Assembly: GCA_002412825.1 (NCBI GenBank)
Contig: DHVU01000009.1
Span: 35,323 to 99,322, forward strand
Source of the DNA: Spirochaetaceae bacterium UBA5200
GTDB taxonomy: Bacteria; Spirochaetota; Spirochaetia; Treponematales; UBA12059
Direction of reading: 5' to 3'
Length of the DNA: 64,000 nt
Part shown: one piece after another, positions 1-64,000 of the stretch
Layout: each line of letters starts with the position of its first letter
Position numbering within the stretch: the first letter of the stretch is position 1
The notes under the pieces: model-generated
What the model saw: the letters and a program-made list of their open reading frames with translations, nothing else
The model's database searches: none
Told to the model about the DNA's origin: nothing
Position numbers and translations under genes: made by a program

Positions 1-401
1 TCTTTGAACGGGTTACCGGTGGCGGGTCGGTCGATCACTTCATCGCCAAGTCCAAACGGGCAGATCTGGCATACGAGTGGAAGAACTACCGGCTTACATG
101 TTCCAGAATGAACAGCCGAAAGAGGGATTATGATGATGTACTGGACCCCTTTGAGGTGGGAAATGGATGGTTCCAGCTGGAGCCCGTGAGTGGCCGGATC
201 TTCCCCGATCCGCAGTTGCCCGAGGATCGGCAAAGAGAGGTCCAAATGACGATAAACCGACTTGGCCTGGATGATACCGGCAATCGCGAAATGAGAGCCC
301 GGCATTACCAGGAATATCGAGAGGGCTTATATACAGCAACTTTCCTGAAAAAGCGTTCTCCCTTTGTGTGGCAGGAAGCAAATCGGCAAGGATTGCTATG
401 A
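1..401 (+). CDS. HNH (His-Me finger) nuclease, C-terminal part; 5' end lies outside the window; TIGR02646/PtuB-like
   Basis: Frame 3 is open from the window edge: FERVTGGGSVDHFIAKSKRADLAYEWKNYRLTCSRMNSRKRDY. This shows the DHF-x-x-KS ... W-x-N-x-x-L-x-C-x-x-x-N-x-x-K pattern. Listed ORF 108..401 is only the internal-Met tail. Stop TGA at 399-401. Confidence 0.55.
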   Translation, partial: FERVTGGGSVDHFIAKSKRADLAYEWKNYRLTCSRMNSRKRDYDDVLDPFEVGNGWFQLEPVSGRIFPDPQLPEDRQREVQMTINRLGLDDTGNREMRARHYQEYREGLYTATFLKKRSPFVWQEANRQGLL

Positions 402-556
402 TGGTGCGATCCTACCCGGGACTGCAGAGTACGCTGCGGCGCAAGTATACTTGCGAGACATCGAGCGGTACAGGGGTCCGGGGGTACGCCGCGAGACTCG
501 CAGCGAAGTAAGGGGGTCCGGGGGATCTGCCCCCGGAGAAGGGGTAGCGCAGAAAC

Positions 557-576
557 GTCCGGCGTAGCCGGACTTT
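557..576 (+). terminator. Candidate hairpin terminator between the convergent HNH and xylA genes
   Basis: GTCCGGC-gta-GCCGGAC (7-bp stem) followed by TTT. Weak T-tract. Other G-rich hairpins lie nearby. Confidence 0.25.
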
Positions 577-626
577 CGTAGCGAGGGGAAGGCTTTCCCC
601 TTCCCCCCGCTCCCCCTTTAACACCC

Positions 627-1967
627 CTAAAGCCCCAGCAGATACTGATTGATCAGGTTTTCCAGCCGCTCCTGCCTGCCGCTCTGTATGCCCACGGCGC
701 CATAGTCCTTGGCCAGGGCGGCCAGGTCCGCAAAACCCAGCTTGCCCTTGGAATAGAGGGCGCCCTTGCCCTTGTCGAAGCTCGCGTAGCGTTCTTTTAC
801 GAAGGCGGCCAGTTTGCCGTCGGCGATTATGCGCGAGGCGGCTTCGAGGCCCACGGCGAAGGCGTCCATGCCGCCTATGTGGGCTTCGAAGAGGTCGGAG
901 GCGGCCACCGAGTTGCGCCGTATGTGCGCGTCGAAGTTGAGGCCGCCCGTGCTAAAGCCGCCTATCTTGAGTATGGTAAGCATGGCCAGGGTAGTTTCGT
1001 AGTAGCTCATGGGGAACTGGTCGGTGTCCCAGCCGTTGCGGGGGTCGCCGCGGTTGGCGTCCACCGAGCCGAAGAGGCCCATAGCGGCGGCGGTTTCCAG
1101 CTCGTGCTGGAAGTCGTGGCCGGCCAGCTCGGCGTGGTTGGCCTCTATGTTCATGCGGAAGTCCTTGTCCAGGCCGTAGTGGCGCAGGAAGCCGGCAACG
1201 GTCTCCACGTCGAAGTCGTACTGGTGCTTACTGGGCTCCATGGGCTTGGGCTCTATGTAGAATACGCCCTTAAAGCCCCTGCTTCGCGCGTAGTCGCGGG
1301 CCATGGAGAGGAAGCGGGCCAGGTGCTCCTTCTCGCGTTTTAAGTCGGTGTTGAGGAGGCTCATATAGCCTTCGCGGCCGCCCCAGAAGGTGTAGCCCTG
1401 CCCGCCGAGCTCTATGGTGGCGTCAATGGCCGCCTTTACCTGGGCGGCCGCCTGCGCCACGACGGAGAAATCGGGGTTGGTGGCCGCGCCGTTCATGAAG
1501 CGGGGATTGGAGAAGAGATTGGCCGTGCCCCAGAGGAGCTTGACGCCGGTGGCCTTTTGCCGCTGCTTGGCCTTGGCCACTATGGCCATGAGGTTCTTCT
1601 CGCTCTCCGCGGGGCTGGCGCCCTCCGGGGCTATATCGCGGTCATGGAAGCAGTAGTAGCCCACGCCAAGCTTAGTAAAGAACTCGAAGGCCGCGTCCAG
1701 CTTCTGCTCGGCGACTTCCATGGGGCCGGCCGCCTGTTTCCACCCCTGGTTCTGGGTGGCAGCGCCGAACTGGTCGGTGCCGTCGCCGCAGAAGCTGTGC
1801 CAGTAGGCCACGGCGAAGCGCAGGTGGTCCTTCATGGCCTTGCCCGCCACCTTTTTGCCCGGGTCGTAGTACTTGAAGGCCAGCGGATTGTCGCTCTTGG
1901 GGCCTTCGTAGGGTATAGCGCCTATGCCGGGAAAGTATTCCTTGTCTCCAATAAATACCTTGCTCAT
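627..1967 (-). CDS. xylA: Xylose isomerase
   Basis: The translation from [36 protein letters not shown] onward reads as class II xylose isomerase, including FCFHDRD-type and WGGREGY motifs. ATG 1967 is preceded by TAAGGAGGA. The 45 upstream codons of the ORF are R/P-rich and look non-coding. Confidence 0.95.
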
Positions 1968-1992
1968 ATCGTCCTCCTTATCATCGTAAACC

Positions 1993-3480
1993 TCAGCTAT
2001 AGAGCGGCCCCAGGGCCGCCAGGTATCTGCCGTAATCGGCGTAGGCCGCTTCATAGGCCTTGACGGAGGCCGCGTCGGGCTCTGCCTGAGCGCGGCCTTC
2101 AAGCGCCACGTGCTCGGCGCAGAGTTCCTGTATGGCGGACGGTCTGCCCGCCGCCTTATTTAGGCACCAGAGGGCCTGTATTGCCGCGCCCATGGCCGCC
2201 GCCTCGTCGCCCGCCGGCGCGCGCACGGGCAGGCCCAGTACATTGGCGGCTATGGAGCGCCAGAGCGGGCTCTTAGCGCCTCCGCCTATGATACGCAGCT
2301 CGCGGGCCTTGAAGCCCAGCTTCCTAAATGCCTCCAGGCCTATGCGCATGCCGAAGATAGCGGCCTCCATGGACGCCCTTGCTATATTTCCCGCCTTGAA
2401 GTTTGCCGCGCTGAGGCCGTTGAGGCTGGCCCTGCCGTTGGGCAGGTTGGGTATGCGCTCGCCGTTAAAGAAGGGCAAGACCACGACGCCTTCCGAGCCT
2501 ATGGGCGCGGCGGCGGCGGCGGCGTTGTACTCATCCAGGCTTAAGCCCAGCAGCCCGCGGAACTGTTCGCTGGCCACGGTGCAGTTCATGGTGCACAAGA
2601 GGGGCAGCCAGCCCCCGGTGGACGAACAGAAGGCGGCAAGGTTCCCGGAAGGATCCACCACGGGGCTGCCTGAATAGCCATAGAGCGTACCCGACGTGCC
2701 TAGGCTCATGGTAAGGAAGCCATCCTCCACGGTGCCCGTGCCTATCGCTCCCATCATATTATCCCCGCCGCCTGAGCCTACGAGCGCTCCCTGCGGTATG
2801 CCGTAACGGGCGGCGGCCGCCGCGCTTACGCGGCCCGCGGGCTCGCCGGGGGCTATAAGGCGGGGGAGGCAGGCATAGAGGCCGGGGTCTATCAAGCCGC
2901 AGATTTCGGCGGACCAGGAGCGCTTGCGTATATCGAAGAGCGCGCTGCCCGAGGCGTCGCCGTACTCGGCAACATAGTCGCCGGAAAGCAGATAGTTTAT
3001 GTAGTCGTGCGGGAGGAGTACGTGCCGTAGCCGGGCATAATCCTCTGGCTCATGTTTTTTAAGCCAGAGTATCTTGGGGGCCGTATAACCGGGCAGCATA
3101 AGCATGCCGGTTTTCTCAAGGAGGGCGGCGGGGCCGCCGGCGGCGCGCGTAAGCTCGTCGCATTCGGCCGCGGTCGACGTATCGCACCAGAGCTTCACCG
3201 GCCGCAGGCTGCGGCCTTCCGCGTCGAGGGCCACGAAGCCGTGTTGCTGCCCCGACACCGCTATGGCCTGTATGCCGGCGCGGGCATCCGCGGGCAAGGC
3301 CGCGAAGCAGCTCGCCAAGGCCGACTCGTACCATGAAGCTTCCTGTTCACGGGTGCCGTCATTGCGCGCTATCATGTCCAGGCTCGCCTGCGAGCGGGCG
3401 ACGACTGCTTTGCCGACATAGTCGTAGAGCAGCGCCTTGCAGCTTTGCGTTCCCAGGTCTATACCGCATACCGTTTTCAT
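1993..3480 (-). CDS. xylB: Xylulokinase (FGGY carbohydrate kinase)
   Basis: [19 protein letters not shown]-terminus and FGGY-family motifs throughout. Sits immediately upstream of xylA on the same strand. G-rich RBS before the ATG at 3480. Confidence 0.9.
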
Positions 3481-3571
3481 AGGGCCCCCCATGATCCCAT
3501 CCTAGGACAGCTTTAGTTCCCCAGCCATAGGCATTATTGACGAAGCATATCTATTATTGATATTACAGGCT

Positions 3572-4453
3572 ATGCGCATTAAAGACCTGGTATACGTATA
3601 TCGCCTCCAAGGAGGCGAAAGGCTCGCCTGGCACGGCCGCTACCATACCCACGACCCGGGGGACTGGGAACTGCACTACTTCGTTAAAGGCCAGGGCGCC
3701 TTTCTGCTCAACCGCGCGCGGCACGCCATCGCCGACAATAAACTCTTCCTTACCGGCCCCCGCGAATTCCATTCCATACTGCCTGAGGCGGTGGAAAAGC
3801 CTTTAAGTTACTATGCCATACTCTTTGAACCCGATAACGACGAGCGCGCCGACAGGGATGCGCTTTCGCTCATGGCGCGGAGCGCTGCAACCGGAGTCGG
3901 CGGCATGGCCATAGAGCCCCGGGAACGCGCCTTAGTCGAGGAGCTGTATCACCTCTACCATGCCGGATCCGTGGCGCCTGCCAAGGCAACTGAATATCTA
4001 TTGTTGAGCCTCATATATCGCTGGTACGGCGGCTCAGCCCCGGACAAAAAGCCTGATATCCCCGAATATGAGAACGCTTCCTCAGCCGGCCCCTCACGGA
4101 GGGGCAGATCCGGCTTACTCACCGCCGAGCGCAACGAGCACGTAGAGCGCGCGCTTGCGCTTATGGAAAAGTCCCTGCGCCAAAAATTCGGCTCCGCCGA
4201 TCTGTCGTCCCGGCTTGGCCTGTCCGAAGAGCATTTCATACGGCTATTCCACCGCGAACTAGGGCTCTCGCCCTTCCAGTATTTTACCAGGCTCAAGATT
4301 GAGGCGGCATCGGCGGTCTTAGTAGAATCCCGCAGCGCGGTGAACGCCGTGGCCGAGGAGTTCGGCTTTGAGAACCCCTTCCATTTTTCGCGGGTCTTTA
4401 AGAAGTGCACCGGCCTGTCGCCATCGGAGTACCGGAGGACGTATGCACATTGA
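3572..4453 (+). CDS. AraC/XylS-family transcriptional regulator (cupin-like N-terminus, HTH_18 C-terminus)
   Basis: C-terminus FGSADLSSRLGLSEEHFIRLFHRELGLSPFQYFTRLKIEAA...FENPFHFSRVFKKCTGLSPSEYR is a typical AraC double HTH. Divergent from xylBA. Start is ambiguous (TTG 3557 or ATG 3572). Confidence 0.85.
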   Translation: MRIKDLVYVYRLQGGERLAWHGRYHTHDPGDWELHYFVKGQGAFLLNRARHAIADNKLFLTGPREFHSILPEAVEKPLSYYAILFEPDNDERADRDALSLMARSAATGVGGMAIEPRERALVEELYHLYHAGSVAPAKATEYLLLSLIYRWYGGSAPDKKPDIPEYENASSAGPSRRGRSGLLTAERNEHVERALALMEKSLRQKFGSADLSSRLGLSEEHFIRLFHRELGLSPFQYFTRLKIEAASAVLVESRSAVNAVAEEFGFENPFHFSRVFKKCTGLSPSEYRRTYAH

Positions 4454-4486
4454 GCGCCCCGCGCGGGCTTCCAGCTAGTCTTTACT

Positions 4487-4602
4487 TAGTTCCTCGAAGC
4501 TTGTGTCTGAGCCAGCTGCTACACAAGCGATTGCGGCGCAATGGACAGGCCCACGCTAGCTAATGCGGCGTTTATGGCAAAAACACAAGCTTCGAGGAAC
4601 TA
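4487..4602. repeat. 116-bp palindromic (MITE/REP-like) element, copy 1
   Basis: 20-nt arms TAGTTCCTCGAAGCTTGTGT (4487-4506) and ACACAAGCTTCGAGGAACTA (4583-4602) are perfect complements around a 76-nt core. A second copy lies at 8996-9111. Confidence 0.8.
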
Positions 4603-4610
4603 GCTGTTTT

Positions 4611-5174
4611 TTACCGGTACAGCCCTACGCGATAGATCTTTAGATCGGGCTCAAAATCAAGGTAAGCGGCCACCAGCGCAATGTTCTCCATATACTGCAC
4701 CCGCGGGGCCTTGCGCATGGTGCTCTCCGCCTTGAAAGCGCTCCAGGGAAGGCGTATCGTCTGTATCCCGCCGCCAAGCTCTAGAAGCGCCCCGTAGTAA
4801 CTCCAGGGAAAGACATTATCCTTAGTGCGCAGGAAGGCGTAGTACTTGCCTCCCGGAGGCGCGGAGAGCGTAAGCTCAACGCCCGCGTAGGCAGAGGCAT
4901 CGAAGCGTCCCGCCTCGTTATCCAGGCGAACCTGGATAAAGCCGCCGCCCCTGGTCACCACTTTACCCGCCAGGCGCAGGGCAAGCCCGTCCGGCGTATT
5001 GACTATGCCCGGCTCCACGAGATCCGAGCGGCCGCCCATGACCCGGTCGGCGAAACCCCGCCAAGACCAGCCAGGCGCGCTGGTTAGGCCCGCCTGAAAA
5101 TCCGCAAGCGGCAGGTCTTGTGCATACAAAGGAAGAGCCGCCGCAAGGGCTAAAAATGCGATTAGATAGTTCAT
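4611..5174 (-). CDS. CIA30-domain family protein, secreted
   Basis: MNYLIAFLALAAALPLYAQ signal peptide. WSWRGFADRVMGGRSD matches the CIA30 signature W..D.VMGG.S. Start moved to ATG 5174; the upstream part of ORF 4611..5336 looks non-coding. Confidence 0.7.
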   Translation of the reverse strand: MNYLIAFLALAAALPLYAQDLPLADFQAGLTSAPGWSWRGFADRVMGGRSDLVEPGIVNTPDGLALRLAGKVVTRGGGFIQVRLDNEAGRFDASAYAGVELTLSAPPGGKYYAFLRTKDNVFPWSYYGALLELGGGIQTIRLPWSAFKAESTMRKAPRVQYMENIALVAAYLDFEPDLKIYRVGLYR

Positions 5175-5453
5175 TTGTTGAATATAATAAGGCCTGAGCA
5201 AGAAGTCGCGCCGGCCGCCGCCCCAGCCTGCCCGCGCCTGGGTTCCGGTTTGCCCGCTTGACCAAGCGTCGATTTCCACGCTACAGATATACTGCGGTTC
5301 CGCCCTCTCGGCGTCGAACGAAACATCTTCTTTCACTCGGCAGAAGCCGGAATCCCGGAGCGCGAACTTCCACTACAGCGACAAACTCAACGCGAGCGAC
5401 CTCATGAACGAGAGCGTTCTCGCTGTCTCCGGGATTATTGCAGGGGAGCATCC

Positions 5454-6683
5454 ATGAACAAGCCTAGTAAGGCCGTAGGGATACTGGTGGCCGGAACCGG
5501 CATCAACCTCAGTATCGGGTTTCTGTACGCCTGGAGCGTCTTTAAGAAGGCCATGGTGGCCGACTGGGGCTGGACGCATAGCGAAGGCAACGCCGCGTAT
5601 ACCGTGGCCATAGTCATGTGGGCGGTGGCCCTGCTTGTAGCGGGCGTCATACAGGACCGCATAGGGCCCAGGCGCGTCATACAGCTGGGCGTGTTCCTGG
5701 TAGGCAGCGGCCTCGTCGCATCCAGCTTTTTTACCAGTCCCATAGCCATGATCGTCACCGTGGGCATAATCGTGGCCACCGGCATAGGCTTTACCTACGG
5801 CTGCGTCACGCCCATGGCCATGAAGTGGTTCCACCCGTCTAAAAAGGGCATGGTAAGCGGCATAACCGTGGGCGGCTTCGGCATAGCGGCGGTATATTTC
5901 GCCCCGCTCACCAACGCATTGATAAGCAACTTCGGTATATCCCGCTCTTTCCTGTACATTGGCCTGGGCATACTGGCCATAGCGCAGCCGCTCTCGTTCA
6001 TCGTCAATAACCCGCCCGCAGGCTACGCGGCGAGCAGCCCCGCGCCGGCCACGGGCAAAAAGCTCCGGGCAAAGCTGCCCAGCTTTGACCATACCTGGCG
6101 GCAGATGCTCAGGACGCCCTCATTTTACCTCCTGTGGATTATGTTCGTGCTCTCGTCCTCCGCCGGGGTTATGATGATAGGGCACCTTGCGTCCATAGCC
6201 ACGAAGCAGGCCAATATTCTTAACTCTGCCTACATCGTGTCCCTGCTGGCCATAAGCAACGCCTCGGGCCGCGTAGGCGGCGGCATGCTGTCCGACAGGA
6301 TAGGCAGGCGCAATACCATGCTGCTGGTATTCAGCACCCAGCTCCTCAATATGCTGGCCTTCAACTTCTATACGACCGAGCTTCTCATCATCATGGGCAC
6401 CATAATCGCCGGCTTCTCGTACGGCTCCTTGATGTCTACCTTCCCTTCCATTACCTCCGACAACTGGGGCATGAAGAGTTACGGCGCAAACTACGGCGTG
6501 CTCTACACCGCCTGGGGCGTAAGCGGCGTGGTAGGCCCCCTCATAGCAGGCTGGGCGATAGACGCGACCGGGAGTTACTCGCTGGCCTATACCATATCCG
6601 CTCTGCTCCTAGGCGTGGCTATAGCGCTTGGTATCGTGCTGAAACCGGTGCAGACCGCCCCTAAAGAGGCCCTCGCGGGCTAA
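5454..6683 (+). CDS. MFS transporter, oxalate/formate antiporter (OFA)-like
   Basis: Twelve-TM-type hydrophobic profile. N-terminus GTGINLSIGFLYAWSVF and the GRVGGGMLSDRIGRR loop are typical of OFA-family MFS proteins. Confidence 0.8.
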   Translation: MNKPSKAVGILVAGTGINLSIGFLYAWSVFKKAMVADWGWTHSEGNAAYTVAIVMWAVALLVAGVIQDRIGPRRVIQLGVFLVGSGLVASSFFTSPIAMIVTVGIIVATGIGFTYGCVTPMAMKWFHPSKKGMVSGITVGGFGIAAVYFAPLTNALISNFGISRSFLYIGLGILAIAQPLSFIVNNPPAGYAASSPAPATGKKLRAKLPSFDHTWRQMLRTPSFYLLWIMFVLSSSAGVMMIGHLASIATKQANILNSAYIVSLLAISNASGRVGGGMLSDRIGRRNTMLLVFSTQLLNMLAFNFYTTELLIIMGTIIAGFSYGSLMSTFPSITSDNWGMKSYGANYGVLYTAWGVSGVVGPLIAGWAIDATGSYSLAYTISALLLGVAIALGIVLKPVQTAPKEALAG

Positions 6684-7663
6684 GCTATCGTAAGGCCATC
6701 CAACACCCGGATGGCCTTATATTTTATGAGAGTATCGATGGATTTATTGGACGGCAGCCGTTCCACCGGTATGAAGCCCCCGGCCATGTGATTATGTCCG
6801 CCTCCGAAGCCCAAGCCCTCGACGAGCGAGCGCACGAATGCGTTCGCCGGCATGGCGGCGTTGATGGAACGCACGGATATCTTCACGCCGCTCGGGCGCA
6901 GGGAGTAGGCAATGGCCAGGTCTACGCCCTCCAGAGACAGCACGATATCGCTGGACGCGCCAATAAGCCCGTCATTAGCGTCGTCGAGCTTAAGGAACGC
7001 CATAGGCCCGTATACTTCCACGGTCCGAAAAGCCTCGGCGTAAAGCCGCAGGTCGTCTAGCGTTATCTGGTTGCCCCGTATCTTCTTGATAAGCTCAGGA
7101 TCGGAATAGGCATGCAGGTGGTAGAACATCTCCACGTCCAGGGGCGACACCGCGCGCGTCAGGTTATCCGTATCTACGAATATGCCATAGAGCAGGGCGG
7201 TGGCACAGAGCCGGCTCGGCATTATACCCGACTCAAAATAGTACTGGGCGATTATGGACGAGGATGCGCCTACGTCGGGGCGCACATCTATGAAGCGATA
7301 ACTGGCATCGGCCTTGAGCTCATGGTGATCTATGGATGCCACCTCTATGATATTGAGACAGCGCAGGTTGGTATTGCCCTTCTGTACGTCGACGAGCACC
7401 ACCCAGTCCTCGGCTTCCACGTCCGATACGCAGGAATAGGGCCAGAGCTGTATGTCGAAGAGCTCAAGCATTTTCCTTGAGTCCGCTTTTTCAATTTCCT
7501 GGGCGTATACTATGCGCGATTCTATGCCCTTTTCCTTAAGCAGGAGGCGCAGGCCATGCGCCGCCGCTATGGCGTCAGGATCGGGCACGTCGTGGGTCTG
7601 TATGAACAGTTCGCCGGGGGCGCGGGACAGCAAGGTGAAAAGCTCATCGAAGCGTGCGGCCAT
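6680..7663 (-). CDS. DHH/DHHA1 family phosphoesterase (NrnA-like)
   Basis: THDVPDPDAIAAA, VLVDV, SIDHH and a C-terminal GFGGGHNHMAGG (DHHA1 GGGH) motif. Confidence 0.8.
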   Translation of the reverse strand: MAARFDELFTLLSRAPGELFIQTHDVPDPDAIAAAHGLRLLLKEKGIESRIVYAQEIEKADSRKMLELFDIQLWPYSCVSDVEAEDWVVLVDVQKGNTNLRCLNIIEVASIDHHELKADASYRFIDVRPDVGASSSIIAQYYFESGIMPSRLCATALLYGIFVDTDNLTRAVSPLDVEMFYHLHAYSDPELIKKIRGNQITLDDLRLYAEAFRTVEVYGPMAFLKLDDANDGLIGASSDIVLSLEGVDLAIAYSLRPSGVKISVRSINAAMPANAFVRSLVEGLGFGGGHNHMAGGFIPVERLPSNKSIDTLIKYKAIRVLDGLTIA

Positions 7664-7813
7664 GGTACATCCTTTATCCGGCGGCTAAGGCCACCGCCAC
7701 CTTAAGCAGTATACGCCCCCGGGAGGGGCGAACAAGCTCCGGAGAGCAAAATCCTACGAGCAGGCAGGAGGCCCATACTGACAAAGCAGGCGCTTTGCTA
7801 TATACCCAATGCT

Positions 7814-8998
7814 ATGAATACCAGCAGCGCCAACCCGCGCATCTCCCTGCCGCGCCTTCACCGCGGGCCCTATATATGGTCGCTTTATCTGCTCCTCGGG
7901 CTTTTTTCCTTCATGCTTACCATGATAGGCCCTATGGTGCCCTACCTGCAAGACGAATTCCGGATGGACTATACCCTGGCTGGCCTGCACCAGAGCGCCT
8001 TTGCCCTCGGCATGGTCGGCACGGGTCTCTTCGCAAGCCGCATCATTAAGCGCCTGGGCTTAACCGCAAGCCTTTACGGCGGCATGGCCGGCATGATGCT
8101 GGCGTTGCTCGTCATGGTGTTGGCAAAAAGCCCGGCCTTTACCCTGGGCTCCGTATTCCTCATGAGCCTGGGCGGCACCGTTGCCCTCGTGGCCATTCAG
8201 ACGGGCTTTGCCAACGGCCCCGAAGGATTCCAGTCAAAGATGATACTTGAAGGCAACGTGATGGCCAGCGCCATGACCATGTTCGTTCCCCTGGTGCTCT
8301 TAGCGGGTACGCGCTGGGCGCTCGGCTGGCGCATAGTCTTTCCCTTCATGTTGATCGCCTTCCTCATGATATCCGGCTTCGGCCTGCCCGCCATGCGCAA
8401 ACATCAGGCTACCAGGGACGAGAAGGCTGACGCGGGCGGGGGCAAGCTCAAGAAAGGCTATTGGCGCATGTGGCTGCTCGTGTTCTTCGGCGTATCGGTT
8501 GAATGGGCCATTGCCTTCTGGTGCATGACCTACCTCTTGGGCCTGCCCGGCAATTCCCGCGGCCTTGCCGCCGCCGGCACGGTCGTGCTGGGCCTGTCCG
8601 CGGTGCTAGGGCGCTTTACCGCGAGCCGCATAGGCGACAGGATACGAACGGAGCGCCTCGTGCTCATAACCATGGCCATAACGCTCATAGGCTTTCCCCT
8701 CTATTGGCTGCGGCTCAACGCGCCGCTTACCTTCCTTGGTCTGGCCCTCTGCGGCTTAGGCTCGTCCAATTTCTTCCCGCTGGGCTTTTCCCTGGCCCTG
8801 CGCCACGCTAGGAGCAACGCGGCCAAGGCCAGCTCCTTCATGCCCATTGCCTCAGGTTCGGCCATAGGGCTCGCGCCCTTCCTCTTGGGCCGCCTTGCGG
8901 ACCTTGCCGACCTGCGCTTTGCGCTCTGGTACATACCCATCGGGGTGATCGTCATGCTGGCCATACTCATCGTCGACTCGCGGCATAGCCTTAATTAG
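7814..8998 (+). CDS. MFS transporter
   Basis: Hydrophobic 394-aa multi-TM protein with two-halves MFS topology. Substrate unknown. Confidence 0.75.
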   Translation: MNTSSANPRISLPRLHRGPYIWSLYLLLGLFSFMLTMIGPMVPYLQDEFRMDYTLAGLHQSAFALGMVGTGLFASRIIKRLGLTASLYGGMAGMMLALLVMVLAKSPAFTLGSVFLMSLGGTVALVAIQTGFANGPEGFQSKMILEGNVMASAMTMFVPLVLLAGTRWALGWRIVFPFMLIAFLMISGFGLPAMRKHQATRDEKADAGGGKLKKGYWRMWLLVFFGVSVEWAIAFWCMTYLLGLPGNSRGLAAAGTVVLGLSAVLGRFTASRIGDRIRTERLVLITMAITLIGFPLYWLRLNAPLTFLGLALCGLGSSNFFPLGFSLALRHARSNAAKASSFMPIASGSAIGLAPFLLGRLADLADLRFALWYIPIGVIVMLAILIVDSRHSLN

Positions 8999-9111
8999 TT
9001 CCCCGAAGCTTGTGTCTCGGTGCGAAGTACCGCATTATCTAGCGTAGCTTAGATCGCCTAAACGCTAGGACAAGCGTCTCCACGCTTAAAAACACAAGCT
9101 TCGGGGAACTA
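8996..9111. repeat. 116-bp palindromic (MITE/REP-like) element, copy 2
   Basis: Arms TAGTTCCCCGAAGCTTGTGT (8996-9015) and ACACAAGCTTCGGGGAACTA (9092-9111) around a 76-nt core. The first TAG is the stop codon of the MFS gene. Confidence 0.8.
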
Positions 9112-9131
9112 CAATTGCCTTAACGAGGGCT

Positions 9132-9157
9132 AAAAAACGCCCCCTCGCGAGGGGGCG
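9132..9157 (-). terminator. Rho-independent terminator of the TolC-MacAB-LTXXQ operon
   Basis: CGCCCCCTCG/CGAGGGGGCG, a perfect 10-bp stem at 9138-9157, followed on the minus strand by TTTTTT (9132-9137). Confidence 0.7.
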
Positions 9158-9166
9158 CTCGTGCCC

Positions 9167-9703
9167 TTATTTACCGAGCTTCTTGGACAGATAGTCGAAG
9201 AAGGCGAAGAAATCCTGGCCCATGGTCTTGCTCTTGTCTATGAGGGGGTTAAAGTCGCCGCCGGCAATGTAGGTGGCTAGAGAACCCGCGCCTGAGCTGG
9301 CTCCTGCGTTGCTGCCGGCGCCGCTGCCCTGAACGTTCGCGCGCTCGCTTTCTTTGGCGGCGGCGAGCTTGTCTATAGCCATGAGCTGAGCGGGCGTAAG
9401 GATGCGATCCTCTACCTGAGCTAAAAGAAGCTTTGCGCGCGAAGGCTCGATGCGCTTGGCGTTCTTAAGCTCGAGGGCTATGTCATAGAGCTTCTTCAGT
9501 TGGTCGGCCGATAGGGCGGGCACTTTGCTATCCTTCTCTATAAGGTTGAGGTAGCCGAATACCCTGCCTAGATCGAAGACAATCGCCGTATCCTCCCGGG
9601 CTTTCTGCGTTGCCGGGTCGGGCGTAGTTTGTGCGAAGCCGCTCAAGGGCGCGAGGGCTATCAGAGCCGCGAATACTGCTAGTCCAATCATCATGCGTTT
9701 CAT
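9167..9703 (-). CDS. Periplasmic LTXXQ-motif protein (Spy/CpxP/ZraP-like), last gene of the efflux operon
   Basis: Signal peptide MKRMMIGLAVFAALIALAPLSGFAQ. Two LTXXQ-like motifs (ALSADQLKKL and RILTPAQLMAI). Gly/Ser linker. AAGGAG RBS. Confidence 0.55.
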   Translation of the reverse strand: MKRMMIGLAVFAALIALAPLSGFAQTTPDPATQKAREDTAIVFDLGRVFGYLNLIEKDSKVPALSADQLKKLYDIALELKNAKRIEPSRAKLLLAQVEDRILTPAQLMAIDKLAAAKESERANVQGSGAGSNAGASSGAGSLATYIAGGDFNPLIDKSKTMGQDFFAFFDYLSKKLGK

Positions 9704-9737
9704 ACGATACTCCTTAAAAACTGTGCCTGCGGCGCGT

Positions 9738-10958
9738 CTATTCGTAGCGCAGCGCCTCTATAGGATCGAGACGGGAAGCCCGGAACGCCGGGTAGCCGCC
9801 GAAAAAGAGACCGGTGACCAGAGAAAACATAAAAGCCAGCAGTACCGCGTCGGCGCTTACCGCCACGGCCATGCCGCCGAAGCGGCTAAACGCCCAGGCA
9901 GCGGCCACGCCTGCCGCTATGCCAAGCACGCCGCCGGACACCGACAGTATGACCGCCTCCACCAGGAACTGCAGGAGCACGTCGCCAGGCTTAGCGCCTA
10001 AAGCCATGCGCACGCCTATCTCGCGAGTACGCTCCGTTACCGATACCAGCATGATGTTCATGATGCCTATGCCGCCCACGATGAGGCTTATGGCCGCTAT
10101 GCCTCCCAAGAGCAGGGTAAAGGTGCCCGCGGTACCCTGCGCGGCGCCAAGCACATCCAACTGATTGGCTATATAGAAATCGGCGGCGTCCATAGATGGC
10201 AGGCCGTGCAGGCGGAGCAATTCCGCCTCTATAGCCGATTGCGCCTCGCGCATGATGGCCATATCAGCAGCCTGAACGTTTATAGCCGCGTACTTACTGC
10301 CGCCCGAAAGGCTGCGCAGGAAGGTGCTGATGGGCACGAAGGCCTGGTTGTCCGTGGTATCGTTGCCCTTGCTCTGCATGACGCCTACTACCGTGAAGGG
10401 TTGGCCGTTAACGCGCACACGCTCGCCGATAGGGTCTATATCCGGGCCTATGAGGTCGGCCGCGGCCTTGCTGCCCAGCACGACCACCGCGCGTCGCGTA
10501 TCCACGTCGCTCTCGCTAAAAAACTCCCCATAGACCGGGTAGTAGTTACGCACAAGCGGATAATTATGGTCGGTACCGATAATGGTAATCGATGCGTTCC
10601 GGTTTTCATACTTAGCCTGGGCGTTCAGCGAAGACTCAGGCGCGGCCATAGTTACGTAACCCAGCTCGCGTATGGCCTCCAAGTCATTTTCGCTTAAGGT
10701 GGGCACTATGTTGCTCGTGTTCCGGCGCACGAGGGCGGTGCCGCGGGGCTGGCCCGAATATACTATAAGCAGATTCGCGCCGAGTGATTGCAGGCTTTCC
10801 TCTACGGCCTTGGACGCGCCGTTGCCAAGGGCGGTAAGGGCGATAAGCGAACCCGCGCCTATGAGCACGCCAAGCGTGGTAAGGAGCGAACGGCCTAGAT
10901 TAGAGCGTATGCTGCGCAGGGCCATGCCCGCGCTCTCTTTGATGGCGAATAGTTTCAT
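9738..10958 (-). CDS. ABC transporter permease, MacB/FtsX family
   Basis: MacB_PCD-type periplasmic domain between TM1 and TM2. C-terminal FtsX region with the TERTREIGVRMALGA motif. Confidence 0.9.
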   Translation of the reverse strand: MKLFAIKESAGMALRSIRSNLGRSLLTTLGVLIGAGSLIALTALGNGASKAVEESLQSLGANLLIVYSGQPRGTALVRRNTSNIVPTLSENDLEAIRELGYVTMAAPESSLNAQAKYENRNASITIIGTDHNYPLVRNYYPVYGEFFSESDVDTRRAVVVLGSKAAADLIGPDIDPIGERVRVNGQPFTVVGVMQSKGNDTTDNQAFVPISTFLRSLSGGSKYAAINVQAADMAIMREAQSAIEAELLRLHGLPSMDAADFYIANQLDVLGAAQGTAGTFTLLLGGIAAISLIVGGIGIMNIMLVSVTERTREIGVRMALGAKPGDVLLQFLVEAVILSVSGGVLGIAAGVAAAWAFSRFGGMAVAVSADAVLLAFMFSLVTGLFFGGYPAFRASRLDPIEALRYE

Positions 10959-11653
10959 GCCGCATCCTCCGCGGGGCCGTCCGACACCACCAGGCCGTCA
11001 AGCACGCGCACGACGCGCCTGGCCTGGCGGGCAATGTTCATATCATGGGTTACGAGCACGATAGTCGAGCCTTCCGCGTTGAGGGTATGGAACATTTCGA
11101 TAATCTCGACGCCGGTCTTCTGGTCCAAGGCGCCCGTGGGCTCGTCGGCCAGGAGCACCGAGGGGCGGCTCGCCAAAGCGCGCGCTATGGCTACGCGCTG
11201 GCGCTGCCCACCGGAGAGTTCCGCGGGCAGGTGCTTTTCCCTCCCGTCCAGCCCTACCTTGGCAAGCATCTCCATAGCCTGTTCACGCCGTTGCCTGGCG
11301 GCTATGCCGGCGTACACAAGGGGCAGTTCTACATTCTCAAGCGCGCTTAAGCGCGGCAGGAGGTTGAAGCTCTGAAAGACAAAGCCTATCTCTCTATTCC
11401 GTATTTCCGCCAGGCGGCCCCGGGACAAGCCCTGCACGGTCTCCCCGTTTATGTGGTAACTGCCCTCCGTAGGCGTATCGAGGCAGCCTATGATGTTCAT
11501 CAGGCTGGATTTGCCCGAGCCTGAAGGGCCAATGATGGATACAAATTCACCGGTGACTATGCTGAGCGTCACTCCGTCCACCGCGCGCACGGTAGTAGGC
11601 CCCATGATGTAATGGCGCTTGATATCGCGCAGGTCTATTACGGGCTGGTCCAT
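10955..11653 (-). CDS. ABC transporter ATP-binding protein (MacB/LolD type)
   Basis: Walker A GPSGSGKSS, signature LSGGQRQRVAIARAL, Walker B LLADEPTGALD. Confidence 0.95.
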   Translation of the reverse strand: MDQPVIDLRDIKRHYIMGPTTVRAVDGVTLSIVTGEFVSIIGPSGSGKSSLMNIIGCLDTPTEGSYHINGETVQGLSRGRLAEIRNREIGFVFQSFNLLPRLSALENVELPLVYAGIAARQRREQAMEMLAKVGLDGREKHLPAELSGGQRQRVAIARALASRPSVLLADEPTGALDQKTGVEIIEMFHTLNAEGSTIVLVTHDMNIARQARRVVRVLDGLVVSDGPAEDAA

Positions 11654-11654
11654 A

Positions 11655-12848
11655 TTATTTACCGCCTCCGCCGCTACCCGGCACGCTAATCGGTATGATG
11701 GAGTTGCCGCTTGATGCGGTGCTTGACGCGGTGGCCGCCGGAACCGGCGCGCCCGGCATGATCACTAAGTCACCGGGTTCAAGGCCCTCGGTAACGATAA
11801 CGTTCCTACCGGCGCTGCTGCCTATCTCTATGCGCCGGGTTTCCGGCTCGCCGCCCTCTACGGAGGGGATATCCACATAGGAACGCCCGCGCACCGTAGT
11901 CACGGCTTTAAGGGGTATAATCACGCCTTTTTCGTTGCTTACCATAAAGGTAAGGTCGGCGCTCATGCCGGGCCGCAGGCGACCGTCCGCATTGTCTACG
12001 AATACGCTGACTTTGAACACGGAGATGCTGTTCACGATATCGGCTATGGGGCTGATGCCCGTTATCTTAGACTTGAAGGACTCATCCTTGAGCGCGGGTA
12101 TGCGTACGGTAGCCTGAAGGCCCTCACGCAACTTGCCTATATCGTATTCGTCCACCTCGGCGCGGAACTGCAGGCGAGAAAGATCCACGACGGTAGTCAG
12201 TTGGCTGTTGGCAGGCGCGTAGTCGCCGGGGCCAAAGGCGGGCTTGGATACGACGCCGGCAAAAGGCGCCCGGAGCGTAGCCTCGGCTAGGTCGCGCCTG
12301 GCCTGCTCCAGGGAAAGCGCGGCCTGTTCCACGGACAGCTCGCCTGAACGGCGCGCGAAGCTAGCGCCGGCCAGCGCGTCGCCGGCTAGATCCACCTGTT
12401 CCTGTGTAGCCGCCTTGGACGCGAAGAGCGCCCGGCGGGACTCCAGGTCCGTTCCGGCCTTGGCCTCGGCCGCCTTTAAGCGCTCAAGGCTTACCTGCGC
12501 CTGCTTAAGCGCGAGCTCAGCCTGCGCAAGGGATTTACGCAGTTCGGTATCGTCCATGACGACCACGACATCGCCTTGGGCAACCCTAGAACCCTCGGAG
12601 AGTGCGAAGCGAACCAAGCCCGCCTGCCTATTCCTCAGCGCCACCTGGGCGGCGGCCTCGGCCACGGACGCCGCATCCACGGATATGCTGATCGTGCCGT
12701 TTACCGCTTCCGCGCTTAAAGGGGCGGCCGCTACGGCGCTTTTCGCGGCCGGCTTTGAAAACCCCATGATAGCGGCGAGCAGTACCGCGAGGCTTATGCC
12801 GCCCAGGATAAATAGTTTATAGGTCTTCTTTTTGGTCGTGGCGTTCAT
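11655..12848 (-). CDS. Efflux periplasmic adaptor (HlyD/MacA family membrane fusion protein)
   Basis: N-terminal TM, coiled-coil hairpin region, beta-barrel segment (LREGLQATVRIPAL...). Located between the TolC-like gene and the ABC genes. Confidence 0.85.
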   Translation of the reverse strand: MNATTKKKTYKLFILGGISLAVLLAAIMGFSKPAAKSAVAAAPLSAEAVNGTISISVDAASVAEAAAQVALRNRQAGLVRFALSEGSRVAQGDVVVVMDDTELRKSLAQAELALKQAQVSLERLKAAEAKAGTDLESRRALFASKAATQEQVDLAGDALAGASFARRSGELSVEQAALSLEQARRDLAEATLRAPFAGVVSKPAFGPGDYAPANSQLTTVVDLSRLQFRAEVDEYDIGKLREGLQATVRIPALKDESFKSKITGISPIADIVNSISVFKVSVFVDNADGRLRPGMSADLTFMVSNEKGVIIPLKAVTTVRGRSYVDIPSVEGGEPETRRIEIGSSAGRNVIVTEGLEPGDLVIMPGAPVPAATASSTASSGNSIIPISVPGSGGGGK

Positions 12849-14176
12849 TTGCCTTCCTCCGTAGTGTTTAAGGGGTAACGCGCGATAAGTGCGGTATTCA
12901 TGCGCGCGCGCTCGGCGTCCAGGGCCTTGATTTTGGCGTTAAGCGCGGCGCGTTGCGCATCCAGCGTTGCCCTGTCAAGGTCTAGGGCTATGACGCTGCC
13001 TTGTGCCGCTCGGGCTCGTACTATGGCTGCCACTTCATCCGCGAGCGTCGCGTTGCGTACTGCCTGCTCCCGCTGAGCCTCGGCGCGCTGCCAGGACTGA
13101 TAGGCTAAGCGCAGGTCCAGGCTTAACTTGTCCATGGCAGTCTCAAGCCGTATACGATCAGCCTCCGCCGCCAGCCGCAGCGAATCCGCAAGCCTGCGCT
13201 CAACGCCTCCCGTATCAAGGCTTATGCCGAGCGTAGCGCTTAAGGCCCAGGGGCTTTCTGGGGCTTGCCCAGTGAACTGCGCCACGGGCAATTCGTAACT
13301 TAGGCTCAGCGAAGGCTTGGCGCTGTCGTAGCTCAGGGCTGCGTTATGGCCGTCCTTTGCCAGGGCTAGCTTAAAACTGAAGGGAAGTTCAAAGCTTAAG
13401 GCCTGCTCAAGCTGGCTCTGGCTGAGTTGCAGCCGCAGCATGGCGTCGCGCAAGGCAGGGTCGCTTATGAGCGCGTGAGCGGCCAGCTCGGGAGCCTTGG
13501 GCAAGGTGCCTGGGGACATAGCTGCATAGGAAAATGCCTGGCCATCGTCGCTAAGGTCGAGCCAGCCGAATAACTCAAGACGCGTAATGCGCCTGTTCAT
13601 ATCGGCGGAAAGCGCGGCGTCGCGGGCGGCGACGAGGTTCTCCTCCGCTTTACGGTAATCGGCAAAGGCCAAGGTGCCCGCGCTGAAGCGCGCTTGGGCG
13701 CTGGCGAACTCGCGCTCCGCCATATCGCGCTCCAGGCCGGAAAGCGCCGCGTTCTCCTGGGCCGACCAGGCGGCCGCATAGAGCGTATACGCCTTGAGCC
13801 GAGCCAGGGCCTGTGACCAGGGTAGGAGCTGCAGGCTGTAGCGGGCTTGCGCTTCGGCGTATACGGCCTTTGTAGCGGCGTCGGGCGAAAGCGCCAGGGG
13901 TATGCTCAGCGTAGCGCTAAGCGTGAGCGCATCGCTCTTGGGCGGAGCAAAAAGCTCATCGCTCGTACGCTTGTAGGCACTATTCAGCGTAAGGCTCAGG
14001 TCGCCCGCATAGCGCGCGGCTTCATACTGCGCGGCGGCGTATTCGGCTTGCAAGCTTGCGAGTTTGGCGTCGCCGGCGCTTAAGGATAGGGCTAAGGCCA
14101 TATCCATATCCAAGGCGGCTACGCGTGAAAACGCTGAGGATAATATTATAACAGCCATATATTTTATTTTCAGCAT
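12845..14176 (-). CDS. TolC-family outer-membrane efflux protein
   Basis: Signal peptide, then two repeated halves rich in A/L/Q/R coiled segments, typical of OEP/TolC. First gene of a 5-gene operon with overlapping stops and starts. AAGGAG RBS. Confidence 0.8.
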   Translation of the reverse strand: MLKIKYMAVIILSSAFSRVAALDMDMALALSLSAGDAKLASLQAEYAAAQYEAARYAGDLSLTLNSAYKRTSDELFAPPKSDALTLSATLSIPLALSPDAATKAVYAEAQARYSLQLLPWSQALARLKAYTLYAAAWSAQENAALSGLERDMAEREFASAQARFSAGTLAFADYRKAEENLVAARDAALSADMNRRITRLELFGWLDLSDDGQAFSYAAMSPGTLPKAPELAAHALISDPALRDAMLRLQLSQSQLEQALSFELPFSFKLALAKDGHNAALSYDSAKPSLSLSYELPVAQFTGQAPESPWALSATLGISLDTGGVERRLADSLRLAAEADRIRLETAMDKLSLDLRLAYQSWQRAEAQREQAVRNATLADEVAAIVRARAAQGSVIALDLDRATLDAQRAALNAKIKALDAERARMNTALIARYPLNTTEEGK

Positions 14177-14420
14177 ATAAACTCCTTATAAGTAATATAG
14201 CAAAATACATGCCAATATTCATTAAAAGTAAAAATAATCGAAATTTTCCAGTATTTCATTTTTGTATAGATACTTAGCAAGCAGTACAGCTTAAATTTTT
14301 TAATAGACGAGTAGATACCTCAAGTGCAATCTTTGCACATCTTCGCAAAGCGTGTGTAATATATTCTCATTCAATAGCCCATGGCATTACAAGAGCTGCC
14401 GTAATAATAAATTAAATAAG

Positions 14421-14453
14421 TAAAAAAATAAAAACGCCCCCATAGCGGGGGCG
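14421..14453 (-). terminator. Rho-independent terminator of the 14499..14933 gene
   Basis: CGCCCCC-atagc-GGGGGCG hairpin (14435-14453) followed on the minus strand by TTTTATTTTTTT. Confidence 0.7.
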
Positions 14454-14498
14454 CCAGCGCCGCGAAGCCGCGGCGTTTACGAAAGTGCGCTGTGCGTG

Positions 14499-14933
14499 TT
14501 AGCGGCCGCCGCGGCCGCCCCTCATGGATCCGCGTCCGGCGGTACCGGCGTTGGGAGCGCCCATCATGCCGCCGCGATTGGCGTACTGGCTCAGGTCATA
14601 GTCCTTGCCGCCCACGGTCAGCTTGGTAGCCTGGTAGAAGAAGCTGTTCGAGGCCAGGGGCACCGCGCTGGCATAGCCTTCGAGCTTAACGGCCGCGCCT
14701 TCTTTAAGGCTGTCAAGGAAGCCGTAGAGCATGCCCGGTATGCGCACGAAATAGGTCTTGCCGCCGGTAACTACCGCGGGGTGGCCTTCAACCAGGCTCA
14801 GCTTGCCGTCGATCTTCACGATTTCCTGCACGGCCTGCACGGTGGCGGGGGCGGCCCTCATGCCGAAGCCCTGGGCGGATACCGCAGCCACGCCGATTAG
14901 GGCGATGATCAGAACGATTGCTATACGTTTCAT
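14499..14933 (-). CDS. Small secreted protein of unknown family with Gly/Arg-rich C-terminal tail
   Basis: ATG 14933 with AAGGAG RBS. Signal peptide MKRIAIVLIIALIGVAAVSAQ. Tail RGGMMGAPNAGTAGRGSMRGGRGGR. Own sigma-54 promoter and own terminator. Confidence 0.7.
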   Translation of the reverse strand: MKRIAIVLIIALIGVAAVSAQGFGMRAAPATVQAVQEIVKIDGKLSLVEGHPAVVTGGKTYFVRIPGMLYGFLDSLKEGAAVKLEGYASAVPLASNSFFYQATKLTVGGKDYDLSQYANRGGMMGAPNAGTAGRGSMRGGRGGR

Positions 14934-15005
14934 AGTGAACTCCTTAGGGTTCCTAGTGTCGCAAGCCCAAAAGCCCGCGTCCGATGTACTCGGCATATAC
15001 ACTAA

Positions 15006-15021
15006 TGCAACAATCGTGCCA
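15006..15021 (-). promoter_or_regulatory. Sigma-54 (-24/-12) promoter
   Basis: The minus strand reads TTGGCACGATTGTTGCAT, i.e. TGGCACG-N4-TTGCA, matching the consensus TGGCACG-N4-TTGCW. About 70 nt upstream of ATG 14933. Confidence 0.7.
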
Positions 15022-15195
15022 AAAACCCTAACAATCCATTCAATACGAGTCTATATTGTGTTAAGTTGTTATGCCAATTAGAGATGTATCGTCAATAATT
15101 ATTATTATGCACTACGGGGAGCGCCCTGCTTAGCATGGCGCTCCAGCGCTTTACATATACGGTACGGGCAATAATTTCACGCCGGGCAAATTATT

Positions 15196-15205
15196 CCCCC
15201 CCCCC
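15196..15205. repeat. C10/G10 homopolymer tract
   Basis: Ten consecutive C on the + strand, just downstream of the kinase stop (15219) and upstream of the sigma-54 promoter. Confidence 0.9.
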
Positions 15206-15218
15206 TGATGCGCAGATA

Positions 15219-16613
15219 CTAAGGCGCGGGAAATTCGAGCACGAAGCGCGCGCCGCCTGATTCGGAGGATTGCGCTTCTATGCTACCGCCCATGGCCTCC
15301 ATAAATGCCTTGCAGAGCGCAAGGCCCATACCGGTACCCTGCTCGCCATTAGTGCCGAGCGTCAGTATCGTGCGGCCCGGCAGGAACATGCGGTCTATCT
15401 GCTCGGGGCGGAGGCCCACGCCGTCGTCCTCTACCATGGCCTGCGCGCGGCCATCCGGCAGGCAGCGCAGGCTTACGCCTATGCTGCCGCCCGGCTTTGA
15501 GTACTTTACCGCGTTAGACAGCAGGTTCCTGAACACCGTCAGGGCCGCGCGAGAATCGGCGGCGGCATAGGCCTCGTCTACCGGCATGCGTATGAGTATG
15601 CCCTTATCCTCCGCCGACGAGGCCACGTCGGAAGCCGCCTCCGCCACTACCTTTGCCAGGGCCAGCGGTTCCGGCTTCAGCTCAAGCTTGCCCGATTCGC
15701 TCCGGGCCCATTCCACCAGGTTTTCCAGTAGCAGAGCGGCGCGGTCCAGGCCCTCGGCCAAGGTGGCTATGTTTTCCCGCTTGGCGTTCAGGTCTCCTTC
15801 GTACTCTAGAAGCTGGTTTCGCGTGTAGCGGGCAGCGCTGCTTATCGGGGCGCGCAAGTCATGGCCGAGCACGGAAATGAGCGCGTCCTTCATGGACACC
15901 AGCCTTAAGAGCCGCCGGTTGCGCTCCCTGAGCGCATCGCCTATTTCATGCAACTCTTCCTCGCTGCGCACCGCGGACATGATAAAATAGCCGAACAGGT
16001 TAAAGAACGCCACGAGTATAGCCATCAGGTAGGAAAACGCGCTCATCCTGCCTTCTGCATAGATCGTTATTGGCGGCGAGCCCGCTAAGGTCGTGGCGAC
16101 GCGGAGGCCGGAGCTCAAGGCTATCGCGAAAAAATAGAGCGAGGCTACGATAGAGGCTAGGCGATACCGGTCCGTCTGCTCGCGAAGGATGATATACGCG
16201 TCCCACAGGGACACCAGACAGAGCAGACCCGAAAAAACGATGATGCGCGCGGCAACGCCCGTATCTTCCATGGCGAACCAGGCGACGAGGGCCATAGGTA
16301 AGAGTAAATACATGGCCAGCGGGAAAGGCTTCTGGCTACGGAAGCGCCAGAGCGCGTGGCCTAGGAGCAGGGCGCTGCCAACGAGCGCCACATTCGACAA
16401 GGACAGGAGGCCATAGGGCAGATCAGCCGCTTGAGCAGCCATGCCAATTATGCCGAAGGCCAGCAAGCCCTGTCCCGCCAGCCAATGCTTAGCGCCGGCG
16501 AAGGTCTTGCGCACGAAAAAGAGAACTAAGGAGAACGCGAGGCTCCCCACGTACACAAGGCTCAAGGCTATAAGCAGGGTAAAGATATCGAGGGAATCGA
16601 CGAAGGTTTCCAT
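15219..16613 (-). CDS. Membrane sensor histidine kinase (multi-TM N-terminus, HisKA, HATPase_c); no adjacent response regulator
   Basis: H-box SVLGHDLRAPIS, N-box FRNLLSNAVKYS, G-boxes EDDGVGL and GTGMGLALCK. About 6 predicted TM helices in the first 210 aa. Confidence 0.9.
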   Translation of the reverse strand: METFVDSLDIFTLLIALSLVYVGSLAFSLVLFFVRKTFAGAKHWLAGQGLLAFGIIGMAAQAADLPYGLLSLSNVALVGSALLLGHALWRFRSQKPFPLAMYLLLPMALVAWFAMEDTGVAARIIVFSGLLCLVSLWDAYIILREQTDRYRLASIVASLYFFAIALSSGLRVATTLAGSPPITIYAEGRMSAFSYLMAILVAFFNLFGYFIMSAVRSEEELHEIGDALRERNRRLLRLVSMKDALISVLGHDLRAPISSAARYTRNQLLEYEGDLNAKRENIATLAEGLDRAALLLENLVEWARSESGKLELKPEPLALAKVVAEAASDVASSAEDKGILIRMPVDEAYAAADSRAALTVFRNLLSNAVKYSKPGGSIGVSLRCLPDGRAQAMVEDDGVGLRPEQIDRMFLPGRTILTLGTNGEQGTGMGLALCKAFMEAMGGSIEAQSSESGGARFVLEFPAP

Positions 16614-16649
16614 ACTATTCCTGTAGCATACACAAAGCTCTGCGTTTTA

Positions 16650-17582
16650 TCACTGATCCTCGCCTTCCAGGCAGCCCTCGGTCAGGCCATACTGTTCATC
16701 ATGCTGGCCTTCACCCTTCGGTTCCACATGTACGACAATATCATACACATTATCTATACGATCTTTTATAGCCGTTTCCACCGCCTGGGCGATCTTATGG
16801 GCCGTGCTTACGCTGCTCCTGCCGTCCACTTCTATATCAAGGTCAATATCATAAAGCGAGGCCAGCTTACGTACCCGTACGCGATGGGCGTTACCGGCGC
16901 CGCTTACTGACTTCACCGCGTCGAAAACGGCCCTATAGAGGCCGGTGTCGGCCTTCCCATCCATAATTTCGTCGTTTGCTTCCCTAAATACGCCCAGGGC
17001 CGATTTCATTACCCATAGGCTCACCGCCATGGCAAGGATAATATCCACCAGCGGCTCCTGAAGGGCATGGGCTAGCCCAAGCCCCCCCAAAACGGCTGCC
17101 GACATGATTACGTCATTACGCATATTTTTACCATTGGCTATAAGCATGGTCGACGAGGTCTTCCTGCCTAAGGAAAACTGCGTCCAGGCAAGGAAAAGCT
17201 TGCCCGCTATGGATGCGGCCGTAACCCAGAGAGCCGCCGCGCCGGGCAAGCCCCGCGCGGTCCCCTCGCTTAGATTGTGGATGGATGAAAGGAAGAGCTG
17301 GGCGCCGGCGAAAAAAATCACGAAGGATAGCAGGGTCGTAGCCGTGGTCTCCGCCCGGGCATGACCGTAGGGATGCTCCCGATCGGACGGCTTGGCTATG
17401 ATGGCGGCAGCGGCCAAGGCTACGATCGATATGACGACGTCAGTCGAAGAATCGATGCCATCGCCGAGTACGGCGAGCGATCCCGCAAGGAAGCCTACGA
17501 TTATCTTAGAAGACGCGAGCAGGGCATTGCCGAGCAGGCTAATCAGCGCAGCCCTCTGTATAGTCCGGGTTCTATTGAGCAT
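16650..17582 (-). CDS. Cation diffusion facilitator (CDF) family metal efflux transporter
   Basis: LLGNALLASSKIIVGFLAGSLAVLGDGIDSSTDV and HPYGHARAE motifs, plus a C-terminal cytoplasmic domain. ATG 17582 is preferred over the upstream TTG at 17612. Confidence 0.85.
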   Translation of the reverse strand: MLNRTRTIQRAALISLLGNALLASSKIIVGFLAGSLAVLGDGIDSSTDVVISIVALAAAAIIAKPSDREHPYGHARAETTATTLLSFVIFFAGAQLFLSSIHNLSEGTARGLPGAAALWVTAASIAGKLFLAWTQFSLGRKTSSTMLIANGKNMRNDVIMSAAVLGGLGLAHALQEPLVDIILAMAVSLWVMKSALGVFREANDEIMDGKADTGLYRAVFDAVKSVSGAGNAHRVRVRKLASLYDIDLDIEVDGRSSVSTAHKIAQAVETAIKDRIDNVYDIVVHVEPKGEGQHDEQYGLTEGCLEGEDQ

Positions 17583-17656
17583 CGGACGAGTATAAGCCCC
17601 CCTGCCCGCCAAGGCAATGGAGACGGCTTACAATGCGGAGCAGCTAAGAAAGTTCC

Positions 17657-17685
17657 TTGATAAAGTAGCGCGCTTCGACTAGGAT
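17657..17685 (+). promoter_or_regulatory. Candidate sigma-70 promoter
   Basis: TTGATA-17 bp-TAGGAT, about 37 nt upstream of the small ORF ATG at 17722. Confidence 0.3.
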
Positions 17686-17721
17686 GTAGCCAGGCTCTAG
17701 ATAGAACGGGGAGTATAAAGT

Positions 17722-17856
17722 ATGTCCTTTAAGCTCGATGGCGCAAAATTCCCCACCCTGGATGAGCTTGTCGAGGCGCTCTACCCTATGTATGCCGACA
17801 AGATGTCCGAAGAGGAGTTCCGCAAATACGCGGAGGAGCATGCCGAACAATCCTGA
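17722..17856 (+). CDS. Candidate 44-aa acidic helical small protein (below the ORF-track size cutoff)
   Basis: ATG 17722 is preceded by GGGGAG. Translation: MSFKLDGAKFPTLDELVEALYPMYADKMSEEEFRKYAEEHAEQS. It overlaps the downstream ATG 17840 by 17 nt. The competing frame (ORF start 17738) reads S/R/P/C-rich like off-frame sequence. Confidence 0.4.
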   Translation: MSFKLDGAKFPTLDELVEALYPMYADKMSEEEFRKYAEEHAEQS

Positions 17857-19498
17857 CACCCGCGCCCACCTAAGGCACGAGGCACGCACCTTCCTTAACC
17901 ACGCAATAGGCTACGCGGAACTCTTACCTGACGCCCGCGAATTAAATGCGGACAATAATTGCGCGCTTTCGCTCGTGACGGTCCAAACGGCAGCCCAAAG
18001 ACTCAGAAAGCCCATACTTGAGTACTTGGAATTCCTAGATCCAAGCGAAAACGCGCCAGGCGCGGTACAAAGCGATGAAAAAAGCGCGGAAACGCTCAAG
18101 CAGGAAGCCTATGCCCAAATCTATGACCTTATAAACGCCATTCAAGCCGCCAGACGAGCCTGCCCCAACAACGGCGCGCCTTTAGCGGCCGTGCATACAG
18201 ATCTACGCAGAATCCACGACGCCATCAATTCCTTGGTCGACCTGCTTGAGGAGCGCGAAGAGCGCGGCTCGTACGTGCCTGACGCCGCGCCGAGCGCGAG
18301 CAGCGCCGCACTGAGCGCGCCGGTCTTAAAGGGCCGCATACTGATAATAGACGACGACCAGTTTAACCGCGACCTGCTTACCCGGCACCTGGAGCGGCAA
18401 GGCCATGTGGTATGCCAGGCGGCTGACGGGCCGGCGGCATTCAACATACTCAGGCAAGCCAGTTTCGACATAGCCCTCTTAGATGTCATGATGCCGGGCA
18501 TGAACGGCTTCCAGTTCCTAGAGATCGTGCGCGGCGACAAGGCCTTACACGAACTGTCGGTTATCGTGGTAAGCGCACTGGATGATCCGGCGTCCATGGC
18601 GCGCTGTCTGGAACTGGGGGCGGAGGATTACCTCCAGCGCGATTTTAACCCCGTCATAATGAAGGCGCGCATAAACAATATCCTTGAGAAAAAAGAATAC
18701 AAGCTTCAGAATCAAGAGGCGCTGGGCAGATTGGCGGCGGCGCAGGCACGATTGGCTACCGAGCTCAAAGATGCGGCCGCCTATGTGCGCAGCCTCTTGC
18801 CAAAACGGGCTCGTTGGGCCGATATAGCCATAGATTGGGAATTTATACCCTCGCTCAGCCTCGGCGGGGACAGCTTCTCCTATAAGCGACTGAAAGACGG
18901 CAGGCTCGCCATATTCCTCATAGACGTGAGCGGCCATGGCATAGAGGCGGCGCTACTGTCGGTAACGGTCATGAACCTGCTTAAGACTATGGCTCTAGGT
19001 GGAGTGGACTACGGAGATCCCGGATCGGTGCTTAAGCGCCTCAACCTATCCTTCAAGGTAGAGGACCAGAACAATATGTACTTTACCATATGGTACGGCG
19101 TATACGACCCCGCCAACCATAAGCTCATCTACGCCACCGGAGGTGCCCCGCCCGCCGTGCTGGTCAATCCCGACGGCGCCATAGACGAACTCGTGGCCGA
19201 CGGCCCCATCATAGGGGTGGACGACGAAGCGCTTTTTGCGCACCGCAGCGTAATCGTAGCGCCCGGCTCGCACCTCTACCTCTTCAGCGACGGCCTTTTC
19301 GAGGTGCGCACCAAAGATGGCGGCCTCATGGAGTGGTCAGCCTTCCTCGAACTCCTCCTGGCGCACCACCGTGAATGCGCTTTGGCTCCCGCCTGCCTGT
19401 CGCCTATCAAGCGCATCGTGGACGCGGTGCTCGCGCTGTCGGCCAAGGAATACTTCGCCGACGACGTATCCATACTGGAATTCGCCTTCAATGATTGA
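17840..19498 (+). CDS. Response-regulator receiver fused to a PP2C/SpoIIE (RsbU-like) phosphatase, with an N-terminal helical H-box-like domain
   Basis: N-terminus HLRHEARTFLNHAIGYAELL. Receiver ILIIDDDQFNRDLL...DIALLDVMMPGMNGF. PP2C region LGGDSFSY...IFLIDVSGHGIEAALLS...LFSDGLFE. Start is uncertain (17738 or 17840). Confidence 0.85.
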   Translation: MPNNPDTRAHLRHEARTFLNHAIGYAELLPDARELNADNNCALSLVTVQTAAQRLRKPILEYLEFLDPSENAPGAVQSDEKSAETLKQEAYAQIYDLINAIQAARRACPNNGAPLAAVHTDLRRIHDAINSLVDLLEEREERGSYVPDAAPSASSAALSAPVLKGRILIIDDDQFNRDLLTRHLERQGHVVCQAADGPAAFNILRQASFDIALLDVMMPGMNGFQFLEIVRGDKALHELSVIVVSALDDPASMARCLELGAEDYLQRDFNPVIMKARINNILEKKEYKLQNQEALGRLAAAQARLATELKDAAAYVRSLLPKRARWADIAIDWEFIPSLSLGGDSFSYKRLKDGRLAIFLIDVSGHGIEAALLSVTVMNLLKTMALGGVDYGDPGSVLKRLNLSFKVEDQNNMYFTIWYGVYDPANHKLIYATGGAPPAVLVNPDGAIDELVADGPIIGVDDEALFAHRSVIVAPGSHLYLFSDGLFEVRTKDGGLMEWSAFLELLLAHHRECALAPACLSPIKRIVDAVLALSAKEYFADDVSILEFAFND

Positions 19499-20510
19499 AC
19501 CCGCCTTCAGCATAGCCTTGCCGGACGACTTCCACGTACACCTGCGGCAAGGGCCTGTCCTGGCGGCTTACGCGGCCCGCAGCGCCTCGCAGTTCGGCCG
19601 CTTGCTGGTCATGCCCAACGTCGTGCCGCCCCTGAGCGGCGAGCGGGCCATGCACGACTATAGGCGGGCCGTCGAGGCGGGCTTGGCCTCGGGGGGCAAG
19701 GCCTGCACGGCGCTCATAAGCTTTAAGCTGCTCCCCGGCATGGGCGAGCGCGCCGTCCGGGCCTGCGCCGATGCCGGCGCGCTGATAGGCAAATACTACC
19801 CCGCGCTCGCTACCACGAATGCCGACGACGGCGTGGCCAGGCCTGAGTCCGTCCGCGAAGAGCTCTTGGCCATGGAAGAATGCGGCATCGTCCTGTCCAT
19901 ACACGCCGAAGACCCTTCCGTTCCCGCCCTTGAGCGCGAGGAAGCCTTCCTGCCCATCGTGGACAGGCTCCTGCGCGACTATCCGGCCTTACGCATTGTA
20001 CTCGAGCATCTGTCCACCAAGGCCGCCGTTAACGCGGTAGAAGCCTGGCCCGATACGGTAGCCGCCACGATAAGCGCCCATCACCTGGCTTATACCCTGG
20101 ATGATATCGTGGGCGGAGCCTTAGCCCCCGGCTACTTCTGCAGGCCCATACTCAAGAGCGAGGCGGATCGCCGCGCCCTGCTGGTCGCGGCCTGTTCGGG
20201 CTCAGCCAAATTCTTCTTCGGCAGCGATTCGGCTCCCCACAGCCGGCAAGCCAAGCTAGCCGGGGCAGCCGGTTGCTACAGCGCGCCCGTAGCCCTGCCT
20301 TTGCTCGCCCAGGAATTTGAAAAAATCGGAGCCCTGAACGCGCTGGAGGGCTTCTGCTCGCGCACAGGCGCCGCATTCTACAGGCTGGAAGAGAACGCAG
20401 GCAGGGTGGGCTTCTACCGTGAAGCCTGGACAGTGCCTGATATCATTGATGGCGTAGAACCCTTGGCCGCAGGCCGTACCCTCGCCTGGCGCGCCCTGCG
20501 CCTGGACTAA
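19491..20510 (+). CDS. pyrC: Dihydroorotase (class II, homodimeric type)
   Basis: MIEPAFSIALPDDFHVHLRQG...MPN is the class II PyrC N-terminal signature. ATG 19491 overlaps the upstream stop (ATGATTGA). Confidence 0.88.
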   Translation: MIEPAFSIALPDDFHVHLRQGPVLAAYAARSASQFGRLLVMPNVVPPLSGERAMHDYRRAVEAGLASGGKACTALISFKLLPGMGERAVRACADAGALIGKYYPALATTNADDGVARPESVREELLAMEECGIVLSIHAEDPSVPALEREEAFLPIVDRLLRDYPALRIVLEHLSTKAAVNAVEAWPDTVAATISAHHLAYTLDDIVGGALAPGYFCRPILKSEADRRALLVAACSGSAKFFFGSDSAPHSRQAKLAGAAGCYSAPVALPLLAQEFEKIGALNALEGFCSRTGAAFYRLEENAGRVGFYREAWTVPDIIDGVEPLAAGRTLAWRALRLD

Positions 20511-20683
20511 TCCCGCCCCATACGCCCCCGTTTTTCTGCTGCCCGACCCCGCGCCCATGAACGCGCGTGATATAGTTTCACTATGGCATAAGCCAATAGG
20601 CGGAGTTTCCGCCCCGAAGGTGCCGCTACCAGGGCCCGCATGGCGGGTAGCGGCCGCCTATCCCGAAATGTTGGATGTAGCTC

Positions 20684-23074
20684 ATGAGCCATCGCAGCGC
20701 TTTAATAGCCGTCGTTTTCACGCTATGCGGCCTTACTCTCGTCGCGCAGGAGACCGGGCAGGGCATGGCCGACCCGCGCAGCCTCTGGGAATACCAGGCT
20801 AATCCAGCGGCATGGACGCTTTCAGGCGATACGGCCGCCCTGGGCTTCCGTAGCCAACTCGATATCAATGCGCTAAACGATTACGCAAGCCAGAACTATC
20901 CTAAAGATCTGGTCATAGGCCTTCCCGGCGCACTGTATCGCTACACGCACAGCGATACAGCGGGCACCGAGCATGCCTTTACCAGCTCGTTTAACATAGG
21001 CAAAGGCTTCGCCTTCGGCTGGCGCCTTCGCACGCCGGACTTTGCCTCCGGAAACGATACCCACGACCTGGGCCTCATACTGCGGCCAAACGGCCTCGTA
21101 TCCATGGGCATAGCCAGAAACGACCTGGCATCGAGCGAGGGTAGCTGGGACTTTGGCCTAGGCCTGCGTCCCCTTGCCTTTGCCGGCGGGAGTCTGGCGG
21201 ACATACTCACCCTGAGCGCTGACGCACGCTATGCCCAGAACGCTTTTTCCGTGGCTGCGCTTACGGCCCGGCTCAGCCTGGATGAAGGCCTGCAAATCAA
21301 AGCATGGTATGAGCCTCAAAGCTCATCCTTCGGCCTGGGGCTGCGCCTCGCCTATACTTCGGCTGAGGCCACTCTGGAAACGCGCGACCTTGCCCGGCCC
21401 GAGCTCTTAAGCGCCGGCTTAGCGTTGCGCGTCAACGAGCGCATAGCGCTTAAGCCCTCCATAGCGGCGCGTAGAGGCGCATTGCTCGTCATAGACTATG
21501 ATACATCCTCCTCCCCGCCCTATCGCATGGCGGCATCGGGCAGATCCTCTCTGCTCAGGCACGAGCTGCTCGTAGCGGCCCTAGAGCGGGCGGCTCAAGA
21601 CCCGCTCATCGGCGCGATCGCCCTCATGAATCCGGTAGCGCCCCCATCAGAGGCCAAAGCCCAGGAGCTGTCGAGGGCCCTAGCCTCGTTCAAGGCATCC
21701 GGCAAACGGCTCTACGCCTATGCCCGCTACCAGGACAGGCTATCCTATATCTACCTTGCATCCGGCGCCGAACTCTTCGCGCTCGATCCCAACGGTTCGC
21801 TCGCGCTGGTGGATACCGGCTCGTTCTCGCTCTACTTCCGCGCTTTTTTTGAAAAGCTGGGCCTGCGCTTCTATAACCTGCGCTCGCACGATACGAAGAC
21901 CGCGTTCAATAGCTTCAGCGAATACGGCATGACCGAGGCGGAACGCGCCATGAAGCTGCGCTTCGTGCAAGGCCTGGCAAAGCAGGGTTACGAGGCGCTC
22001 TCGGCCGCCCGCCAGGATAGACTCAGCGCGGGAGCGGCCGCCGCGCTCGCCGCCGGGCCCTATCTTGTGCCTACGGCGGGCCGCGATGCGGGCCTTGTCG
22101 ACCGTATCATGTACCGCGACGAATTCGAGGACTATTTAAGCGACGAGCAGGGCTGGAAGCAGCGCGTAAGCCTTGAACAGTACTATCGTACCCGCGACAC
22201 CTCCTGGGGCGAGCACCCATTGGCTAAAACGGTGGTCGTGCTGCATCTCAGCGGCTCAATCATAAACGGGCATGGCATGGCGGGCGCGTCTATAGGGGAG
22301 AGTACCGCCCTGCGCCTGCGGGAACTGCGCGACGACCCGAGGGTGCGCGGCGTCATACTGCGGGTCGATACAGGCGGCGGCGATGCCGGCGTGAGCGACC
22401 TCATAGCCAGGGAAGTAGCGCTAACCGTGGCCGAGGGCAAACCGGTGTACGTGTCCATGTCGGGCTATGCCGCCTCAGGCGGTTACTATATTTCAGCGCC
22501 GGCAAACCGCATTTGGGCTGAGGCGGGCACCATAACCGGCTCTATAGGCGTTACGGGGCTGGTACCCGACGCTACCGGGCTATTGGATAAACTGGGTATA
22601 GCCGCGGAGAGCGTCAGCTCGAGCCCGAGCGCGGATTTTTCAAATCCGCTCCTGCCCCATCGCGAGGGTGACGCTGAGGCTCAGGAAGCCGCGATACGCT
22701 ATATATACGAACGTTTCATCGCCGTGGTGGCACTCGGCCGCTCCATGGATAAGGAGCGGGTGGACGAATTGGGCAAGGGGCAGGTATGGCTCGGCTCCGA
22801 GGCCGTGGAAAACGGTTTGGCGGATGAACTTGGCGGCCTGTCAGCCGTCAAGGCGGCTATGGCGCGCAGGCTCGGCGGTTCCGTCGTGTACCGCGACGAA
22901 CAGCCAGGCAGGCCACAGGGGCTGCCTATCCTGTCGCTCTTAGGCTCTCGGACGCTGGCCGCTTCGGCCCTGCCCGCCAAGCTTGAAGAACTGGCATTCC
23001 TAGCCGCCGAGCTTGAGGCCCTGGGCACCGGTCCGCTATGCATACTCCCCGATTATCTGTGGAGACAGCGCTAG
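20684..23074 (+). CDS. sppA: Signal peptide peptidase SppA (S49), long form with an extra beta-rich N-terminal domain
   Basis: Signal peptide. Two S49-like halves. C-terminal half: VVVLHLSGSIINGHG...ILRVDTGGGDAGVSD...VSMSGYAASGGYYISAPANRIWAEAGTITGSIGV. Confidence 0.8.
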   Translation: MSHRSALIAVVFTLCGLTLVAQETGQGMADPRSLWEYQANPAAWTLSGDTAALGFRSQLDINALNDYASQNYPKDLVIGLPGALYRYTHSDTAGTEHAFTSSFNIGKGFAFGWRLRTPDFASGNDTHDLGLILRPNGLVSMGIARNDLASSEGSWDFGLGLRPLAFAGGSLADILTLSADARYAQNAFSVAALTARLSLDEGLQIKAWYEPQSSSFGLGLRLAYTSAEATLETRDLARPELLSAGLALRVNERIALKPSIAARRGALLVIDYDTSSSPPYRMAASGRSSLLRHELLVAALERAAQDPLIGAIALMNPVAPPSEAKAQELSRALASFKASGKRLYAYARYQDRLSYIYLASGAELFALDPNGSLALVDTGSFSLYFRAFFEKLGLRFYNLRSHDTKTAFNSFSEYGMTEAERAMKLRFVQGLAKQGYEALSAARQDRLSAGAAAALAAGPYLVPTAGRDAGLVDRIMYRDEFEDYLSDEQGWKQRVSLEQYYRTRDTSWGEHPLAKTVVVLHLSGSIINGHGMAGASIGESTALRLRELRDDPRVRGVILRVDTGGGDAGVSDLIAREVALTVAEGKPVYVSMSGYAASGGYYISAPANRIWAEAGTITGSIGVTGLVPDATGLLDKLGIAAESVSSSPSADFSNPLLPHREGDAEAQEAAIRYIYERFIAVVALGRSMDKERVDELGKGQVWLGSEAVENGLADELGGLSAVKAAMARRLGGSVVYRDEQPGRPQGLPILSLLGSRTLAASALPAKLEELAFLAAELEALGTGPLCILPDYLWRQR

Positions 23075-23097
23075 ACGCTGCGGAACGCATGAGAACC

Positions 23098-23120
23098 CGG
23101 CCCGCGCCTGGCGCGGGCCG
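23098..23120. terminator. GC-rich hairpin between convergent sppA and the J-domain gene
   Basis: CGGCCCGCGC-ctg-GCGCGGGCCG, a 10-bp stem followed by ATTT on the + strand. Confidence 0.5.
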
Positions 23121-23131
23121 ATTTCCTGAGC

Positions 23132-23575
23132 CTATTCCTGTGCCCCGAGTTCGCGTATACGGTCGTAGGCTTTTTTGAGGGCCAGGAATTCCTCGGCAGA
23201 GCCGCCTCTTGCATCGGGGTGGCAGAGCCGGGATCGCCGCTTGTAGGCTTTCGCGAGCTCCGAACGCGGAGCGCCCGGCTCTAGGCCGAAGAGGGCGTAG
23301 AGCCGCGCCCGTTCCTGGCCAGCCTGTATCCGAGCCTCTTCCGCGGCGGAGGGCCGGGGCGGGGCGGCCTCCCCTTCTGGCGGCCTTGCGGCAAGCGCGT
23401 CGAGCATAGCGCCAAGCAGACAGCCCACGGCCGCGCCGAAGATAAAGAGCCGGCCTCCAGCCAAAGCGCCGAGCAGGGTAGCCGCTATGCGGCCCTTATA
23501 CGGCTTGAGCGCTTGCACGCGAACGCACAGCGCCGCGTGCCATGCGCGAAGCCGCTCCCCTCTGGCCGGCATCAT
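23132..23575 (-). CDS. Membrane-anchored J-domain (DnaJ-like) protein
   Basis: Central hydrophobic segment IAATLLGALAGGRLFIFGAAVGCLLGAML. C-terminal J domain LYALFGLEPGAPRSELAKAYKRRSRLCHPD...FLALKKAYDRI. Confidence 0.75.
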   Translation of the reverse strand: MMPARGERLRAWHAALCVRVQALKPYKGRIAATLLGALAGGRLFIFGAAVGCLLGAMLDALAARPPEGEAAPPRPSAAEEARIQAGQERARLYALFGLEPGAPRSELAKAYKRRSRLCHPDARGGSAEEFLALKKAYDRIRELGAQE

Positions 23576-25239
23576 CGGCGCGGCGCATGCATCGCTATCC
23601 TAGCCGCGCTGTACACGCATATAACGACGCAGATACTCAGAAAGGCTAACCATGCGGGCAGGAAACTCGAGCCGGGCATGGCCTGCGCAAGGATAACGAT
23701 GGCGAGGCGGGCCGGCCCAAGGGCCACGCTTAGAGCCGGCAGAGTTAGAGCGGCCATGGCAGGAGCCCAGAATAGGGTAGAACCCAGACCCGGCCGCTCC
23801 TTGGGCCTGAAGCGCATGCCCATAGCGGCGCCTATGAGTACCAGCATGACGGTAACGAAGGGATAGGAAAGGCGCACGGCTACCGCTTCGAGGAAGGCCG
23901 GCCTGTCCAGTCCCAGTCGCTCGGCGTCATCAAGGCCGCCCATAAGGGTGAGCAAAGCCAGTTCGGAGGGCTCGGCGGAAAGCTCAAGATAGCGCCGCGT
24001 CTCGGTTTCGCTGAAGGGAGCATCGATCACCGGGGGCGCGGCGCCTGTACCGCTTAAGAGCAAGGGTTCCCACAGCTGCGCAGGATTATCTTTATCAACG
24101 GCTTTTAGGTACAGCGCGTCACCTTGTATGCGGCCGAAGGCGGCGCGCAACTCCATAGTCCCGCTTACATACACCAGGTCCCGCATGTATACGCCCGAAG
24201 GCGATGAAACCGCCGCGCGAGCGCGGAGGCTCTGAGCGCCGGGGCCCTGCCCCTTGGCCAATGAAAGCGGGCGGGCGTTCGCCTGGCTGAAGGCCAATTG
24301 CTCTTCATCGATAAAAAAGGCAACGGAGGCAAGCCCCTGCGCGCTTTTCTCCCTATACGTGGCCACATCAGGGTCGTCAGGCCGTATTTCTGCGAGCGCC
24401 GTGTAGAGGCAGTAGGCTTCTAGATATTCGCCGGCAGAGAACAGACGGTAGCCCTCAAGCTTACGCCCATAGAACGCGGCATTCTCAACTTCCTGCGCGC
24501 TCGGTGCCAGGCTACGCATAAGTGTCCAGCTGTCGTCCACGAGCTTGGCCACTTCCCTCCTGCCCGGGTACAGGGCAAGCGAGCGCTTAGCCAGGTAATG
24601 GGCATCGAAGTACCGCCCATCATCGCGCGCGCTGAGCGCCTCGATATAGAAGCGGTTGGCCTCAAACCAGCTCGGCGCTTCAGAGGCGGCGGTATCCTGC
24701 TGCCCCGTGTCGGCCGCCCTATCGCTCGCCCGTATCAGCGCCTCCTGTATACGGTCATTAAGGTCGATAAAACGCTGTTCAGAGCGGTCTATAGCCTTGC
24801 ACCTGAGAATGTGCTCCGAAGCAGCAGCGTAATCCCCGTCATCGTAGGCGTCTTTAGCCAGGCCCAGGCTGCGGTTAAAATCTGCGCTGGCGCTCTCGTA
24901 CCAATGCGCGCGCGCATCCGCGAGGGGAACGACCAGCAGAAAGAACAAAGACAGGGCCGCGGCTATGACAAAGGCAGGCGTTAGAAGACTATACGCCATA
25001 TCATGGTAGGAGTGTTCCCCCTCGGAACGCTCAGCGGTCAGGGCAGCCGCAACGAAGAGTAGGGCAGGAGCCCATGCCGATAGCCTGCCCAGAGCGCTGG
25101 CGAGCTCCCAGCCAAGCGCGAAGCTGTACAGCACGGCCGCTTCCCGTAGGCCTATAACCGACCAGAAAAAGCTCGCGGCAAAACCAAGGGCCATGAGTCC
25201 GAGCACATACGCTAAGAATGGCGAACGTTGTTTAGGCAT
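23572..25239 (-). CDS. Hypothetical polytopic membrane protein with a large TPR-like/soluble middle domain
   Basis: 3-4 TM helices at each end. Middle region has TPR-like helices (YDDGDYAAASEHILRCKAID, GRYFDAHYLAKRSLALYP, GEYLEAYCLYTALAEIRPDD). No family recognised. Confidence 0.6.
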   Translation of the reverse strand: MPKQRSPFLAYVLGLMALGFAASFFWSVIGLREAAVLYSFALGWELASALGRLSAWAPALLFVAAALTAERSEGEHSYHDMAYSLLTPAFVIAAALSLFFLLVVPLADARAHWYESASADFNRSLGLAKDAYDDGDYAAASEHILRCKAIDRSEQRFIDLNDRIQEALIRASDRAADTGQQDTAASEAPSWFEANRFYIEALSARDDGRYFDAHYLAKRSLALYPGRREVAKLVDDSWTLMRSLAPSAQEVENAAFYGRKLEGYRLFSAGEYLEAYCLYTALAEIRPDDPDVATYREKSAQGLASVAFFIDEEQLAFSQANARPLSLAKGQGPGAQSLRARAAVSSPSGVYMRDLVYVSGTMELRAAFGRIQGDALYLKAVDKDNPAQLWEPLLLSGTGAAPPVIDAPFSETETRRYLELSAEPSELALLTLMGGLDDAERLGLDRPAFLEAVAVRLSYPFVTVMLVLIGAAMGMRFRPKERPGLGSTLFWAPAMAALTLPALSVALGPARLAIVILAQAMPGSSFLPAWLAFLSICVVICVYSAARIAMHAPRR

Positions 25240-25939
25240 CGCGGGCTCCTCCCTCGGTCTTGCCGGCTAGGAGGGCGTCAAGCGCGAGGAGGCCAAGGGA
25301 GCTAAGCCCGCAGAGTATGGCCAGGTAATAGGAGGGGGCAAGCTCAAGTCCAACAAATATAAACAGTCCGTTCAGGGCTCCTCCGACGTAGATCGACAAG
25401 AGGTGCCACATACCCACTAAAGCGCCCGGTACTAAAAAGGCGCCGACGAGAGGCCTCTTGGCTGATAGGCGCGTAAGCGCCCAACAGGAACTGAGCACCA
25501 GCGCAAGCCCGGCCACTCCGGCTATGGCCTGTGGCAGGGGCAGGCTGTCCAAGCCCTGGTACCAGCGCAGCACATCGCCGAGAGCCGAGTCAAAGGCCGG
25601 CAGGGTTTCGGCCCTCATCGCGAGAAGGCCTAGGCGGCTGAGCGCAAGAGGCGCGCCGAGCGTAAACAGGCTGAGTACGAGTAGGGTCAGGTAGCCAGTC
25701 AAGCGATGCCTGTATACACGGTTCAGGGTAAAGAAGCTGGTTAGGAGGGCAAAGCTCGTCGGCAGGGCAGGCAGGGTCCATAGCGACCAGAGCGCTAAGG
25801 CGGCCAACGGGTGCTCCCAGGCAGCGTTATAGCCCATAGCGGCGACGTATATCGCCACAGAGGCCTCAGCGATGACAAAGCTTAAAAAAAAACGCAGTAC
25901 GGCCGAGGCCAAACGCTTCATAATTATAAACTGTAGCAT
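25232..25939 (-). CDS. Hypothetical multi-pass membrane protein
   Basis: Hydrophobic throughout, and overlaps the downstream gene by 8 nt. The listed ORF starts at GTG 26005, inside a DnaA-box-like motif, so internal ATG 25939 is preferred. Start is uncertain. Confidence 0.5.
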   Translation of the reverse strand: MLQFIIMKRLASAVLRFFLSFVIAEASVAIYVAAMGYNAAWEHPLAALALWSLWTLPALPTSFALLTSFFTLNRVYRHRLTGYLTLLVLSLFTLGAPLALSRLGLLAMRAETLPAFDSALGDVLRWYQGLDSLPLPQAIAGVAGLALVLSSCWALTRLSAKRPLVGAFLVPGALVGMWHLLSIYVGGALNGLFIFVGLELAPSYYLAILCGLSSLGLLALDALLAGKTEGGARDA

Positions 25940-25995
25940 GGCTCTAACCCATTGACAAGCAAAGCCAATAAGGAAAGCCACAATCAATAAACAAC

Positions 25996-26004
25996 TTATC
26001 CACA
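25996..26004 (+). promoter_or_regulatory. Perfect DnaA-box consensus TTATCCACA (site 1)
   Basis: ACAACTTATCCACAAG. The same extended motif recurs 223 bp away. Confidence 0.4.
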
Positions 26005-26218
26005 AGCGCGTCCATGCTGGCCTGCATAAGTACAGAAGCGGCTCACTGGTCCTGTTTAGTAAACCGGAAGCCCCTCCGGCGGAAACAAGGCTCTAGTTGC
26101 TGTTTATATATGTATTTAACCAATTTCTTACACAAATTCGAAGCTTTTTACTTAGGCTTATCTCCGCGTCAAGGACCGGCGCAGCAGGTCTTTTGAATGC
26201 GCACAATGAATCAACAAG

Positions 26219-26227
26219 TTATCCACA
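26219..26227 (+). promoter_or_regulatory. Perfect DnaA-box consensus TTATCCACA (site 2)
   Basis: ACAAGTTATCCACAGG, in the same orientation as site 1. An AT-rich stretch lies between them. Confidence 0.4.
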
Positions 26228-26259
26228 GGCTTAATTGCTTAATAAAAAACTCTATTTCT

Positions 26260-26883
26260 TTATTCGAGCAGACAGTAGGCTCCGCGTCTGGCGGCTGTAG
26301 CCCGTAGGGCGACAAGCCTTGAAGCGGCCCTTGCTCCGCCGCAGGCGCGCAGAGCGGAACGCAGTCGGGACATAGCCATGTCTAGGGCTCGGCTCGACGA
26401 GGCCTTTGTTTCCATTACGGCTGCCAGCGCTTCGCGAGGCACGGCCCGCGGCCGGTTTGCCGCCAGGAGGGCTAAGGCCGCGGAGGCCGTTGCGCTTAAT
26501 GGCACACGCCCAAGGGTACCGCAGAGCATGCCGTATCGTACGCTTAAGCCGCTAGCATCAAGCTGCAGGGCAGAAAGAGAACGAAGTTCGGCGCGCGCCA
26601 GCAATTCGTCCTGCGTCCATGGTTCGCGCATATAGTCGGCGCAGCCGGAACCCAGACAGAGGTCAAGCAAGCGCTCGGGGCCGTAGGCTATGAGCGGGGC
26701 TGCATAGAACTCCTGAGGCCGTGCCAGCACCATGGCCGCGGGGGCGACGACAAGATCCCAGCGACCGACCTCTCCAAGAGCGGGAAAATCCGCTTCAAAG
26801 AAAAAGGAGCGCTCACCCTGAGGCGCGCTCCCTGTTTTCATCCTGCTATACTGCTCTTCGTTTCCGACGAACAGTATGCGCAT
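26260..26883 (-). CDS. Atypical OmpR-family regulator: pseudo-receiver plus winged-helix (Trans_reg_C-like) domain
   Basis: MRILFVGNEE (DD pocket replaced by GN). WDLVVAPAAM has Ala at the phospho-Asp position. GCADYMREPWTQDELLARAE aligns with the receiver alpha4-beta5 region. C-terminus LSATASAALALLAANRPRAVPREALAAV...ALDMAMSRLRSAL resembles OmpR wHTH. Confidence 0.65.
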   Translation of the reverse strand: MRILFVGNEEQYSRMKTGSAPQGERSFFFEADFPALGEVGRWDLVVAPAAMVLARPQEFYAAPLIAYGPERLLDLCLGSGCADYMREPWTQDELLARAELRSLSALQLDASGLSVRYGMLCGTLGRVPLSATASAALALLAANRPRAVPREALAAVMETKASSSRALDMAMSRLRSALRACGGARAASRLVALRATAARRGAYCLLE

Positions 26884-26886
26884 AGC

Positions 26887-27585
26887 CTAAGCCTGACCGG
26901 TGCTGCCTTCGGTAAGCATCTTCTGCTTAAGCTCCTCAAGCAGAAGGTCTGCTCCGGCGCCCGAGCTTTCGAGCTTGGCGAATTCCTTCTCTAGGGAGGA
27001 GGATTGCGAGAGGTCGGCAAGTTCCACGCTGGCCTCGGCCCGGGCTTCAAGCTCGTCCACCTTTTTAGCCATACGGTCAAAGGTATCAAACGCGCTCGTA
27101 TTGCCTGACATGGAGGTCAGGGTCTTCTGAATTTTCTGTTGAGCCTCAGCCCGCTTAGCGCGCGCTATGAGTATGTTCTTCTTACGGGCAGCTTCGTCGA
27201 TCTTATTCTGAAGCTGGCGCAGGGTTTCCTTAAGCTTCTCTACCGCGGCTTTCTGGCTCTCCCACTGGGGCTTGAGCTGCAGGTAGTAATTCTCGGCTTC
27301 CTGTTTGCGGAGCAGGGCCTCTTTGGCCAGGTCATCACGCCCCGCCTTAACGGCGATAACCGCTTTTCGTTCCCATTCCTCTACCTGGCGCTTCTGCTCC
27401 AGAAGCTCGCGTTCTATCTTCTTCTCGTCCGCTATGGCCATGGCTACGGATTTCTTGGACTCAATCATCTGCTGGTTCATATCGATGAGCAGCTGGTTAA
27501 GCATTTTTTCCGGATTCTCCGCCTTGGAGATCATATCGTTTATATTGGAGGATAAAACCGTCTTGAACCTATCAAAAATACCCAT
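26887..27585 (-). CDS. pspA: PspA/IM30 family protein
   Basis: MGIFDRFKTVLSSNINDMISKAENPEKMLNQLLIDMNQQ followed by a long coiled coil. GAGGAGG RBS. Confidence 0.9.
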   Translation of the reverse strand: MGIFDRFKTVLSSNINDMISKAENPEKMLNQLLIDMNQQMIESKKSVAMAIADEKKIERELLEQKRQVEEWERKAVIAVKAGRDDLAKEALLRKQEAENYYLQLKPQWESQKAAVEKLKETLRQLQNKIDEAARKKNILIARAKRAEAQQKIQKTLTSMSGNTSAFDTFDRMAKKVDELEARAEASVELADLSQSSSLEKEFAKLESSGAGADLLLEELKQKMLTEGSTGQA

Positions 27586-27602
27586 GCAGAGCCTCCTCTG
27601 AA

Positions 27603-27986
27603 TTAGTCCCGGTACTTACCGAGGACGGCATAATGCTTTGAAAGAGCCATCCCGACCGAGTCGAGGGCAGCTTCGAATTCATTCTTGTCCATATTATCAT
27701 ACTCAAGGGTGTCCACGAGTACGATATCGTCGCCGTCGATACCGTATGCGCCATGGAGTATATCCGTAGCGTTGAAACCGAGGAGCGTCTCAAGCAGCTG
27801 TATGTCTTTTACCTTAGGAAGCGCCATAACCTTGGTGCGTATAAAAACCACCGGCTCATCAATGGTTATAGCCACGCCGGGGAGGCCCCTCGTCTCGTCT
27901 TCCACGAAGAAGGTGTTCGGCGCTACTTCTTGGTAGGAAATATCAAGATCCATGAGGTACGATTCTACTTTGCTCATTCCCTGCAT
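27603..27986 (-). CDS. YbjN-domain (T3SS-chaperone-like fold) protein
   Basis: 127-aa acidic protein (ISYQEVAPNTFFVEDE...VVFIRTKVMALP...GAYGIDGDDIVLVDTLEYDNMD) resembling YbjN-family proteins, which often sit next to pspA. Confidence 0.6.
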   Translation of the reverse strand: MQGMSKVESYLMDLDISYQEVAPNTFFVEDETRGLPGVAITIDEPVVFIRTKVMALPKVKDIQLLETLLGFNATDILHGAYGIDGDDIVLVDTLEYDNMDKNEFEAALDSVGMALSKHYAVLGKYRD

Positions 27987-28050
27987 ACACTCACTCCTTG
28001 CGCGTAGTGTTCGCGATCAACCCCGGCCCTTAAGGACAGGGGCAACGCCT

Positions 28051-28602
28051 CTAGCCAAGGAATACTTGCCCGGAATTGTCGATCGCGAGGATGGTTTTAC
28101 ATTCTGAGCAACGGAAGCGGCCGGGCCTGGCGGCGCGGAGCTTTTTATTGCAGATAGGACAGGAGAAAATCTTGGGGAACACCGACTGCGTGTTCATTTG
28201 CGAACCCTGCTGGAAATACCCGACGGCCTCTTCAAGGTTGTCTTTGATATTGAAGAACTGCGAGAAGCCTAAAAGCTGAAAAACTTCGTATACCTTGGGC
28301 TGTATTTCAAGCAGGACGATATCACCGCTTCTGGGCTTTACGGCCTTTAAAAAAGCGGTAAAAGAGCCTATACCCGTAGAGGATACATAGTTTAGGCCGC
28401 CGCAATTAAAAACTAGCCTTGAGAAACCAGCGTCGATGGCCTTACCCACCCTCTTCTGGAAGAAATTAGAATTGTAGGTATCTATATACCCGGTAAGGAA
28501 GAGGGCAAGGCAGTTTTCTACATTCTCAAGTTTCTGGAGCCTGATTTTTAGGCTATCGTCCTTTTCGTCATCGAAGCCAGGAACGATATCGTTGTTGGTC
28601 AT
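28051..28602 (-). CDS. STAS-domain (anti-sigma-factor-antagonist-like) protein with a C-terminal CxxC...CxxC zinc ribbon
   Basis: STAS core LVFNCGGLNYVSSTGIGSFTAFL...LLEIQPKVYEVFQLLGFSQFF. Tail CPICNKKLRAARPGRFRCSECKTIL. Confidence 0.8.
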   Translation of the reverse strand: MTNNDIVPGFDDEKDDSLKIRLQKLENVENCLALFLTGYIDTYNSNFFQKRVGKAIDAGFSRLVFNCGGLNYVSSTGIGSFTAFLKAVKPRSGDIVLLEIQPKVYEVFQLLGFSQFFNIKDNLEEAVGYFQQGSQMNTQSVFPKIFSCPICNKKLRAARPGRFRCSECKTILAIDNSGQVFLG

Positions 28603-28648
28603 GGTACTCCTCTTCCAACGTACTACTTAGATCGTTGTATATCGTCCA

Positions 28649-28677
28649 ATTGTATGAACATAATAATTCACCGTCAA
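28649..28677 (-). promoter_or_regulatory. Strong sigma-70-type promoter of the STAS-ybjN-pspA operon
   Basis: The minus strand reads TTGACG-17 bp-TACAAT (-35 at 28677-28672, -10 at 28654-28649), about 45 nt upstream of ATG 28602. Confidence 0.5.
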
Positions 28678-28803
28678 TGCCCTGTCAAACAAGAGCTTAA
28701 AATATTACGGCAAAAGGCTGGACGACAAGCCCTCGACGTAATTTTCGGCTACTTAGGTCGAAAATTCCAGTCCTTCTTGCTTTTTTTTCCTAGCTAACTC
28801 GAC

Positions 28804-29562
28804 TTAGAGCGCATAAAGCCCCTCATCGGCGTTAATAAGCGCTCCATTATAGAGTTCCATAGCCCCGGAAAGCAGGCCTAGAGCCGCCTTTCCTAGCTCT
28901 TCCGGCAGTAGTAGTCTGCCTCGCGGGGCGCGAATAATCAAGCTTTCCCGCATGGTATCGCTAATATACTCCGTATCGACGAAGCCGGGGCATAAAACGG
29001 CGCAGGAAACGCCTCGATTGCTGTATTCCTGGGCCAGGGATTTAGCCAGGACCCCGAGGCCCGTCTTGGCCGCCGCGTAGGCGGCGTTGAGTTTATAGCC
29101 CCGAATCGCGTCCGTTCTCGTGCCGCCGAAGAATAAAATTCGCCCAAAACCGCGTACGGCCATGTGCCGAGCGGCGTTGGTAGACAGTATTCCGGGCAAC
29201 GCCAGATTAAGCAGGGCCATGTGCCGCCAATCCTCGTCGCTCGTATCCTCGAGGCTCTTATATACGAAGGGCCCATACGCAAGCACTAAAAGATCGGCCT
29301 CCTGAGCCTCTCTCAAGAGAGCCTCGGGAGGGTTCCCGCTGGCCAGATCCGCCAGTATGCCCCGAAGAGGCAAACCGGCAGGCCCGCGCGCGGCGCAGGA
29401 ACTGAGCGCCGCGTCCAGTCGATCCTGGTTTCTGCCGTGCAAACAGAGCGCGACGCCCTCCGCGGCAAGGGCCTCCGCCACGGCTTTTCCTATGCCGCCG
29501 CTTGCGCCGATAATGAGGGCGTGTTTCCCTGCTATGCTCGTTTCCAATCGCGTGTGCATCAT
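28804..29562 (-). CDS. Short-chain dehydrogenase/reductase (SDR)
   Basis: Cofactor motif IIGASGGIGKAV and catalytic YAAAK. Confidence 0.9.
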   Translation of the reverse strand: MMHTRLETSIAGKHALIIGASGGIGKAVAEALAAEGVALCLHGRNQDRLDAALSSCAARGPAGLPLRGILADLASGNPPEALLREAQEADLLVLAYGPFVYKSLEDTSDEDWRHMALLNLALPGILSTNAARHMAVRGFGRILFFGGTRTDAIRGYKLNAAYAAAKTGLGVLAKSLAQEYSNRGVSCAVLCPGFVDTEYISDTMRESLIIRAPRGRLLLPEELGKAALGLLSGAMELYNGALINADEGLYAL

Positions 29563-29622
29563 GGCTCTTCAAACTATATCCTTTATTGGCTAGCATGGGC
29601 AAACAAAATATAGGAGGCGGGT

Positions 29623-30378
29623 ATGGATACCGAGCTTTCCAGGCGTTTTCGCGCCGTGCTCTGCAGGGCCGAGGGAGCCGTCAATGTCGGCTCCTGCTGC
29701 AGAGCCCTCAAAACGATGGGCTTTGACGCGCTTTCGCTCGCGGATTGCCCCGCATTCGACGAGGATACCGTGCGTAGCTATGCGCTCGCCTCGTATGGCA
29801 TCTACGAAAAAGCGGAACGCTTTGCCAGCCTGGAAGAGGCGCTGGCTAGCGCTACCATAGCCGTAGGCGTATCAAGGCGGACGGGTAAAAAGCGCAAGGA
29901 GAGCCTCGTGCTCACGGACTTCGCGGCCTCGTATATCGGCTACCAGGGCAGCGTGGCCATGGTTTTCGGCAATGAGCGGGACGGCCTCTCCGACCGCGAG
30001 CTTTCCGTATGCGATGTAGCGCTTCACATACCCAGTTCAGAGCTTTTCCCCTCGCTCAACCTATCGCATGCTGTACAAGTGGTGTTTTGGGAACTCAGGC
30101 GCGCCGAGCTCGCGGCTTCTGCCCGGCTGGGCGCTGCTATGGTGCCGGCTAGAGCCGCCCATACGGAATCAGGAGCCGCCCGAAGCCGTACGCGCGCGCG
30201 CGCTAAATCAATAGCGGATAAGCTCCAGGAGGCGGGTTTTTATAAAATAGCCGGACGTCCCGAGAGCGAGGCTTTTTTGGCCGAGCTTATGGCGCGCGCC
30301 GCCTTGAGCGAAGCCGAACTTGATCGCTTCGAAGGCCTGTTCAGTAAATTAGCCGCTCTTGAAGCGCAGCGCGGCTAA
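29623..30378 (+). CDS. SpoU/TrmH-class RNA 2'-O-methyltransferase, TrmJ-like
   Basis: NVGSCCRALKTMGF, VFGNERDGLS and IPSSELFPSLNLSHAVQVVFWEL motifs, plus a C-terminal extension as in TrmJ. Confidence 0.8.
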   Translation: MDTELSRRFRAVLCRAEGAVNVGSCCRALKTMGFDALSLADCPAFDEDTVRSYALASYGIYEKAERFASLEEALASATIAVGVSRRTGKKRKESLVLTDFAASYIGYQGSVAMVFGNERDGLSDRELSVCDVALHIPSSELFPSLNLSHAVQVVFWELRRAELAASARLGAAMVPARAAHTESGAARSRTRARAKSIADKLQEAGFYKIAGRPESEAFLAELMARAALSEAELDRFEGLFSKLAALEAQRG

Positions 30379-30445
30379 ATAGTTCTTTTTTAAAGGCGGC
30401 TTGACCAGGAAGCCGCCGGGGGCTACCCTTCTCGTGGAGGCCAGC

Positions 30446-30907
30446 ATGAAACCTGTGCTTTTCTGTGCCCTAATCGCCCTTGCGGCCATGAGCGCCGCGT
30501 TTGCTCAAGACCAGGCACTGGGCGACAGCCAGTACAACGGCACCCTGGTCCTGAATAGCTCGCTCATCGACCTAGCCAGCCTCGCCCAATCGGGAGAGGC
30601 TGCCCTGCGCGACTTTACCCGCGGCAAAGCCTTCCTGCTCTTCGGCAGCCTTTCCAAGCCTATACAAAGCGACGCGACAGGCTATGAGGCGATAATGGAG
30701 TTTACCGAAGGCCGCTGGATAGGCAGCTCACGCATAGAACTGTACCGTATCTTCCTCAAACTCTCAGGCAGCGAGTATGAAGCCCTGTCCGGGATAACGG
30801 TAGGCACCAGGGCGGCCGTGCTCATCGACGGAGCCGTCGTGCAGCCCGGCCCCGACGGCAAGCCTGCCGTGTACGCTAGCGCCCGATCGGTACGCGTGCT
30901 TCGCTGA
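30446..30907 (+). CDS. Hypothetical secreted protein
   Basis: ATG 30446 gives the signal peptide MKPVLFCALIALAAMSAAFAQ. No family recognised. Confidence 0.55.
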   Translation: MKPVLFCALIALAAMSAAFAQDQALGDSQYNGTLVLNSSLIDLASLAQSGEAALRDFTRGKAFLLFGSLSKPIQSDATGYEAIMEFTEGRWIGSSRIELYRIFLKLSGSEYEALSGITVGTRAAVLIDGAVVQPGPDGKPAVYASARSVRVLR

Positions 30908-30943
30908 TCCTGCGCCCAGCGTATGCCTGCGCGGCAGCCGGGC

Positions 30944-32146
30944 TCAGCGCAGGAGGCTACGCTGGCCAAGGCCGCACGAAGCGCTCCGGTTACGCTCGAT
31001 ATCCTCGCCGACTATGAGCCTTCGTTCCATGCTCAACACGGCGACCCGGTTTATCAGGTTTTTAAGCTCCCGCACGTTACCAGGCCAGTGCCAGGCCTCG
31101 AGCGCCAGGAGCGCCGACTCGTCGAAGGCCTTTTCCGGCGCGACCTCAGCCAGGAAGGCACGAGCGAGCAAGGGTATGTCTTCTGGATGATTTCGCAGGG
31201 CGGGCAGCCGCAAGGTAAGCACATTCAGGCGGTTTAAGAGCTCGGGCCTAAACGCCTTAGGATCATCAAGCAAAGGCGCGTTGGTGGCTGAAAGCACCCT
31301 GACATCATAGGAGCGCGACTCGCTCGAACCCATGCGCGTTCCGCTTCGATTCTCAATGGCCCGCAGCAGTTTCGGCTGAACGCTCAGCGGGAGCTCTCCA
31401 ATCTCATCCAGGAACAAGGTCCCTCCCTGTGCCGCCTCAAAGTGCCCCTGCCGCTCCACGGCGCCGGTAAAGGCCCCTTTAGCGGTGCCGAACAGTTCGC
31501 TTTCTGCGAGCTGCTCAGGAATGGATGCGCAGTTAACCGCGATAAAGGGCTTGGTTTTACGTACCGAGCGCGCATGGATCTCCGCCGCGGCCAATTCTTT
31601 GCCTGTGCCGCTCTCCCCCACGATCAGCACGGGCATGTCGTGCCTTGCATAGAGTTCCGCGGTACGCAAAAGCTCGTGTATAGCCATGCTCGTGCCTAAG
31701 AACCTTGGACTAGCAACCCTATCGATGGTATCGCCTTGCTGCAAACTCCGGGAATAGGGGTCGCGGGCATCCAGCGCGGCCCCTAGCCGCCAAGCTATTG
31801 CCGCCCGCAAGGTGCTCACGAGCAACCGGGGCTCAAAGGGCTTGATTATGAAGGAACTAGCCCCCGCGTGCACCAACTCGACGACCGCCTGAGCCTCAAG
31901 CTCGGGCAAGGCGGCCACGATAGCCGGATTATGGAGGCTCTTGTGTAGAATATCCAAAGGATAGGCATACGGGCCGAGGGTAGCAGGGCCTATATCCAGC
32001 AGCACCGCGTCGAAAGGCCGTCCCTTCCAAGCAGCCAAAGCCGCTTCCACGGAGGGGCACAGCTCAAGCTCAAAGCTCCGTGCGAGCAAGGATCGCGCCA
32101 TCAATGACGATTCGGGATCTGAATCGACTACCAGTATTTTTTTCAT
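30944..32146 (-). CDS. Sigma-54-dependent response regulator (receiver plus AAA+), lacking the C-terminal HTH
   Basis: MKKILVVDSDPES...AVLLDIGP receiver. AAA+ with VGESGTGKE, ESELFGTAKGAFTGA and FLDEIGELP. The protein ends about 25 aa after WPGNVRELKN, so there is no room for a Fis-type HTH. ATG 32146; the upstream ORF extension looks non-coding. Confidence 0.88.
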   Translation of the reverse strand: MKKILVVDSDPESSLMARSLLARSFELELCPSVEAALAAWKGRPFDAVLLDIGPATLGPYAYPLDILHKSLHNPAIVAALPELEAQAVVELVHAGASSFIIKPFEPRLLVSTLRAAIAWRLGAALDARDPYSRSLQQGDTIDRVASPRFLGTSMAIHELLRTAELYARHDMPVLIVGESGTGKELAAAEIHARSVRKTKPFIAVNCASIPEQLAESELFGTAKGAFTGAVERQGHFEAAQGGTLFLDEIGELPLSVQPKLLRAIENRSGTRMGSSESRSYDVRVLSATNAPLLDDPKAFRPELLNRLNVLTLRLPALRNHPEDIPLLARAFLAEVAPEKAFDESALLALEAWHWPGNVRELKNLINRVAVLSMERRLIVGEDIERNRSASCGLGQRSLLR

Positions 32147-32327
32147 TGTTATACCGCGAGTATAGCACTGTTTCTTTTTTATAGCCAAAATAATTGTTAA
32201 AAAGCGTATATATAGAGAGAAGTTTACGATTTTCGGTTGCGAATCGGTCATTGTTCTTGTAGGCTTAATCAAGTAAAATCGAAACTCATAAAGTATGGCC
32301 CCACGGGGTCTTCAAGAGGAAGCACGA

Positions 32328-33854
32328 ATGGCTGGAAATGAACTGGTAGTAGACGTAGCTAAGATAAAAAAGGCCGCCCACAGCGCAATACCCCTCACTA
32401 TAACCACCTATACCCTGCCGCATGAGATAGAAGTGTATATCGAGTCGGTGCTCGAAGTATTCCTGAGCGAGCTGGGGCAGGCAAAAATTAAAGACTATCT
32501 GGTATATTGCCTGCGCGAGCTGGCGGTAAACGCCAAGAAGGCCAATACTAAGCGCGTATACTTCGAGACGCGCAATCTGGACTTGAACGACCCCTCGGAA
32601 TACGAAGAGGGCATGAATAGCTTTAAAAGCGATACCCTTGAAAACATTAACTACTATCTTCAGAAGCAAAAAGAGAAACAATACTACGTAAAGGTCATAT
32701 TCCAAGCACGCGGATCGAACGTGGTTCTTGAGGTGCGCAACAACTCCCAGCTCAACCGCACCGAGTACATGCGCATCCAGGACAAGCTGGCCCGCTCACG
32801 GAAGTACACCTCCCTTGAGGAAGCCATGGCCCAGGTGCTCGATTCCAGCGAAGGCGCCGGTTTAGGCCTGGTCATCCTGGTGCTCATGCTTAAGAAAATG
32901 GGCCTGGACGAGGATTGCTTTGACATACGGGTGGACAGCGGCGAAACCGTAGCCCGCATTACCGTTCCGGTGAACGCCACCAAGATAGAAAGCCTCTCCA
33001 CCCTTACCGACGAAATCGTCCGCCGCATAAGCGGGCTGCCGCAGTTCCCCGAGAACATCCTAGCCATTCAGCGCCTGATCGGGGACCCTAAGAGCGAGAT
33101 GATAGAGATAGCCAGGCACATATCCACCGACCCCGCCATGACGGCCGACCTCTTAAAGCTCGTCAATTCGGCGCAGTTTATGTTGCCCAGGCGCGTAGAC
33201 AATATCGTGGACGCGGTGAAGCTCGTAGGCCTGCGGGGCATCAAGAACCTGCTCTTTTCCTACGGCTCTCAGAAAATCCTCGCCGGCGAGCATGGCATGG
33301 ACCAGAAAGCCCTCTGGGACCATAGCTACCGTTGCGCCTATTACGCCTATAACTTGGCCAAAAACTTCAAATCCTCAAACAGGCCCCTCCAGGACGACGC
33401 CTACGTAGGCGGCATGCTCCACGATATGGGCAAAATTATCTTCAGCGCCGTGCATCCGGAACTGCTTACCCATATACGCTCCTTCTGCCGCAGCAAGGGC
33501 ATAGACGAGAAGACCTTTGAGGACCTGTCCGGCGGCATGAACCACGCCGAGATAGGCGCTCGCGTGGCGGAGAAGTGGAATTTCCCCGAATCGCTCGTGG
33601 CGGCCATACGCTACCACCACGAACCCGGCCTTATGACCACCGACCACAAGGACGTGGCCTTTACCGTGTATCTGGCCAACGCCTTCTGCGAGTACGAAAC
33701 CGGCGGCATGACCTTCGATCAGATCGAGATGCTGGTGCTGCAGGACTACGGCTTCCAGAGCGAAAAGCAGTTCGCCAAGACCGTGGAGCAATTCGGCGAG
33801 GGTTTCAGGCAGGAAACGATTAAGCAGCGGGAAGCGGCCAGCAAATCCTATTAA
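32328..33854 (+). CDS. GHKL-ATPase-like N-terminal domain fused to an HDOD domain
   Basis: N-box-like LRELAVNAKKAN and G-box-like DSSEGAGLGLVIL. HDOD region: LPQFPENILAIQRLIGDP...DPAMTADLLKLVNSAQF...GGMLHDMGKIIF...HHEP. Confidence 0.75.
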   Translation: MAGNELVVDVAKIKKAAHSAIPLTITTYTLPHEIEVYIESVLEVFLSELGQAKIKDYLVYCLRELAVNAKKANTKRVYFETRNLDLNDPSEYEEGMNSFKSDTLENINYYLQKQKEKQYYVKVIFQARGSNVVLEVRNNSQLNRTEYMRIQDKLARSRKYTSLEEAMAQVLDSSEGAGLGLVILVLMLKKMGLDEDCFDIRVDSGETVARITVPVNATKIESLSTLTDEIVRRISGLPQFPENILAIQRLIGDPKSEMIEIARHISTDPAMTADLLKLVNSAQFMLPRRVDNIVDAVKLVGLRGIKNLLFSYGSQKILAGEHGMDQKALWDHSYRCAYYAYNLAKNFKSSNRPLQDDAYVGGMLHDMGKIIFSAVHPELLTHIRSFCRSKGIDEKTFEDLSGGMNHAEIGARVAEKWNFPESLVAAIRYHHEPGLMTTDHKDVAFTVYLANAFCEYETGGMTFDQIEMLVLQDYGFQSEKQFAKTVEQFGEGFRQETIKQREAASKSY

Positions 33855-33865
33855 GCCCGCTTATT

Positions 33866-35494
33866 TTATAGCTCTAGCCGGCGCTCATGGCCGGCTTGCT
33901 CACGCCGAGCGTACAGGTAAAAAACCCCGCCCAGGGCCACTACGGCTAATATCTGGTACCACAGCCAGTAGGGTAGCCCCATCAAGGCGCGCCGCTCCCA
34001 GCCAGGCCGCGTAAAGCTCCAGAAATCTATACCTGCTACGCACATGAGCAGGAAAACAAACGACCAGCCGCGCGAAAACGGCGGCCGCGAAGCTAGCGGC
34101 GCTCTCCGCACATTTGGGCCAAAACGCCGCAAGACCCATGCCAGGGCTAAAATGGCCGCCTGCACGCCGGCATTGAAGAACACCGCGGGCAGAGGCGGCA
34201 CGAAGGCGCCGGAAGACTGCAGCAGCACGAGCGCCGCCCCGGCGACGAGAGCGGCGGCGGCTCCGGCCGCCCCCACCCCAGGCGCATAGAGCGCCGCCAG
34301 CGCTACGGGAGCCAAGCTCGCATAGCCGGGAAAAGCGGCACGATTCAAGAACGACAGCATGGCTTCGGGCGGCCGCAACGATACGAGCCAGGCCGCGAAG
34401 GCCAGCGCCGCGCCGGCCAAGGCCGTGCGCCGCGCGCTATCGCCGTTTTTAGGCAGCAGATCCGCGCTGAGCATGGAGGCGCAGGAGAGGAGCTGGCTGT
34501 CCATCGTAGACATGAGCGCGGCGAGCGCGGCAATGGAGAAGAGCGGCGCCCAGAGAGGGCCGGCAAGGCTCTGCGTTAGCATGGTAAACACGCCGTCCGA
34601 CTGGGCCGCCGAAAGCCCCGGCGCAAGCGAGCGGCCGAGCACCCCGATTGCGCTCATGGGCAGGAAGACCGCAAGGAGCACGAAGGGATAGGCCGCCATG
34701 CTCCGCAGCAGGGCGGCGTCTGACTTTGCGGCGAAGAAGCGCTGCATGAAATGCGGAAACATGGGATCGGCTAGGCTCCACAGCGCATAGTAGCCCGCAA
34801 GCGCCGGCCAGCCCAAAGAACCATCGGCCCCTGAACGGGCCGTCGCGCCACGGTCGGCTGCCACGAGCAGGGCCGTATCCGGCTTTAAAGCCGCAGCCAC
34901 GATAATAGCCGCGGCGGCCAGTCCTAAGATAAGCAGCGCGGCCAATTGCGCGATATCGGTTTTTACCACGGCCTTAAGGCCGCCCCTGAACACATACAAG
35001 CTCACCACGGCCACGAGAAGGGCGGAAGAGAGCGGAGCGCTCAGCCCGGTGGCCCCTGCTATGAGCCTGCCGCCCGCACTGGCCTGTATAGCCAGATAGG
35101 GAAGGGTAAACGCCAGCGACAGGGCGGAGAACAGCCGTCCCAATCCCTTGCTGTTATATCGCGCGCTTATGAAGTCGCCCGGCGTTATCCACGAGCCTTC
35201 GGCCGCCAGCCTGCGAAGAGGCAGGCCTATATAGGCAAAAGATAAGGCCATAAAGGCGGTGCCGAAGGCCATTACCGGGAAGAAGGCCCAGCCTAAGCGG
35301 TAGGACGCGCCCGATACGCCGAAGACGGTAAAGGCGGACAGATTCGACGCGGCAAGCGTGGCGAAGAGGGCTAGCCCTGAGAGTCGCCGCCCGGCAAGGC
35401 TGAATTCCGCTGCGCTGGCCTTATTCCCGCGCTTAAGGGCAAAGAGGCCACTCAACGCCACGAATGCTACTACTATGATAGAAGAAATAGACAC
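33866..35494 (-). CDS. Sodium:solute symporter (SSS) family transporter
   Basis: About 13 TM helices. N-terminus ...AEFSLAGRRLSG is typical of SSS proteins. No ATG is available, so the start is probably GTG 35494 or TTG 35497. The upstream part of ORF 33866..35737 is R-rich and non-coding-like. Confidence 0.7.
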   Translation of the reverse strand: MSISSIIVVAFVALSGLFALKRGNKASAAEFSLAGRRLSGLALFATLAASNLSAFTVFGVSGASYRLGWAFFPVMAFGTAFMALSFAYIGLPLRRLAAEGSWITPGDFISARYNSKGLGRLFSALSLAFTLPYLAIQASAGGRLIAGATGLSAPLSSALLVAVVSLYVFRGGLKAVVKTDIAQLAALLILGLAAAAIIVAAALKPDTALLVAADRGATARSGADGSLGWPALAGYYALWSLADPMFPHFMQRFFAAKSDAALLRSMAAYPFVLLAVFLPMSAIGVLGRSLAPGLSAAQSDGVFTMLTQSLAGPLWAPLFSIAALAALMSTMDSQLLSCASMLSADLLPKNGDSARRTALAGAALAFAAWLVSLRPPEAMLSFLNRAAFPGYASLAPVALAALYAPGVGAAGAAAALVAGAALVLLQSSGAFVPPLPAVFFNAGVQAAILALAWVLRRFGPNVRRAPLASRPPFSRGWSFVFLLMCVAGIDFWSFTRPGWERRALMGLPYWLWYQILAVVALGGVFYLYARREQAGHERRLEL

Positions 35495-35648
35495 CAAGAT
35501 CCCCCGTGAGTACTCATATGGAGGCCTGGATGGCTCCTCTCGGAACCTATAGCGGAAACGCCCGTTCCGCGCATTGCCGCTCTGTAAAACGCATGCTAGG
35601 CGTAGGCAGTTTCTATCATGGCGGCGGCTATTCTGTACATAGCCGCGG

Positions 35649-36464
35649 TTACGGTGTAGGCGCCGCCATCTGCCTGCGATACGCATCAAGCACGAGCAAA
35701 AAATGCTGCTGAAGGCCGCTAAAGTACTCGCGCTCAAGCAGGGCGCCCGCCCTGCCTATGTAGCGGTAGTGCCAGGATTCCCAATCATAGCCGCTGATGG
35801 CTTCATAGCCGCGGGGGTAGGATAGAGAAAAGCCATAGAGCCAGGCGTTTTCATAGAGCCAACGCCCGGCCGCCGTATCGGCAAAGCTATTGTCTATAGA
35901 TCCGAAGTCTATCGCCGTGCCAAGCTGATGCTGCGAATGCCCGGGCCTGGCGGACACGCGGTCGGCCTCGGCCTGGCCGAGCTGACGCACCCACCTATCG
36001 TATACATCCCGTTGGTAGGCATAGGAGCGGTACGTCGATGAGTATACGAGCCGTAGTCCAAGCGACCGTGCGGAGGCGTCCATTTCCAGGAGCGCGGGCA
36101 TAATAGCCTTGCGGAGCCGCAAGTCGGCGCGGTTGCGGGCAAGCGGATAATCATTAAGCGATACGAGGTCGGCAGGCTCGTAGTTTTCAGCCAAGGCGTT
36201 GTTCTTGTCCACCAACATAAGAAAATCGCCCGCCGCCCGCGATTCGGCTTCCGCCTCCTCAAGGAGGGCATAGAAGCGCTCCTTGTCCGGCTCGTAGGCG
36301 CGGAGAAAGGCTGAGCGCGCATCCTCGGGCAGGAGGGTAAGCGAATAGTCAAGGGCACGGTAACGAGGATCTGGCGGCTCCGTGCCCCGGGCAAGGGCTT
36401 CCTCTGAAGCGGTGCAGGAACAACACAGCATAGCCGCGCAAACAAGGGCTAATGGGGCATTCAT
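35649..36464 (-). CDS. D-alanyl-D-alanine carboxypeptidase family (peptidase M15B, VanY-like) lipoprotein
   Basis: ATG 36464 gives MNAPLALVCAAMLCCSC (lipobox-like). Zn motifs SARPGHSQHQLGTAIDF and WESWHYRY. Confidence 0.8.
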   Translation of the reverse strand: MNAPLALVCAAMLCCSCTASEEALARGTEPPDPRYRALDYSLTLLPEDARSAFLRAYEPDKERFYALLEEAEAESRAAGDFLMLVDKNNALAENYEPADLVSLNDYPLARNRADLRLRKAIMPALLEMDASARSLGLRLVYSSTYRSYAYQRDVYDRWVRQLGQAEADRVSARPGHSQHQLGTAIDFGSIDNSFADTAAGRWLYENAWLYGFSLSYPRGYEAISGYDWESWHYRYIGRAGALLEREYFSGLQQHFLLVLDAYRRQMAAPTP

Positions 36465-36543
36465 CGGCCTACTGTAGCGCAGATGCCCTTCATCGTCCAC
36501 ACGCCGACGGCTTGCATTTTTAGCGCTCGCGGCTACACTGGGC

Positions 36544-37314
36544 ATGCTTATGGGCGGGGTATCCCAAGGGGGGGCGACAGTGGAACAACAGGCGTACGAG
36601 CGACTTTGCGCGCTGCGGGAAGACTTCCGAGCCAAGGTGGCGCTATGGCGCGACGGTTTACCCGGCCTACTCTCCGCTCAGGCGGAGCTTGCCGCGGAGC
36701 TGGGAGAAGATAATTATGCCGTGGAAACCTCGGTCGTATACAATAAAGCCCTTGACGATATAGGGCCGGACAGCGATATAGACTGGATAGTCGTCGCCGA
36801 CAACCCGGGCAAACGCGAACAGGCCGCGGCCATGAACCGCTACCTGGTAGGCCAATCGGGTAAAGTAATGGAAAACTTTTTCCGCAGGGAACTGGACGCC
36901 GAGCTCCGCGCCAAGGCGCTCATAATAAACAAGACGCCGGTGCATACGCCCAAGACCGCGCAGCTCAAGACCCTCGGCCAGCGGCATCCGGACTTAGCGC
37001 CGGTATTGGTGAGCAGTCAGATCTATATGGCAAGGCTCGCCATAGCGTTGAGCGAAGCTCTCGGATCAAGGCTCTGGATCATGGGACTCTCCGAGCTAAG
37101 GCCCGCCGGTATTTTCTCCGCATGGAAAGATACCTTCATAGAAGGCGCAAGGCGGGCAGGCCCAGGGCTCCAGGGCTCCGTGTACGCCTTTAATCACTTT
37201 TCCATGGGCAGCTTCTCAACGGAGCTAAAAAAGCGCCGCCTCGCTAACGAGGCTGTTCCCCTCGCGGTATTAAGGATAGGAAGAGAAAATTCTCTGCGTT
37301 TATTTGGCTTTTAG
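36544..37314 (+). CDS. Hypothetical protein, possibly uracil-DNA-glycosylase-superfamily fold
   Basis: IDWIVVADNPGKREQAAAMNRYLVGQSGK loosely follows UDG motif A (h-h-G-x-x-PG-x-x-E...G.PF.G.(A/S)G). C-terminal FNHFSMGS resembles motif B (HPS). Start is uncertain. Confidence 0.35.
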   Translation: MLMGGVSQGGATVEQQAYERLCALREDFRAKVALWRDGLPGLLSAQAELAAELGEDNYAVETSVVYNKALDDIGPDSDIDWIVVADNPGKREQAAAMNRYLVGQSGKVMENFFRRELDAELRAKALIINKTPVHTPKTAQLKTLGQRHPDLAPVLVSSQIYMARLAIALSEALGSRLWIMGLSELRPAGIFSAWKDTFIEGARRAGPGLQGSVYAFNHFSMGSFSTELKKRRLANEAVPLAVLRIGRENSLRLFGF

Positions 37315-37339
37315 CCATATTTAACCGGCTATAAGCGAA

Positions 37340-37368
37340 TTGCCAGGTTGCCACGCCTCTCCTAGCAT
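37340..37368 (+). promoter_or_regulatory. Candidate promoter/operator of the XRE gene
   Basis: Direct repeat TTGCCA-gg-TTGCCA. The first hexamer lies 17 bp upstream of TAGCAT. Confidence 0.3.
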
Positions 37369-37386
37369 CAAAGAGGTGAGGTGGCA

Positions 37387-37734
37387 ATGCCGGACGAATT
37401 AAGAATACTCTTGGCAAAGAACATAAAAACGCTCCGGGCATACCGCAGCATTACGCAGGATGAACTTGCCGAATATGCGGGCCTAACAAAAAATTACATC
37501 GCGGAAATCGAAACGCTGCGAAAGTATCCATCCTCCGTCAGATTTTTAGATATCGCCAGGGCCTTGGACGTTCCTCCATGGCTATTGCTCTACGAGGCGA
37601 ATAAAGTGCTTTCCTACCTCGCCGACGACGGCGAGGAGCTATCGGGCAGCGGAGAACTTGTACGGGAAATGACCGAGCTCCTAGAGCGCTACCGGAAGCA
37701 TGCTAAGAACAAGGATAAGCCAGACAAAGGCTAA
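37387..37734 (+). CDS. XRE-family helix-turn-helix transcriptional regulator
   Basis: LAKNIKTLRAYRSITQDELAEYAGLTKNYIAEIE is a typical HTH_3 motif. ATG 37387 follows GAGGTGAGG (the ORF track starts at GTG 37381). Confidence 0.8.
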   Translation: MPDELRILLAKNIKTLRAYRSITQDELAEYAGLTKNYIAEIETLRKYPSSVRFLDIARALDVPPWLLLYEANKVLSYLADDGEELSGSGELVREMTELLERYRKHAKNKDKPDKG

Positions 37735-37843
37735 TTTTGAGTATTTTTATCAGTTAAAAACCTATCGAGTCCTGGTCAAAACGCCCCTCTTCCGGTACAC
37801 TGATCCGGTACTGTCCGTAAACGATTTGACCGGAGCGCCCCGA

Positions 37844-40099
37844 ATGCAAGCCACCAGAACACGTATAGTCGCCGCCGTCGTTTTTAGCGCCCTGGCTTTC
37901 GCAGCCGTGCTCGCCGCCGGCGCGCAATTGTATAATCGCTCGAGCGCAAGCTTCACGCCCTCAATAACCCAGGCAACCGTACCCACGGTAGCGCCTGCCG
38001 CCGGGCCTCTTCCCATACCCTCGCTGGGGGGCGCCCTGCTCGGCGCTTCCGACGGCCTCTACCGGGTGGACGCGGCCGGGCGCATAAGCAAGCCGCTCTC
38101 GGGAACCGATGTACGGAAAATACTAAGCACCGAGCAGGGTTGGTACTTCTTGAGCGGGCGGGGCATACTGTTTAGCCGCGACCTGGTCAGCTTCGAAGAG
38201 CGCAACGCAGGCATACCGGTCAAAGTCATTAAGACCTACGATAACGGCCAGAAAGCCTTTGCCCGAGAAATACAGGAAATTAAGGACATAGAAGCCGACC
38301 CCTACAACCAGGCCACGCTGGTTATCTGCACCAAAGATGAAGTGTACCTCAGCCTGGACGGCGGCCTCAATTGGAAGAGTATTCCCTCGCCCGCCCCGCA
38401 GCCCGGCATAAAAGCGGTGGCGGTTACCAGTAAACCAGAGGGGCTCATCTTCGTATCGCATCCCATTAAAGGCCCCTTTGTACGGCCGCTGTCCGGCGGC
38501 TCCTGGCGGGAGATCGGCGGAGAGCTCGGCAAGAGCGACCCGGCTAATTCCAACCCCGACGAGATATCAGACATAGTCGTACAGGCAGGCCCCGAAGGCA
38601 CTATCGTATGGGCGGCTAATTCCTTCCTGCCGCGCAGCTACCGCTACGACTTTGCCTCGCGCCGATTCGTGCTCAGTTACCGGGGCGGTGAAGACTTCGC
38701 CAGCTACGAATCGCTGTTGCCCAGGCAGGACGGCCTCTATATTGTCAGCGAAGGCGCGGTGTTAAAGCAGGTGCACGCGGCTTCCGGCGCTTCAGGCCTC
38801 GCTGCCCCGCCGCAGCGGGCAGCGGCCCAGAGCAACGCGGTGCTGCTCGCCTCGCGCAGCATACCGAGCCAGCTTAACGCCATATGGATGAAAGAAGCCT
38901 CCGGACATACCATGGCGCTCTCCGAGCTGTGGCTCGTCGACATCAAGGACGAAAAGCCCTATCGGGCGCAGGCCGACGGCAGGCATGGTTTCTATCTGCA
39001 AACAGGCTTTATGGTTCACGAGGATTCCCGGGCAAAATACGACGCGGTCATGACCGATAGAAACCTGGATATGGTCGTCGTAGACGTAAAGGACGACTAC
39101 GGCCGCCTGCGCTTCGAGCCCCAGGATCCGCTGGTACGTTCCATCGGCCGCTGGGTAAGTCCTTTGGATATCGAGAGCTTCGTCAAGGAAATGAAGGCCA
39201 AGGGACGATACCTCGTCGCCCGCGTGGTGGTATTCAAGGACCAGAGGCTCTACGAAAGCGCGGGCGGCGCCTACGCCGTATGGGACAGGGTGGAGAATAA
39301 ACCCTGGCAGGGCTATGTAAACGAGAAGACTGAGTTGCCTGCCTCAGCCTCCCCCGGCGCCGCGAGCGGCATAGGCGCCACGGCCGCGGCCCCCGCCACA
39401 GTAACAACGCGAAAGTACTACGAAGAATACTGGGTTGATCCCTACAGCGAAAAGGTATGGGAATACAACATAGCCATAGCCAAGGAAATCATAGCCCGTG
39501 GCTTTGACGAGATACAATTCGATTACATACGCTTTCCTACCGACGGCGTCAACCTTGAGAACGCGCAGTATCGATGGAAGGACGCGGGCATGGATATGGA
39601 AAGCGCGCTCATGTCCTTCCTAAGCTATGCCCGCAAGCAAATCAAAGCGCCCATAAGCATAGACATATACGGCGCCAATGGCTGGTACCGTTCAGGCGTG
39701 CGCACCGGCCAGGACGTCGAGCTTTTATCGCGCTACGTCGACGTCATATGCCCCATGTTCTACCCCTCGCACTTTGAACAGGATTTTATGGCCTTCGAGC
39801 CGGCCATACAGCGCCCCTATCGTATCTACAAAATTGGAACCCTGCGCAACTCCTTTATATCCAAGAAGAAGACCGTTATACGGCCCTACCTGCAGGCCTT
39901 TTTCCTGAACGTGCGCTACGACAGGCTGTACTATAATCCCACCTACGTGAGCCTACAGGTCGACGGCATACGCGACGCCAGCAATGAGGGTCTTACCTTC
40001 TGGAACAATTCCGGCCGTTACGACGACATACCTATCCTGAAAACCACCGCCCAGCGGCGCTTGGCGGCAAGCGGATCGGAAAAGGCTGTTTTGGATTGA
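37844..40099 (+). CDS. Secreted/membrane-anchored protein: BNR (Asp-box) beta-propeller-like N-terminus plus putative glycoside-hydrolase TIM-barrel (DUF4015-like) C-terminus
   Basis: ATG 37844 gives the TM/signal MQATRTRIVAAVVFSALAFAAVLAA. Asp-box SLDGGLNW. C-terminus MVVVDVKDDYGRL...YWVDPYSEKVWEYNIAIAKEIIARGFDEIQFDYIRFP. Confidence 0.65.
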   Translation: MQATRTRIVAAVVFSALAFAAVLAAGAQLYNRSSASFTPSITQATVPTVAPAAGPLPIPSLGGALLGASDGLYRVDAAGRISKPLSGTDVRKILSTEQGWYFLSGRGILFSRDLVSFEERNAGIPVKVIKTYDNGQKAFAREIQEIKDIEADPYNQATLVICTKDEVYLSLDGGLNWKSIPSPAPQPGIKAVAVTSKPEGLIFVSHPIKGPFVRPLSGGSWREIGGELGKSDPANSNPDEISDIVVQAGPEGTIVWAANSFLPRSYRYDFASRRFVLSYRGGEDFASYESLLPRQDGLYIVSEGAVLKQVHAASGASGLAAPPQRAAAQSNAVLLASRSIPSQLNAIWMKEASGHTMALSELWLVDIKDEKPYRAQADGRHGFYLQTGFMVHEDSRAKYDAVMTDRNLDMVVVDVKDDYGRLRFEPQDPLVRSIGRWVSPLDIESFVKEMKAKGRYLVARVVVFKDQRLYESAGGAYAVWDRVENKPWQGYVNEKTELPASASPGAASGIGATAAAPATVTTRKYYEEYWVDPYSEKVWEYNIAIAKEIIARGFDEIQFDYIRFPTDGVNLENAQYRWKDAGMDMESALMSFLSYARKQIKAPISIDIYGANGWYRSGVRTGQDVELLSRYVDVICPMFYPSHFEQDFMAFEPAIQRPYRIYKIGTLRNSFISKKKTVIRPYLQAFFLNVRYDRLYYNPTYVSLQVDGIRDASNEGLTFWNNSGRYDDIPILKTTAQRRLAASGSEKAVLD

Positions 40100-40146
40100 G
40101 GAGTGGAGGCGGCTTCTAACTACTAGCTTCTGATTTTATCCTTTGG

Positions 40147-40591
40147 AATCTAGAATCTAGTAGCTAGAATGCTGCGCGGGTATCGGGGACCGAATCCCCG
40201 TCTTATTCTAGATTCTAGCTCCTAGATTCTAGCTTCTATCCACTGTTCTAGAATCTAGAATACAGAATCTAGAATGCTGCGCGGGTATCGGGGACCGAAA
40301 TCCCGTCTTATTCTAGCTTCTAGCTTCTAGCTTCCATCCACTGTTCTGGAATCTAGAATACAGAAGCTAGAATGCTGCGCGGGTATCGGCGGCCGAGTCC
40401 CGTCTTATTCTAGATTCTAGATTCTAGATTCTAGCTTCTATCCACTGTTCTAGAATCTAGAATACAGAATCTAGAATGCTGCGCGGTTATCGGCGGCCGA
40501 GTCCCGTCTTATTCTAGCTCCTAGATTCTAGCTCCTAGATTCTAGCTCCTAGATTCTAGATTCTAGATTCTAGATTCTAGATTCTAGATTC
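40147..40591. repeat. Hierarchical CTAG-rich palindromic tandem repeat array (4 higher-order units built on 7-bp TCTAGAA/TTCTAGA repeats)
   Basis: A GC-rich core GCTGCGCGG(G/T)TATCGG..CCGA..TCCCGTCTT starts at 40171, 40276, 40374 and 40478. Each core is flanked by inverted heptamer arrays. Stop codons occur in all frames. Confidence 0.9.
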
Positions 40592-40595
40592 TTTT

Positions 40596-40616
40596 CCCTC
40601 TTCCCTCTTCCCTCTT
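40596..40616. repeat. (CCCTCTT)x3 polypyrimidine microsatellite
   Basis: Three exact tandem heptamers directly abutting the CTAG array and 8 nt from the LUD gene stop. Confidence 0.9.
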
Positions 40617-40623
40617 CCGACAC

Positions 40624-41265
40624 TCAGTACCCCAGCGCCTGCCCCACTATTATCACCGTAAAGTCCGACATCGAAGGCCGCTTGCGGAGCACCTGATAGA
40701 TGCGGCAAATGCGCGTATCGCCATCGCAATCCATACATTCGCCGGTCTTTACGCAGGGATTGGGTTTGTCCAGGCGCTTATTGTTCATAGGCGCGGCATA
40801 GAGCTCCACATGGGCGAAGGCTTCATCCATGTCGCGGGCCAGCTTATTGACGCCGACGACGACCACGGTCTTGGCCGGGCCGAAGCTGAGGGCCGCCACC
40901 CGGTTGCCCGTACCGTCCACGTTCACGATCTGCCCGTCGAGGGTGAGGGCGTTGGCGCTGGATATGAACAGATCGCAACTGAGCTGCCTGCGCAGGATCG
41001 CGAGCTTTGCCTCGGGGCTCAGCCCAGGCGCGTTATGGTCGAGCAACTCGCAGCCCGCTTCGCGCGCCTTATCCTGTATACCAAGGGTCTTAATGGTCAT
41101 TGAGCCGCCGAAGCCTACGCTGGCGCCTTTTTTCAGGAAAGCCCCGAGCTTCTGAGCCGCTTCCTCGGCGCTTTCTACATAGAGGGCGTCAAAGCCGTTC
41201 TTCTTCAGAGCCGTAACCGCGGTAGCGGCTAAGGCGGCCGCATGCCAGCTTTCAATGGGGTTCAT
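40624..41265 (-). CDS. LUD-domain (lactate-utilisation/YkgG-like, DUF162) protein
   Basis: GFGGSMTIKTLG...FISSANALTLDGQIVNVDGTGNRVAAL...VVVGVNKL plus the C-terminal Cys cluster CVKTGECMDCDGDTRIC. Confidence 0.75.
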   Translation of the reverse strand: MNPIESWHAAALAATAVTALKKNGFDALYVESAEEAAQKLGAFLKKGASVGFGGSMTIKTLGIQDKAREAGCELLDHNAPGLSPEAKLAILRRQLSCDLFISSANALTLDGQIVNVDGTGNRVAALSFGPAKTVVVVGVNKLARDMDEAFAHVELYAAPMNNKRLDKPNPCVKTGECMDCDGDTRICRIYQVLRKRPSMSDFTVIIVGQALGY

Positions 41266-41342
41266 AGATGCCTCCTTGCATAGATATGCGCTTTTGTGCG
41301 GCCAGTATAAACGCTGGAGGATACTTTAGGAAGGGCAAACGT

Positions 41343-41425
41343 TGCCGGCAGTGGGACTTGAACCCACACGTCCTTGCGGACAGCAGATTTTGAGTCTGCC
41401 GTGTATGCCATTTCACCATGCCGGC
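41343..41425 (-). tRNA. tRNA-Leu (anticodon CAA), type II with long variable arm
   Basis: The minus strand reads GCCGGCATGGTGAAATGGCATACACGGCAGACTCAAAATCTGCTGTCCGCAAGGACGTGTGGGTTCAAGTCCCACTGCCGGCA. It has a 7-bp acceptor stem, anticodon loop CT-CAA-AA and T-arm GTGGG-TTCAAGT-CCCAC. CCA is not encoded. Confidence 0.92.
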
Positions 41426-41548
41426 TGGCGCTTCTTTGTACTATGCGGGCAAGCCAGGCGTCAAGGCAGGCTACTGACGGCCATATTCGGTCAATTTTTA
41501 TCTCATCGCCCTTGCTAGCCGCCTTATGCACAGGTACACTGAATTATT

Positions 41549-43972
41549 ATGTCTGAAGACCCTGCAACCAAGCACCCGAGCGTTTTTCGCAGCCTACGGG
41601 AACTCTTCATGGACGCTACCAAGCCAGGCAGTAAAGCCGGCGCATTAGCCGCCTCGGCACTGGATAAGGGGCGGGAGCGAGGGCTAAGGTCCTTATTGCT
41701 TGGCATTTTCATACTGGGGACGATAAGCCTTACTCCGGGCCTTGCAAAAGCGCTCAAAGGCAATGCTGAGCCTATTTTCCTGGTGCAAGCCGGCATGGTG
41801 GTCGCTTCGGCCGCCTTTTACGGCAGCAAGGGCATACGGAGCAGGGCTCTGTTCTACGCGTGCAGCCTGGCCGTGCTCGCCTTCTCCTGCGCGAGTTTCG
41901 CCCTCCAAGGGCCGCTCAGCGAAGGTATGATTTGGCTGATGGCGGCCCCTCTCGTAAGCTCACTGCTTTTAGGCGCCAGGCTCGGCTTTGCCACCCTGCT
42001 TACCGTATTCGGTTTCGGCCTGAGCCTCATGCTCATCCAGTCTCCGAGCCTAGCCGCCTGGCAAGCGCCTTTAAGCGCCCATCCTAGCGCCATATTCATC
42101 TCTGCCTTCACCATAGACGCCTTCCTGGTCGCAGCTCTGGCCCTCTTTACCCGCGAAGCGCAGCAAGCCGCAAAGCGCGCCAGCGAGCTGGAGCGCGAAC
42201 TGTCGCTCATGGAAGCCAGGCTGAAAGGCCAGGATACCGAGCTTGCCTTGCATCAGGCGGCCAAAGCCCTGGCCCAGGACGAGTCCGCAAAACAACGCGC
42301 TTTGTTTATGGCTCTCATAGAGCACAGCAGAGATCTCGTTATGCTGCTCGACGCCAATGGACGCATACAATTGGCAAGCCCGGCGGCCTTGCCGCTCCTT
42401 GGGCTTGAGCCCGAAGAATTGAAAGGGCGGGAGTTTTTTTCGTTTATCTGTAAGGAAGAACATGAAGACCAGCGGGCCATGTTCGCATCGAGCCTGGTAG
42501 CGGGTTTGCCCACCTTTTCTTCCGTATTCCGCCTGGTTAATACGGCAGGCGCGGAACTGCCGGTCGAGGCTTCCGGCTCGAACTATCTCTATAATCCCGA
42601 CATAAGCGGCGTGCTGCTCACCCTTCGCGATTTAACGAGCCAGAAAGAAGCGGAAGCCAAGGCGGAATTCTTCGAGCATTACGACCAGCTTACCTTGCTG
42701 CCTAACCGCGAGAGCTTTATGCACGAGGCTGAACGCGCGGTCACCATAGCCAGGAACCGCAATAGGGTGTTCGGCGTCATGGCTATAGGGCTGGACCGCT
42801 TCAAGCGCATTAACGACCTGTACGGCACCGAGGCGGGCGACCGGGTACTGAAGATAGCGGCTCAGGCCATACGCGGCGCCTTCCGCAACGATGATATAGT
42901 AGCGCGCTATCGCGGCGATAAGTTTTTCGCGCTGTTCCCCGACATACGCTCCCAGGAACATATAAAGGAAATAATAGCCAAGGCCGAAGCCGCCTTTGAC
43001 CAGGTCATACGGCTGGACCTTGGCGAGGAAATAAAGCTTTCCGCCTCTATAGGAGTAGCGCTCTATCCTAACGACGCGCGAAACGCGGAGGATCTGGCAC
43101 GGAACGCCGAAACGGCGCTCTACATGGCCAAGGAATCAGGGCGCGACCGTTACCGGCTCTTTGACGCCAAGCTCAACGGGGAGATACTCGAACGGCAGAA
43201 AATCGAAAGCGCGCTGAATAACGCCATTAGCGACAAGGCGCTGTTGCCCTATTTTCAGCCGAAAGTCGACAGAAACGGCTTCATAGTCGGGGCGGAAGCG
43301 CTCGTCCGCTGGAAGCACCCCAGCGGCGAAATTAAGTCGCCGGGTTATTTTATGGACGTGGCGGAAAAAAGCGGCAGCATAGATTCCATAGGGCAGCTCA
43401 TGCTGCGCATGACCTGCGATATGGCGGCTTCATGGGCCAATCAGGGCCTGCCTCAAGTGCCGGTTTCTATAAACCTCTCGCCGCGGCAGTTCGGGCGCGA
43501 CGACCTCATCGAGGGCATTAAGCATGTATTGAAGGCGAGCGGCTTAGATCCGAGGCTCCTGGAATTCGAGATAACCGAGAGCGGCATCATGGAGAACGAG
43601 CGCGAAGGCATACGCAAGCTGCTTGAGCTGAAGGAGCTCGGCGCATCCATTTCGATAGATGACTTCGGTACCGGCTATTCTTCCTTCTCAAAGCTCAAGG
43701 ATTATCCTATCGATACGGTAAAGATAGACAAGTCCTTTATTGATCCCTTGCCGGACGACAAGCGAGCCAGCATTATTGCCTCGGCCATCGTGGACCTCGC
43801 CCATACGCTGAGCTTCACCGTGGTGGCCGAAGGCGTCGAGAACGCGGCGCAGCTGGGCTTCCTGGAATCGATATTCTGCGACGCCTTCCAGGGCTATCTC
43901 TTTTCACGCCCGGTATCGGAAGATGACTTTAAGTCTTTATTAAGGGCTGGCAAAGCGCTCAGGGTATGTTAG
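41549..43972 (+). CDS. Membrane-bound PAS-GGDEF-EAL protein (degenerate GGDEF, intact EAL); likely c-di-GMP phosphodiesterase
   Basis: N-terminal multi-TM region, coiled coil and PAS. GGDEF site reads RYRGDKFF. EAL motifs EALVRW, NLSPRQF, EFEITES, DDFGTGYSS, KIDKSF, EGVE and QGY are present. Confidence 0.88.
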   Translation: MSEDPATKHPSVFRSLRELFMDATKPGSKAGALAASALDKGRERGLRSLLLGIFILGTISLTPGLAKALKGNAEPIFLVQAGMVVASAAFYGSKGIRSRALFYACSLAVLAFSCASFALQGPLSEGMIWLMAAPLVSSLLLGARLGFATLLTVFGFGLSLMLIQSPSLAAWQAPLSAHPSAIFISAFTIDAFLVAALALFTREAQQAAKRASELERELSLMEARLKGQDTELALHQAAKALAQDESAKQRALFMALIEHSRDLVMLLDANGRIQLASPAALPLLGLEPEELKGREFFSFICKEEHEDQRAMFASSLVAGLPTFSSVFRLVNTAGAELPVEASGSNYLYNPDISGVLLTLRDLTSQKEAEAKAEFFEHYDQLTLLPNRESFMHEAERAVTIARNRNRVFGVMAIGLDRFKRINDLYGTEAGDRVLKIAAQAIRGAFRNDDIVARYRGDKFFALFPDIRSQEHIKEIIAKAEAAFDQVIRLDLGEEIKLSASIGVALYPNDARNAEDLARNAETALYMAKESGRDRYRLFDAKLNGEILERQKIESALNNAISDKALLPYFQPKVDRNGFIVGAEALVRWKHPSGEIKSPGYFMDVAEKSGSIDSIGQLMLRMTCDMAASWANQGLPQVPVSINLSPRQFGRDDLIEGIKHVLKASGLDPRLLEFEITESGIMENEREGIRKLLELKELGASISIDDFGTGYSSFSKLKDYPIDTVKIDKSFIDPLPDDKRASIIASAIVDLAHTLSFTVVAEGVENAAQLGFLESIFCDAFQGYLFSRPVSEDDFKSLLRAGKALRVC

Positions 43973-44034
43973 TCTGATCGTGATGCCGCGCCATGAGGGC
44001 TACGGCATGCTAAACGCTATTGAGGGGGTAAGCC

Positions 44035-44925
44035 GTGGAAGCCATACTGGAATGGGGCGTCGAGCTCGTGCGCGCCATACAAACGATACAGAGCCCCGCG
44101 CTTACCGCGCTAATGAAGGTTCTTACCTTGGCCGGTTCAGAATATTTCTACCTTCTGGTTCTACCGGTGATATTCTGGTGCATAGATGAACGCTTTGCCC
44201 TGCGCTTTGGCCTCCTCATACTCGTGTCGGCCTTTTTAAACAGCTGGCTCAAAATTCTGTTCCGCCAACCCAGACCATACGATCTTGATCCATCCTTAGG
44301 CCTATCGCATGAATCGAGTTACGGTCTGCCATCGGGGCACTCGCAGGGCACGGCCACCTTCTGGGGCCTGCTCGCCCCGAAGCTTAAAAAGCCATGGGGT
44401 ATCGTGCTCGCCATATTCATGCCCCTGCTCATAGGCTTCACGCGCCTCTACCTGGGGGTGCATTTCCCTACCGACCTGTTCGCCGGCTGGCTGCTCGGCT
44501 GGGGCATCGCGCTGGCCTGGTATTTCTTCGGCCATGGCGTGGAAAGCTTCCTGGCCAAGGCGCAGCTGCGGGCTAGGCTCATATTGGCGTCCCTGGCCGC
44601 CATAGCCATGAACGCCCTGCTGCCGCATGATACGAGCCTTTCTGGAGTTTTCTTCGGCACGGCCTTAGGCGCGGCCTTCAACATCGACAAACTCGGCTTC
44701 GACGCAAAACAGGGAAGCCCGATCCTCAAGCTCGCGCGCTTAGGCGTGGGCCTAGCCGGGGTGCTGCTCATTTATTTCGGCGGCAAACTCGTATCGCCCG
44801 GCGAGGAGGATGCGCTCTATTCCCTCATACGCTTCATGCGCTACGGCCTGGTGGGCGCCTGGGTATCGCTGGGCGCTCCCTGGCTCTTCATTAGGCTGCG
44901 GCTGGGTGAGGCTAGAGGCCGTTAA
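44035..44925 (+). CDS. PAP2-family (type 2 phosphatidic acid/undecaprenyl-PP-like) phosphatase, membrane
   Basis: KILFRQPRP, PSGHS and YLGVHFPTD form the tripartite PAP2 motif. GTG start with GAGGGGG RBS. Confidence 0.85.
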   Translation: MEAILEWGVELVRAIQTIQSPALTALMKVLTLAGSEYFYLLVLPVIFWCIDERFALRFGLLILVSAFLNSWLKILFRQPRPYDLDPSLGLSHESSYGLPSGHSQGTATFWGLLAPKLKKPWGIVLAIFMPLLIGFTRLYLGVHFPTDLFAGWLLGWGIALAWYFFGHGVESFLAKAQLRARLILASLAAIAMNALLPHDTSLSGVFFGTALGAAFNIDKLGFDAKQGSPILKLARLGVGLAGVLLIYFGGKLVSPGEEDALYSLIRFMRYGLVGAWVSLGAPWLFIRLRLGEARGR

Positions 44926-44932
44926 CGGCCGG

Positions 44933-45961
44933 TCAATTGGCCAAGGTAAAGCTTGCGTCACTAAGGGTAAAAAGCTTACGGGCGCCTGAGCTCAGGAATA
45001 CGCGTTTATCCTCGTCTATGAATACGGCGTCCACGTGATCCAGCGACTCTATCAGGGCCATACCCCTATCCAGCCCTAAGGCAAAGACCGTGGTAGAAAG
45101 CCCATCGGCGTCTATCGATGACGAGCTTATTATGGTAACCGACACGAGCGTACCCGCCACCGGGTAGCCGGTCGCGCTGTCGAGTATATGGTGGTAATGG
45201 CGGCCGTCATCGCCGGTAAAAAAGCGCTCATAGATGCCGCTCGTAACCACGGTGGCGCTGCCCTCCAGCGCGGCTATGCCGATATAGGAGCCGCGCTCAT
45301 TGAAGGGGTTCTGAACGCCTATCCGCCATTTGCTGCCGTCTTTCTTTCTGCCCACGACCTTTACGTTGCCGCCTAGGTCTATGACCGCGGCCTTTACGCC
45401 CCGCGCCAGCAGTATTCGTCCCACTTCATCGGCGGCATAGCCTTTTGCGATCGCGCCAAGATCCAAGAGCATGCCCTTTTTTGACAGGTATATGGTACCC
45501 GCCTTATCGTCCAGCTCGACGCCCCGATAGCCCACGAGTGGCAGGGCGGCCTCGATTTCCCGCGGCATAGGCACGCGCTCGCCATCCAAGCCTATGTTCC
45601 ACAGCTTCACGACGGGTCCTATGGTGGGGTCGAAGGCTCCGCCCGAAAGCTGCGCGTACCATAGGGCCTTCTCCACCACGAAGCGCAGGTCTTTGGGCGC
45701 CTTCACAGGGGCCATGCCGGCGGAAGCGTTAATCGCCGCCACGACCGTGCCTTCCTTATTCGCGCTCATCACCTCTTCAATGGCTGCGAGCCTGGCAAAG
45801 GCCTCGTCCAGCGCCCGTTCGCTAGCGCCATCCAAAATGCGTATGGAGCATACCGTACCTAGGGCAAGGCCGGCGCGTTCAGCGGAGCCCTTGGCGCACG
45901 CGCTGCTTACGAATACAAGGGCAAGGGCCGCGGCAAGCATATATCGTTGCAGTAGCTTCAT
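44933..45961 (-). CDS. apbE: FAD:protein FMN transferase (ApbE family) lipoprotein
   Basis: Lipobox LVFVSSAC. GAIAKGYAADEV, VIDLGGNV and TSGIYERFF...YHHILDSATGYP motifs. Confidence 0.85.
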   Translation of the reverse strand: MKLLQRYMLAAALALVFVSSACAKGSAERAGLALGTVCSIRILDGASERALDEAFARLAAIEEVMSANKEGTVVAAINASAGMAPVKAPKDLRFVVEKALWYAQLSGGAFDPTIGPVVKLWNIGLDGERVPMPREIEAALPLVGYRGVELDDKAGTIYLSKKGMLLDLGAIAKGYAADEVGRILLARGVKAAVIDLGGNVKVVGRKKDGSKWRIGVQNPFNERGSYIGIAALEGSATVVTSGIYERFFTGDDGRHYHHILDSATGYPVAGTLVSVTIISSSSIDADGLSTTVFALGLDRGMALIESLDHVDAVFIDEDKRVFLSSGARKLFTLSDASFTLAN

Positions 45962-45983
45962 TGTAACTCCTCTAGCGCAGAAC

Positions 45984-46649
45984 TTAGCGGTACAGGCCTT
46001 TTTCACGGCCTATAGTAGTAGGCTCGCCATGGCCCGGCCAAACGCGCAGGGCCTCGGGGAGGATGCAGAGCCTGTCGCGTATCGATGCAATAATATCCGA
46101 CTCATCGGAATCGAAGTTGTCGGTACGCCCCCTGCCCGCGTTAAACAGGGTATCGCCTGATATTAGGGCGCCATCGGCATCGACGAGAAAGCAGGAACTG
46201 CCTGGCGTATGGCCCGGCGTAGTGATAACCTTCATGCCCGTGCCCGGCAGCTCAAAACCGTCGCCGAAGTATTCGTCGGCCTCCGGTATGGGCTGCCAGA
46301 AGTGGTTAAAATAACCCATAGCGTGGATGCCCTTGAATATGCGGCGGTTCCATTCCTCGGCGCGGGCTCCGAAATAAGGCTTATCGCCTTCGGGAGCATA
46401 TACGCGCGGGGCAATACCCCGCGCGCGCAGGAGCTCAAGCAACTCGCCCAGGGCGGCCACATGGTCAAGGTGTCCATGCGTGCAGGCTATATATACGGCG
46501 GCGCTTGCGCTGCGCTCCAGGGCTGCCAGGGCTTCGTTCAGTATGCGCGGGGCTTCCGCTCCCGGGTCGACCACCACGACCGGAGCGCCAGTACGCTCGA
46601 CGATATAGACGTTTTGGCCTATCGGCCCTACACTGAGCTGTCGTATCAT
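45984..46649 (-). CDS. MBL-fold metallo-hydrolase (glyoxalase II-like)
   Basis: CTHGHLDHV metal motif, TPGHTPGS and a terminal WPGHG. Confidence 0.85.
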   Translation of the reverse strand: MIRQLSVGPIGQNVYIVERTGAPVVVVDPGAEAPRILNEALAALERSASAAVYIACTHGHLDHVAALGELLELLRARGIAPRVYAPEGDKPYFGARAEEWNRRIFKGIHAMGYFNHFWQPIPEADEYFGDGFELPGTGMKVITTPGHTPGSSCFLVDADGALISGDTLFNAGRGRTDNFDSDESDIIASIRDRLCILPEALRVWPGHGEPTTIGREKGLYR

Positions 46650-46698
46650 ACGATATCATACTATCGGCCCGCAAAGGCCGTGACAAGCGGAGCGCAAG

Positions 46699-47604
46699 AT
46701 GTTCGCCCCCGTATACGCGGCCTTTATCAGCGCTTTCATCTTTTATGTACTCATACCCGTAATCGGCGCCTTCATCGTACGCGCATCATGGCGCGCGTTT
46801 AGGCGCTCGGTCATATGGTCCGCGAGCCTACCCGGCATAGCCCTATCCTGGGATGCCCTAAACCGGGACGAATGCGCCACCGTGCGCATAGAAGGCGAGC
46901 TCGAGGCGCTCGGCCAAGGCGACGAGCTGTGGTTACGCGCTGACGGCGTCAGCATACGCATGCGCATGGAGGGCGCCGCCGTATACCTAATGAGCGGGCA
47001 TGAATACGCAGGCGGCCAGGGACATACCTTTGGCTCCATAGAACGCATGCGCTGGAAAAACATAAACGCCGTGCAGCCAGGCCAAAAGGTATATGCAGCG
47101 GGAAGGCTGCGCCTAAACGAAGGCCAACTCTACTTAGACGCGGGGGCAGCGCACAGCCTGGTCATGCTGCACGACGGTTCATGCGGCGATACGCCGCTAG
47201 AGGCTATACGCAACGGCAGGCATAGCAATGAATACTGGAACCCCCTTACCCAAGCCTCGTTGGCCATAGGAATATTAGTAAGCGCGGGCCTGGCGTCCAC
47301 CTCACTCAACAGCGGCGCGCCCGCCTTGCTCTCCGCGCTCATTATTAGCGCGGCCTTTTCGCCCCTCTTGCCCCTCCTGCCCCCTGGCCTCCTGGGCTTT
47401 CTGCTCTACCGCTCGTACTGGGAGCGGGCCCGCTACTATCGTTCCCGGAGGGATCTGGCCGACTATAGCGCCCAGGACGGACGCATGGCCCTGGGCTGGA
47501 AGCTGCAGGCGCGGATAGCCACATTAATCAGCGCGGCGGGCTTCCTGGCCGCCCTGGCGCTTAACGCCTGGCTTAGCGTGGCCCTGCTGCGGTCAGTTCT
47601 GTGA
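46699..47604 (+). CDS. Hypothetical membrane protein
   Basis: N-terminal TM, soluble middle and three C-terminal TM segments. No family recognised. Confidence 0.5.
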   Translation: MFAPVYAAFISAFIFYVLIPVIGAFIVRASWRAFRRSVIWSASLPGIALSWDALNRDECATVRIEGELEALGQGDELWLRADGVSIRMRMEGAAVYLMSGHEYAGGQGHTFGSIERMRWKNINAVQPGQKVYAAGRLRLNEGQLYLDAGAAHSLVMLHDGSCGDTPLEAIRNGRHSNEYWNPLTQASLAIGILVSAGLASTSLNSGAPALLSALIISAAFSPLLPLLPPGLLGFLLYRSYWERARYYRSRRDLADYSAQDGRMALGWKLQARIATLISAAGFLAALALNAWLSVALLRSVL

Positions 47605-47868
47605 CAAGCTCCTAGCCTAATTATTGTTCGTCGTGTTCGGAGTCAACGATGGCTTGCCCAGCGGCGAGCTCGGCCCCAGCGACCTGCGGCGACGCGCGCT
47701 AGCGCGTTGTATATACGTCCTATGATTACGGCTGTTTAGCTCTCAGACAGAGCTTCTTTTGATGCCACAGGCAACTCCTCTACTATAGATCACGCTCATT
47801 GAAGCAAAAGCGGCGGCTTTTCTCAAGCATGGAGCACGAAGGAATGCATTTTGGCCTGATGTCGAGGC

Positions 47869-47897
47869 TTGAAGCCGCGCCGCGCCTCCGATACAGT
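47869..47897 (+). promoter_or_regulatory. Candidate sigma-70 promoter placed for a leaderless transcript
   Basis: TTGAAG-17 bp-TACAGT. The -10 ends 7 nt before ATG 47905, and there is no Shine-Dalgarno sequence. Confidence 0.3.
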
Positions 47898-47904
47898 ATA
47901 GCTG

Positions 47905-48366
47905 ATGAAACGTAGCCTAGTATTCCTTGCATTATTCGTCGGCCTCGCTGCCTTTGCGCAAGAAAGCGCAAGCCCCCGCCTGCCGGCTGATCCCGCTCAA
48001 ATACTCGGCTTCAGCCCCGCCCAACTCATAGCCAGCTACGGCCCGCCTACGCGAGTCTTCGCGCTGCGCGGCGCCGAGCCCTGGCAGGATGACGTGGTCT
48101 TCGACTACCTAAGCTTCAGCGCCTTTATTTTTATGGACCGGGTATGGCAGTTACGCATAGCCGCAGACTATCCCGAGCCCATACTGGGCTTTCATCCCTC
48201 GGCTTCTCTTGAGCGCATAGAGGCTAGCCTTGGCCTGCCCGCGACCCGAGAACCAGGCAATTACGAATGGGCGCTGCCGGGCAGGGGTTGGCCGGTGCGG
48301 CTCAGGGCGGTACATGATGAACACGGCGCCGTGCGGGAATTGTACCTGTACCGCGCGGACTTTTGA
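47905..48366 (+). CDS. Hypothetical secreted protein
   Basis: Signal peptide MKRSLVFLALFVGLAAFAQ. No family recognised. Confidence 0.6.
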   Translation: MKRSLVFLALFVGLAAFAQESASPRLPADPAQILGFSPAQLIASYGPPTRVFALRGAEPWQDDVVFDYLSFSAFIFMDRVWQLRIAADYPEPILGFHPSASLERIEASLGLPATREPGNYEWALPGRGWPVRLRAVHDEHGAVRELYLYRADF

Positions 48367-48437
48367 CGGGCAAGCGCCATGACGATCCGTATTGATGTGC
48401 GGCTTTGGGCTTGTTCGCTACCCTACGAGGGGGATTA

Positions 48438-49946
48438 ATGTCCATGTCCAAGCTCTGCCTGTGCCTGACGGGCTCGACGATTGAGCAGAACCTCGCCGCG
48501 CTCGACCGCTACCGCGGCCTTGTGGACCTTGCCGAACTCAGGGTGGATTTCCTCTTGCCCCAGGAACGTTTCAGGATACGGGATTTCCCCGAAAAGGCTG
48601 GCATACCGACCATACTTACCGTGCGCCGCAAGCAGGACGGGGGCCGTTTCGAACAGGGCGAGGGCGTACGCTTAGTCATCATAGCCAAAGGCCTATCCTT
48701 CGCCGACCCTGACCGCCATAAGAATTTCGCCTATGTAGACCTTGAGCAGGACTTTCAGATACCGGCCATACAGGAAGCGGCGCGCATCTTCGGCACCAAG
48801 ATAATACGTTCGCTGCATTGCATGAACGGCATGCCCGCGGACCTTGAGAAGACCTGGGCGTCGCTCTCCGCGTCGCCCTACGAAATTCCCAAGCTATCCG
48901 TGGCGACAAGAAGCATACAGGACAGCGAGCGGCTCTTCCGCTTCTTCGGCCCCATGAGCCGGGACCGCGACCGTATCGTGTCAGGCATGGGCGAGTACGG
49001 CTTCTGCACGCGGGTACTGGCCGATCGTACCGGCAGCCTGCTCGGCTACGTAAGCGCAGTAGGCGCAAAACTCGAGGCATCAGCGTCGGGCCAGATGGAT
49101 CCTGACGCTATGCGCAGCGTATACCGCATAGGCGAAGCCAAGCCCAACTGGGCCATATACGGCATACTCGGCGGGGCCGCGGTGCTCGGTTCCCTCTCGC
49201 CCACCATACACAACGCCGGCTTCAGGGCTGCCGGACTCAAGGCCCTCTACCTGCCCTTCCCCGCGGATGACCTGGAATCCTTTATGCGCCTTACCGAACT
49301 GCTCGACGTAAGGGGCTTCTCCATAACCGTTCCGTTCAAAGAAAAGATCCTGCCGCGCCTATCCTGGCGCTCGCCGGAAATTAAGGCCATAGGGGCCTGC
49401 AACACGGCCGTGCGCACCGCGGACGGCTGGGCCGGCTACAATACCGACGCCATAGGCTTCCGTAAGGCCGTGCTGCAGTTCATGGGCGCAAAGGATCTGG
49501 CCGGCGTAAAGGTATGCATCGTAGGGGCGGGCGGCGCTGCCCGCTCCGTGGCCTATATGCTCAATGAATTAGGCGCCTCCGCCTGCGTGATCAACCGCAG
49601 CATACCCAAGGCTAAGCGCCTGGCGGAAACCTATGGCCTACCCTGGTCGGGCATGACCGAACGCGCCGTGGATCTGCTTGAGCATTATAATGACCTGATC
49701 GTGCAGACGACCAGCGTAGGCATGGAGGGCGGCCCTCCGGGCGATCCGTTGGAGTGGTATCAATTCAGCGGCAAGGAAGCCCTCTTCGAGACCATTTATA
49801 ATCCGCCGGAGACCGCGCTCATGAAGCGCGCTCGAGAGGCCGGCTGCAGGACCACGAACGGCCGCTCTATGCTGCTGGCCCAGGCCGCGGCGCAATTCTC
49901 GCTCTTTACCGGCCGGGACTATCCCGAGCTTCCGGAGCAATTTTAA
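48438..49946 (+). CDS. Bifunctional 3-dehydroquinate dehydratase (type I) / shikimate 5-dehydrogenase
   Basis: N-terminal half LCLCLTGSTIEQNL...DLAELRVDFL is AroD-like. C-terminal half YGILGGAAVLGSLSPTIHNAGF...SITVPFKEKI...CNTAV...YNTDAIGF...VGAGGAARSV is AroE-like. ATG 48438 follows GAGGGGG. Confidence 0.85.
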   Translation: MSMSKLCLCLTGSTIEQNLAALDRYRGLVDLAELRVDFLLPQERFRIRDFPEKAGIPTILTVRRKQDGGRFEQGEGVRLVIIAKGLSFADPDRHKNFAYVDLEQDFQIPAIQEAARIFGTKIIRSLHCMNGMPADLEKTWASLSASPYEIPKLSVATRSIQDSERLFRFFGPMSRDRDRIVSGMGEYGFCTRVLADRTGSLLGYVSAVGAKLEASASGQMDPDAMRSVYRIGEAKPNWAIYGILGGAAVLGSLSPTIHNAGFRAAGLKALYLPFPADDLESFMRLTELLDVRGFSITVPFKEKILPRLSWRSPEIKAIGACNTAVRTADGWAGYNTDAIGFRKAVLQFMGAKDLAGVKVCIVGAGGAARSVAYMLNELGASACVINRSIPKAKRLAETYGLPWSGMTERAVDLLEHYNDLIVQTTSVGMEGGPPGDPLEWYQFSGKEALFETIYNPPETALMKRAREAGCRTTNGRSMLLAQAAAQFSLFTGRDYPELPEQF

Positions 49947-50009
49947 CGGGAGAGGCCTCGGGCCTTTTCAGTACGGCGCATTAAGCGCCGTAGAAAGCGA
50001 TAATGAACT

Positions 50010-50894
50010 ATGGAACAAGCGCATACATCGGCCTTCGTGGCCGTCGTGGGCCGGCCGAGCGCCGGAAAGTCCACGCTCATGAACACCATTTGCGGCGAGA
50101 AGGTGGCCATCGTGTCGCCGGTACCGCAGACTACCCGCAATACCGTGCGCGGCATACTCACGCGCCCTGATTGCCAGCTCGTGTTCCTGGACACGCCGGG
50201 CCTGCACGACTCGGACAAGGCCATGAACAAGCGCCTCAAGGACGTGGCGGTCAAGAACCTCGACGAGGCCGATATGGTGCTTTACGTCATCGACAGTACC
50301 AGGGCGCCAGGAGCGGAGGAAGAAGCCATAGCATCCCTACTCGTGCGCTTCGCCGAAAAGACCTTCGCCGCGGTAAACAAGATAGACGCTCGTGAATCGG
50401 ACGTAAGCAAAGCTCGACTCTTCCTTATGGAAAAGCTGCCCGGGCTTAAGACCTTCGACATATCGGCGGAGAAAGGCACCGGCGTCGACGCTCTGGTGGC
50501 CGCGCTGTCCCTGGCCGCGCCCGTTGGCCCCGCCTATTACCCGGATGATTTCTATACCGACCAGGAACCCGTGTTCCGCATAGCGGAAATCGTGCGCGAG
50601 AAGGTTTTCCTGCATACCCGCGACGAGCTGCCCCACGCGGTGTACGTGGACTACGTAAGCCACCACATGCTCGACGACGGCACCCTGGTATACGAAGGCA
50701 TACTGGTGGTGGAGCGCGAGAGCCAGAAGGGCATAGTCATAGGCAAGGGCGGCGCCATGATACAGCAGCTGCGCGAAGAGGCCGAGAAAGACCTCAACGA
50801 CATCTTCCCCTATCCCGTGCGCCTTTCGCTCAAGGTAAAGGTCGATCCGCACTGGAAGCGCGACGAAAAGCTCTTAAAGCGCCTTATTCAGTAG
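50010..50894 (+). CDS. era: GTPase Era
   Basis: G1 GRPSAGKST, G3 DTPG and NKID motifs. C-terminal KH domain VVERESQKGIVIGKGGAMI. Confidence 0.95.
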   Translation: MEQAHTSAFVAVVGRPSAGKSTLMNTICGEKVAIVSPVPQTTRNTVRGILTRPDCQLVFLDTPGLHDSDKAMNKRLKDVAVKNLDEADMVLYVIDSTRAPGAEEEAIASLLVRFAEKTFAAVNKIDARESDVSKARLFLMEKLPGLKTFDISAEKGTGVDALVAALSLAAPVGPAYYPDDFYTDQEPVFRIAEIVREKVFLHTRDELPHAVYVDYVSHHMLDDGTLVYEGILVVERESQKGIVIGKGGAMIQQLREEAEKDLNDIFPYPVRLSLKVKVDPHWKRDEKLLKRLIQ

Positions 50895-50908
50895 ATGCCC
50901 ATGGGGCT

Positions 50909-51484
50909 TTATGCAAGCGCGTTGAATTTCTGATATTTCGCGAAGGCCGCGTCGAAGCCCTCTGTCAGGCAGAGGCTCAGCGCCGTATCGGCGCGGGGGA
51001 ACACCGAGCACTCCAGCTTCTCGCGCTCCTCGCGGCTGAAGTCAGACAGCACGTAGCCTGCCACGTCGTCGTGGCTAGGCCGGCCTATGCCGAAGCGCAG
51101 GCGCAGGTAATCGGGCGTGCCCAGGCGCTCCTTCATGGAACGCAGCCCATTATGGCCGCCTAGGCCCCCGCCCTTCTTAAAGCCGAAGTAGCCAAGGCCC
51201 AGCTCAAGTTCGTCGTGCACGACGAGTATTTCTTCAGGCTCTATCTTATAGAAGCGGGCCAACTCCGCCGCGCTGTCGCCGGACAGGTTCATATAGGTCT
51301 CGGGGCAGAGGAGCCATACCCTGCCCGCGGGGCTTTCCATGGCGGCCCAGCGCCCCTTGAAGCCGCGCTGCCAGGACAGGCCGGCATAGAGGCTTAAGGA
51401 CTCGAGGAATTGCCAGGCAACGTTATGCCTATTGCCGCGATATTCACGGCCGTAATTGCCTAAAAACGCATAAAGCTTTACCAT
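50909..51484 (-). CDS. pth: Peptidyl-tRNA hydrolase
   Basis: MVKLYAFLGNYGREYRGNRHNVAWQF...YMNLSG...VVHDELEL...GGHNGLRS. Confidence 0.92.
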   Translation of the reverse strand: MVKLYAFLGNYGREYRGNRHNVAWQFLESLSLYAGLSWQRGFKGRWAAMESPAGRVWLLCPETYMNLSGDSAAELARFYKIEPEEILVVHDELELGLGYFGFKKGGGLGGHNGLRSMKERLGTPDYLRLRFGIGRPSHDDVAGYVLSDFSREEREKLECSVFPRADTALSLCLTEGFDAAFAKYQKFNALA

Positions 51485-51558
51485 CGTTCCGACTATACTA
51501 GCGTCGGCCGCCCAAAGCGGCAAGGAGTACCCATGCCCCTACGCCTTTTGAGGAAGGT

Positions 51559-53214
51559 ATGAGCGATACCGTTTACGTTCTTGGCCACAAGAACCCTGAT
51601 ACCGACTCGGTCGTAGCGGCCACCGCCTACGCCCACCTTAAGCGCGAGCTCGGGCTCAAGAACTGCATAGCCGCGCGCGCGGGCAAGATGAACCCGCAGG
51701 CCGAATACGTATTCGAGCGCTTTGGCGTGCCCTTCCCCGCCTTCCTGCCCGACCTCATACCAAAGGTGGAATACTACCTAGGCGCCAAGCCCCTTACCGT
51801 CGACCGCGGCACGCCTCTATGGGAAGCCTTGTCGCTCATGAACCGTAGCGCCCAGAAAGCCCTTCCAATCGTGGACAGCGACGGCCGCTACCGCTCCATG
51901 CTCCACTACAGCTCCTTTGCGCAGAACATACTCAAGAAGATAAACCCGCACAAGAAAGCGGTCATAGCCACGAGCCTAGGCCGCCTGCAGGCCACCATAA
52001 AGGCCCAGCCGGTGGCGGTATACGAGCCCGAGGAGCAATTCAAGGCCCGTATGCTCGTGGCGGCCCTCGAGATAGACAGCTTTAAGCGCCACCTCGACGC
52101 CGAGGCAAAGGACGCGGCCATAGTCATCGTAGGCGACCGCGTAGACGTGCAGCGCTACGCCATAGAATCCAAGGTACGCGCCCTCATCATCACCAACGGC
52201 GCCCTGCTCGACCGTCCGCTCAAGGACTTGGCGGAGAAGAACCGGGTGTCCGTGCTCATATCGCCCTATGACACCTCGTCGACCAGCCTCTTAGTCATAT
52301 ACTCGACCCCGGTAGAAACGATGGGCGACGACGGCATACGCCCCGTATACAGGCACGAGACGCTCCGCAAGGCGCGCGAAGCCATCATGGAATCGCCCAG
52401 CCGCTCCGTGCCCGTGCTCGATGACGACGGCCGCGTCGTGGGGCTCTTTACGGAAAGCGACCTGATACGCGAACCCAATCTGTCGCTCATACTCGTCGAC
52501 CATAACGAGCTTAGCCAGGCTATAGACGGCGCGGACAACTACCGTATACTGGAGGTCATAGACCACCACCGCCTGGGCTCTTTCAATACCCGCTATCCCA
52601 TCACCTTCATCAACCGCGTCGTGGGTTCCACGAGCACCATAATCGCGGGCATGTATCGCGATGCCCGTATACCCATACCTAAGACCATAGCCGCCTTGCT
52701 CTTGTCGGGCATACTGTCCGATACGCTCATACTCAAGTCGGCTACCACCACCGAGCTTGACCTGGAGGTAGCGGAATACCTGTCCAACTTAAGCGACCTC
52801 GAGATAGACGAGCTGGGCCGCGACATCATGAGCTCGGCGAGCCTCGTAGGCAAAAAGCCGGTACCTGAGATCGTGCGCATGGACATGAAGGAATACAGCG
52901 CCGCCGAATTGACCTTCACCGTGAGCCAGGTAGAGGTAAACACGCCCGAAGAGATATTGGAGCGCGGCGACGAGGTGCTCAAGGAACTCGGGGCGATTTG
53001 CGCCGGGGGCGGGCATTACTTCTCGGCGCTCATGGTAACGGACATTACCGAGCTGTCGAGCGTGCTCTTCGTGGAAGGAGACAAGGAGCTTATAGCCCTG
53101 TTGCGCTACCCGCGGGTTCGCGACCGGGTATTCGAGCTCAAAGACGTGCTCTCGCGCAAAAAGCAGCTCGTGCCGCTCCTTACCGAACTGACGGAAAAGG
53201 CGCAAAGCGAATAG
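51559..53214 (+). CDS. CBS-domain-containing family II (DHH) inorganic pyrophosphatase
   Basis: GHKNPDTDSVVAA, then a CBS pair with a DRTGG-like insert, then LVDHNE, IDHHRLG and a DHHA2 C-terminus. Confidence 0.85.
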   Translation: MSDTVYVLGHKNPDTDSVVAATAYAHLKRELGLKNCIAARAGKMNPQAEYVFERFGVPFPAFLPDLIPKVEYYLGAKPLTVDRGTPLWEALSLMNRSAQKALPIVDSDGRYRSMLHYSSFAQNILKKINPHKKAVIATSLGRLQATIKAQPVAVYEPEEQFKARMLVAALEIDSFKRHLDAEAKDAAIVIVGDRVDVQRYAIESKVRALIITNGALLDRPLKDLAEKNRVSVLISPYDTSSTSLLVIYSTPVETMGDDGIRPVYRHETLRKAREAIMESPSRSVPVLDDDGRVVGLFTESDLIREPNLSLILVDHNELSQAIDGADNYRILEVIDHHRLGSFNTRYPITFINRVVGSTSTIIAGMYRDARIPIPKTIAALLLSGILSDTLILKSATTTELDLEVAEYLSNLSDLEIDELGRDIMSSASLVGKKPVPEIVRMDMKEYSAAELTFTVSQVEVNTPEEILERGDEVLKELGAICAGGGHYFSALMVTDITELSSVLFVEGDKELIALLRYPRVRDRVFELKDVLSRKKQLVPLLTELTEKAQSE

Positions 53215-53222
53215 CGCCTAGC

Positions 53223-53573
53223 CTAGCGGCTGAAGTTTTTTACAAAGCCGTCCTTGGCCAGGTAATTGCTCTGGGCGACAAGGCTTCCGTCGCGGTAGTA
53301 GCGAACGTAGGGCACATTGCGGTTACCCAGGGTATCTTCTTTGAATGCCATAAAGGGTTCAAAGAAGGCCTCACGGTCATACTCTACGAAAAAGACCTCC
53401 GCGCCGGCCTCCTGCGCGCCTTTTTCCAGCCAGGAGCGCATCATGGGCCACTGGGGGCACCAGCTCTGGGTAAGGATTATGGCCACGCGCGCGGCGGCGT
53501 TCCGTATCGCCGCGTCGAATTCGCCGTCTTTCATAGCCTGCCCGCATTGTTCAGCGTTTAATTTCTGTATCAT
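53223..53573 (-). CDS. Thioredoxin-fold protein with monothiol WCPQW site
   Basis: The motif in VAIILTQSWCPQWPMM sits where thioredoxins carry WCGPC. Only one Cys is present there. Confidence 0.6.
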   Translation of the reverse strand: MIQKLNAEQCGQAMKDGEFDAAIRNAAARVAIILTQSWCPQWPMMRSWLEKGAQEAGAEVFFVEYDREAFFEPFMAFKEDTLGNRNVPYVRYYRDGSLVAQSNYLAKDGFVKNFSR

Positions 53574-53666
53574 CGTCGCTACTCCCTCTAAAAGCGCTGC
53601 ATTCAGTATATACTACTATAATAGAAGCGCGCTGCGCGTAATGGCAAAGAGCAGGAAGGATGCGGC

Positions 53667-56600
53667 ATGGCGAAGTTCGAACGTATACAGGCCCTGGACG
53701 AAGCGCCTCTTTACGAAAGCGAACGCGTCGTGCTTTTCCGCGGCCTCTTCGGCATAAACGCCGTGCCCTGCATAGTTAAGGCTACCAAACCCGGTATGGC
53801 CACGGGAGACCTGGCCAAGTCGCTTGAGGCGCAATACCGTTGCGCGGAGAGCCTGGGCCAGGACATCTGCCCGGCTCCGCTCTATTTCGGCCCCGACGCC
53901 GACAGCATTATCTACGCGTACGAAGACTGCGGTGGCGAAACCCTTGCCGCTAAAATGGAGAATGGGCCTATGGAAGCCAGGCAGGCGCTCTCCATAGGGC
54001 TGGCAATTGCCGATAGTCTCTGGGCCATGCAGCGAAGAGCGTATATCCACCGCTCGCTTTCTCCCTGGCGCGTTATACTGCGACCCGATGGCAAGGCGCT
54101 CCTCATAGGCTTAGGCAAGGCCCGCGCGCTTTCCGCGCAGACCGGCGATGACTACCTGCTGCCGCTACAACTCGAGCGCCTGGGCTACCTTTCTCCCGAG
54201 CATACCGGCCGCATACCCAAACCCATCGATTGGCGCAGCGACCTGTTCAGCCTTGCAGCCATGCTCTACGCACTGCTCACCGGTTCGCCGCCCTTTAAGG
54301 GGCGGAACAGGGTTGAGATCATACATGATTGCATAGCCGGCCTTCCGCCCGCTCCCAGCTCCCTGCGACCCGGCATAAGCGCCTTCGTGGACGGCATCAT
54401 AGCTAAGGCCATGGCTAAGAATCCTGACGACCGGTACCGAACCATGGCAGGGTTCATAGCCGACCTGCGCAGGGCGGCCGCGGCGCCGGAATCGGAGCTC
54501 GAGCCTGGCATAGCTGCTTTCGACAGGCCCGAAGCCCTTTTCGTAAGCCAGGCCGGAGACAGGCCGGGCATCACAGGCATCATGGAACGCCTTCAACAAT
54601 GCTTTCCCGGCGACGACGCGGCCAAGGAAATCCTTTTAGCGCGCTTTTTGTCCCTCTCGCCCGCTTTGCCAAGCGAGCCACTCGACCTTGAGCATATGCT
54701 GCTTACCCTGTCGGCGGAAGGCAAGGCGCGTTTCGACGCGGCTAAAGGCTGCTGGTCCCTGGCTGAAGATTTTAGGCGCGACCGGGACTACTCCACAGAA
54801 TTATATGAACGTCTCCCCGGCCTGCTGGCCAGGCTTGATGACGCGGAACTACGCTTCCTTGAGTGCGCCTCCGTGGAGGGCATGCGCTTCGACGCCTCGG
54901 CCATAGCCGCCATACTGCGCAGCGAGGAGCACCCCGAAAACGCGCTTAACGGTTCGCTTAGGCTTGGACTCATCACGCGGGAGGAAAGCCCGAATATACG
55001 CTATCATTTTACTCATCCCATTATTCGTGAACGAATTTACGGCAGCCTTGAGCAGATACGACGCTCGGCCTGGCACAGCGCCTTTGCCTCCCGCTACGAG
55101 GAAGTAGGAAGGCCGGACCTGGCCGCACGGCACATCCTAGCCGATCCTTTGCGGCCGCGCCGCAGGGATGAAGTGATCAAGCGCGTCGCGATATTCCTCG
55201 AAGCGGCTAAGACCTATGCGATTACCGATACCCCGCAAGCGTTTGATCTTGCCGCCAAGGGCATAGACCTGCTCGGCGGCAGCGGCTGGCGCGACGCCTA
55301 CAATCTCAGCTTCGCCCTGTCTTGCAGCTATTGCTTTTTTGCCGCCGCGTCCGGCCTGGATAAGGAATTTAACGCGCAAGCAAGGGAATTATGCGCCCAT
55401 GCGCGGCCGGATGACGCTACCGAAGCCTCTATAGCGGTCATCAAAGGCCTGGTTACACTGGGCAAAAGCTCCGAAGCCGTCGATGAGGGCATACGCGCCC
55501 TGCGTACGCTCGGTTTCCGGGTACCCGCAAACCCTAGCCCTCTTCGTTTCTTTGCCTGCCACCTCTACGTGCACGCCCTACTCTCCGTGTACAGCGACAA
55601 GCGCATAGCCGAGGCTCCGGCCATGACCGATGCCCGGGCGGGCAAGGCGCTCAGGCTTATCATGTCCTTCGGCACCTCGGTATACGTGGCTAGGCCCCTG
55701 CTCATATCGCTCCTGGTATCGCTGGGCATACGGCTGTGCCTGCGCTACGGAAACCATCCGGAGCTCGCTTCCCTGCTGGCCACCCAGGGCCTGCTCGAGT
55801 GCGGCCTCTCCTCGAACTACCTGCTCGGCAGGCGCTACGGCGACCTCGCAGACCGCCTTGCCGAGCGCAACGCGCTGGCCGGCAGATACAGCCAGGCAAA
55901 ACTCCTGACGGCCAGCTTCGTAAGCCATTGGACGAAACCCTTCAAGGATACCCTCGATTCGCTTCTGGACGCCGCGCGGCTCGGCAAGGCCATGGGCGAC
56001 GCGGAGTTTTCCTCGCATGCCTACGCCACCTACCTCCAGTACCAGCTCTTCTCCGGCAAAAGCCTAACGGCCATAGATAAAGAAGTTCAGGAGATATCGG
56101 ATGCCGTGCATGCCCAGCGCCAGGACTTGTCCATCGTAAGCGTGGAATCGTCGCTGGCCTTCATGGCAGCCATACGCGACGGCCGTTGCGCTACCGACGA
56201 AACGGTAAGCAGCTGGCCTAATTGGAAGGCTTGCCAGGATGCCATGGACAAGCAGGGCCTCGACGCGATCGTGTGCGACTTAGCGCTCTACCGCGCCATG
56301 CTGGCGTACGCGGGCGGCCGCTTGGGCGAGGCGCGCGAGGCTATAGAGGCCACGCGGCCCTATTGGCGCTCGTATGCCGGGCAGTATCCCTCGGCGGTGC
56401 TCATCCTCGTCGACGCACTCGTATCCGCGCGTGAAGCCGGCCTAGCCGCGGCGCAGGGTAAACGCACTAGCATGGCCCTGCGACGCATGAGCCGCGCGGC
56501 GCGCTATTTCTCCAAGCTCCAACGCGTCAATCCCGCGCTCTACGAAGGCAAGGCCGCGCTTACCAGGGCCTTTGTGCTCTTCTTCCGCGGCAAGCTCCTA

Positions 56601-57629
56601 AAGGCCTCAGACCTCTTCGAGTTCGCGTTGCGGCAGGCCCACACGGCCGGGCAGCTGCTCGACGAGGCGGTCATAGCCACGTCCTACGCGTTATGCCTGG
56701 AATACTCAGGAAGGGCGGCGCTGGCCGCCTTCCAATTGCGCATAGCGTACAACGCCATCAACCGTTGGGGCGCGCCGCTCTTGGCGGCCACGCTCGCCGA
56801 GCGGCATCCGGAACTTGCCAGCTGGGTGGCGGAATCCTCAGGCAGCTCGGTAGGCGGCGGCCTGCGCTACGTTGACGCGGAGACTATCATACGCGCCAGC
56901 GCCGCGCTCTCCTCCGCAGGCAGCGGCGCCGAGCTGCATGAGCGCATAGCCAGACTCTGCATGGAGGCGGCCGGCGCCAGGCAAGCGCTGCTCTGGTTGC
57001 CGGAGGAAGGCAGCTGGACGCTCGCCTATACGCAACTCTATGGTCAGGACCCCGCGGAAAAGCCTGGAGCCGCCGGGTCTTCGACGCCAAATGGCGCACC
57101 ACGGCTATTGAGCAAGCTACAGGCCGCGGCGGAGCGCCAGCGGCTCATACTCGATGATGGCGAGGCGGGCCGCGGGTCGTGCGCTTTTTTACCCCTGGTA
57201 AATTCGGGGCGTACCATAGCCGTACTGGAATTGCGCAACGAACTCCTCTGCGGCGCCTTCTCGGAAGACAGCATGGGCGTCGCGGAAACCCTCGCCGTTC
57301 AGGCGGCGCGCGCCTTGGAGAACGCCGAACTCTATCAGCAGCTTGAGCGCAAGGTAAGCGAACGCACGGCTGAGCTTGAGGAAGCCCTGCGCAAGGTGCG
57401 TACGCTCAAGGGGCTCATACCCATATGCGCGTCCTGCAAGAAAGTGCGCGACGATCAGGGATATTGGAGCCAGGTAGAGGAATATATAAGCACGCGCAGC
57501 GAGGCCGACTTCACGCACGGGCTATGCCCTGACTGCCTTAAACGCTATTATGACGAATACGACGAAGCACAGGAGAGGAACGATGGCAGTACAGATGAAA
57601 GGCCGGACGACAGGCCCGACGACGATTGA
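53667..57629 (+). CDS. Giant signalling protein: Ser/Thr pseudokinase domain, helical/TPR-like scaffold, GAF domain, coiled coil and a C-terminal 4-Cys module
   Basis: Kinase fold with YIHRSLSPWRV (instead of HRDLKPxN) and GLG (instead of DFG). GAF-like region ...ALLWLPEEGSWTLAYTQ...AVLELRN.... Tail LIPICASCKKVRDDQGYWSQVEEYISTRSEADFTHGLCPDCLKRYY. Confidence 0.85.
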   Translation: MAKFERIQALDEAPLYESERVVLFRGLFGINAVPCIVKATKPGMATGDLAKSLEAQYRCAESLGQDICPAPLYFGPDADSIIYAYEDCGGETLAAKMENGPMEARQALSIGLAIADSLWAMQRRAYIHRSLSPWRVILRPDGKALLIGLGKARALSAQTGDDYLLPLQLERLGYLSPEHTGRIPKPIDWRSDLFSLAAMLYALLTGSPPFKGRNRVEIIHDCIAGLPPAPSSLRPGISAFVDGIIAKAMAKNPDDRYRTMAGFIADLRRAAAAPESELEPGIAAFDRPEALFVSQAGDRPGITGIMERLQQCFPGDDAAKEILLARFLSLSPALPSEPLDLEHMLLTLSAEGKARFDAAKGCWSLAEDFRRDRDYSTELYERLPGLLARLDDAELRFLECASVEGMRFDASAIAAILRSEEHPENALNGSLRLGLITREESPNIRYHFTHPIIRERIYGSLEQIRRSAWHSAFASRYEEVGRPDLAARHILADPLRPRRRDEVIKRVAIFLEAAKTYAITDTPQAFDLAAKGIDLLGGSGWRDAYNLSFALSCSYCFFAAASGLDKEFNAQARELCAHARPDDATEASIAVIKGLVTLGKSSEAVDEGIRALRTLGFRVPANPSPLRFFACHLYVHALLSVYSDKRIAEAPAMTDARAGKALRLIMSFGTSVYVARPLLISLLVSLGIRLCLRYGNHPELASLLATQGLLECGLSSNYLLGRRYGDLADRLAERNALAGRYSQAKLLTASFVSHWTKPFKDTLDSLLDAARLGKAMGDAEFSSHAYATYLQYQLFSGKSLTAIDKEVQEISDAVHAQRQDLSIVSVESSLAFMAAIRDGRCATDETVSSWPNWKACQDAMDKQGLDAIVCDLALYRAMLAYAGGRLGEAREAIEATRPYWRSYAGQYPSAVLILVDALVSAREAGLAAAQGKRTSMALRRMSRAARYFSKLQRVNPALYEGKAALTRAFVLFFRGKLLKASDLFEFALRQAHTAGQLLDEAVIATSYALCLEYSGRAALAAFQLRIAYNAINRWGAPLLAATLAERHPELASWVAESSGSSVGGGLRYVDAETIIRASAALSSAGSGAELHERIARLCMEAAGARQALLWLPEEGSWTLAYTQLYGQDPAEKPGAAGSSTPNGAPRLLSKLQAAAERQRLILDDGEAGRGSCAFLPLVNSGRTIAVLELRNELLCGAFSEDSMGVAETLAVQAARALENAELYQQLERKVSERTAELEEALRKVRTLKGLIPICASCKKVRDDQGYWSQVEEYISTRSEADFTHGLCPDCLKRYYDEYDEAQERNDGSTDERPDDRPDDD

Positions 57630-57987
57630 GCTAGAGCACGAATCGGGTTATAAAATCGCGGTAAACGCTCCCAAGGACAATGGCGGAGACGGCTCGAGCT
57701 TCTCTCCCACCGATCTCTGCGCGGTATCGTTGGGAGCATGCGGCTCGCTTATCATGCGCATGTACGCGGACGGCAAAGGCATAGCCCTGCGCGGCATCAG
57801 CTTTGAACTTAAGAAAGAAATGGTTGCCAACCCGCGACGCATAGAGCGCATAACCGTGGTTTTCCGCATAGACAGCGATTGCACCGACCTTGAGCTTAAG
57901 AAGATAGAAGCGGCGGGACGCGCCTGCCCCGTTCGTATCACGCTGGGCAGCTGCGTAGAGGTAGTAGAGAGCTACGAACGCGCCTAG
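57583..57987 (+). CDS. OsmC/Ohr-family peroxiredoxin-like protein
   Basis: SPTDLCAVSLGACGSLIM and ACPV motifs. ATG 57583 follows AGGAGAGG and overlaps the upstream gene by 47 nt. Confidence 0.8.
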   Translation: MAVQMKGRTTGPTTIELEHESGYKIAVNAPKDNGGDGSSFSPTDLCAVSLGACGSLIMRMYADGKGIALRGISFELKKEMVANPRRIERITVVFRIDSDCTDLELKKIEAAGRACPVRITLGSCVEVVESYERA

Positions 57988-58187
57988 CCTCCGGAAACGA
58001 GATGGAGGGCGTCCACATCGTCGCCGTCTCGTACCATAACATTGGCCCACTCGTCTCTAGCCGCGAGAATTCCATTAACCCGCACCACGATGAGCGGGAA
58101 GGACCAATTCTTCGCGGCAAGTATATCGCGCACGCTCAGGGCATCGCCGCAAAAAGACGCGTGCTCGCCATTAAGCCTTATTTTCAC
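57984..58187 (-). CDS. thiS: ThiS/MoaD-family sulfur-carrier (ubiquitin-like) protein
   Basis: 67 aa, reading (V->M)KIRLNGEHASF...VNGILAARDEWANVMVRDGDDVDALHLVSGG with a terminal GG. GTG start with GGAG RBS. Confidence 0.78.
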   Translation of the reverse strand: MKIRLNGEHASFCGDALSVRDILAAKNWSFPLIVVRVNGILAARDEWANVMVRDGDDVDALHLVSGG

Positions 58188-58291
58188 CGCTATACTCCAT
58201 TTCCAAGGCGCCTATCGCCCGATGGCGCATTACTATGCGATAGAGGCCGCATATGCTTTGCCTGAGCGTCATTATACACTATAGTGATGCT

Positions 58292-60199
58292 ATGAAGATT
58301 CCGCCGCCGCAAGCCGGCAAAAGCGCGTTTACCCTGAGTAGAGGAACGCACCTTAAGCGAGTAATCATACTCCCCTTCTTCCTGATCATGGCCCTGGGCT
58401 TTACCGTTTCCTGGGCCGTCTACCTTTCAGGTTCCCGGGCGGCCATACGCGACGCCATGGCCACCATAATACGCGAAAGCTCCGAACGCGTCGCCACTGA
58501 CGCGCTCGTCATCATGGACCAGGCGCTTATGGCCGCGAGCGTGAACGCCGCCCTCATAGGCCGCGACCTCTTGGCTCCGCGCAGTCCGCTCTTCTATCAA
58601 CAGTTCTTCCTCGATCAGCTTGCCCTCTACCCCGGCATAGCCATACTGGCCGCGGGCTTCGACGACGGAGAATACGTGGAAGCCCAGCGTCAGGCTAATG
58701 GCGCCTACCGTACCGCCAAAGCAGGCCTGCTTACCGGCGGAGCGCTCGTGTTCAGGCAGGCGACGGCCGATCCTGAAAGCGAGCCCGAGCTCGTGCGACC
58801 AAACTACGACCCGCGCACGAGGCCCTGGTACGCGGCCGCGCTTGAAGGCTCTCCGCACTGGACGGAGCCATATGCCCTATACTCGAACGAAGACCAGGCT
58901 ATGGCCGCCGCCGTGCCCATACGGGATGCGCTGGGCCGCGTTCGCGGAGCCACCACCGCCACCCTGGTCCTTGCCAACCTATCCGCGTCGCTGGCGAGCT
59001 ACCGCGAAGCCAAGCATGGCGTATTCATCATCGTAGACAGCGTAGGCAAGCTCATCGCTTCGTCCTCAGGCGCAGACAGCGTGCTCGACGAGGACGGGGC
59101 CCGCGCCCGCGCGGTATCGCACCGCGACAGACTCATAGCATCGTCAGCGCAGGCGGCGGGCTTAGCCCGCCCCGGCGACACCCCCATAGGCTTAAGCGTC
59201 GGCGCCAGCGAATTCGCCTTCAGCCAGGATGGAGAATCATATCTAGGCCTGCGCAAGCTCTATGAAGACGAGCATGGCTTATCCTGGACCATAGTAAGCG
59301 CTCTGCGCGAATCGGCCTATACTACGAAACTCGCCCAAGCCGACCAGCGCACCATGGCCATATTGATAACCTTTATTCTGTCTGCCTTCGCCGCCGGCTG
59401 GTGGGTGGTAAGCTACGTTACCCAGCCGCTTCGCGTGCTATCCCTCGGGGCCGATACCCTTGAATTCGGCGTAGCCCTGCCTGTAGGCCTGCAAAGCCTG
59501 TCCGGCAAGAAAAACGAGTTAGGCAAGCTCGCCCATTCCTTCCTGGCCATGAAGGAACGCATGGATCAGAGCTACGGTGCGCTGGAAACGAGCCTCGTAG
59601 AGAAGGAAATCCTGCTCAAGGAAGTACATCACCGCGTTAAGAATAACCTGCAGATCATATCGAGCATACTATCGCTTCAATCAGGCGCGCTGGCCGACGA
59701 GGCATCGCGCAACGCTTTCGAGGAATGCCAGGACCGAATACAGGCCATGGCCCTCGTGCATGAGGAAGTATACCAGAGCGGTTCCTTCGAGAAATTGCAC
59801 ATGGCCTCATACCTGAGCAAGATATGCGATACCCTCAGGCTCAACCGCGGCAACCTTAGGTCTATAGAAATCGATACTGAGGCCGACGATCAAAGCCTAT
59901 TGCCCCTCGATCAAGCCATACCGCTCGGCCTTATCGTAAACGAGCTGGTGACCAACGCCATTAAATACGCCTTTCCGGGCAACTGCTGCGGGCGCATACA
60001 GGTACGCTTCACGCGTGAAGGAAATTCCTGGCTCATGAATGTTACCGATGACGGTTCCGGCTTACCCTCCGCCGATATGATAAAAGAAGGCGTAGGCACG
60101 CAACTCGTGCGCGGCCTCGTCGATCAGCTGCACGGTAGCCTCGATTACGCCCGGGCTCCTACAGGCGGCACCTCCATAGACATACGCATAAACGCCTAG
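58292..60199 (+). CDS. Sensor histidine kinase, Cache-like periplasmic domain, HAMP, HisKA_2 and HATPase
   Basis: Two TM helices flank a Cache-like domain (DPRTRPWY). H-box [20 protein letters not shown]. ATPase region [15 protein letters not shown]...TDDGSGLP. Confidence 0.85.
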
Positions 60200-60237
60200 G
60201 ATATTAAAAACTGAACCTGTATGTGGATATTTTAGTA

Positions 60238-60265
60238 TTGATTCCCTGCTCACAAGTGGTATAGT
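60238..60265 (+). promoter_or_regulatory. Candidate sigma-70 promoter with extended -10
   Basis: TTGATT-16 bp-(TGG)TATAGT, about 58 nt upstream of ATG 60324. Confidence 0.4.
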
Positions 60266-60323
60266 CTCGCTAACCACCGCCGGCGTGTAAAACGGACGGT
60301 AACACCACCACCAAGGGTAGGCC

Positions 60324-62045
60324 ATGAAAAAACTCGCATTATTGCCAGCGCTCCTTCTCATAGGGAGCATAGCTGTCCAGGCGCAGGTACGGAATCTTGT
60401 ACCCATCGTACGGCCGGTGCTCCATGAGAGCACAAAGGCCTTCATACTCAAACTCGGCGAATCTATGGCCAAAGACGGCTACAAAGACGCCGCAGAGTAC
60501 CTGAAAGCCTGGGCCGAGGGCGGCTTCGGCTCCGGCTTCGTATATGTGGACCCACGCGACGGCCGTAATTTCGTCGTCACGAACAGGCACGTCGTGGCCC
60601 AGGCTGAACTCGTCACCCTGGAATTCGAGAAGGAAGACGGGTCCACGACGAGCTACAAGTCCTGCCCCATCTTGGCGGTATCGGAAACGCTTGATCTTGC
60701 CCTCATCGGTTTTCCTAACGGCGCAAAGCCATTCAGCGCTGGAATAGGAATTTCAACGTCGCTTCCCGTGGACGGCCTGGATATTTGGAGCGCAGGCTTC
60801 CCCGGCCTGCTATCGCGTCCATCCTGGCAGTTCGGTAAGGGCAGCGTTACGAATAACAGGGCGCGCGTCCCCGAACTGGCCGATCCCGCCGAGACGGAGC
60901 TCATCCAGCATTCGGCTCCTATAGACCCAGGCAGTTCAGGCGGCCCGCTCCTTGCGGCGGCCAAAAGCGCCGCGTCGGGTTACGAAGTCATAGGCATAAA
61001 CACCTGGAAAGTCGGCGGCCGCCAGGACACCAACTTCGCCATACCGAGCGCGGCAATTCGGAATTTCATACAGACGGCGCTAGCGCCCGTAAGCACGAGC
61101 CCCGGAGACAAGTTGGCCGAGCGTTCACAGGCCTTCGTCGCGGCAAGCTCCTCTCCCGAAGACGCCTACAAGAAGCTAGCCCGCTTTATATCCTACGAAT
61201 TCGTGGCCAAGGAAGGCGAGCGCCTCCTCAAATCAGCGCTATCAAGCGCTCCCACGAAAATTCGCACCGATATAGTCGAGCGTTTCATAGGCAGCTCTCC
61301 GGTCGAGGGCCTGCGCTATGCCATAGCCTACGCCATTGCCGAGACGGCCGAATTGGGCCCCGCAATAGGCCTTGGCCCGCGCGAGGGCATCGTCGTAGAC
61401 GGCGGCGAGGGCTCAGTTGGCCTTAAGCGCGGCGATAACGCCGTTTCCACCCGCTGGATACTCGAGCACGGCCACTGGAGGCTCGCGTCGTTCCCGCCCG
61501 TTGAGTCCAAGGCGGCAGCGGAGGCCGCCTCAGAAAAAAAGAAAAAAAGCGCAAGCGGCTTCGACTTCGTCAGCCCCTATGATTTTGCCTTTACCGGAGG
61601 CGCGCTCTTTGAGCTAGGAGGCGACAAGATAATCGCGGGCAACCTGGGCATGGCCCTCGACATTTTTAGTTCCTATTTCATTATGATGCATTTCGAGATG
61701 GGCTTTGGCAAAAGCAAGTATTACGATAGCTGGGACATGGAAGAAAAGAGCGCCGCATTTATAATGCCGCGAATAGGGCTGACGGCTCAGTTGCCCCTGC
61801 AATTCGGCGAGCTCTACATCGTGCCCTATGGCAAATATTCTGTGGGCTTCAATATGTCGTTGAGCCTCGGTGACGATTTGTCGGGCTTCCTTTCCTCGAT
61901 AGGAGCAGGCCTCTACCTGACGCCTCCGGGCAGTTCCTGGTCCTTTGGCGCGGAATACGCGCACATAAGCATAGCGGAGCCCTTTGACGGGAACACAAAG
62001 AAAATGAATGCCTTAAGCGCGTTCGTGGCCTACGGCTTCTATTGA
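60324..62045 (+). CDS. Trypsin-like (S1) serine protease fused to a C-terminal outer-membrane beta-barrel-like domain
   Basis: Signal peptide. Triad contexts VVTNRHVV, LDLALI and DPGSSGGPLL. The last ~170 aa have alternating hydrophobic beta-strand patterning and end in ...FVAYGFY (aromatic terminus typical of OMPs). Confidence 0.75.
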   Translation: MKKLALLPALLLIGSIAVQAQVRNLVPIVRPVLHESTKAFILKLGESMAKDGYKDAAEYLKAWAEGGFGSGFVYVDPRDGRNFVVTNRHVVAQAELVTLEFEKEDGSTTSYKSCPILAVSETLDLALIGFPNGAKPFSAGIGISTSLPVDGLDIWSAGFPGLLSRPSWQFGKGSVTNNRARVPELADPAETELIQHSAPIDPGSSGGPLLAAAKSAASGYEVIGINTWKVGGRQDTNFAIPSAAIRNFIQTALAPVSTSPGDKLAERSQAFVAASSSPEDAYKKLARFISYEFVAKEGERLLKSALSSAPTKIRTDIVERFIGSSPVEGLRYAIAYAIAETAELGPAIGLGPREGIVVDGGEGSVGLKRGDNAVSTRWILEHGHWRLASFPPVESKAAAEAASEKKKKSASGFDFVSPYDFAFTGGALFELGGDKIIAGNLGMALDIFSSYFIMMHFEMGFGKSKYYDSWDMEEKSAAFIMPRIGLTAQLPLQFGELYIVPYGKYSVGFNMSLSLGDDLSGFLSSIGAGLYLTPPGSSWSFGAEYAHISIAEPFDGNTKKMNALSAFVAYGFY

Positions 62046-62101
62046 TAGGCCCTTATAAGTATGGCCGCATCATAGTCACTATATAGAAAAGGAGCATTAC
62101 T

Positions 62102-62695
62102 ATGAAGCATCGATCGACCTTAGCGCCGGTCCTCGCGCTTATTGTTCTGGCACTGGCTTCCTGTGCCACGGCCGGCCCATCCAGCATAAGCACCAAGGAT
62201 TTGGGCGGCCCCGATACCCATACCCTCGCCTATGGCTACCTTGGCTACCACTCGATATTCGGCAAAGGCGCCGCGGAGAACGCCATGTTCGCCCAGCTGA
62301 ATCCCGAGCATGAGGCTGCCCTCTACTACGCCGTACGGCCGGCAGGCAATAGCGGTTACTTCTTCCTTACCCCCCAGCCGGTGGGCAGCTCATGGAAGCT
62401 CATAGAGTTCGTAAAGCGCGGCAGCAACAGCATTACCTATTACAAACGCGGCGTGGCAGGCAAGAACCCCTACGACCCCCGCATGGAAAAGCCCGGCCTG
62501 CTCTATATAGGCGCCTATGCGTACGGCCGCGATGAAAACCCAAACGGCACGCAATCAGAGTACGAGCTTTGGGACATACACGAGCTTAGGGACGAGGGCT
62601 ATGAGCTGGGCTCGCTTAAGGCTCTCCTTCCCAATTTCAAGAGAACGGCCTGGCAAGCCCTCATCGAGGCGCGCATAAAGGAGTTAAGCAAATGA
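62102..62695 (+). CDS. Hypothetical lipoprotein
   Basis: Lipobox LALASC and AAGGAG RBS. No family recognised. Confidence 0.6.
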   Translation: MKHRSTLAPVLALIVLALASCATAGPSSISTKDLGGPDTHTLAYGYLGYHSIFGKGAAENAMFAQLNPEHEAALYYAVRPAGNSGYFFLTPQPVGSSWKLIEFVKRGSNSITYYKRGVAGKNPYDPRMEKPGLLYIGAYAYGRDENPNGTQSEYELWDIHELRDEGYELGSLKALLPNFKRTAWQALIEARIKELSK

Positions 62696-63258
62696 GGAAC
62701 CGACTATGCCTCGCGGCGGCCCTGTTCGCTACGCTCAGCTTAAGCGCATTCGCGCAGACCAAGCCTATCGCCCCCAAGCGGAACGAGGCCATACTCGTCA
62801 TAAAAGTGCGGCTCCAGCCCGGCGTGCAGGAAGATTTCTTTAAGAACTACGCATCCGCCAAAAAACGGGGCGAGACCATTACCAAAGCCTACTTAGGGAT
62901 AGGCGCGTATTACGGCTATATGTCGAGCACGGGTTCCGAGATCGGCCCTTTAAACCAGTTTGGCTATGTAAAAGCCTCCATACCTAAGGATCGCGCTATA
63001 CTCTTTAGGAGCTTTGAGGTGCGGCTTGCCGACCACTCCAATCTATTTATAAACTTCCCGCTCAATCTACGCTTTACCGTACCCGAGGATACGCCCTATG
63101 TGTACCTAGGCACCTTCGTATACCGTTATTCCGACGAGTACTTCACCATGCTGTCCTTCGAGCGCGTCGACGAGTTCGACGAAGCCCTTGCCGAGCTGCG
63201 CGCTGCGCTTGGCCCGAGCATAAAACTCGCGCGGGCCGTATTTAAAGAAGCCGACTAA
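62692..63258 (+). CDS. Hypothetical secreted protein
   Basis: Signal peptide MRNRLCLAAALFATLSLSAFAQ. The start overlaps the upstream stop (ATGA). Confidence 0.6.
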   Translation: MRNRLCLAAALFATLSLSAFAQTKPIAPKRNEAILVIKVRLQPGVQEDFFKNYASAKKRGETITKAYLGIGAYYGYMSSTGSEIGPLNQFGYVKASIPKDRAILFRSFEVRLADHSNLFINFPLNLRFTVPEDTPYVYLGTFVYRYSDEYFTMLSFERVDEFDEALAELRAALGPSIKLARAVFKEAD

Positions 63259-63264
63259 TACAAA

Positions 63265-63301
63265 GGCGCGGGCGCCGCCGCTCTGGCAGGCCGCCCGCGC
63301 C
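63265..63301 (+). terminator. GC-rich hairpin downstream of 62692..63258
   Basis: GGCGCGGGCG...CGCCCGCGCC, a 10-bp stem with a 17-nt loop. No T-tract follows. Confidence 0.3.
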
Positions 63302-63519
63302 ACTCTTGTAGCGCCGTTACCGGTCAAATGAGCGCTGCCGTATCCCCCTGCCTTCCAACAGTTCCCTGATTGCGAAAAAGCCTTATACATCGTATACTGA
63401 AACACTAACCGCCAGCTTGATGTTTCAACAATCGAAACCGCATTTCGGTTCCAGCAAAGCCCGCTGCCGGTCTACGTCCGCACGTCACGATATACGACTT
63501 AAAAAGGAGGTCTACTACC

Positions 63520-63978
63520 GTGATCAAGTACCTAAAGCTGCATGACGACAAGTGCGTCGGCTGCCTCAATTGCGTCGCCACCTGTTCGCGTATGTATTTC
63601 AAGGAAGAGGTTCCGGCAAAAGCCCGGATACAGGTATTCCCCGTCGCCCCTGGATCGCATCACCTCGTAGCCTGCGACCAGGAGTGCAGGCTCTGCGTGG
63701 CCGAATGCCCGGTGCAGGCCATAACCGTAAACGCCAAGGGCGTGGTTATGATCAACAAGGGCCTCTGCGTAGGCTGCCTCGCCTGCGTGGCCGTATGCCC
63801 CATAGGAGCCATGCGCTATTACCCTGGCGAATCCACCCCCTTCAAGTGCATAGCCTGCGGCGCCTGCGTTAAGACCTGCCCCGCCAATGCCCTTGAGCTA
63901 GCGGAAAAAGAAGACAGCCCCGCCTCGCGCATGCCCTTCGAAGTGGCCGAAGCCGTACGAAAACAGGAGGGCAAGTAA
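63520..63978 (+). CDS. Poly-ferredoxin-like 4Fe-4S cluster protein
   Basis: Four CxxCxxCxxxC(P) motifs (CVGCLNCVATC, CRLCVAECP, CVGCLACVAVCP, CIACGACVKTCP). GTG start 9 nt after AGGAGG. Confidence 0.85.
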   Translation: MIKYLKLHDDKCVGCLNCVATCSRMYFKEEVPAKARIQVFPVAPGSHHLVACDQECRLCVAECPVQAITVNAKGVVMINKGLCVGCLACVAVCPIGAMRYYPGESTPFKCIACGACVKTCPANALELAEKEDSPASRMPFEVAEAVRKQEGK

Positions 63979-64000
63979 ATGAGCGCGTTCGACAAGAAAG
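63979..64000 (+). CDS. Start of a downstream gene (truncated by the window end), unknown product
   Basis: ATGAGCGCGTTCGACAAGAAAG begins right after the ferredoxin stop (TAAATG). Only 7 codons are visible. Confidence 0.3.

Follow-up and report, generated by a model that had tools for sequence, protein, structure and literature searches.

MITEs such as MITEAba12 of Acinetobacter and the Correia elements of Neisseria are non-coding elements of about 100-150 bp whose terminal inverted repeats (TIRs) are identical to those of an insertion sequence (IS). They are flanked by a target site duplication (TSD), occur in many, mostly intergenic copies and are present in some strains and absent from their relatives. 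MITEAba12 has a length of about 113 bp and a TSD of 9 bp. The family of hairpin elements described here resembles these systems in all of these general traits; two of its copies lie in a 64-kb stretch of contig DHVU01000009.1 of Spirochaetaceae bacterium UBA5200, which is referred to below as the window. In contrast to MITEAba12 and the Correia elements, the transposase of the partner IS stays under the threshold of every Pfam and NCBIfam model and the TSD is located 2 nt outside the conserved TAG/CTA tips. Furthermore, the family is old, with cores of 44% and arms of about 91% identity, and its length is almost fixed at 116 bp. Spirochaetes have been reported to be rich in MITEs (PMC11602168). 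We consider it very probable that the 116-bp hairpins are MITE copies, which are non-coding and share their ends with transposase-encoding ISs.

Each of the two elements consists of two 20-nt arms and a core of 76 nt, as the first-pass annotation had stated and a pattern match confirmed. The arms of copy 1 are TAGTTCCTCGAAGCTTGTGT (4487-4506, plus strand) and its exact reverse complement (4583-4602), those of copy 2 are TAGTTCCCCGAAGCTTGTGT (8996-9015, plus strand) and again the exact reverse complement (9092-9111). No further arm match with up to 3 mismatches was detected in the 64-kb window, where none was expected from 100 shuffles either. The inserted unit comprises 120 bp and includes two additional bases on each side (CT and GC in copy 1, 4485-4604; AT and CA in copy 2, 8994-9113). 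It is flanked by 9-bp target duplications: the left TSD of copy 1 (TAGTCTTTA, 4476-4484) shares 6 of its 9 bases with the right one (TGTTTTTTA, 4605-4613) in the register lying 2 nt beyond TAG/CTA, and the two TSDs of copy 2 (ATAGCCTTA, 8985-8993; ATTGCCTTA, 9114-9122) agree at 8 of 9. According to the comparison of 51 oriented copies, copy 1 lies on the minus strand and runs opposite to both copy 2, which lies on the plus strand, and the consensus of the family. The heptamer ACGCTAG common to both cores is real, and so are the stretches that had appeared mutually inverted; their cause is that one core had been compared with the reverse complement of the other. The heavy divergence ascribed to the cores is therefore genuine in one part, but in the other part an effect of the inversion of copy 1 relative to copy 2.

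Both copies are situated just 3' of genes, each between convergent ORFs. The right TSD of copy 1 includes the stop codon (TTA on the plus strand, TAA on the minus strand) of an ORF with a CIA30 domain (4611-5336, minus strand). Copy 2 has hit the 3' end of an MFS transporter gene (PF07690; 7814-8998, plus strand), whose stop codon is now the TAG of the left TIR. Judging from a reconstruction of the sequence, the reading frame would have ended with SLNEG before the insertion and now ends with SLN, using the TAG of the element. Neither element contains an ORF of at least 80 aa, 116-120 bp being too short for a transposase, and a promoter and terminator scan found nothing within either of them. 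An intrinsic terminator on the minus strand at 9140-9154 (CCCCTCGCGAGGGGG and a subsequent T run) belongs to the ORF 9167-9703 on the same strand; the site into which copy 2 was inserted lies between the terminator and the MFS gene end. Elsewhere in the window, positions 40146-40618 are occupied by a tandem array (104-nt unit, 4.1 copies, 86% matches), which holds runs of the heptamer ATTCTAG followed by 3.6 copies of TTCCCTC and is located about 730 bp from a tRNA gene (41343-41425, minus strand).

A search for empty sites and target duplications in relatives, as proposed in the first-pass annotation, revealed both an exact empty site and the 9-bp TSD. A syntenic contig from another metagenome (L115/L116) is 86% identical over 4.2 kb; its alignment stops at window position 8991, and it lacks copy 2. 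The empty site consists of the single 9-mer GTAGCCTGA. Subtraction of AT, 116 bp, CA and one 9-mer from the window yields exactly the length of L115 across the junction, therefore the insertion of copy 2 added 129 bp (120 + 9). Additional filled and empty pairs were found between MAGs (L079 versus L080; L060 versus L064). The site of copy 1 is occupied in L116 by a remnant shortened by an internal deletion (L116:2011-2065), in which the left arm is partial, 21 nt of the core are left and the right arm is intact. Together with the empty copy 2 site, this remnant indicates that copy 1 predates and copy 2 postdates the split of the strains. A segment of 945 bp (L116:1099-2043) with a 238-aa ORF (no Pfam match) lies between an AraC-type gene and the remnant, and in its place the window has 122 bp (4459-4580) including the left part of copy 1; this difference is a rearrangement adjoining the element.

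The register of the TSD was determined by an offset scan of 73 copies. The direct-repeat signal lies on the diagonal at which left and right offset sum up to 4, with a peak at 2/2. At this position 15 of the 73 copies show a 9-bp direct repeat with at least 7 of 9 matches; the expectation is 0.9, and none of 2000 re-pairings of the flanks gave more than 5. The consensus of the flanks is TAAGCCTTA-AT to the left and AT-TAAGCCTTA to the right of the element. We took the mobile unit as 120 bp because the two outer bases are common within subfamilies, e.g. AT...AT in the L004 group. Two observations on the flanks speak against a MITE: a clear TSD is kept in only about 20% of the copies, and the 2 nt that separate the TSD from the TAG/CTA tips vary across the family. 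Variable tips are unusual for transposons. A TA duplication of the IS630/Tc1 type, suggested by the sequence T-TA-GTTCC...GGAAC-TA, is ruled out by the 9-bp TSD seen both at the empty site and in the offset scan. A MITE derived from IS630/Tc1-mariner was likewise rejected, the partner protein having no DDE_3 match.

The genome-wide pattern search that had been suggested for the arms showed dozens of copies dispersed over several genomes. Scanning one genome per species with the arm pattern GTTCCNCGAAGCTTGTGT, one perfect arm being required, we obtained at least 80 loci, most of them in four Treponematales/Spirochaetaceae/Treponemataceae MAGs. A minority of the matches were single ones in unrelated phyla, which corresponds to the chance level for 17 specified bases. 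Pairing of plus- and minus-strand arms resulted in 56 elements, and 26 further ones were retrieved by a metagenome scan anchored on the inner arm halves. The family comprises more than 80 copies over Treponematales/Spirochaetaceae MAGs and metagenomes, with at least 24 paired copies in one MAG and at least 23 in another. Viral contigs scanned with the arm pattern gave no match. Near-identical cores occur at separate loci of a single MAG (L004, L023, L032, L046, L072 and L076) and therefore indicate recent copying. No long open frame spans 47 of the 51 oriented copies.

Within the window, where only two copies lie 4.5 kb apart in a similar context, one might think of a local duplication or of integron attC-like recombination sites. 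Both ideas have practically no probability left and are refuted by the census of the family and by the empty site. A local duplication is at odds with dozens of dispersed copies in several genomes, with cores that are only partly alike and mutually inverted, and with the absence of one copy and the presence of the other at the orthologous sites of the relative. attC sites would be arranged in cassette arrays, but these elements are not; they occur scattered, with 1-2 copies per 8-kb locus. Furthermore, the arms as read from the sequence (TAGTTCC.../...GGAACTA) are devoid of GTTRRRY/RYYYAAC core sites.

About ten copies possess an additional, slightly shortened arm that adjoins one of their ends from outside, in direct orientation and with a period of 19-21 nt (L006:905-943, L017:3755-3793, L021:7458-7498, L029:4016-4056, L035:7078-7118, L050:1949-1987, L051:1823-1880, L064:5169-5209, L078:4098-4136 and L080:3469-3507). 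The extra arm is usually composed of NN and arm positions 2-20 or 4-20, and in L051 there are three consecutive ones. Such arms may have arisen when an element inserted into the arm of an already existing copy and the DNA separating the repeated arms was then lost; the CGAAGCTTG part of the arm is similar to the target consensus TAAGCCTTA. At L008:1757-1837 the arm-like sequence GGTTCCCCGAAGCTTGTGTC is found twice in direct orientation, 61 bp apart, in an apparent GC-rich tandem repeat; this is not a normal MITE copy. Hairpins at L096:10690-10814 and L114:766-890 as well as in L095, L102 and L109 have no more than the inner CGAAGCTTGTG/CACAAGCTTCG motif in common with the family, while their outer arms are quite unlike; the one in L096 is a near-perfect palindrome of 125 bp with flanks that are palindromic, too. 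These hairpins may represent subfamilies that are further removed, or they may be unrelated to the family.

The two arms of a copy often differ at their innermost positions (GTGT versus GTTG), and with the help of this asymmetry and of a weak core consensus 51 copies were brought into a common orientation. Their mean gapless core identity is 44% compared to 26% for shuffled cores, at a mean arm identity of 91%. These values indicate that the cores are homologous, old and almost free of indels. The claim that length rather than sequence is conserved applies to the elements of the genome scan, 51 of which measure exactly 116 bp and the remaining 5 115 bp, and in the main MAGs this length is near-fixed despite a core divergence of 56%. 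It does not extend to the metagenomes, where lengths range from 102 to 125 bp: 116 bp (9 elements), 115 bp (4), 125 bp (5, a second mode), 114 and 117 bp (2 each) and single elements of 102, 108, 113 and 118 bp. A near-fixed length combined with a core identity of 44% is not accounted for if the core simply drifts neutrally, and it counts against a plain MITE. It can reasonably be inferred that a constraint on the end-to-end spacing for the synapsis of very short DNA could hold the length.

The two copies in the window differ at arm position 8, where a T-to-C exchange in one arm is mirrored by A-to-G in the opposite arm (T:A in copy 1, C:G in copy 2). The first-pass annotation had taken this as a compensatory change indicating selection on pairing, either in an RNA stem or in a cruciform, and had named TIRs as another option. 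Tested across copies, the mirrored change proved to be real in the wider family as well. Position 8 is polymorphic (C/T/A/G); among 56 copies we counted C/C in 21, T/T in 16 and A/A in 2, and the two arms are mismatched in 17 (30%), with no preference for wobble-compatible states among the mismatched copies. The symmetric states are structured by genome (C/C in 17 of 24 copies of one MAG, T/T in 6 of 6 in another). A permutation stratified by genome gave 39 symmetric copies versus 32.8 expected (p ~0.02), a marginal value that ignores descent within subfamilies; for JBFZES alone, 12 were symmetric versus 8.0 expected (p ~0.05). The genome scan requires one perfect arm and is blind to changes mirrored elsewhere in the arms, while the metagenome scan is unbiased at positions 1-8. 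In the latter, positions 5-8 vary jointly (TTCC/GGAA, ACAT/ATGT, GTTA/TAAC and GGTA/TACC), and the MITE arm variants TTCC, ACAT and GTTA correspond to TIR variants of distinct IS lineages. Mirrored changes of this kind are to be expected when one protein reads both ends and the ends of each lineage co-evolve with, or derive from, its IS. Selection on pairing could thus not be upheld, given the unpaired copies and the variants following IS TIR lineages, whereas the TIR option stands. The matched arm change reflects the evolution of transposon ends, not a selected RNA structure.

The same data were used to assess a structured RNA, i.e. a 3'-UTR stabiliser, terminator or small RNA whose stem is kept by selection so that the arm changes would be truly compensatory. 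The position of both window copies directly 3' of genes and the symmetry of position 8 in 39 of 56 copies would fit such an RNA, and each of the window elements folds far better than shuffled sequences (z -6 to -8.5). However, this strong fold is due to the perfect 20-bp inverted repeat alone: folding of the cores only gave a mean z of -0.64 and thus no signal above shuffles, an RNAalifold consensus of the 51 oriented copies contained the arms but no core structure, and only the arms emerged from a best-partner scan of the same copies. Nor would an RNA stem be expected to be mismatched at position 8 in 30% of the copies without wobble preference, or to occur in opposite orientations in the window. 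No Rfam match was obtained at the gathering score or at E <= 1. The TSDs and empty sites show insertion, and identical arms bound a transposase gene in autonomous elements. A structured RNA is therefore very improbable.

Complementary arms could also be a property of the MITE itself if they were actively kept complementary by hairpin mismatch repair, by template switching or by a hairpin or cruciform needed in transposition. Position 8 seems free to vary and is yet symmetric beyond the within-genome chance given above, and the core contains two weak mirror motifs in exact register (36-38/79-81 and 45-49/68-72), with a mirror pairing of 0.45 in the core compared to 0.34-0.40 in shifted controls, as if the element had begun as a palindrome. 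The excess of symmetric copies may however be inherited from symmetric masters. Active maintenance also has to account for the 17 of 56 copies that are still asymmetric, for positions 19-20, which are stably so, and for the private one-sided arm mutations, which are common. The orthologous sites of copy 1 differ at position 8 (T/T in the window, T/C in L116), but the direction of this change cannot be polarised. We regard such maintenance of the arms as unlikely.

Ends of the same type as the MITE arms were found around a larger element. In L020, the arm-like sequences TAGTTCCTCGAACCTTGTGC and GTACAAGGTTCGAGGAACTA lie 1.2 kb apart and enclose an ORF of 375 aa (protein at L020:2817-3944). In L082, a 1.2-kb element that contains an ORF of 375 aa is bounded on either side by TAGTTCCTCGAAGCTTGT, and the copy 1 arm has exactly this sequence in its first 18 nt. 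Contigs encoding homologues (L076:2286-3395 and L081-L088) repeat the layout of an ORF of about 375 aa between two TIRs. The ends of the ISs read TAGTTCCTCGAACCTTGT in L020 and L085, TAGTAC(C/A)TCGAACCTTGTGT in L081 and TAGTGTTACGAAGCTTGT in L076, whose protein is 38% identical. A G13C variant (AACCTT/AAGGTT) is mirrored at both ends of three ISs.

The protein of about 375 aa starts with a CxxC...CxxC zinc ribbon, which is followed by a helix-turn-helix (HTH) and an RNase-H/DDE fold. Its AlphaFold2 model has a pLDDT of 84, and the best Foldseek matches in the PDB are retroviral integrases, the ISCth4 (IS256-family) transposase, MuA and Hermes. The residues D126, D216 and E266 are invariant in the aligned homologues. 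In our reading of the secondary-structure string of the model, made without superposition, the strands 123-130 and 211-215 would contain or adjoin D126 and D216, and the helix 258-276 would include E266. These would correspond to beta1, beta4 and the helix following beta5 of the RNase-H fold. Pfam detected only HTH matches and no catalytic domain, and a profile search against PDB sequences yielded only zinc-finger noise. We found 1498 homologues by a word-indexed search, many of them on contigs of 1.2-1.5 kb and a few labelled as 'transposase-like' by JGI, and 953 clusters at 50% identity (E <= 1e-10) in public metagenomes by an exhaustive profile search. A tblastn search against plasmids gave no match.

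In its N-terminal zinc ribbon and HTH, its size of about 1.2 kb and its single ORF, the partner IS resembles the ISL3, IS1 and IS1595 families. A TSD of 8-9 bp is typical of these families. NCBIfam models of this group were matched weakly and N-terminally by the 30 aligned members: NF033550 (ISL3) by all 30, NF033558 (IS1) by 27 and NF050000 (the IS1/IS1595 zinc domain) by 12. In contrast to genuine members, these matches are confined to the N-terminal approximately 100 residues and lie far under the curated cut-offs, the best ISL3 match having an E of 5.5e-11. No match to the DDE_Tnp_ISL3, IS1 or IS1595 catalytic domain was detected in the protein. An assignment to ISL3 was rejected, the query transposase reaching 27.5 bits compared to the NF033550 cut-off of 180 bits, only with its N-terminus and with no match to PF01610. 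To our knowledge, the TIR TAGT....CGAAGCTTGT is also unlike the ends of ISL3 or IS1. We conclude that the protein is probably a DDE transposase of an IS group unnamed in current profile libraries and that it is related to ISL3 and IS1 in its DNA-binding N-terminus only. The family encoded in L020, L076 and L081-L088 is probably an unclassified IS group.

The link between the MITEs and these ISs has its gaps. A tblastn search of the window with the transposase gave no match; the earlier statement that no transposase is present there accordingly holds for the transposase of this family, but it also means that a homologue is missing from the immediate surroundings of the two copies. ISs in the MITE-rich MAGs have related, but not identical TIRs (AACCTT type in L020, GTTA type in L076). 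The IS with the exactly matching TIR (L082) comes from another assembly than those with the MITE bursts. Repeats are often missing from MAGs, and the scan pattern would miss such ISs. No recognisable 9-bp duplication was present around the five IS insertions inspected. A comparison of the MITE core with subterminal IS sequence by eye showed no convincing similarity beyond the motif CAAGCG.

Repetitive extragenic hairpins of a different origin had to be considered, too. REPINs are doublets of REP sequences mobilised by a RAYT transposase of the Y1/HUH type, and the elements resemble them as hairpin doublets of about 100 bp with conserved arms or ends, a variable middle, frequent symmetric arm variants and a multicopy, intergenic spread. 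Unlike in REPINs, the same ends flank a gene for a DDE-fold protein and not a Y1 (PF01797) transposase, and a single arm is not a hairpin-forming palindrome (only the 6 bp AAGCTT). The elements furthermore come with a 9-bp target duplication and exact empty sites, whereas we know of no REP or REPIN insertion that produces either of them. We see next to no chance that the elements are REPINs. The identities IS630/TA, REPIN/RAYT, attC and Rfam RNA each fail in a defining feature.

Being short, non-coding and multicopy, with TSDs, TIRs shared with an IS that encodes a DDE-fold protein, and exact empty-site polymorphism, the hairpins display the features of MITEs. As MITEs they would behave as follows. 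The 20-nt arms and the 2 poorly conserved outer bases are the TIRs of the 1.2-kb IS family, and the transposase of about 375 aa would be supplied in trans by an IS copy elsewhere in the genome. Binding to both identical ends, it would mobilise the 120-bp unit by cut-and-paste or copy-and-paste. Targets similar to TAAGCCTTA would be cut with a stagger of 9 bp to take up the unit, and the repair of this cut would generate the 9-bp direct duplication. As a single protein would read both ends, the arms would be alike within a lineage and different between lineages, and such matched, lineage-specific arms would give the appearance of a 'compensatory' substitution. The core would be free to drift, with no selection on its structure. 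Less likely, though conceivable, is a combination of all the more specific features: an unclassified IS family (TIRs TAGTnnnnCGAAGCTTGT, 9-bp TSD, transposase of about 375 aa with zinc ribbon, HTH and DD(50)E) whose MITEs are constrained in length at 116 bp and have arms homogenised through a hairpin.

A literature search on this MITE family or its IS, with ISfinder outside its scope, found general surveys only and no description. The element is ordinary, though apparently uncatalogued. Its recognition explains a recurrent hairpin of 116-120 bp in Treponematales/Spirochaetaceae genomes as a MITE for the purposes of annotation, and one of its insertions changed the stop codon of an MFS transporter gene together with the final codons before it. 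It also links the MITE to a sizeable group of 'hypothetical proteins' of about 375 aa, which are probably transposases of an IS group without a profile model. The case furthermore advises caution, as RNA structure should not be deduced from mirrored substitutions in inverted repeats that are the ends of a transposon. No new kind of biology is opened by these elements, and there is no interest in them as functional RNAs or cruciforms. What modest interest they have comes from the unnamed transposase family and from a behaviour that combines constrained length and conserved arms with a drifting core, and the fixed length next to this drifting core may interest students of the synapsis of short transposons.

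Follow-up and report, generated by a model that had tools for sequence, protein, structure and literature searches.

The four-gene operon and its upstream region

In the 64-kb window, a stretch of a MAG from an uncultured member of the Spirochaetaceae, the minus strand carries four co-oriented genes at 28602..26260. From 5′ to 3′, they encode a STAS protein with a C-terminal zinc ribbon (STAS-ribbon; 183 aa, 28051..28602), a small CesT/Tir-like chaperone of the YbjN superfamily (127 aa, 27603..27986), PspA/IM30, a bacterial ESCRT-III-like membrane-protection protein (232 aa, 26887..27585), and an atypical OmpR/PhoB-type regulator, here called REG (207 aa, 26260..26883). The tight spacing described in an earlier note on this DNA holds throughout, with intergenic gaps of 64, 17 and 3 nt and a pspA/regulator junction that reads tag-gct-atg. 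The operon looks native, because the GC3 of all its genes (0.60-0.70) is like that of the neighbouring genes.

Consensus scoring places two overlapping candidate σ70-like promoters, offset by 11 nt, on the minus strand ahead of the STAS gene (28649..28688). The sequence TTGACG(28677..28672)-17-TACAAT(28654..28649), earlier taken to be a strong promoter, is indeed present and matches the consensus at 10 of 12 positions, but a better site, TTGACA(28688..28683)-17-TATTAT(28665..28660), with 11 of 12 matches, lies 11 nt 5′ of it, and promoter-like matches in the region are no rarer than chance (three found, 2.5 expected). A σ70-like promoter is nevertheless present 58-151 nt ahead of the STAS start codon in all 78 related loci, and the clade of the window keeps the layout ATTTGACAnGnCATTGACG...TAnnAT...TAnAAT. 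No intrinsic terminator was found on the coding strand between 25900 and 29000; four loci that lack the regulator (L032, L033, L055 and L056) have a clear hairpin-plus-T-run terminator directly 3′ of pspA.

A σ54 promoter (TGGCAC-N5-TTGCW) was not found ahead of the operon (28603-28803). The only match with at most two mismatches in this interval, TGGTACTCCTCTTCCA at 28602..28617, was rejected: it is on the plus strand and so runs against the operon, it has no GC at -12, and it extends across the start codon and the ribosome-binding site. Matches of the σ54 type occur across the window at chance level (27 found, 28.5 expected), and the only perfect site among the related loci is that of L045, at -154.

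Further upstream, the conserved element GCCGAAAAT (28749..28741) lies within an inverted repeat formed by AATTTTCG (28766..28759) and CGAAAATT (28747..28740), the whole spanning 28740..28766 on the minus strand. In a cross-locus motif count, GCCGA(A/T)A was present at most 260 nt 5′ of the STAS gene in 43 of the 78 loci, compared to approximately five expected, and many copies have T(T/A)(C/T)AGTT 12-13 nt upstream. The element bears a putative resemblance to the σ28 consensus. An operator specific for the regulator was not found at the operon promoter across the related loci. The repeat TTGACA-N5-TTGACG persists in some loci without the regulator (L032 and L033) and is missing from some that possess it.

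The encoded proteins

The STAS-ribbon protein consists of an invariant, disordered N-terminal peptide (MxNNDIVPGFDDE), a STAS fold (residues 20-131) and a ribbon (residues 144-182). The fusion of a STAS domain to a ribbon, read earlier from the motifs VSSTGIG and CxxC...CxxC, is confirmed by a Pfam match to STAS (PF01740, 5.8e-21) and by the presence of VSSTGIG and CPIC...CSEC; the zinc-ribbon matches are weak and cover residues 139-171. The protein also matches the NCBIfam anti-sigma-factor antagonist family (TIGR00377, 2.4e-15; 56.3 bits at a cut-off of 53.45). With its AlphaFold model (pLDDT 71.6) as query, Foldseek finds SpoIIAA, RsbV and RsbS as the best matches (target-normalised TM 0.75-0.79), and no MlaB-type transporter subunit is present in the top 50. 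In the alignment with SpoIIAA, S75 falls on Ser58, the leading Ser of DSSGLG, and the residues S74-S75-T76-G77-I78-G79 are invariant in 10 aligned family members. By profile, alignment and predicted structure, the STAS domain is thus of the SpoIIAA/RsbV anti-sigma-antagonist type, with a putatively phosphorylatable Ser at the SpoIIAA Ser58 position.

The protein shares the STAS fold and this Ser with the antagonists SpoIIAA, RsbV and HsbA, and differs from them by the invariant acidic N-terminal peptide, the C-terminal zinc ribbon and the absence of an adjacent cognate kinase or anti-sigma gene in the spirochaete operon. It is encoded by at least 537 species genomes, and its identity is 78-98% across 80 species, which is far above the conservation expected of proteins of the SpoIIAA/RsbV/HsbA type. 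More distant relatives (42-49% identity) adjoin phospho-signalling genes, the phosphatases among them being of the PTP/DSP type: in one case the neighbours are an RsbW-like HATPase_c_2 protein and a second protein that bears the phosphatase motif HCxxGxxRS, in another a DSPc phosphatase. This suggests that the STAS-ribbon family is phospho-regulated. The earlier idea of partner switching fits the SpoIIAA/RsbV-type domain and the invariant S75, but no kinase of the RsbW/SpoIIAB type (a small HATPase_c_2 protein) was found in the ~54 kb examined of the window, and the only PP2C gene in these parts (17840..19498, a REC-PP2C) lies on the plus strand, 7.4 kb from the operon. The gene at 15219..16613, considered as an RsbW-type kinase, was ruled out as it encodes a HisKA-type histidine kinase. 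A search of the conserved neighbourhood and of the examined ~54 of 64 kb likewise found no sigma or anti-sigma gene.

The second gene had been assigned to YbjN. A YbjN match is present (2.3e-7), but CesT_Tir_1 (PF22550) scores better for the 127-aa protein (1.7e-27). Its gene lies directly 5′ of pspA, at 17 nt in the window and at a median of 16 nt across loci. PspA itself matches PspA_IM30 (PF04012) over residues 2-221 of 232 (1.4e-52; 179 bits at a cut-off of 33.9), while its 161 bits against TIGR02977 stay under the equivalog cut-off of 243. By eye, its N terminus, MGIFDRFKTVLSSNINDMISKAENP, looks like those of other PspA proteins. With 50-99% identity across loci, PspA is the best-conserved member of the operon after the STAS-ribbon protein. 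No PspB or PspC domains were found within 10 kb on either side of the operon, and no LiaRS near it.

REG comprises a pseudo-receiver (residues 1-102) and a winged helix-turn-helix (wHTH, approximately 110-205). The latter matches Trans_reg_C (3.6e-6; 27.4 bits at a cut-off of 26.2), and no Pfam match to Response_reg was obtained. The family profile matches OmpR/PhoB regulators in the PDB at 8.6e-22, HP1043 (2hqr) being one of two full-length sequence-profile matches, and the receiver profile matches REC2 of PleD and many other receivers. In the AlphaFold model (pLDDT 79.9), the predicted order is β1-α1-β2-β3-α3-β4-α4-β5-α5 followed by the wHTH, with helix α2 shortened; the top Foldseek matches are CosR, MtrA, HP1043, RitR and GlnR, at 14-21% sequence identity.

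The earlier description of a dead receiver is largely accurate, as the acidic pair is replaced by Gly7/Asn8, the conserved Lys by Glu87, and the phospho-Asp is lost. The residue at the phospho-Asp position is, however, Pro48 and not Ala, Ala47 being the residue before it, according to a profile alignment to the PleD pseudo-receiver and to its location at the end of strand β3 in the model. The Thr/Ser site reads Y67-G68. Among 50 relatives, Pro occupies the Asp site in 36 and Asp in only four; Lys is never present in its column, where 33 have Glu. Given the Pro at the phospho-site and the constant absence of the Lys, REG is, by sequence and model, an aspartate-less atypical response regulator, a known class that includes HP1043, CosR and RitR. 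The view that it is no classical two-component regulator is therefore upheld: the active-site Asp, Thr and Lys are all missing, and phosphorylation by the usual route is precluded. Every receiver residue that is invariant in the 50 relatives (G68, G80, D83, P88, E93 and R97) maps to the α4-β5-α5 region. The wHTH is conserved (SRxxDMxxSRLR), the N-terminal half is highly variable, and with 26-74% identity across loci REG is the fastest-evolving of the four proteins. No histidine kinase gene adjoins it in the conserved cluster.

Conservation and neighbouring genes

The locus survey covered 69 informative loci at species level that were chosen via the STAS-ribbon protein, so that the constancy of the latter is partly by construction. 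The co-occurrence in related genomes proposed earlier as a check was found: the complete set in unchanged order occurs in 45 of the 69 loci, well outside the circle of close relatives, with REG identities down to 26%, and the median gaps are 43, 16 and 3 nt. At the level of gene content and order, this confirms a four-gene PspA operon as real and common to many spirochaete species. CesT-like and PspA genes are adjacent in 54 of the 69. REG is lost from nine loci, the CesT-like gene from eight and PspA from seven, which indicates that neither REG nor PspA is obligatory for the STAS-ribbon protein. PspA and CesT are both missing in five loci (L047, L070, L073, L074 and L076), and the STAS gene stands alone in two more. 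In these five, REG comes directly after STAS, the junction ranging between an overlap of 8 nt and a gap of ~40 nt, which points to a STAS-REG linkage independent of PspA. The combination of a rapidly evolving REG with a nearly frozen STAS-ribbon protein is odd for a dedicated pair.

Downstream of REG, an intergenic control region on the minus strand (25975..26230), recognised by exact-copy search and cross-locus comparison, contains two same-orientation TGTGGATAA elements (26227..26219 and 26004..25996), the only two exact copies in the window. Each is followed 11 nt on by a TGT(G/T) repeat, and the pair flanks an AT-rich spacer. The pair, 211-247 bp apart, is kept in nearly all loci that bear the two following genes, DS1 and DS2, and the sites track these genes, not REG. 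A promoter scan assigns to DS1-DS2 the putative promoter TTGTCA-17-TACAGT with a TG-extended -10 (25930..25958, minus strand), where GCTTGTCAAG-N14-cATGCTACAGTT is nearly invariant in a 12-locus alignment. DS1 (25232..25921, minus strand) is a multi-pass membrane protein of 229 aa without a Pfam family; the alignment and the gene call make the ATG at 25921 (MKRLASAV...) its likely true start. DS2 (23572..25239, minus strand; 555 aa), which shares 8 nt with the 3′ end of DS1 (median across loci -9.5 nt), is a putative LptF/LptG-like permease with a TPR-like insert. PF03739 (LptF_LptG) matches 23 of 31 family members (best 7.3e-10), and several match TPR families; the window's own DS2 reaches 21 bits, over residues 419-490 only, under the cut-off of 27.9. 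The middle region is TPR-like and not a β-jellyroll. DS1 and DS2 occur together in 52 of the 61 loci with enough sequence, divided from the operon by a gap of ~300 nt and their own promoter. No ABC ATPase was found in the cluster.

On the other side, a σ54 enhancer-binding protein with receiver and AAA+ domains is encoded at 30944..32272 on the minus strand (Pfam Sigma54_activat 3.6e-57, Response_reg 3.8e-7); neither HTH_8 nor another DNA-binding HTH was detected by Pfam. In 62 loci a homologue is encoded 5′ of the operon in the same orientation, and in the more distant of these loci it immediately precedes STAS. The σ54 activator and the two membrane proteins are equally conserved neighbours of the operon. 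A departure from the known Psp circuits, as was proposed earlier, agrees with the lack of a σ54 promoter, PspB/C and LiaRS nearby, but because of the activator in 62 loci the absence of PspF-like input cannot be claimed.

Possible control of PspA

Two parts of the locus are of already known kinds, namely the CesT-PspA dyad (PMC11237479) and the pseudo-receiver OmpR regulator (PMC4395418, PMC12632262). The published CesT/Tir-PspA dyads have, as here, a small CesT/Tir-superfamily gene immediately 5′ of pspA and in the same orientation, with Band-7/flotillin, AAA+, YjfL-type or polyamine-synthesis genes as extensions; no dyad with STAS or with a regulator of the OmpR type is described (Ravi et al. 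2024, PMC11237479), and the word STAS does not occur in the text and one supplementary file of that study. PspA is also coupled to zinc-ribbon proteins in the psp-type operon ydjFGHL of Bacillus subtilis, but the ribbon is joined to Band-7 in YdjL and to a YpeB-like membrane protein in YdjG, in neither case to STAS, and a TPM-domain protein takes the place of the CesT-like partner (PMC11237479). Other atypical or aspartate-less OmpR-PhoB regulators are HP1043 (HsrA), CosR, ChxR, RitR and GlnR (PMC4395418, PMC12632262, PMC3960148, PMC8345958). REG shares with them the full receiver and wHTH fold, the degenerate active site and the conserved α4-β5-α5 face, and differs by its low identity, the Pro at the phospho-site, the short α2 and a gene within a psp operon; for none of the five is a connection with PspA or STAS proteins known. 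No link between STAS-ribbon proteins and psp systems emerged from the psp literature searched, and in a full-text search 'Treponema' and 'phage shock protein A' co-occur only in an unrelated domain survey. A phylum-level survey reports spirochaetal pspA genes near regulatory-domain genes, and nothing further (PMC9239133).

We tentatively propose, at slightly less than an even chance, that the operon is a spirochaete-wide PspA-type membrane-protection module expressed from the conserved σ70-type promoter. PspA would be its effector, and the CesT-like protein may keep a client in a controlled state, either PspA itself or the unfolded, invariant peptide at the N terminus of the STAS-ribbon protein. 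The STAS-ribbon protein would act as a partner-switching element that relays the membrane state, with its invariant Ser75 under the opposing action of a kinase and a phosphatase from other loci. REG would bind DNA as a phosphorylation-independent dimer via its α4-β5-α5 face, most likely at its own operon and/or the adjacent DS1-DS2 promoter, and protein-protein contact with PspA or the STAS-ribbon protein, not a histidine kinase, would set its activity. In E. coli (PspF-PspABC) and in mycobacteria (ClgR-PspA-PspM-PspN), PspA titrates a dedicated transcription factor, and the contact control supposed for REG would be analogous. These operon names are as given in PMC11237479. Here too, pspA lies beside the gene of a dedicated transcription factor, but PspB/C/M/N and a σ54 promoter before the operon are lacking and the factor is an aspartate-less OmpR/PhoB protein; the neighbouring σ54 activator, in turn, has a receiver and no HTH, whereas PspF has AAA+ and HTH and no receiver. 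Control of PspA by the STAS-ribbon protein and REG is suggested by gene order, and the 'different control logic' proposed earlier is plausible but unproven.

The loci that lack PspA invite another arrangement of the same genes, in which the STAS-ribbon protein and the DS1-DS2 pair form the functional core, with STAS serving or regulating a membrane machine to which PspA, the chaperone and REG are optional additions. The locus would then not chiefly be a circuit for the control of PspA. DS1 and DS2 follow STAS also in the five loci without PspA and CesT, L062 has both with neither PspA nor REG, most DS2 members match LptF_LptG, and the pair has its own strongly conserved promoter and control region. 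This explanation appears doubtful to us, as the choice of loci accounts in part for the STAS constancy, the nearest folds are those of SpoIIAA/RsbV/RsbS with no MlaB-type protein in the top 50, the cluster has no ABC ATPase, a separate promoter and ~300 nt intervene, and PspA is the best-conserved protein after STAS. The same SpoIIAA-like fold, with its invariant phospho-Ser position, would also suit an anti-anti-sigma factor of general function whose sigma and anti-sigma partners come from another locus (e.g., FlgM/σ28, compare HsbA of Pseudomonas). Its place before pspA would then serve co-expression without any control of PspA, and REG would be an orphan transcription factor acting independently. 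A protein that touches core machinery is expected to be extremely conserved, and the GCCGA(A/T)A and T(T/A)(C/T)AGTT elements of the 43 loci have the presumed σ28 likeness. HsbA-type STAS proteins are reportedly considered alongside FlgM and RpoS control (PMC6482189, PMC5085249). We regard this as unlikely, as neither the conserved neighbourhood nor the examined window parts contain a sigma or anti-sigma gene, and an order with cesT-pspA that is kept across spirochaete orders at gaps of 16-43 nt is hard to explain by co-expression alone. Finally, the rapid evolution of REG, its loss from nine loci and its variable N-terminal half might suggest a decaying, functionless remnant of a classical response regulator. 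An intact ORF of ~200 aa in more than 55 species, the six invariant residues and conserved wHTH, a confidently predicted fold, the conserved 3-nt coupling to pspA and close relatives that show substitutions and no frameshifts make this highly improbable.

The proposed PspA module permits a wider reading, which is speculative and rather doubtful. PspA in a large part of the Spirochaetota might be under a previously undescribed circuit that replaces PspF/σ54, LiaRS and ClgR. The near-invariant, Ser-phosphorylatable STAS-ribbon protein would be the membrane-stress switch, which by partner switching would release or sequester the aspartate-less REG and/or PspA, with the CesT-like protein as adaptor, and the output would be coupled to an LptF/G-like envelope machine with the tandem TGTGGATAA sites at its promoter. 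PspA/IM30 proteins are bacterial relatives of ESCRT-III, and control of their deployment is known in few lineages, through PspF-PspBC, LiaRS or ClgR. The identity of ~80% between distant spirochaete genera points to an important set of contacts for the STAS-ribbon protein, and REG would be one more example for studying the switching of pseudo-receiver regulators, which is an open question (PMC12632262). The locus offers a concrete, conserved parts list that is testable in cultured species.

Conservation of the four-gene operon

The operon consists of four minus-strand genes, which are separated by gaps of 64, 17 and 3 nt, exactly as claimed in the earlier note. The first gene (28602..28051) encodes a 183-aa protein combining a STAS domain (Pfam STAS, 5.8e-21) with a zinc ribbon, of which only weak matches were found over CPIC...CSEC. 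It is followed by the genes for a CesT-like protein of 127 aa (27986..27603; Pfam CesT_Tir_1, 1.7e-27; YbjN, 2.3e-7) and for PspA, with 232 aa (27585..26887; Pfam PspA_IM30, 1.4e-52). The last gene (26883..26260) encodes an atypical OmpR/PhoB-type regulator of 207 aa, which matches Trans_reg_C (3.6e-6) without a receiver match. A scan of the coding strand returned no terminator-like site in 25900-29000. The third-position G+C of the four genes (0.60-0.67) is the same as that of their neighbours. The first three genes (STAS, cesT and pspA) have a lower overall G+C, which is therefore explained by amino-acid composition; horizontal transfer was rejected as its cause.

The Spirochaetaceae MAG GCA_003446465.1 encodes a protein identical to the regulator. 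A direct search with the regulator returned 13 matches, seemingly a tiny family. A search with the STAS-ribbon protein gave 2755 matches. The best 120, among them proteins of the cultured Gracilinema caldarium, Spirochaeta cellobiosiphila and S. thermophila, all reach 78% identity or more over their full length. Scanning one genome per species, a STAS-ribbon relative was found in at least 537 species, and the best 80 of these loci are spirochaetal wherever the title names an organism. Gene order was counted, with the genes labelled by tblastn and iterated HMMs, in the 69 species-level loci whose downstream sequence was long enough. A lack of co-conservation, which the earlier note had named as a ground for refutation, was not observed: STAS, CesT, PspA and regulator stand in that order in 45 of the 69 loci. 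The regulator is missing in nine, the CesT-like gene in eight, the regulator directly follows the STAS gene without CesT and PspA in five, and the STAS gene stands alone in two. Median intergenic gaps across loci are 43, 16 and 3 nt. Identity to the window proteins is strictly ordered, from STAS (78-98%) over PspA (50-99%) and the CesT-like protein (36-97%) to the regulator (26-74%). The cluster is real and old, yet modular, and the four-gene module itself is well supported and very probably correct.

The CesT/Tir-PspA dyad has been defined as a conserved core, and zinc-ribbon partners of PspA have been described in Bacillus (Ravi et al., PMC11237479); neither the text nor one supplementary file of that study mentions STAS. 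In several phyla, including Spirochaetota, pspA tends to adjoin genes with HTH or other regulatory domains (Popp et al., PMC9239133), and the supplements examined hold no more specific spirochaetal detail. A full-text literature search returned no paper on PspA in Treponema. The components of the operon are of known kinds; no description of their combination and phylum-wide conservation was found in the literature searched.

A regulator with a pseudo-receiver

The profile of the 50-member regulator family matches OmpR/PhoB regulators in the PDB at ~1e-21 over the region from alpha4 to the winged helix, with full-length matches to HP1043 (2hqr) and VanR. In an AlphaFold model built from a 13-sequence alignment (mean pLDDT 79.9), a winged helix follows a beta-alpha domain that resembles a receiver and has a shortened second helix. 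Foldseek matched this model to whole OmpR/PhoB regulators in the PDB, the phosphorylation-independent CosR, HP1043, RitR and GlnR being among the top matches. When only the receiver was used as a profile, the best alignment was with the second, non-phosphorylatable receiver of PleD; in it, Pro48 takes the place of the phospho-acceptor and Glu87 that of the conserved Lys. Of 50 relatives, 36 have Pro in the acceptor column, 4 have Asp and 1 has Glu, and none has Lys in the Lys column. The earlier note was thus right that the protein cannot be a classical two-component regulator. Its statement that the acceptor Asp is lost also stands, but the replacing residue is Pro48 and not Ala, which lies just before it (Ala47). 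A small CesT-less subclade (L061, L066, L069, L078 and L089) has kept Asp at the acceptor site, while Lys and Thr are absent. The only receiver residues invariant in the 50 relatives are G68, G80, D83, P88, E93 and R97, all of them in alpha4-beta5-alpha5, the face by which OmpR/PhoB proteins dimerise. Because it combines a receiver fold with degenerate active-site columns, the protein is an atypical regulator with an aspartate-less pseudo-receiver, as defined in published work (PMC12632262, PMC4395418).

Promoters and flanking regions

The promoter TTGACG-17-TACAAT that the earlier note had proposed was located by a consensus scan at 28677..28649; the scan also gave a better match, TTGACA-17-TATTAT, 11 nt upstream of it. 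The direct repeat TTGACA-N5-TTGACG was rejected as the regulator's operator, as it is clade-specific and independent of the presence or absence of the regulator. The region preceding the STAS gene contains an element GCCGA(A/T)A(A/C/T), which lies at 28749..28741 (minus strand) in the window, in 43 of 78 loci, with about 5 expected by chance. It is often preceded, at 12-13 nt, by T(T/A)(C/T)AGTT, and we take the two together to resemble a sigma28 (FliA) promoter. The order of this element and the sigma70 promoter varies: the element comes first in the window's clade, the promoter in the Gracilinema-/Treponema-like loci L048, L051, L053, L054 and L065.

Three further features of the neighbourhood are as conserved as the operon: an upstream sigma54 activator, a downstream pair of membrane-protein genes, DS1 and DS2, and, in the window's clade, two genes inserted between activator and operon. 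The activator (30944..32272, minus strand) consists of a receiver and an AAA+ domain, and no HTH or other DNA-binding domain was detected in it. In 62 loci a homologue precedes the STAS gene on the same strand, and the two are immediate neighbours in the more distant lineages; in the window's clade they are separated by the genes of a short-chain dehydrogenase and a divergent SpoU methylase. Despite this neighbour, comparison of the related loci revealed no conserved sigma54 promoter before the operon, and sigma54 control was rejected: L045 (Rectinemataceae) is the sole locus with TGGCAC-N5-TTGCW before the STAS gene. Its perfect promoter TGGCACTATTCTTGCA is found at ~2933, 154 nt upstream of the STAS gene, and its relatives L046 and L052 have degenerate versions. 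The regulator of these three loci is only 147-173 aa long, most of the receiver being missing. Elsewhere in the window, a perfect sigma54 promoter, TGGCACGATTGTTGCA (15021..15006, minus strand), precedes a gene for a small secreted Gly/Arg-rich protein (~14932..14500), which ends in a terminator. One with a single mismatch, TGGCATGTATTTTGCT (14214..14199, minus strand), precedes an OEP-MFP-ABC-FtsX efflux operon; both promoters adjoin the histidine kinase gene 16613..15219.

DS1 (25232..25921) and DS2 (23572..25239), both on the minus strand, are a translationally coupled pair ~300 nt downstream of the operon. DS1 is a multi-pass membrane protein for which no Pfam family was matched. DS2 is LptF/LptG-like in 23 of 31 members, with a TPR-like insert. 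Hidden paralogy between DS1 and the LptF/G-like DS2 was rejected on an hhalign probability of 9% and the lack of a Pfam family for DS1. As called mechanically, the DS1 ORF (25232..26005) begins with TTG 26005 and takes in the second TGTGGATAA site and the conserved promoter; an alignment of 12 loci puts the real start at ATG 25921 (MKRLASAV..., 229 aa). In L009 (3534-4865), a Band_7 (stomatin/flotillin-like) gene replaces DS2 after a DS1-like gene, an echo of the known association of PspA with Band-7 proteins.

The spacer between the regulator and DS1 contains two copies of TGTGGATAA, a perfect DnaA-box-like 9-mer (26227..26219 and 26004..25996, minus strand), which are its sole exact copies in the 64-kb window. 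The pair has the same position in most of the loci L001-L091, with a conserved TGT(G/T) 11 nt after each site. The copies share their orientation and lie 211-247 bp apart, separated by an AT-rich stretch with further conserved blocks; in 946 kb of loci, 175 of 321 near-matches fall within this spacer. As operators of the regulator the sites were rejected, since they are kept in regulator-less loci and gone where DS1/DS2 are absent; the pair goes with the DS1-DS2 promoter. DnaA, the regulator or another factor may bind them. A replication origin was dismissed, with no GC-skew reversal near 26 kb and the genes on both sides on one strand. A structured RNA was likewise rejected: the lone Rfam match in 25800-28900 is below threshold, to a eukaryotic lncRNA model, inside pspA and on the opposite strand, and no consensus base pairs were found in the spacer across 12 aligned loci. 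In the regulator-less L032, L033, L050, L055 and L056, a strong hairpin-plus-T-run terminator directly follows pspA. Regulator-bearing loci have no such terminator after the regulator, and there the start of the first TGTGGATAA ranges from ~40 nt ahead of the regulator's stop codon to 60 nt beyond it.

The STAS-ribbon protein and a possible wiring

The STAS-ribbon protein aligns with SpoIIAA, RsbV and TM1442, its Ser75 corresponding to the first Ser in the DSSGLG motif of SpoIIAA; S74-G79 is invariant in 10 aligned members. Its model (pLDDT 71.6) has a disordered N terminus (1-16), a STAS fold (20-131) and a separate beta-ribbon (144-182). MxNNDIVPGFDDE in the N terminus is invariant in spite of the predicted disorder, which suggests a docking peptide. 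Structurally, the protein is nearest to anti-sigma antagonists (target-normalised TM 0.75-0.79). A reading as an MlaB-like transporter subunit was rejected, since the top 50 fold matches are either anti-sigma antagonists or STAS domains of the SLC26/SulP type. When 50%-identity representatives were searched exhaustively, 180 clusters were found at E<=1e-30; most are ~180 aa long and align over their whole length at 37-60% identity. The architecture thus reaches past the frozen spirochaete clade.

The contigs of three distant members were identified; one of these members stands alone. In L094 (3252-7996), three tandem paralogues, each with an NNDIVPGFDDE-type N terminus, have a HATPase_c_2 (RsbW-like) protein on one side and, on the other, a protein carrying an HCxxGxxRS phosphatase motif. 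They are also flanked by a protein that, by eye, is like a class III nucleotide cyclase, and a Band_7 gene lies 3 kb beyond the cluster. In L096, a DSPc phosphatase gene directly precedes the STAS-ribbon gene. Such RsbW-like and phosphatase neighbours support a phospho-switch role for the family. Near the spirochaete operon itself, no RsbW-like kinase was found in the ~54 kb of the 64-kb window examined, and the sole PP2C is a REC-PP2C (17840..19498, plus strand), separated from the operon by 7.4 kb and six unrelated genes.

Two main rivals concern what the STAS protein serves. It could be a general anti-anti-sigma factor that is simply co-expressed with pspA, in line with its SpoIIAA-like fold. 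It could also mainly serve a DS1-DS2 membrane machine: 52 of 61 loci contain the pair, some of them without PspA or regulator.

The observation made in the earlier note is confirmed, and its interpretation is partly supported. A sigma70-driven psp-type operon is the most economical reading. PspA would be the effector and the CesT-like protein its chaperone or adaptor; the STAS-ribbon protein would act as a phosphorylatable switch, and the pseudo-receiver regulator as a phosphorylation-independent DNA-binding dimer governed by protein contacts. This wiring is tentative, and somewhat less probable than its alternatives taken together. It would be one more instance of a recurring scheme, the titration by PspA of its own transcription factor.

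Follow-up and report, generated by a model that had tools for sequence, protein, structure and literature searches.

The window, by which we mean the whole 64-kb stretch of DNA analysed here, contains two convergent genes coding for a putative glycosyl hydrolase and a LUD-domain protein (Table 1), whose stop codons enclose a gap of 524 nt (40100–40623). As the first-pass annotation of this DNA had stated, nearly all of the gap is repeat: four units of ∼104 bp occupy positions 40146–40618, and Tandem Repeats Finder reports a period of 104 with 4.1 copies and a score of 577. The four cores lie where that annotation had placed them, at spacings of 105, 98, and 104. Arrays of 7 nt are nested inside the 104-nt period, among them, according to the same program, ATTCTAG x11.7 at 40511–40592, which is the expanded right arm of unit 4 with its ∼11.7 ATTCTAG/CTCCTAG heptamers, and TTCCCTC x3.6 at 40594–40618. 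The tetramer CTAG, of which about 35 copies had been estimated, was counted 34 times in the gap and 107 times in the other 63.5 kb, a rate at which ∼0.9 would be expected per 524 nt; beyond the array it is moderately under-represented (107 observed vs 188 expected from a Markov model or 234 from base composition). All six frames of the gap are closed by 11–17 stops apiece, the longest open stretch being 29 amino acids, and the array can be regarded as non-coding, as had been claimed.

Table 1. Features of the repeat-filled gap and its flanking genes (window positions)
Feature	Position	Strand	Description
DUF4015 putative glycosyl hydrolase gene	37700..40099	+	PF13200, E=8.7e-81; stop codon directly abuts the element
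Left flank	40100..40145	+	Begins at the stop codon of DUF4015 with the purine-rich stretch GGAGTGGAGGCGG, followed by the degenerate remainder of a fifth unit
Degenerate partial unit	within 40100..40145	+	Right-arm-like heptamers CTTCTAA-CTACTAG-CTTCTGA and spacer-like TTTTATCCTTTGG
Unit 1	40146..40250	+	Left arm 40146-40170, core 40171-40204, right arm and spacer 40205-40250; nhmmer E=3.7e-24
Unit 1 core	40171-40204	+	Subtype A, CGGGG-ACCGAAT-CCCCG
Unit 2	40251..40348	+	Left arm 40251-40275, core 40276-40309 (subtype A), right arm and spacer 40310-40348; nhmmer E=1.3e-25
Unit 3	40349..40452	+	Left arm 40349-40373, core 40374-40406, right arm and spacer 40407-40452
Unit 3 core	40374-40406	+	Subtype B, TCGG-CGG-CCGA apical hairpin
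Unit 4	40453..40592	+	Left arm 40453-40477, core 40478-40510 (subtype B, with GGTTATCGG), right arm 40511-40592
Right flank	40594..40618	+	Pyrimidine-rich (TTCCCTC)x3.6, 100% matches; ends 5 nt short of the LUD stop codon
LUD-domain (LutC-like) gene	40624..41265	-	PF02589, E=6.2e-46; stop 5 nt from the array

The anatomy of the unit was derived from an alignment of all copies. The left arm, GAATCTAGAATAsAGAATCTAGAAT, has a fixed length of ∼3.5 heptamers, and its middle heptamer (ACAGAAT or AGAGAAT) gives rise to a conserved mismatch of 2–3 nt against the right arm. The core of 33–34 nt consists of GCTGCGCGGGTATCGG, NNN, CCGA, ∼7–8 variable nt, and TCTT. Its 5′ half (GCTGCGCGGGTATCGG) is invariant and so is the junction between core and right arm, TCTTATTCTAG. 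The right arm is composed of 2–12 heptamers of the ATTCTAG, CTTCTAG, or CTCCTAG type. At single-copy loci the unit is framed by a left flank of purine-rich heptamers, (GGAGTCA)n or (GAGAGAG)n, beginning at the upstream stop codon, and by a pyrimidine-rich right flank. The pyrimidine-rich stretch at 40594–40618 corresponds to the purine-rich flanks on the left of other copies. The copies sit directly after stop codons, either in convergent gaps or between the end of a gene and the promoter region of the next one. In the window the left flank contains the remains of a fifth unit, as 40112–40131 are 70–85% identical to right-arm heptamer pairs and the spacer-like TTTTATCCTTTGG resembles the spacer CTTCCTCCCTTTGG found between the two units of L014 and L016 (see below).

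Several short-read contigs stop ∼60 nt inside the array. An assembly artefact is ruled out, as the gap sequence is found with 0 mismatches in L001–L004, which stem from four different, independent metagenome assemblies. The window DNA is also 100% identical to contigs of GCA_003446465.1. L001–L004 represent one near-clonal population with 0–5 SNPs per 20 kb; thus, their agreement confirms the sequence of the gap but is silent on polymorphism.

Known classes of repetitive or structured DNA were considered. The array is not a CRISPR array since it has no unique spacers (every part of the 104-bp period recurs) and no cas gene is found among the neighbours, which code for DUF4015, LUD, XRE, and GGDEF-EAL proteins. 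Integron attC sites are rejected as R′/R″ boxes are lacking and no integrase lies nearby, a retron as there is no reverse transcriptase nearby, and a tRNA-like element as no cloverleaf is present. At the gathering score Rfam recognizes only one tRNA in the whole window, and at E ≤ 10 the region gives only sub-threshold matches to generic hairpins (miRNA models) with at most 31 bits, the thresholds being 66 or higher. In these respects the first-pass annotation, which had denied a CRISPR or tRNA identity, was right, and so it was in describing a hierarchy, with heptamers making up hairpin units and these units making up a tandem array.

It had also been proposed that the inverted arms allow each unit to fold back on itself, and the predictions bear this out. 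The arms of 25–29 nt are 86–96% complementary, each unit is predicted to form one long hairpin of 25–45 bp, and the fold of the region reaches z-scores of −12.7 (+ strand) and −9.9 (− strand) relative to shuffled controls. Pairing extends to the outer flanks in L011 and L012; with flanks included, stems attain ∼45 bp. RNAalifold predicts the arm stem and an apical UCGG-NNN-CCGA hairpin, and the variable positions of the alignment fall mainly into the apical loop (GGA, CGG, or CCG) and on the 3′ side of the internal loop. None of the 16 predicted pairs exhibits compensatory changes, as the paired columns are invariant; covariation is therefore uninformative, and the evolutionary record speaks neither for nor against the fold.

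In all of the 12 known units the core-forward strand folds no less stably than its complement, with differences of 0.1–15.7 kcal/mol, where it should be noted that these units come from three distinct loci and are not independent of each other. Unit 3, for example, has a predicted folding energy of −45.5 kcal/mol on the + strand and −37.9 kcal/mol on the − strand. The core-forward strands form 48 G.U pairs as compared to 22 in the complements, an asymmetry which is in part a by-product of the purine/pyrimidine bias of the flanks. With the reservations that the units are non-independent and that the flank bias contributes, the strand bias of the predicted folds is the pattern to be expected if the hairpin acts as RNA. 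At the co-directional locus (L012/L015), the sole one that is informative on orientation, the core-forward strand is the transcribed strand.

A terminator-like motif in the core, made up of a small GC hairpin and a tail rich in T, occurs four times on the + strand of the window (0.8 expected); L013 has one as well, and none was found in L011, L012, and L014. Given this patchy distribution among the copies, a canonical intrinsic terminator does not seem to be a family-wide property; the long arm hairpin is followed just by moderately U-rich heptamers. A role of the array as terminator/insulator or as structured RNA, both of which the first-pass annotation had brought up, would be plausible.

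The statement that no feature class explains the array is not supported, as the unit turned out to be a dispersed repeat. A scan of species-representative genomes for AGAATGCTGCGCGGNTATCGG gave matches in a Treponematales MAG (L011) and on three separate contigs of one Spirochaetaceae MAG (L012–L014), and an ungapped-pattern scan of metagenomes added one contig (L015). Altogether at least five spirochaete MAGs contain the unit, and the loci, three in number, are unrelated: (i) the convergent DUF4015/LUD gap, (ii) the space separating a LuxR/GerE-type from a peptidase-MA-like gene of the same orientation, and (iii) a convergent gap adjoining an aldehyde:ferredoxin oxidoreductase gene. MAG PPR_0594 has copies at no fewer than three loci and the window strain at no fewer than two, one of them in the 64-kb window. 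As contig L023 of the window strain's own MAG begins exactly at a right-arm end, at the second locus, a second copy in this genome is very probable.

Further searches did not enlarge the family. An nhmmer profile search of the window and ∼250 kb of DNA of the relatives found nothing beyond the 12 units and a left-arm remnant in L024/25, and synteny with the third locus (L013) was absent in the relatives examined. The gapped family pattern, which works locally, gave 0 matches in viral contigs and in metagenome contigs, the latter being a collection from which the array-carrying JGI/ENA contigs are evidently absent. The (ATTCTAG)n runs of viral contigs belong to genomes with 23–31% GC; they are simple microsatellites and unrelated. 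When two units were compared with plasmids and phages by blastn, no match was obtained, a literature search on the heptamer strings found no paper, and no described repeat or MITE family matched the unit. The dispersal of the unit, its presence or absence at orthologous sites, and the existence of decaying copies place it in the class of small intergenic palindromic repeats. Judged by its sequence, it is a previously undescribed family, MITE/REP/BOX/Correia-like in kind.

The history of the array can be followed in the orthologous DUF4015/LUD gaps, which were reached through the orthologues of the LUD protein. The gap contains four units in the window, two in L014 (94% LUD identity), two in L016 (93%), and one in L011, and it is free of the element in L017 (77% identity, ∼12 nt), L018/19 (73%, 52 nt), and L020–22 (71%, 10 nt). 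This graded series shows insertion into a tiny gap in one subclade followed by local multiplication. One copy entered a convergent gap of 10–52 nt in the ancestor from which a small subclade of Treponematales/Spirochaetaceae descends; it has been kept since, and was later amplified in place to two and four units. We presume that unequal recombination or slippage between the heptamer arms would bring about such an amplification. The parts of the window array differ in their genealogy: the cores group as 1+2 and 3+4, and the right arms and spacers pair units 1 and 3. These discordant groupings speak for repeated unequal exchange or conversion rather than for one clean duplication.

The arms change as well. 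L014 and L016 differ in their (GGAGTCA) heptamers (x4 vs x2) and in the number of right-arm heptamers (7 vs 2), which indicates fast change in 7-nt steps. The suggestion that the locus is prone to slippage is thus borne out between species, by these heptamers and by the unit numbers 1, 2, 2, and 4. A contingency locus, in which the number of heptamers or units switches the expression of DUF4015 or LUD within populations, would also agree with differing heptamer and unit numbers between species and with the known proneness of heptanucleotide repeats to slippage (PMC4679880). However, the array lies downstream of both genes and outside of promoter and coding regions, it is identical across the near-clonal assemblies including one with 5 SNPs per 20 kb, and its substitutions are rarer than neutral, contrary to what a hypermutable switch should display. 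We consider phase variation extremely improbable.

At the second locus, the LuxR/peptidase gap, copies in different states are found: L012 has a full unit, L015 decayed arms and a core with a 13-nt insertion, L024/25 a solo left arm joined directly to the downstream sequence, and L026 and L028 have no recognizable element. As copies have decayed in L015 and L024, any function must be dispensable at some loci. Such remnants, together with presence or absence at two orthologous loci and the inverted arms, could also be explained by a purely selfish MITE-type element which is moved by a transposase in trans. The conserved block would then be the recognition site of the transposase (or of a HUH/RAYT-like protein) and the array a neutral by-product of slippage. 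MITEs are indeed abundant in Spirochaetes (PMC11602168), the pneumococcal BOX, RUP, and SPRITE repeats have been judged parasitic (PMC3049150), and the one-sided conservation of the internal loop recalls, by analogy, the recognition of single-stranded DNA hairpins by Y1/HUH transposases (PMC3333891). On the other hand, no target-site duplication could be seen: there is no direct repeat at either orthologous locus, where the empty sites are too diverged (71–77% protein identity) for the boundaries to be fixed exactly. In addition, no transposase or RAYT gene was found in any of the loci examined. Mobility of the element is thus deduced from presence and absence only.

An argument against a purely selfish element comes from the rate at which resident copies evolve. 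The pairwise identity across copies is 1.00 in the 5′ half of the core, 0.88 in the left arm, 0.89 in the junction and right arm, and 0.64 in the 3′ half of the core. Fourfold sites of the flanking genes have an identity of 0.65–0.70 between the window and L011, L014, and L016; thus, the 3′ half of the core drifts at the neutral rate. For the 52 conserved nucleotides the probability of at most one difference under neutrality is 5e-8. The two-unit arrays of L014 and L016 differ by only 3 substitutions in ∼175 nt as compared to a fourfold identity of 0.73–0.79 (P ≤ 1e-13). A recent import by recombination does not account for this, as the identity drops to 0.72–0.96 just outside the array and no extended high-identity tract surrounds it. 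Hence an invariant block of 45 nt evolves far slower than synonymous sites, which are 20–35% diverged between species. From the slow evolution of resident copies we infer purifying selection; recognition by a transposase alone would not explain it. Copies that have been resident since before the species split exceed the conservation of fourfold sites by far, and a transposase does not preserve immobile copies by recognizing them. The 45-nt block is probably under selection and hence functional, and presumably it is recognized by some factor. A purely selfish element with no host function appears rather unlikely to us.

If a factor recognizes the element, it might do so in double-stranded form. 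A regulator or nucleoid protein could bind the TCTAGA/GANTC sites, which are spaced by 7 bp, or the core, and the first-pass annotation had named the TCTAGA palindrome as a possible target and the product of the neighbouring XRE gene (37381-37734) as a possible binder. Of all such sites in the window, 17 of 21 TCTAGA and 23 of 118 GANTC fall into the gap, the invariant block formed by the initial 16 nt of the core suggests sequence-specific recognition, and L014 and L016 have both the element and the XRE gene, whereas L020/21 have neither. Nevertheless, the number of sites in the right arm varies freely from 2 to 12, and the best-conserved part of the unit is not a palindrome but the 5′ half of the asymmetric core, which argues against the TCTAGA proposal. 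The co-occurrence with XRE amounts to a single, phylogenetically confounded contrast, the XRE promoter has no arm-like motif, and the neighbours at the other two loci are unrelated. An array of sites for a double-strand binding protein is quite improbable.

Alternatively, each unit could be a promoter and the array a series of small transcription units. On the minus strand a sigma-28-like promoter (TAAGA, 13–14 nt, GCCGATAC/A) might direct antisense transcription into the upstream gene, or the TAGAAT heptamers might serve as −10 boxes. The succession of a conserved block, a variable spacer of near-constant length, and a second conserved block fits a promoter, and W4 reads GCCGATAA exactly, the other units GCCGATAC. 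The spacing of the sigma-28 consensus is TAAA-N15, however, and the units fall 1–2 nt below this value; the subtype A cores read CCCGATAC. Moreover, GCCGATAA with at most one mismatch occurs 87 times in the window (74 expected), and several motif families had been tried. As the motif is that common, the sigma-28 match is weak evidence and we have downgraded the idea. Sigma-70-like TAGAAT matches are found at four loci (1 found vs 0.2–0.8 expected per region), but they are inconsistent in position and strand. Correia elements do create promoters (PMC2649163); for the present element we regard this explanation as very improbable.

On balance, and with moderate confidence, we favour the view that the array belongs to a new, lineage-restricted, non-coding hairpin repeat, present here in four complete copies and one degenerate copy, which is most likely co-transcribed and would serve as a barrier or insulator at the 3′ ends of genes; the mechanism given here is a proposal. 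The element would be transcribed together with the 3′ end of the adjacent gene or genes and would act at the level of RNA. Transcription coming from DUF4015, or in the opposite direction from tRNA-Leu/LUD, would meet between one and four hairpins of 25–45 bp, in the window four in succession, and these may block read-through and 3′-exonucleases or may be processed. By such a barrier or processing site the convergent DUF4015 and LUD genes would be insulated from each other. A putative factor could recognize the internal loop by its 5′ side, which is conserved and single-stranded.

It is tempting to go further and to see in the element a domesticated cis-acting module. The heptamer hairpin would then present the invariant single-stranded CUGCGCGGGUA beside UCGG-NNN-CCGA to a dedicated RNA- or ssDNA-binding protein, and the number of units (1, 2, or 4) would tune a regulated, bidirectional insulator or processing site that separates convergent genes. 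This more specific scheme is clearly unlikely as it stands. If it were true, the element would represent a new class of structured non-coding RNA or DNA and not a decaying transposon.

Small palindromic intergenic repeats such as REP, BOX, and Correia influence where transcripts end, how stable mRNAs are, and how genomes rearrange. They have been characterized in few cultured model bacteria, whereas the present family comes from uncultured Treponematales/Spirochaetaceae. Two properties of the family are unusual. Its stems are made of slippage-prone heptamers, so that the length of the arms and the number of units can shift quickly, and it has an asymmetric invariant block of 45 nt whose contrast with the diverged synonymous sites points to a specific trans-acting partner; the block would be a handle for finding this partner. 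As a tandem array the window locus is unusually large. In practical terms, short-read assemblies break wherever a copy of the element occurs, and a profile of the family would aid the annotation and scaffolding of MAGs.

By its sequence the spirochaete element belongs to none of the described families, be it REP, BOX, Correia, or MITE. In its organization it resembles MITEs: the units are small (98–140 nt, under the limit of ∼500 bp) and non-coding with six closed frames, they end in inverted repeats whose outer ends are fuzzy since the arms are heptamer arrays, they are dispersed in several copies, and filled as well as empty orthologous sites exist.

The Correia elements (CREE/NEMIS) of Neisseria are intergenic, measure ∼100–150 bp, and consist of a conserved core enclosed by inverted repeats; they are transcribed together with neighbouring genes, which they affect, their hairpins are bound or cleaved by RNase III, and most copies are conserved in position with some differences in presence or absence (PMC2649163). 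The spirochaete element shares the inverted ends around a conserved core, the ability to form hairpins, and the mostly conserved position with differences in presence or absence. On the contrary, it stems from another phylum and has no sequence similarity to CREE, its arms are heptamer microsatellites instead of a fixed 26-bp repeat, and it is known from 3 loci, whereas CREE exceed 100 copies per genome. CREE further have a TA duplication and an IHF site, neither of which is known for the spirochaete element. To our knowledge, tandem arrays of whole units are not a feature of CREE.

A BOX element is built of modules: those at the two ends complement each other, and the internal one varies in copy number. 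BOX, RUP, and SPRITE are small, interspersed, structured, non-coding repeats of one species group which transpose slowly, and their extensive secondary structure is expected to affect co-transcribed genes (PMC3049150). Our element is likewise small, structured, non-coding, and restricted to one lineage. It has no sequence similarity to BOX, however, and in BOX only the internal boxB module varies, whereas the spirochaete arms lengthen or shorten in steps of 7 nt and the hairpin unit is repeated as a whole. BOX is judged parasitic, whereas the resident spirochaete copies are conserved beyond neutral expectation.

REPs comprise 20–40 nt and carry a conserved 5′ tetranucleotide of the GTAG type. 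REP/BIME are extragenic palindromes at the 3′ ends of genes and in convergent gaps, with an imperfect stem that has a conserved mismatch, and in their arrays inverted arms alternate with two kinds of linkers (PMC3333891). At all three loci the spirochaete element is extragenic as well and lies at gene 3′ ends or in convergent gaps, and it has a conserved mismatch in its stem and forms arrays in which inverted arms alternate, too. Nevertheless, it falls outside the definition of a REP, as its unit has at least 90 nt, is repeated in direct tandem, and has heptamer arms and no GTAG-type motif at the foot of the hairpin.

Finally, long heptanucleotide repeats such as TAACTGA in Beggiatoaceae and cyanobacteria are intergenic, have stops in all frames, and vary in copy number, for which polymerase slippage is thought to be responsible (PMC4679880). 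The spirochaete arms are tandem 7-nt units in intergenic DNA, too. TAACTGA-type repeats, however, are direct repeats which lack both an inverted partner and a conserved core and in most cases closely precede a start codon, whereas the spirochaete heptamers are merely the building blocks of hairpin arms.

A second copy or an array of the hairpin repeat is very probably present at the LuxR/peptidase locus of the window's genome, as a contig from the window strain's own MAG (GCA_003446465.1, DMAQ01000216.1), upstream of the peptidase-MA-like gene, begins with '...ATTCC', the exact end of a right arm. The start of this contig is very probably an assembly break on the repeat at this locus. In the relative represented by contigs L024 and L025, a remnant is found at the same locus, in which the downstream sequence is joined directly onto the solo left arm. 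The junction shows a GAAkGCT microhomology with the boundary of left arm and core, which suggests that the remnant arose by deletion.

It appears that the final codons of the gene upstream seeded the outer purine-rich heptamers. For example, DUF4015 is followed by GGATTGA and then GGAGTCA, and the LuxR gene by GAGGAGT-TGA-GGAGTCA; the Arg codon of the LuxR gene there is AGG in element carriers, whereas it is CGC in the element-free relative L026. Within the heptamer arms of the array CTAG alternates with GANTC (GAATC, GATTC, GAGTC), and GANTC is also found in the purine flanks (GGAGTCA)n of L012, L014, and L016. The gap between DUF4015 and LUD (40100-40623) holds 23 of the 118 GANTC sites and 17 of the 21 TCTAGA sites of the window. 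The TATCCAC of the inter-unit spacers agrees with a DnaA-box-like TTATCCACA at seven of nine positions. TATCCAC is confined to the window's array, the spacers of the relatives L014 and L016 being CTTCCTCCCTTTGG, and the match is probably due to chance.

Features at and around the element (positions in the window or in the contig named)
Feature	Position	Strand	Remarks
XRE-type HTH gene	window 37381-37734	+	overlaps DUF4015 start
XRE-type HTH gene	L014:4614-4964; L016:3716-3997		overlaps DUF4015 start
Inter-unit spacers	window 40239-40250, 40337-40348, 40441-40452		CTTCTATCCACTG and CTTCCATCCACTG, both with TATCCAC
tRNA-Leu(CAA)	window 41343-41425	-	same strand as LUD gene, 78 nt upstream of it
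Purine heptamer flanks near gene ends	L012:3560-3590; L014:2215-2250	-	
Element remnant	L024:9830-9900 and L025:1-27		purine heptamers, core-like TCGGCGGCCG, solo left arm (GAGCTAGAATACAGAAGCTAGAAG)
Right-arm end	L023:1-60		contig start, window strain's MAG
GC-rich hairpin	L013:3285-3330		CAGGGGGACAGGCTCGCGCCCGCCTCCCCTG

Given their shared strand and the distance between tRNA-Leu(CAA) and LUD, a single transcript may span the tRNA, LUD, and the array. Between L014 and L016 conservation is highest in the tRNA region (identity 1.00). A mechanically called ORF of 89 aa (41262-41531) is spurious; it lies partly over the tRNA. At the third element locus (L013), the separate GC-rich hairpin lies between the stop codon of the aldehyde:ferredoxin oxidoreductase gene and the element, so that this gene appears to be served by a terminator of its own rather than by the repeat. 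The XRE-type HTH gene is present in the tested element-bearing relatives L014 and L016 and missing from L020/L021, which lack the element; this amounts to one phylogenetic contrast only. The promoter of the XRE-type gene does not contain an arm-like motif.

The gapped family pattern had no match in metagenome_contigs, and an ungapped 20-mer, exact in units 1-3 of the window, returned only the decayed copy L015. Neither scan retrieved the window's own array, which JGI 3300002700 and 3300040971 contain. The collection thus has limited coverage, and not finding a sequence in it is weak evidence of absence. In the public record of the element-free relative L017 (ERZ724098 NODE_17464), the contig end (2969-3035) is a contaminant of the assembly: the 3′ end of DUF4015 runs into Illumina adapter sequence, in the form of the reverse complement of AGATCGGAAGAGCACACGTCTGAACTCCAGTCAC.

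The same heptamer is found in four IMG/VR viral contigs of 23-31% GC, one of them a giant-virus MAG, as plain (ATTCTAG)4-6 microsatellites. These runs have neither an inverted partner nor a core; the heptamer has thus expanded independently outside the spirochaete repeat.
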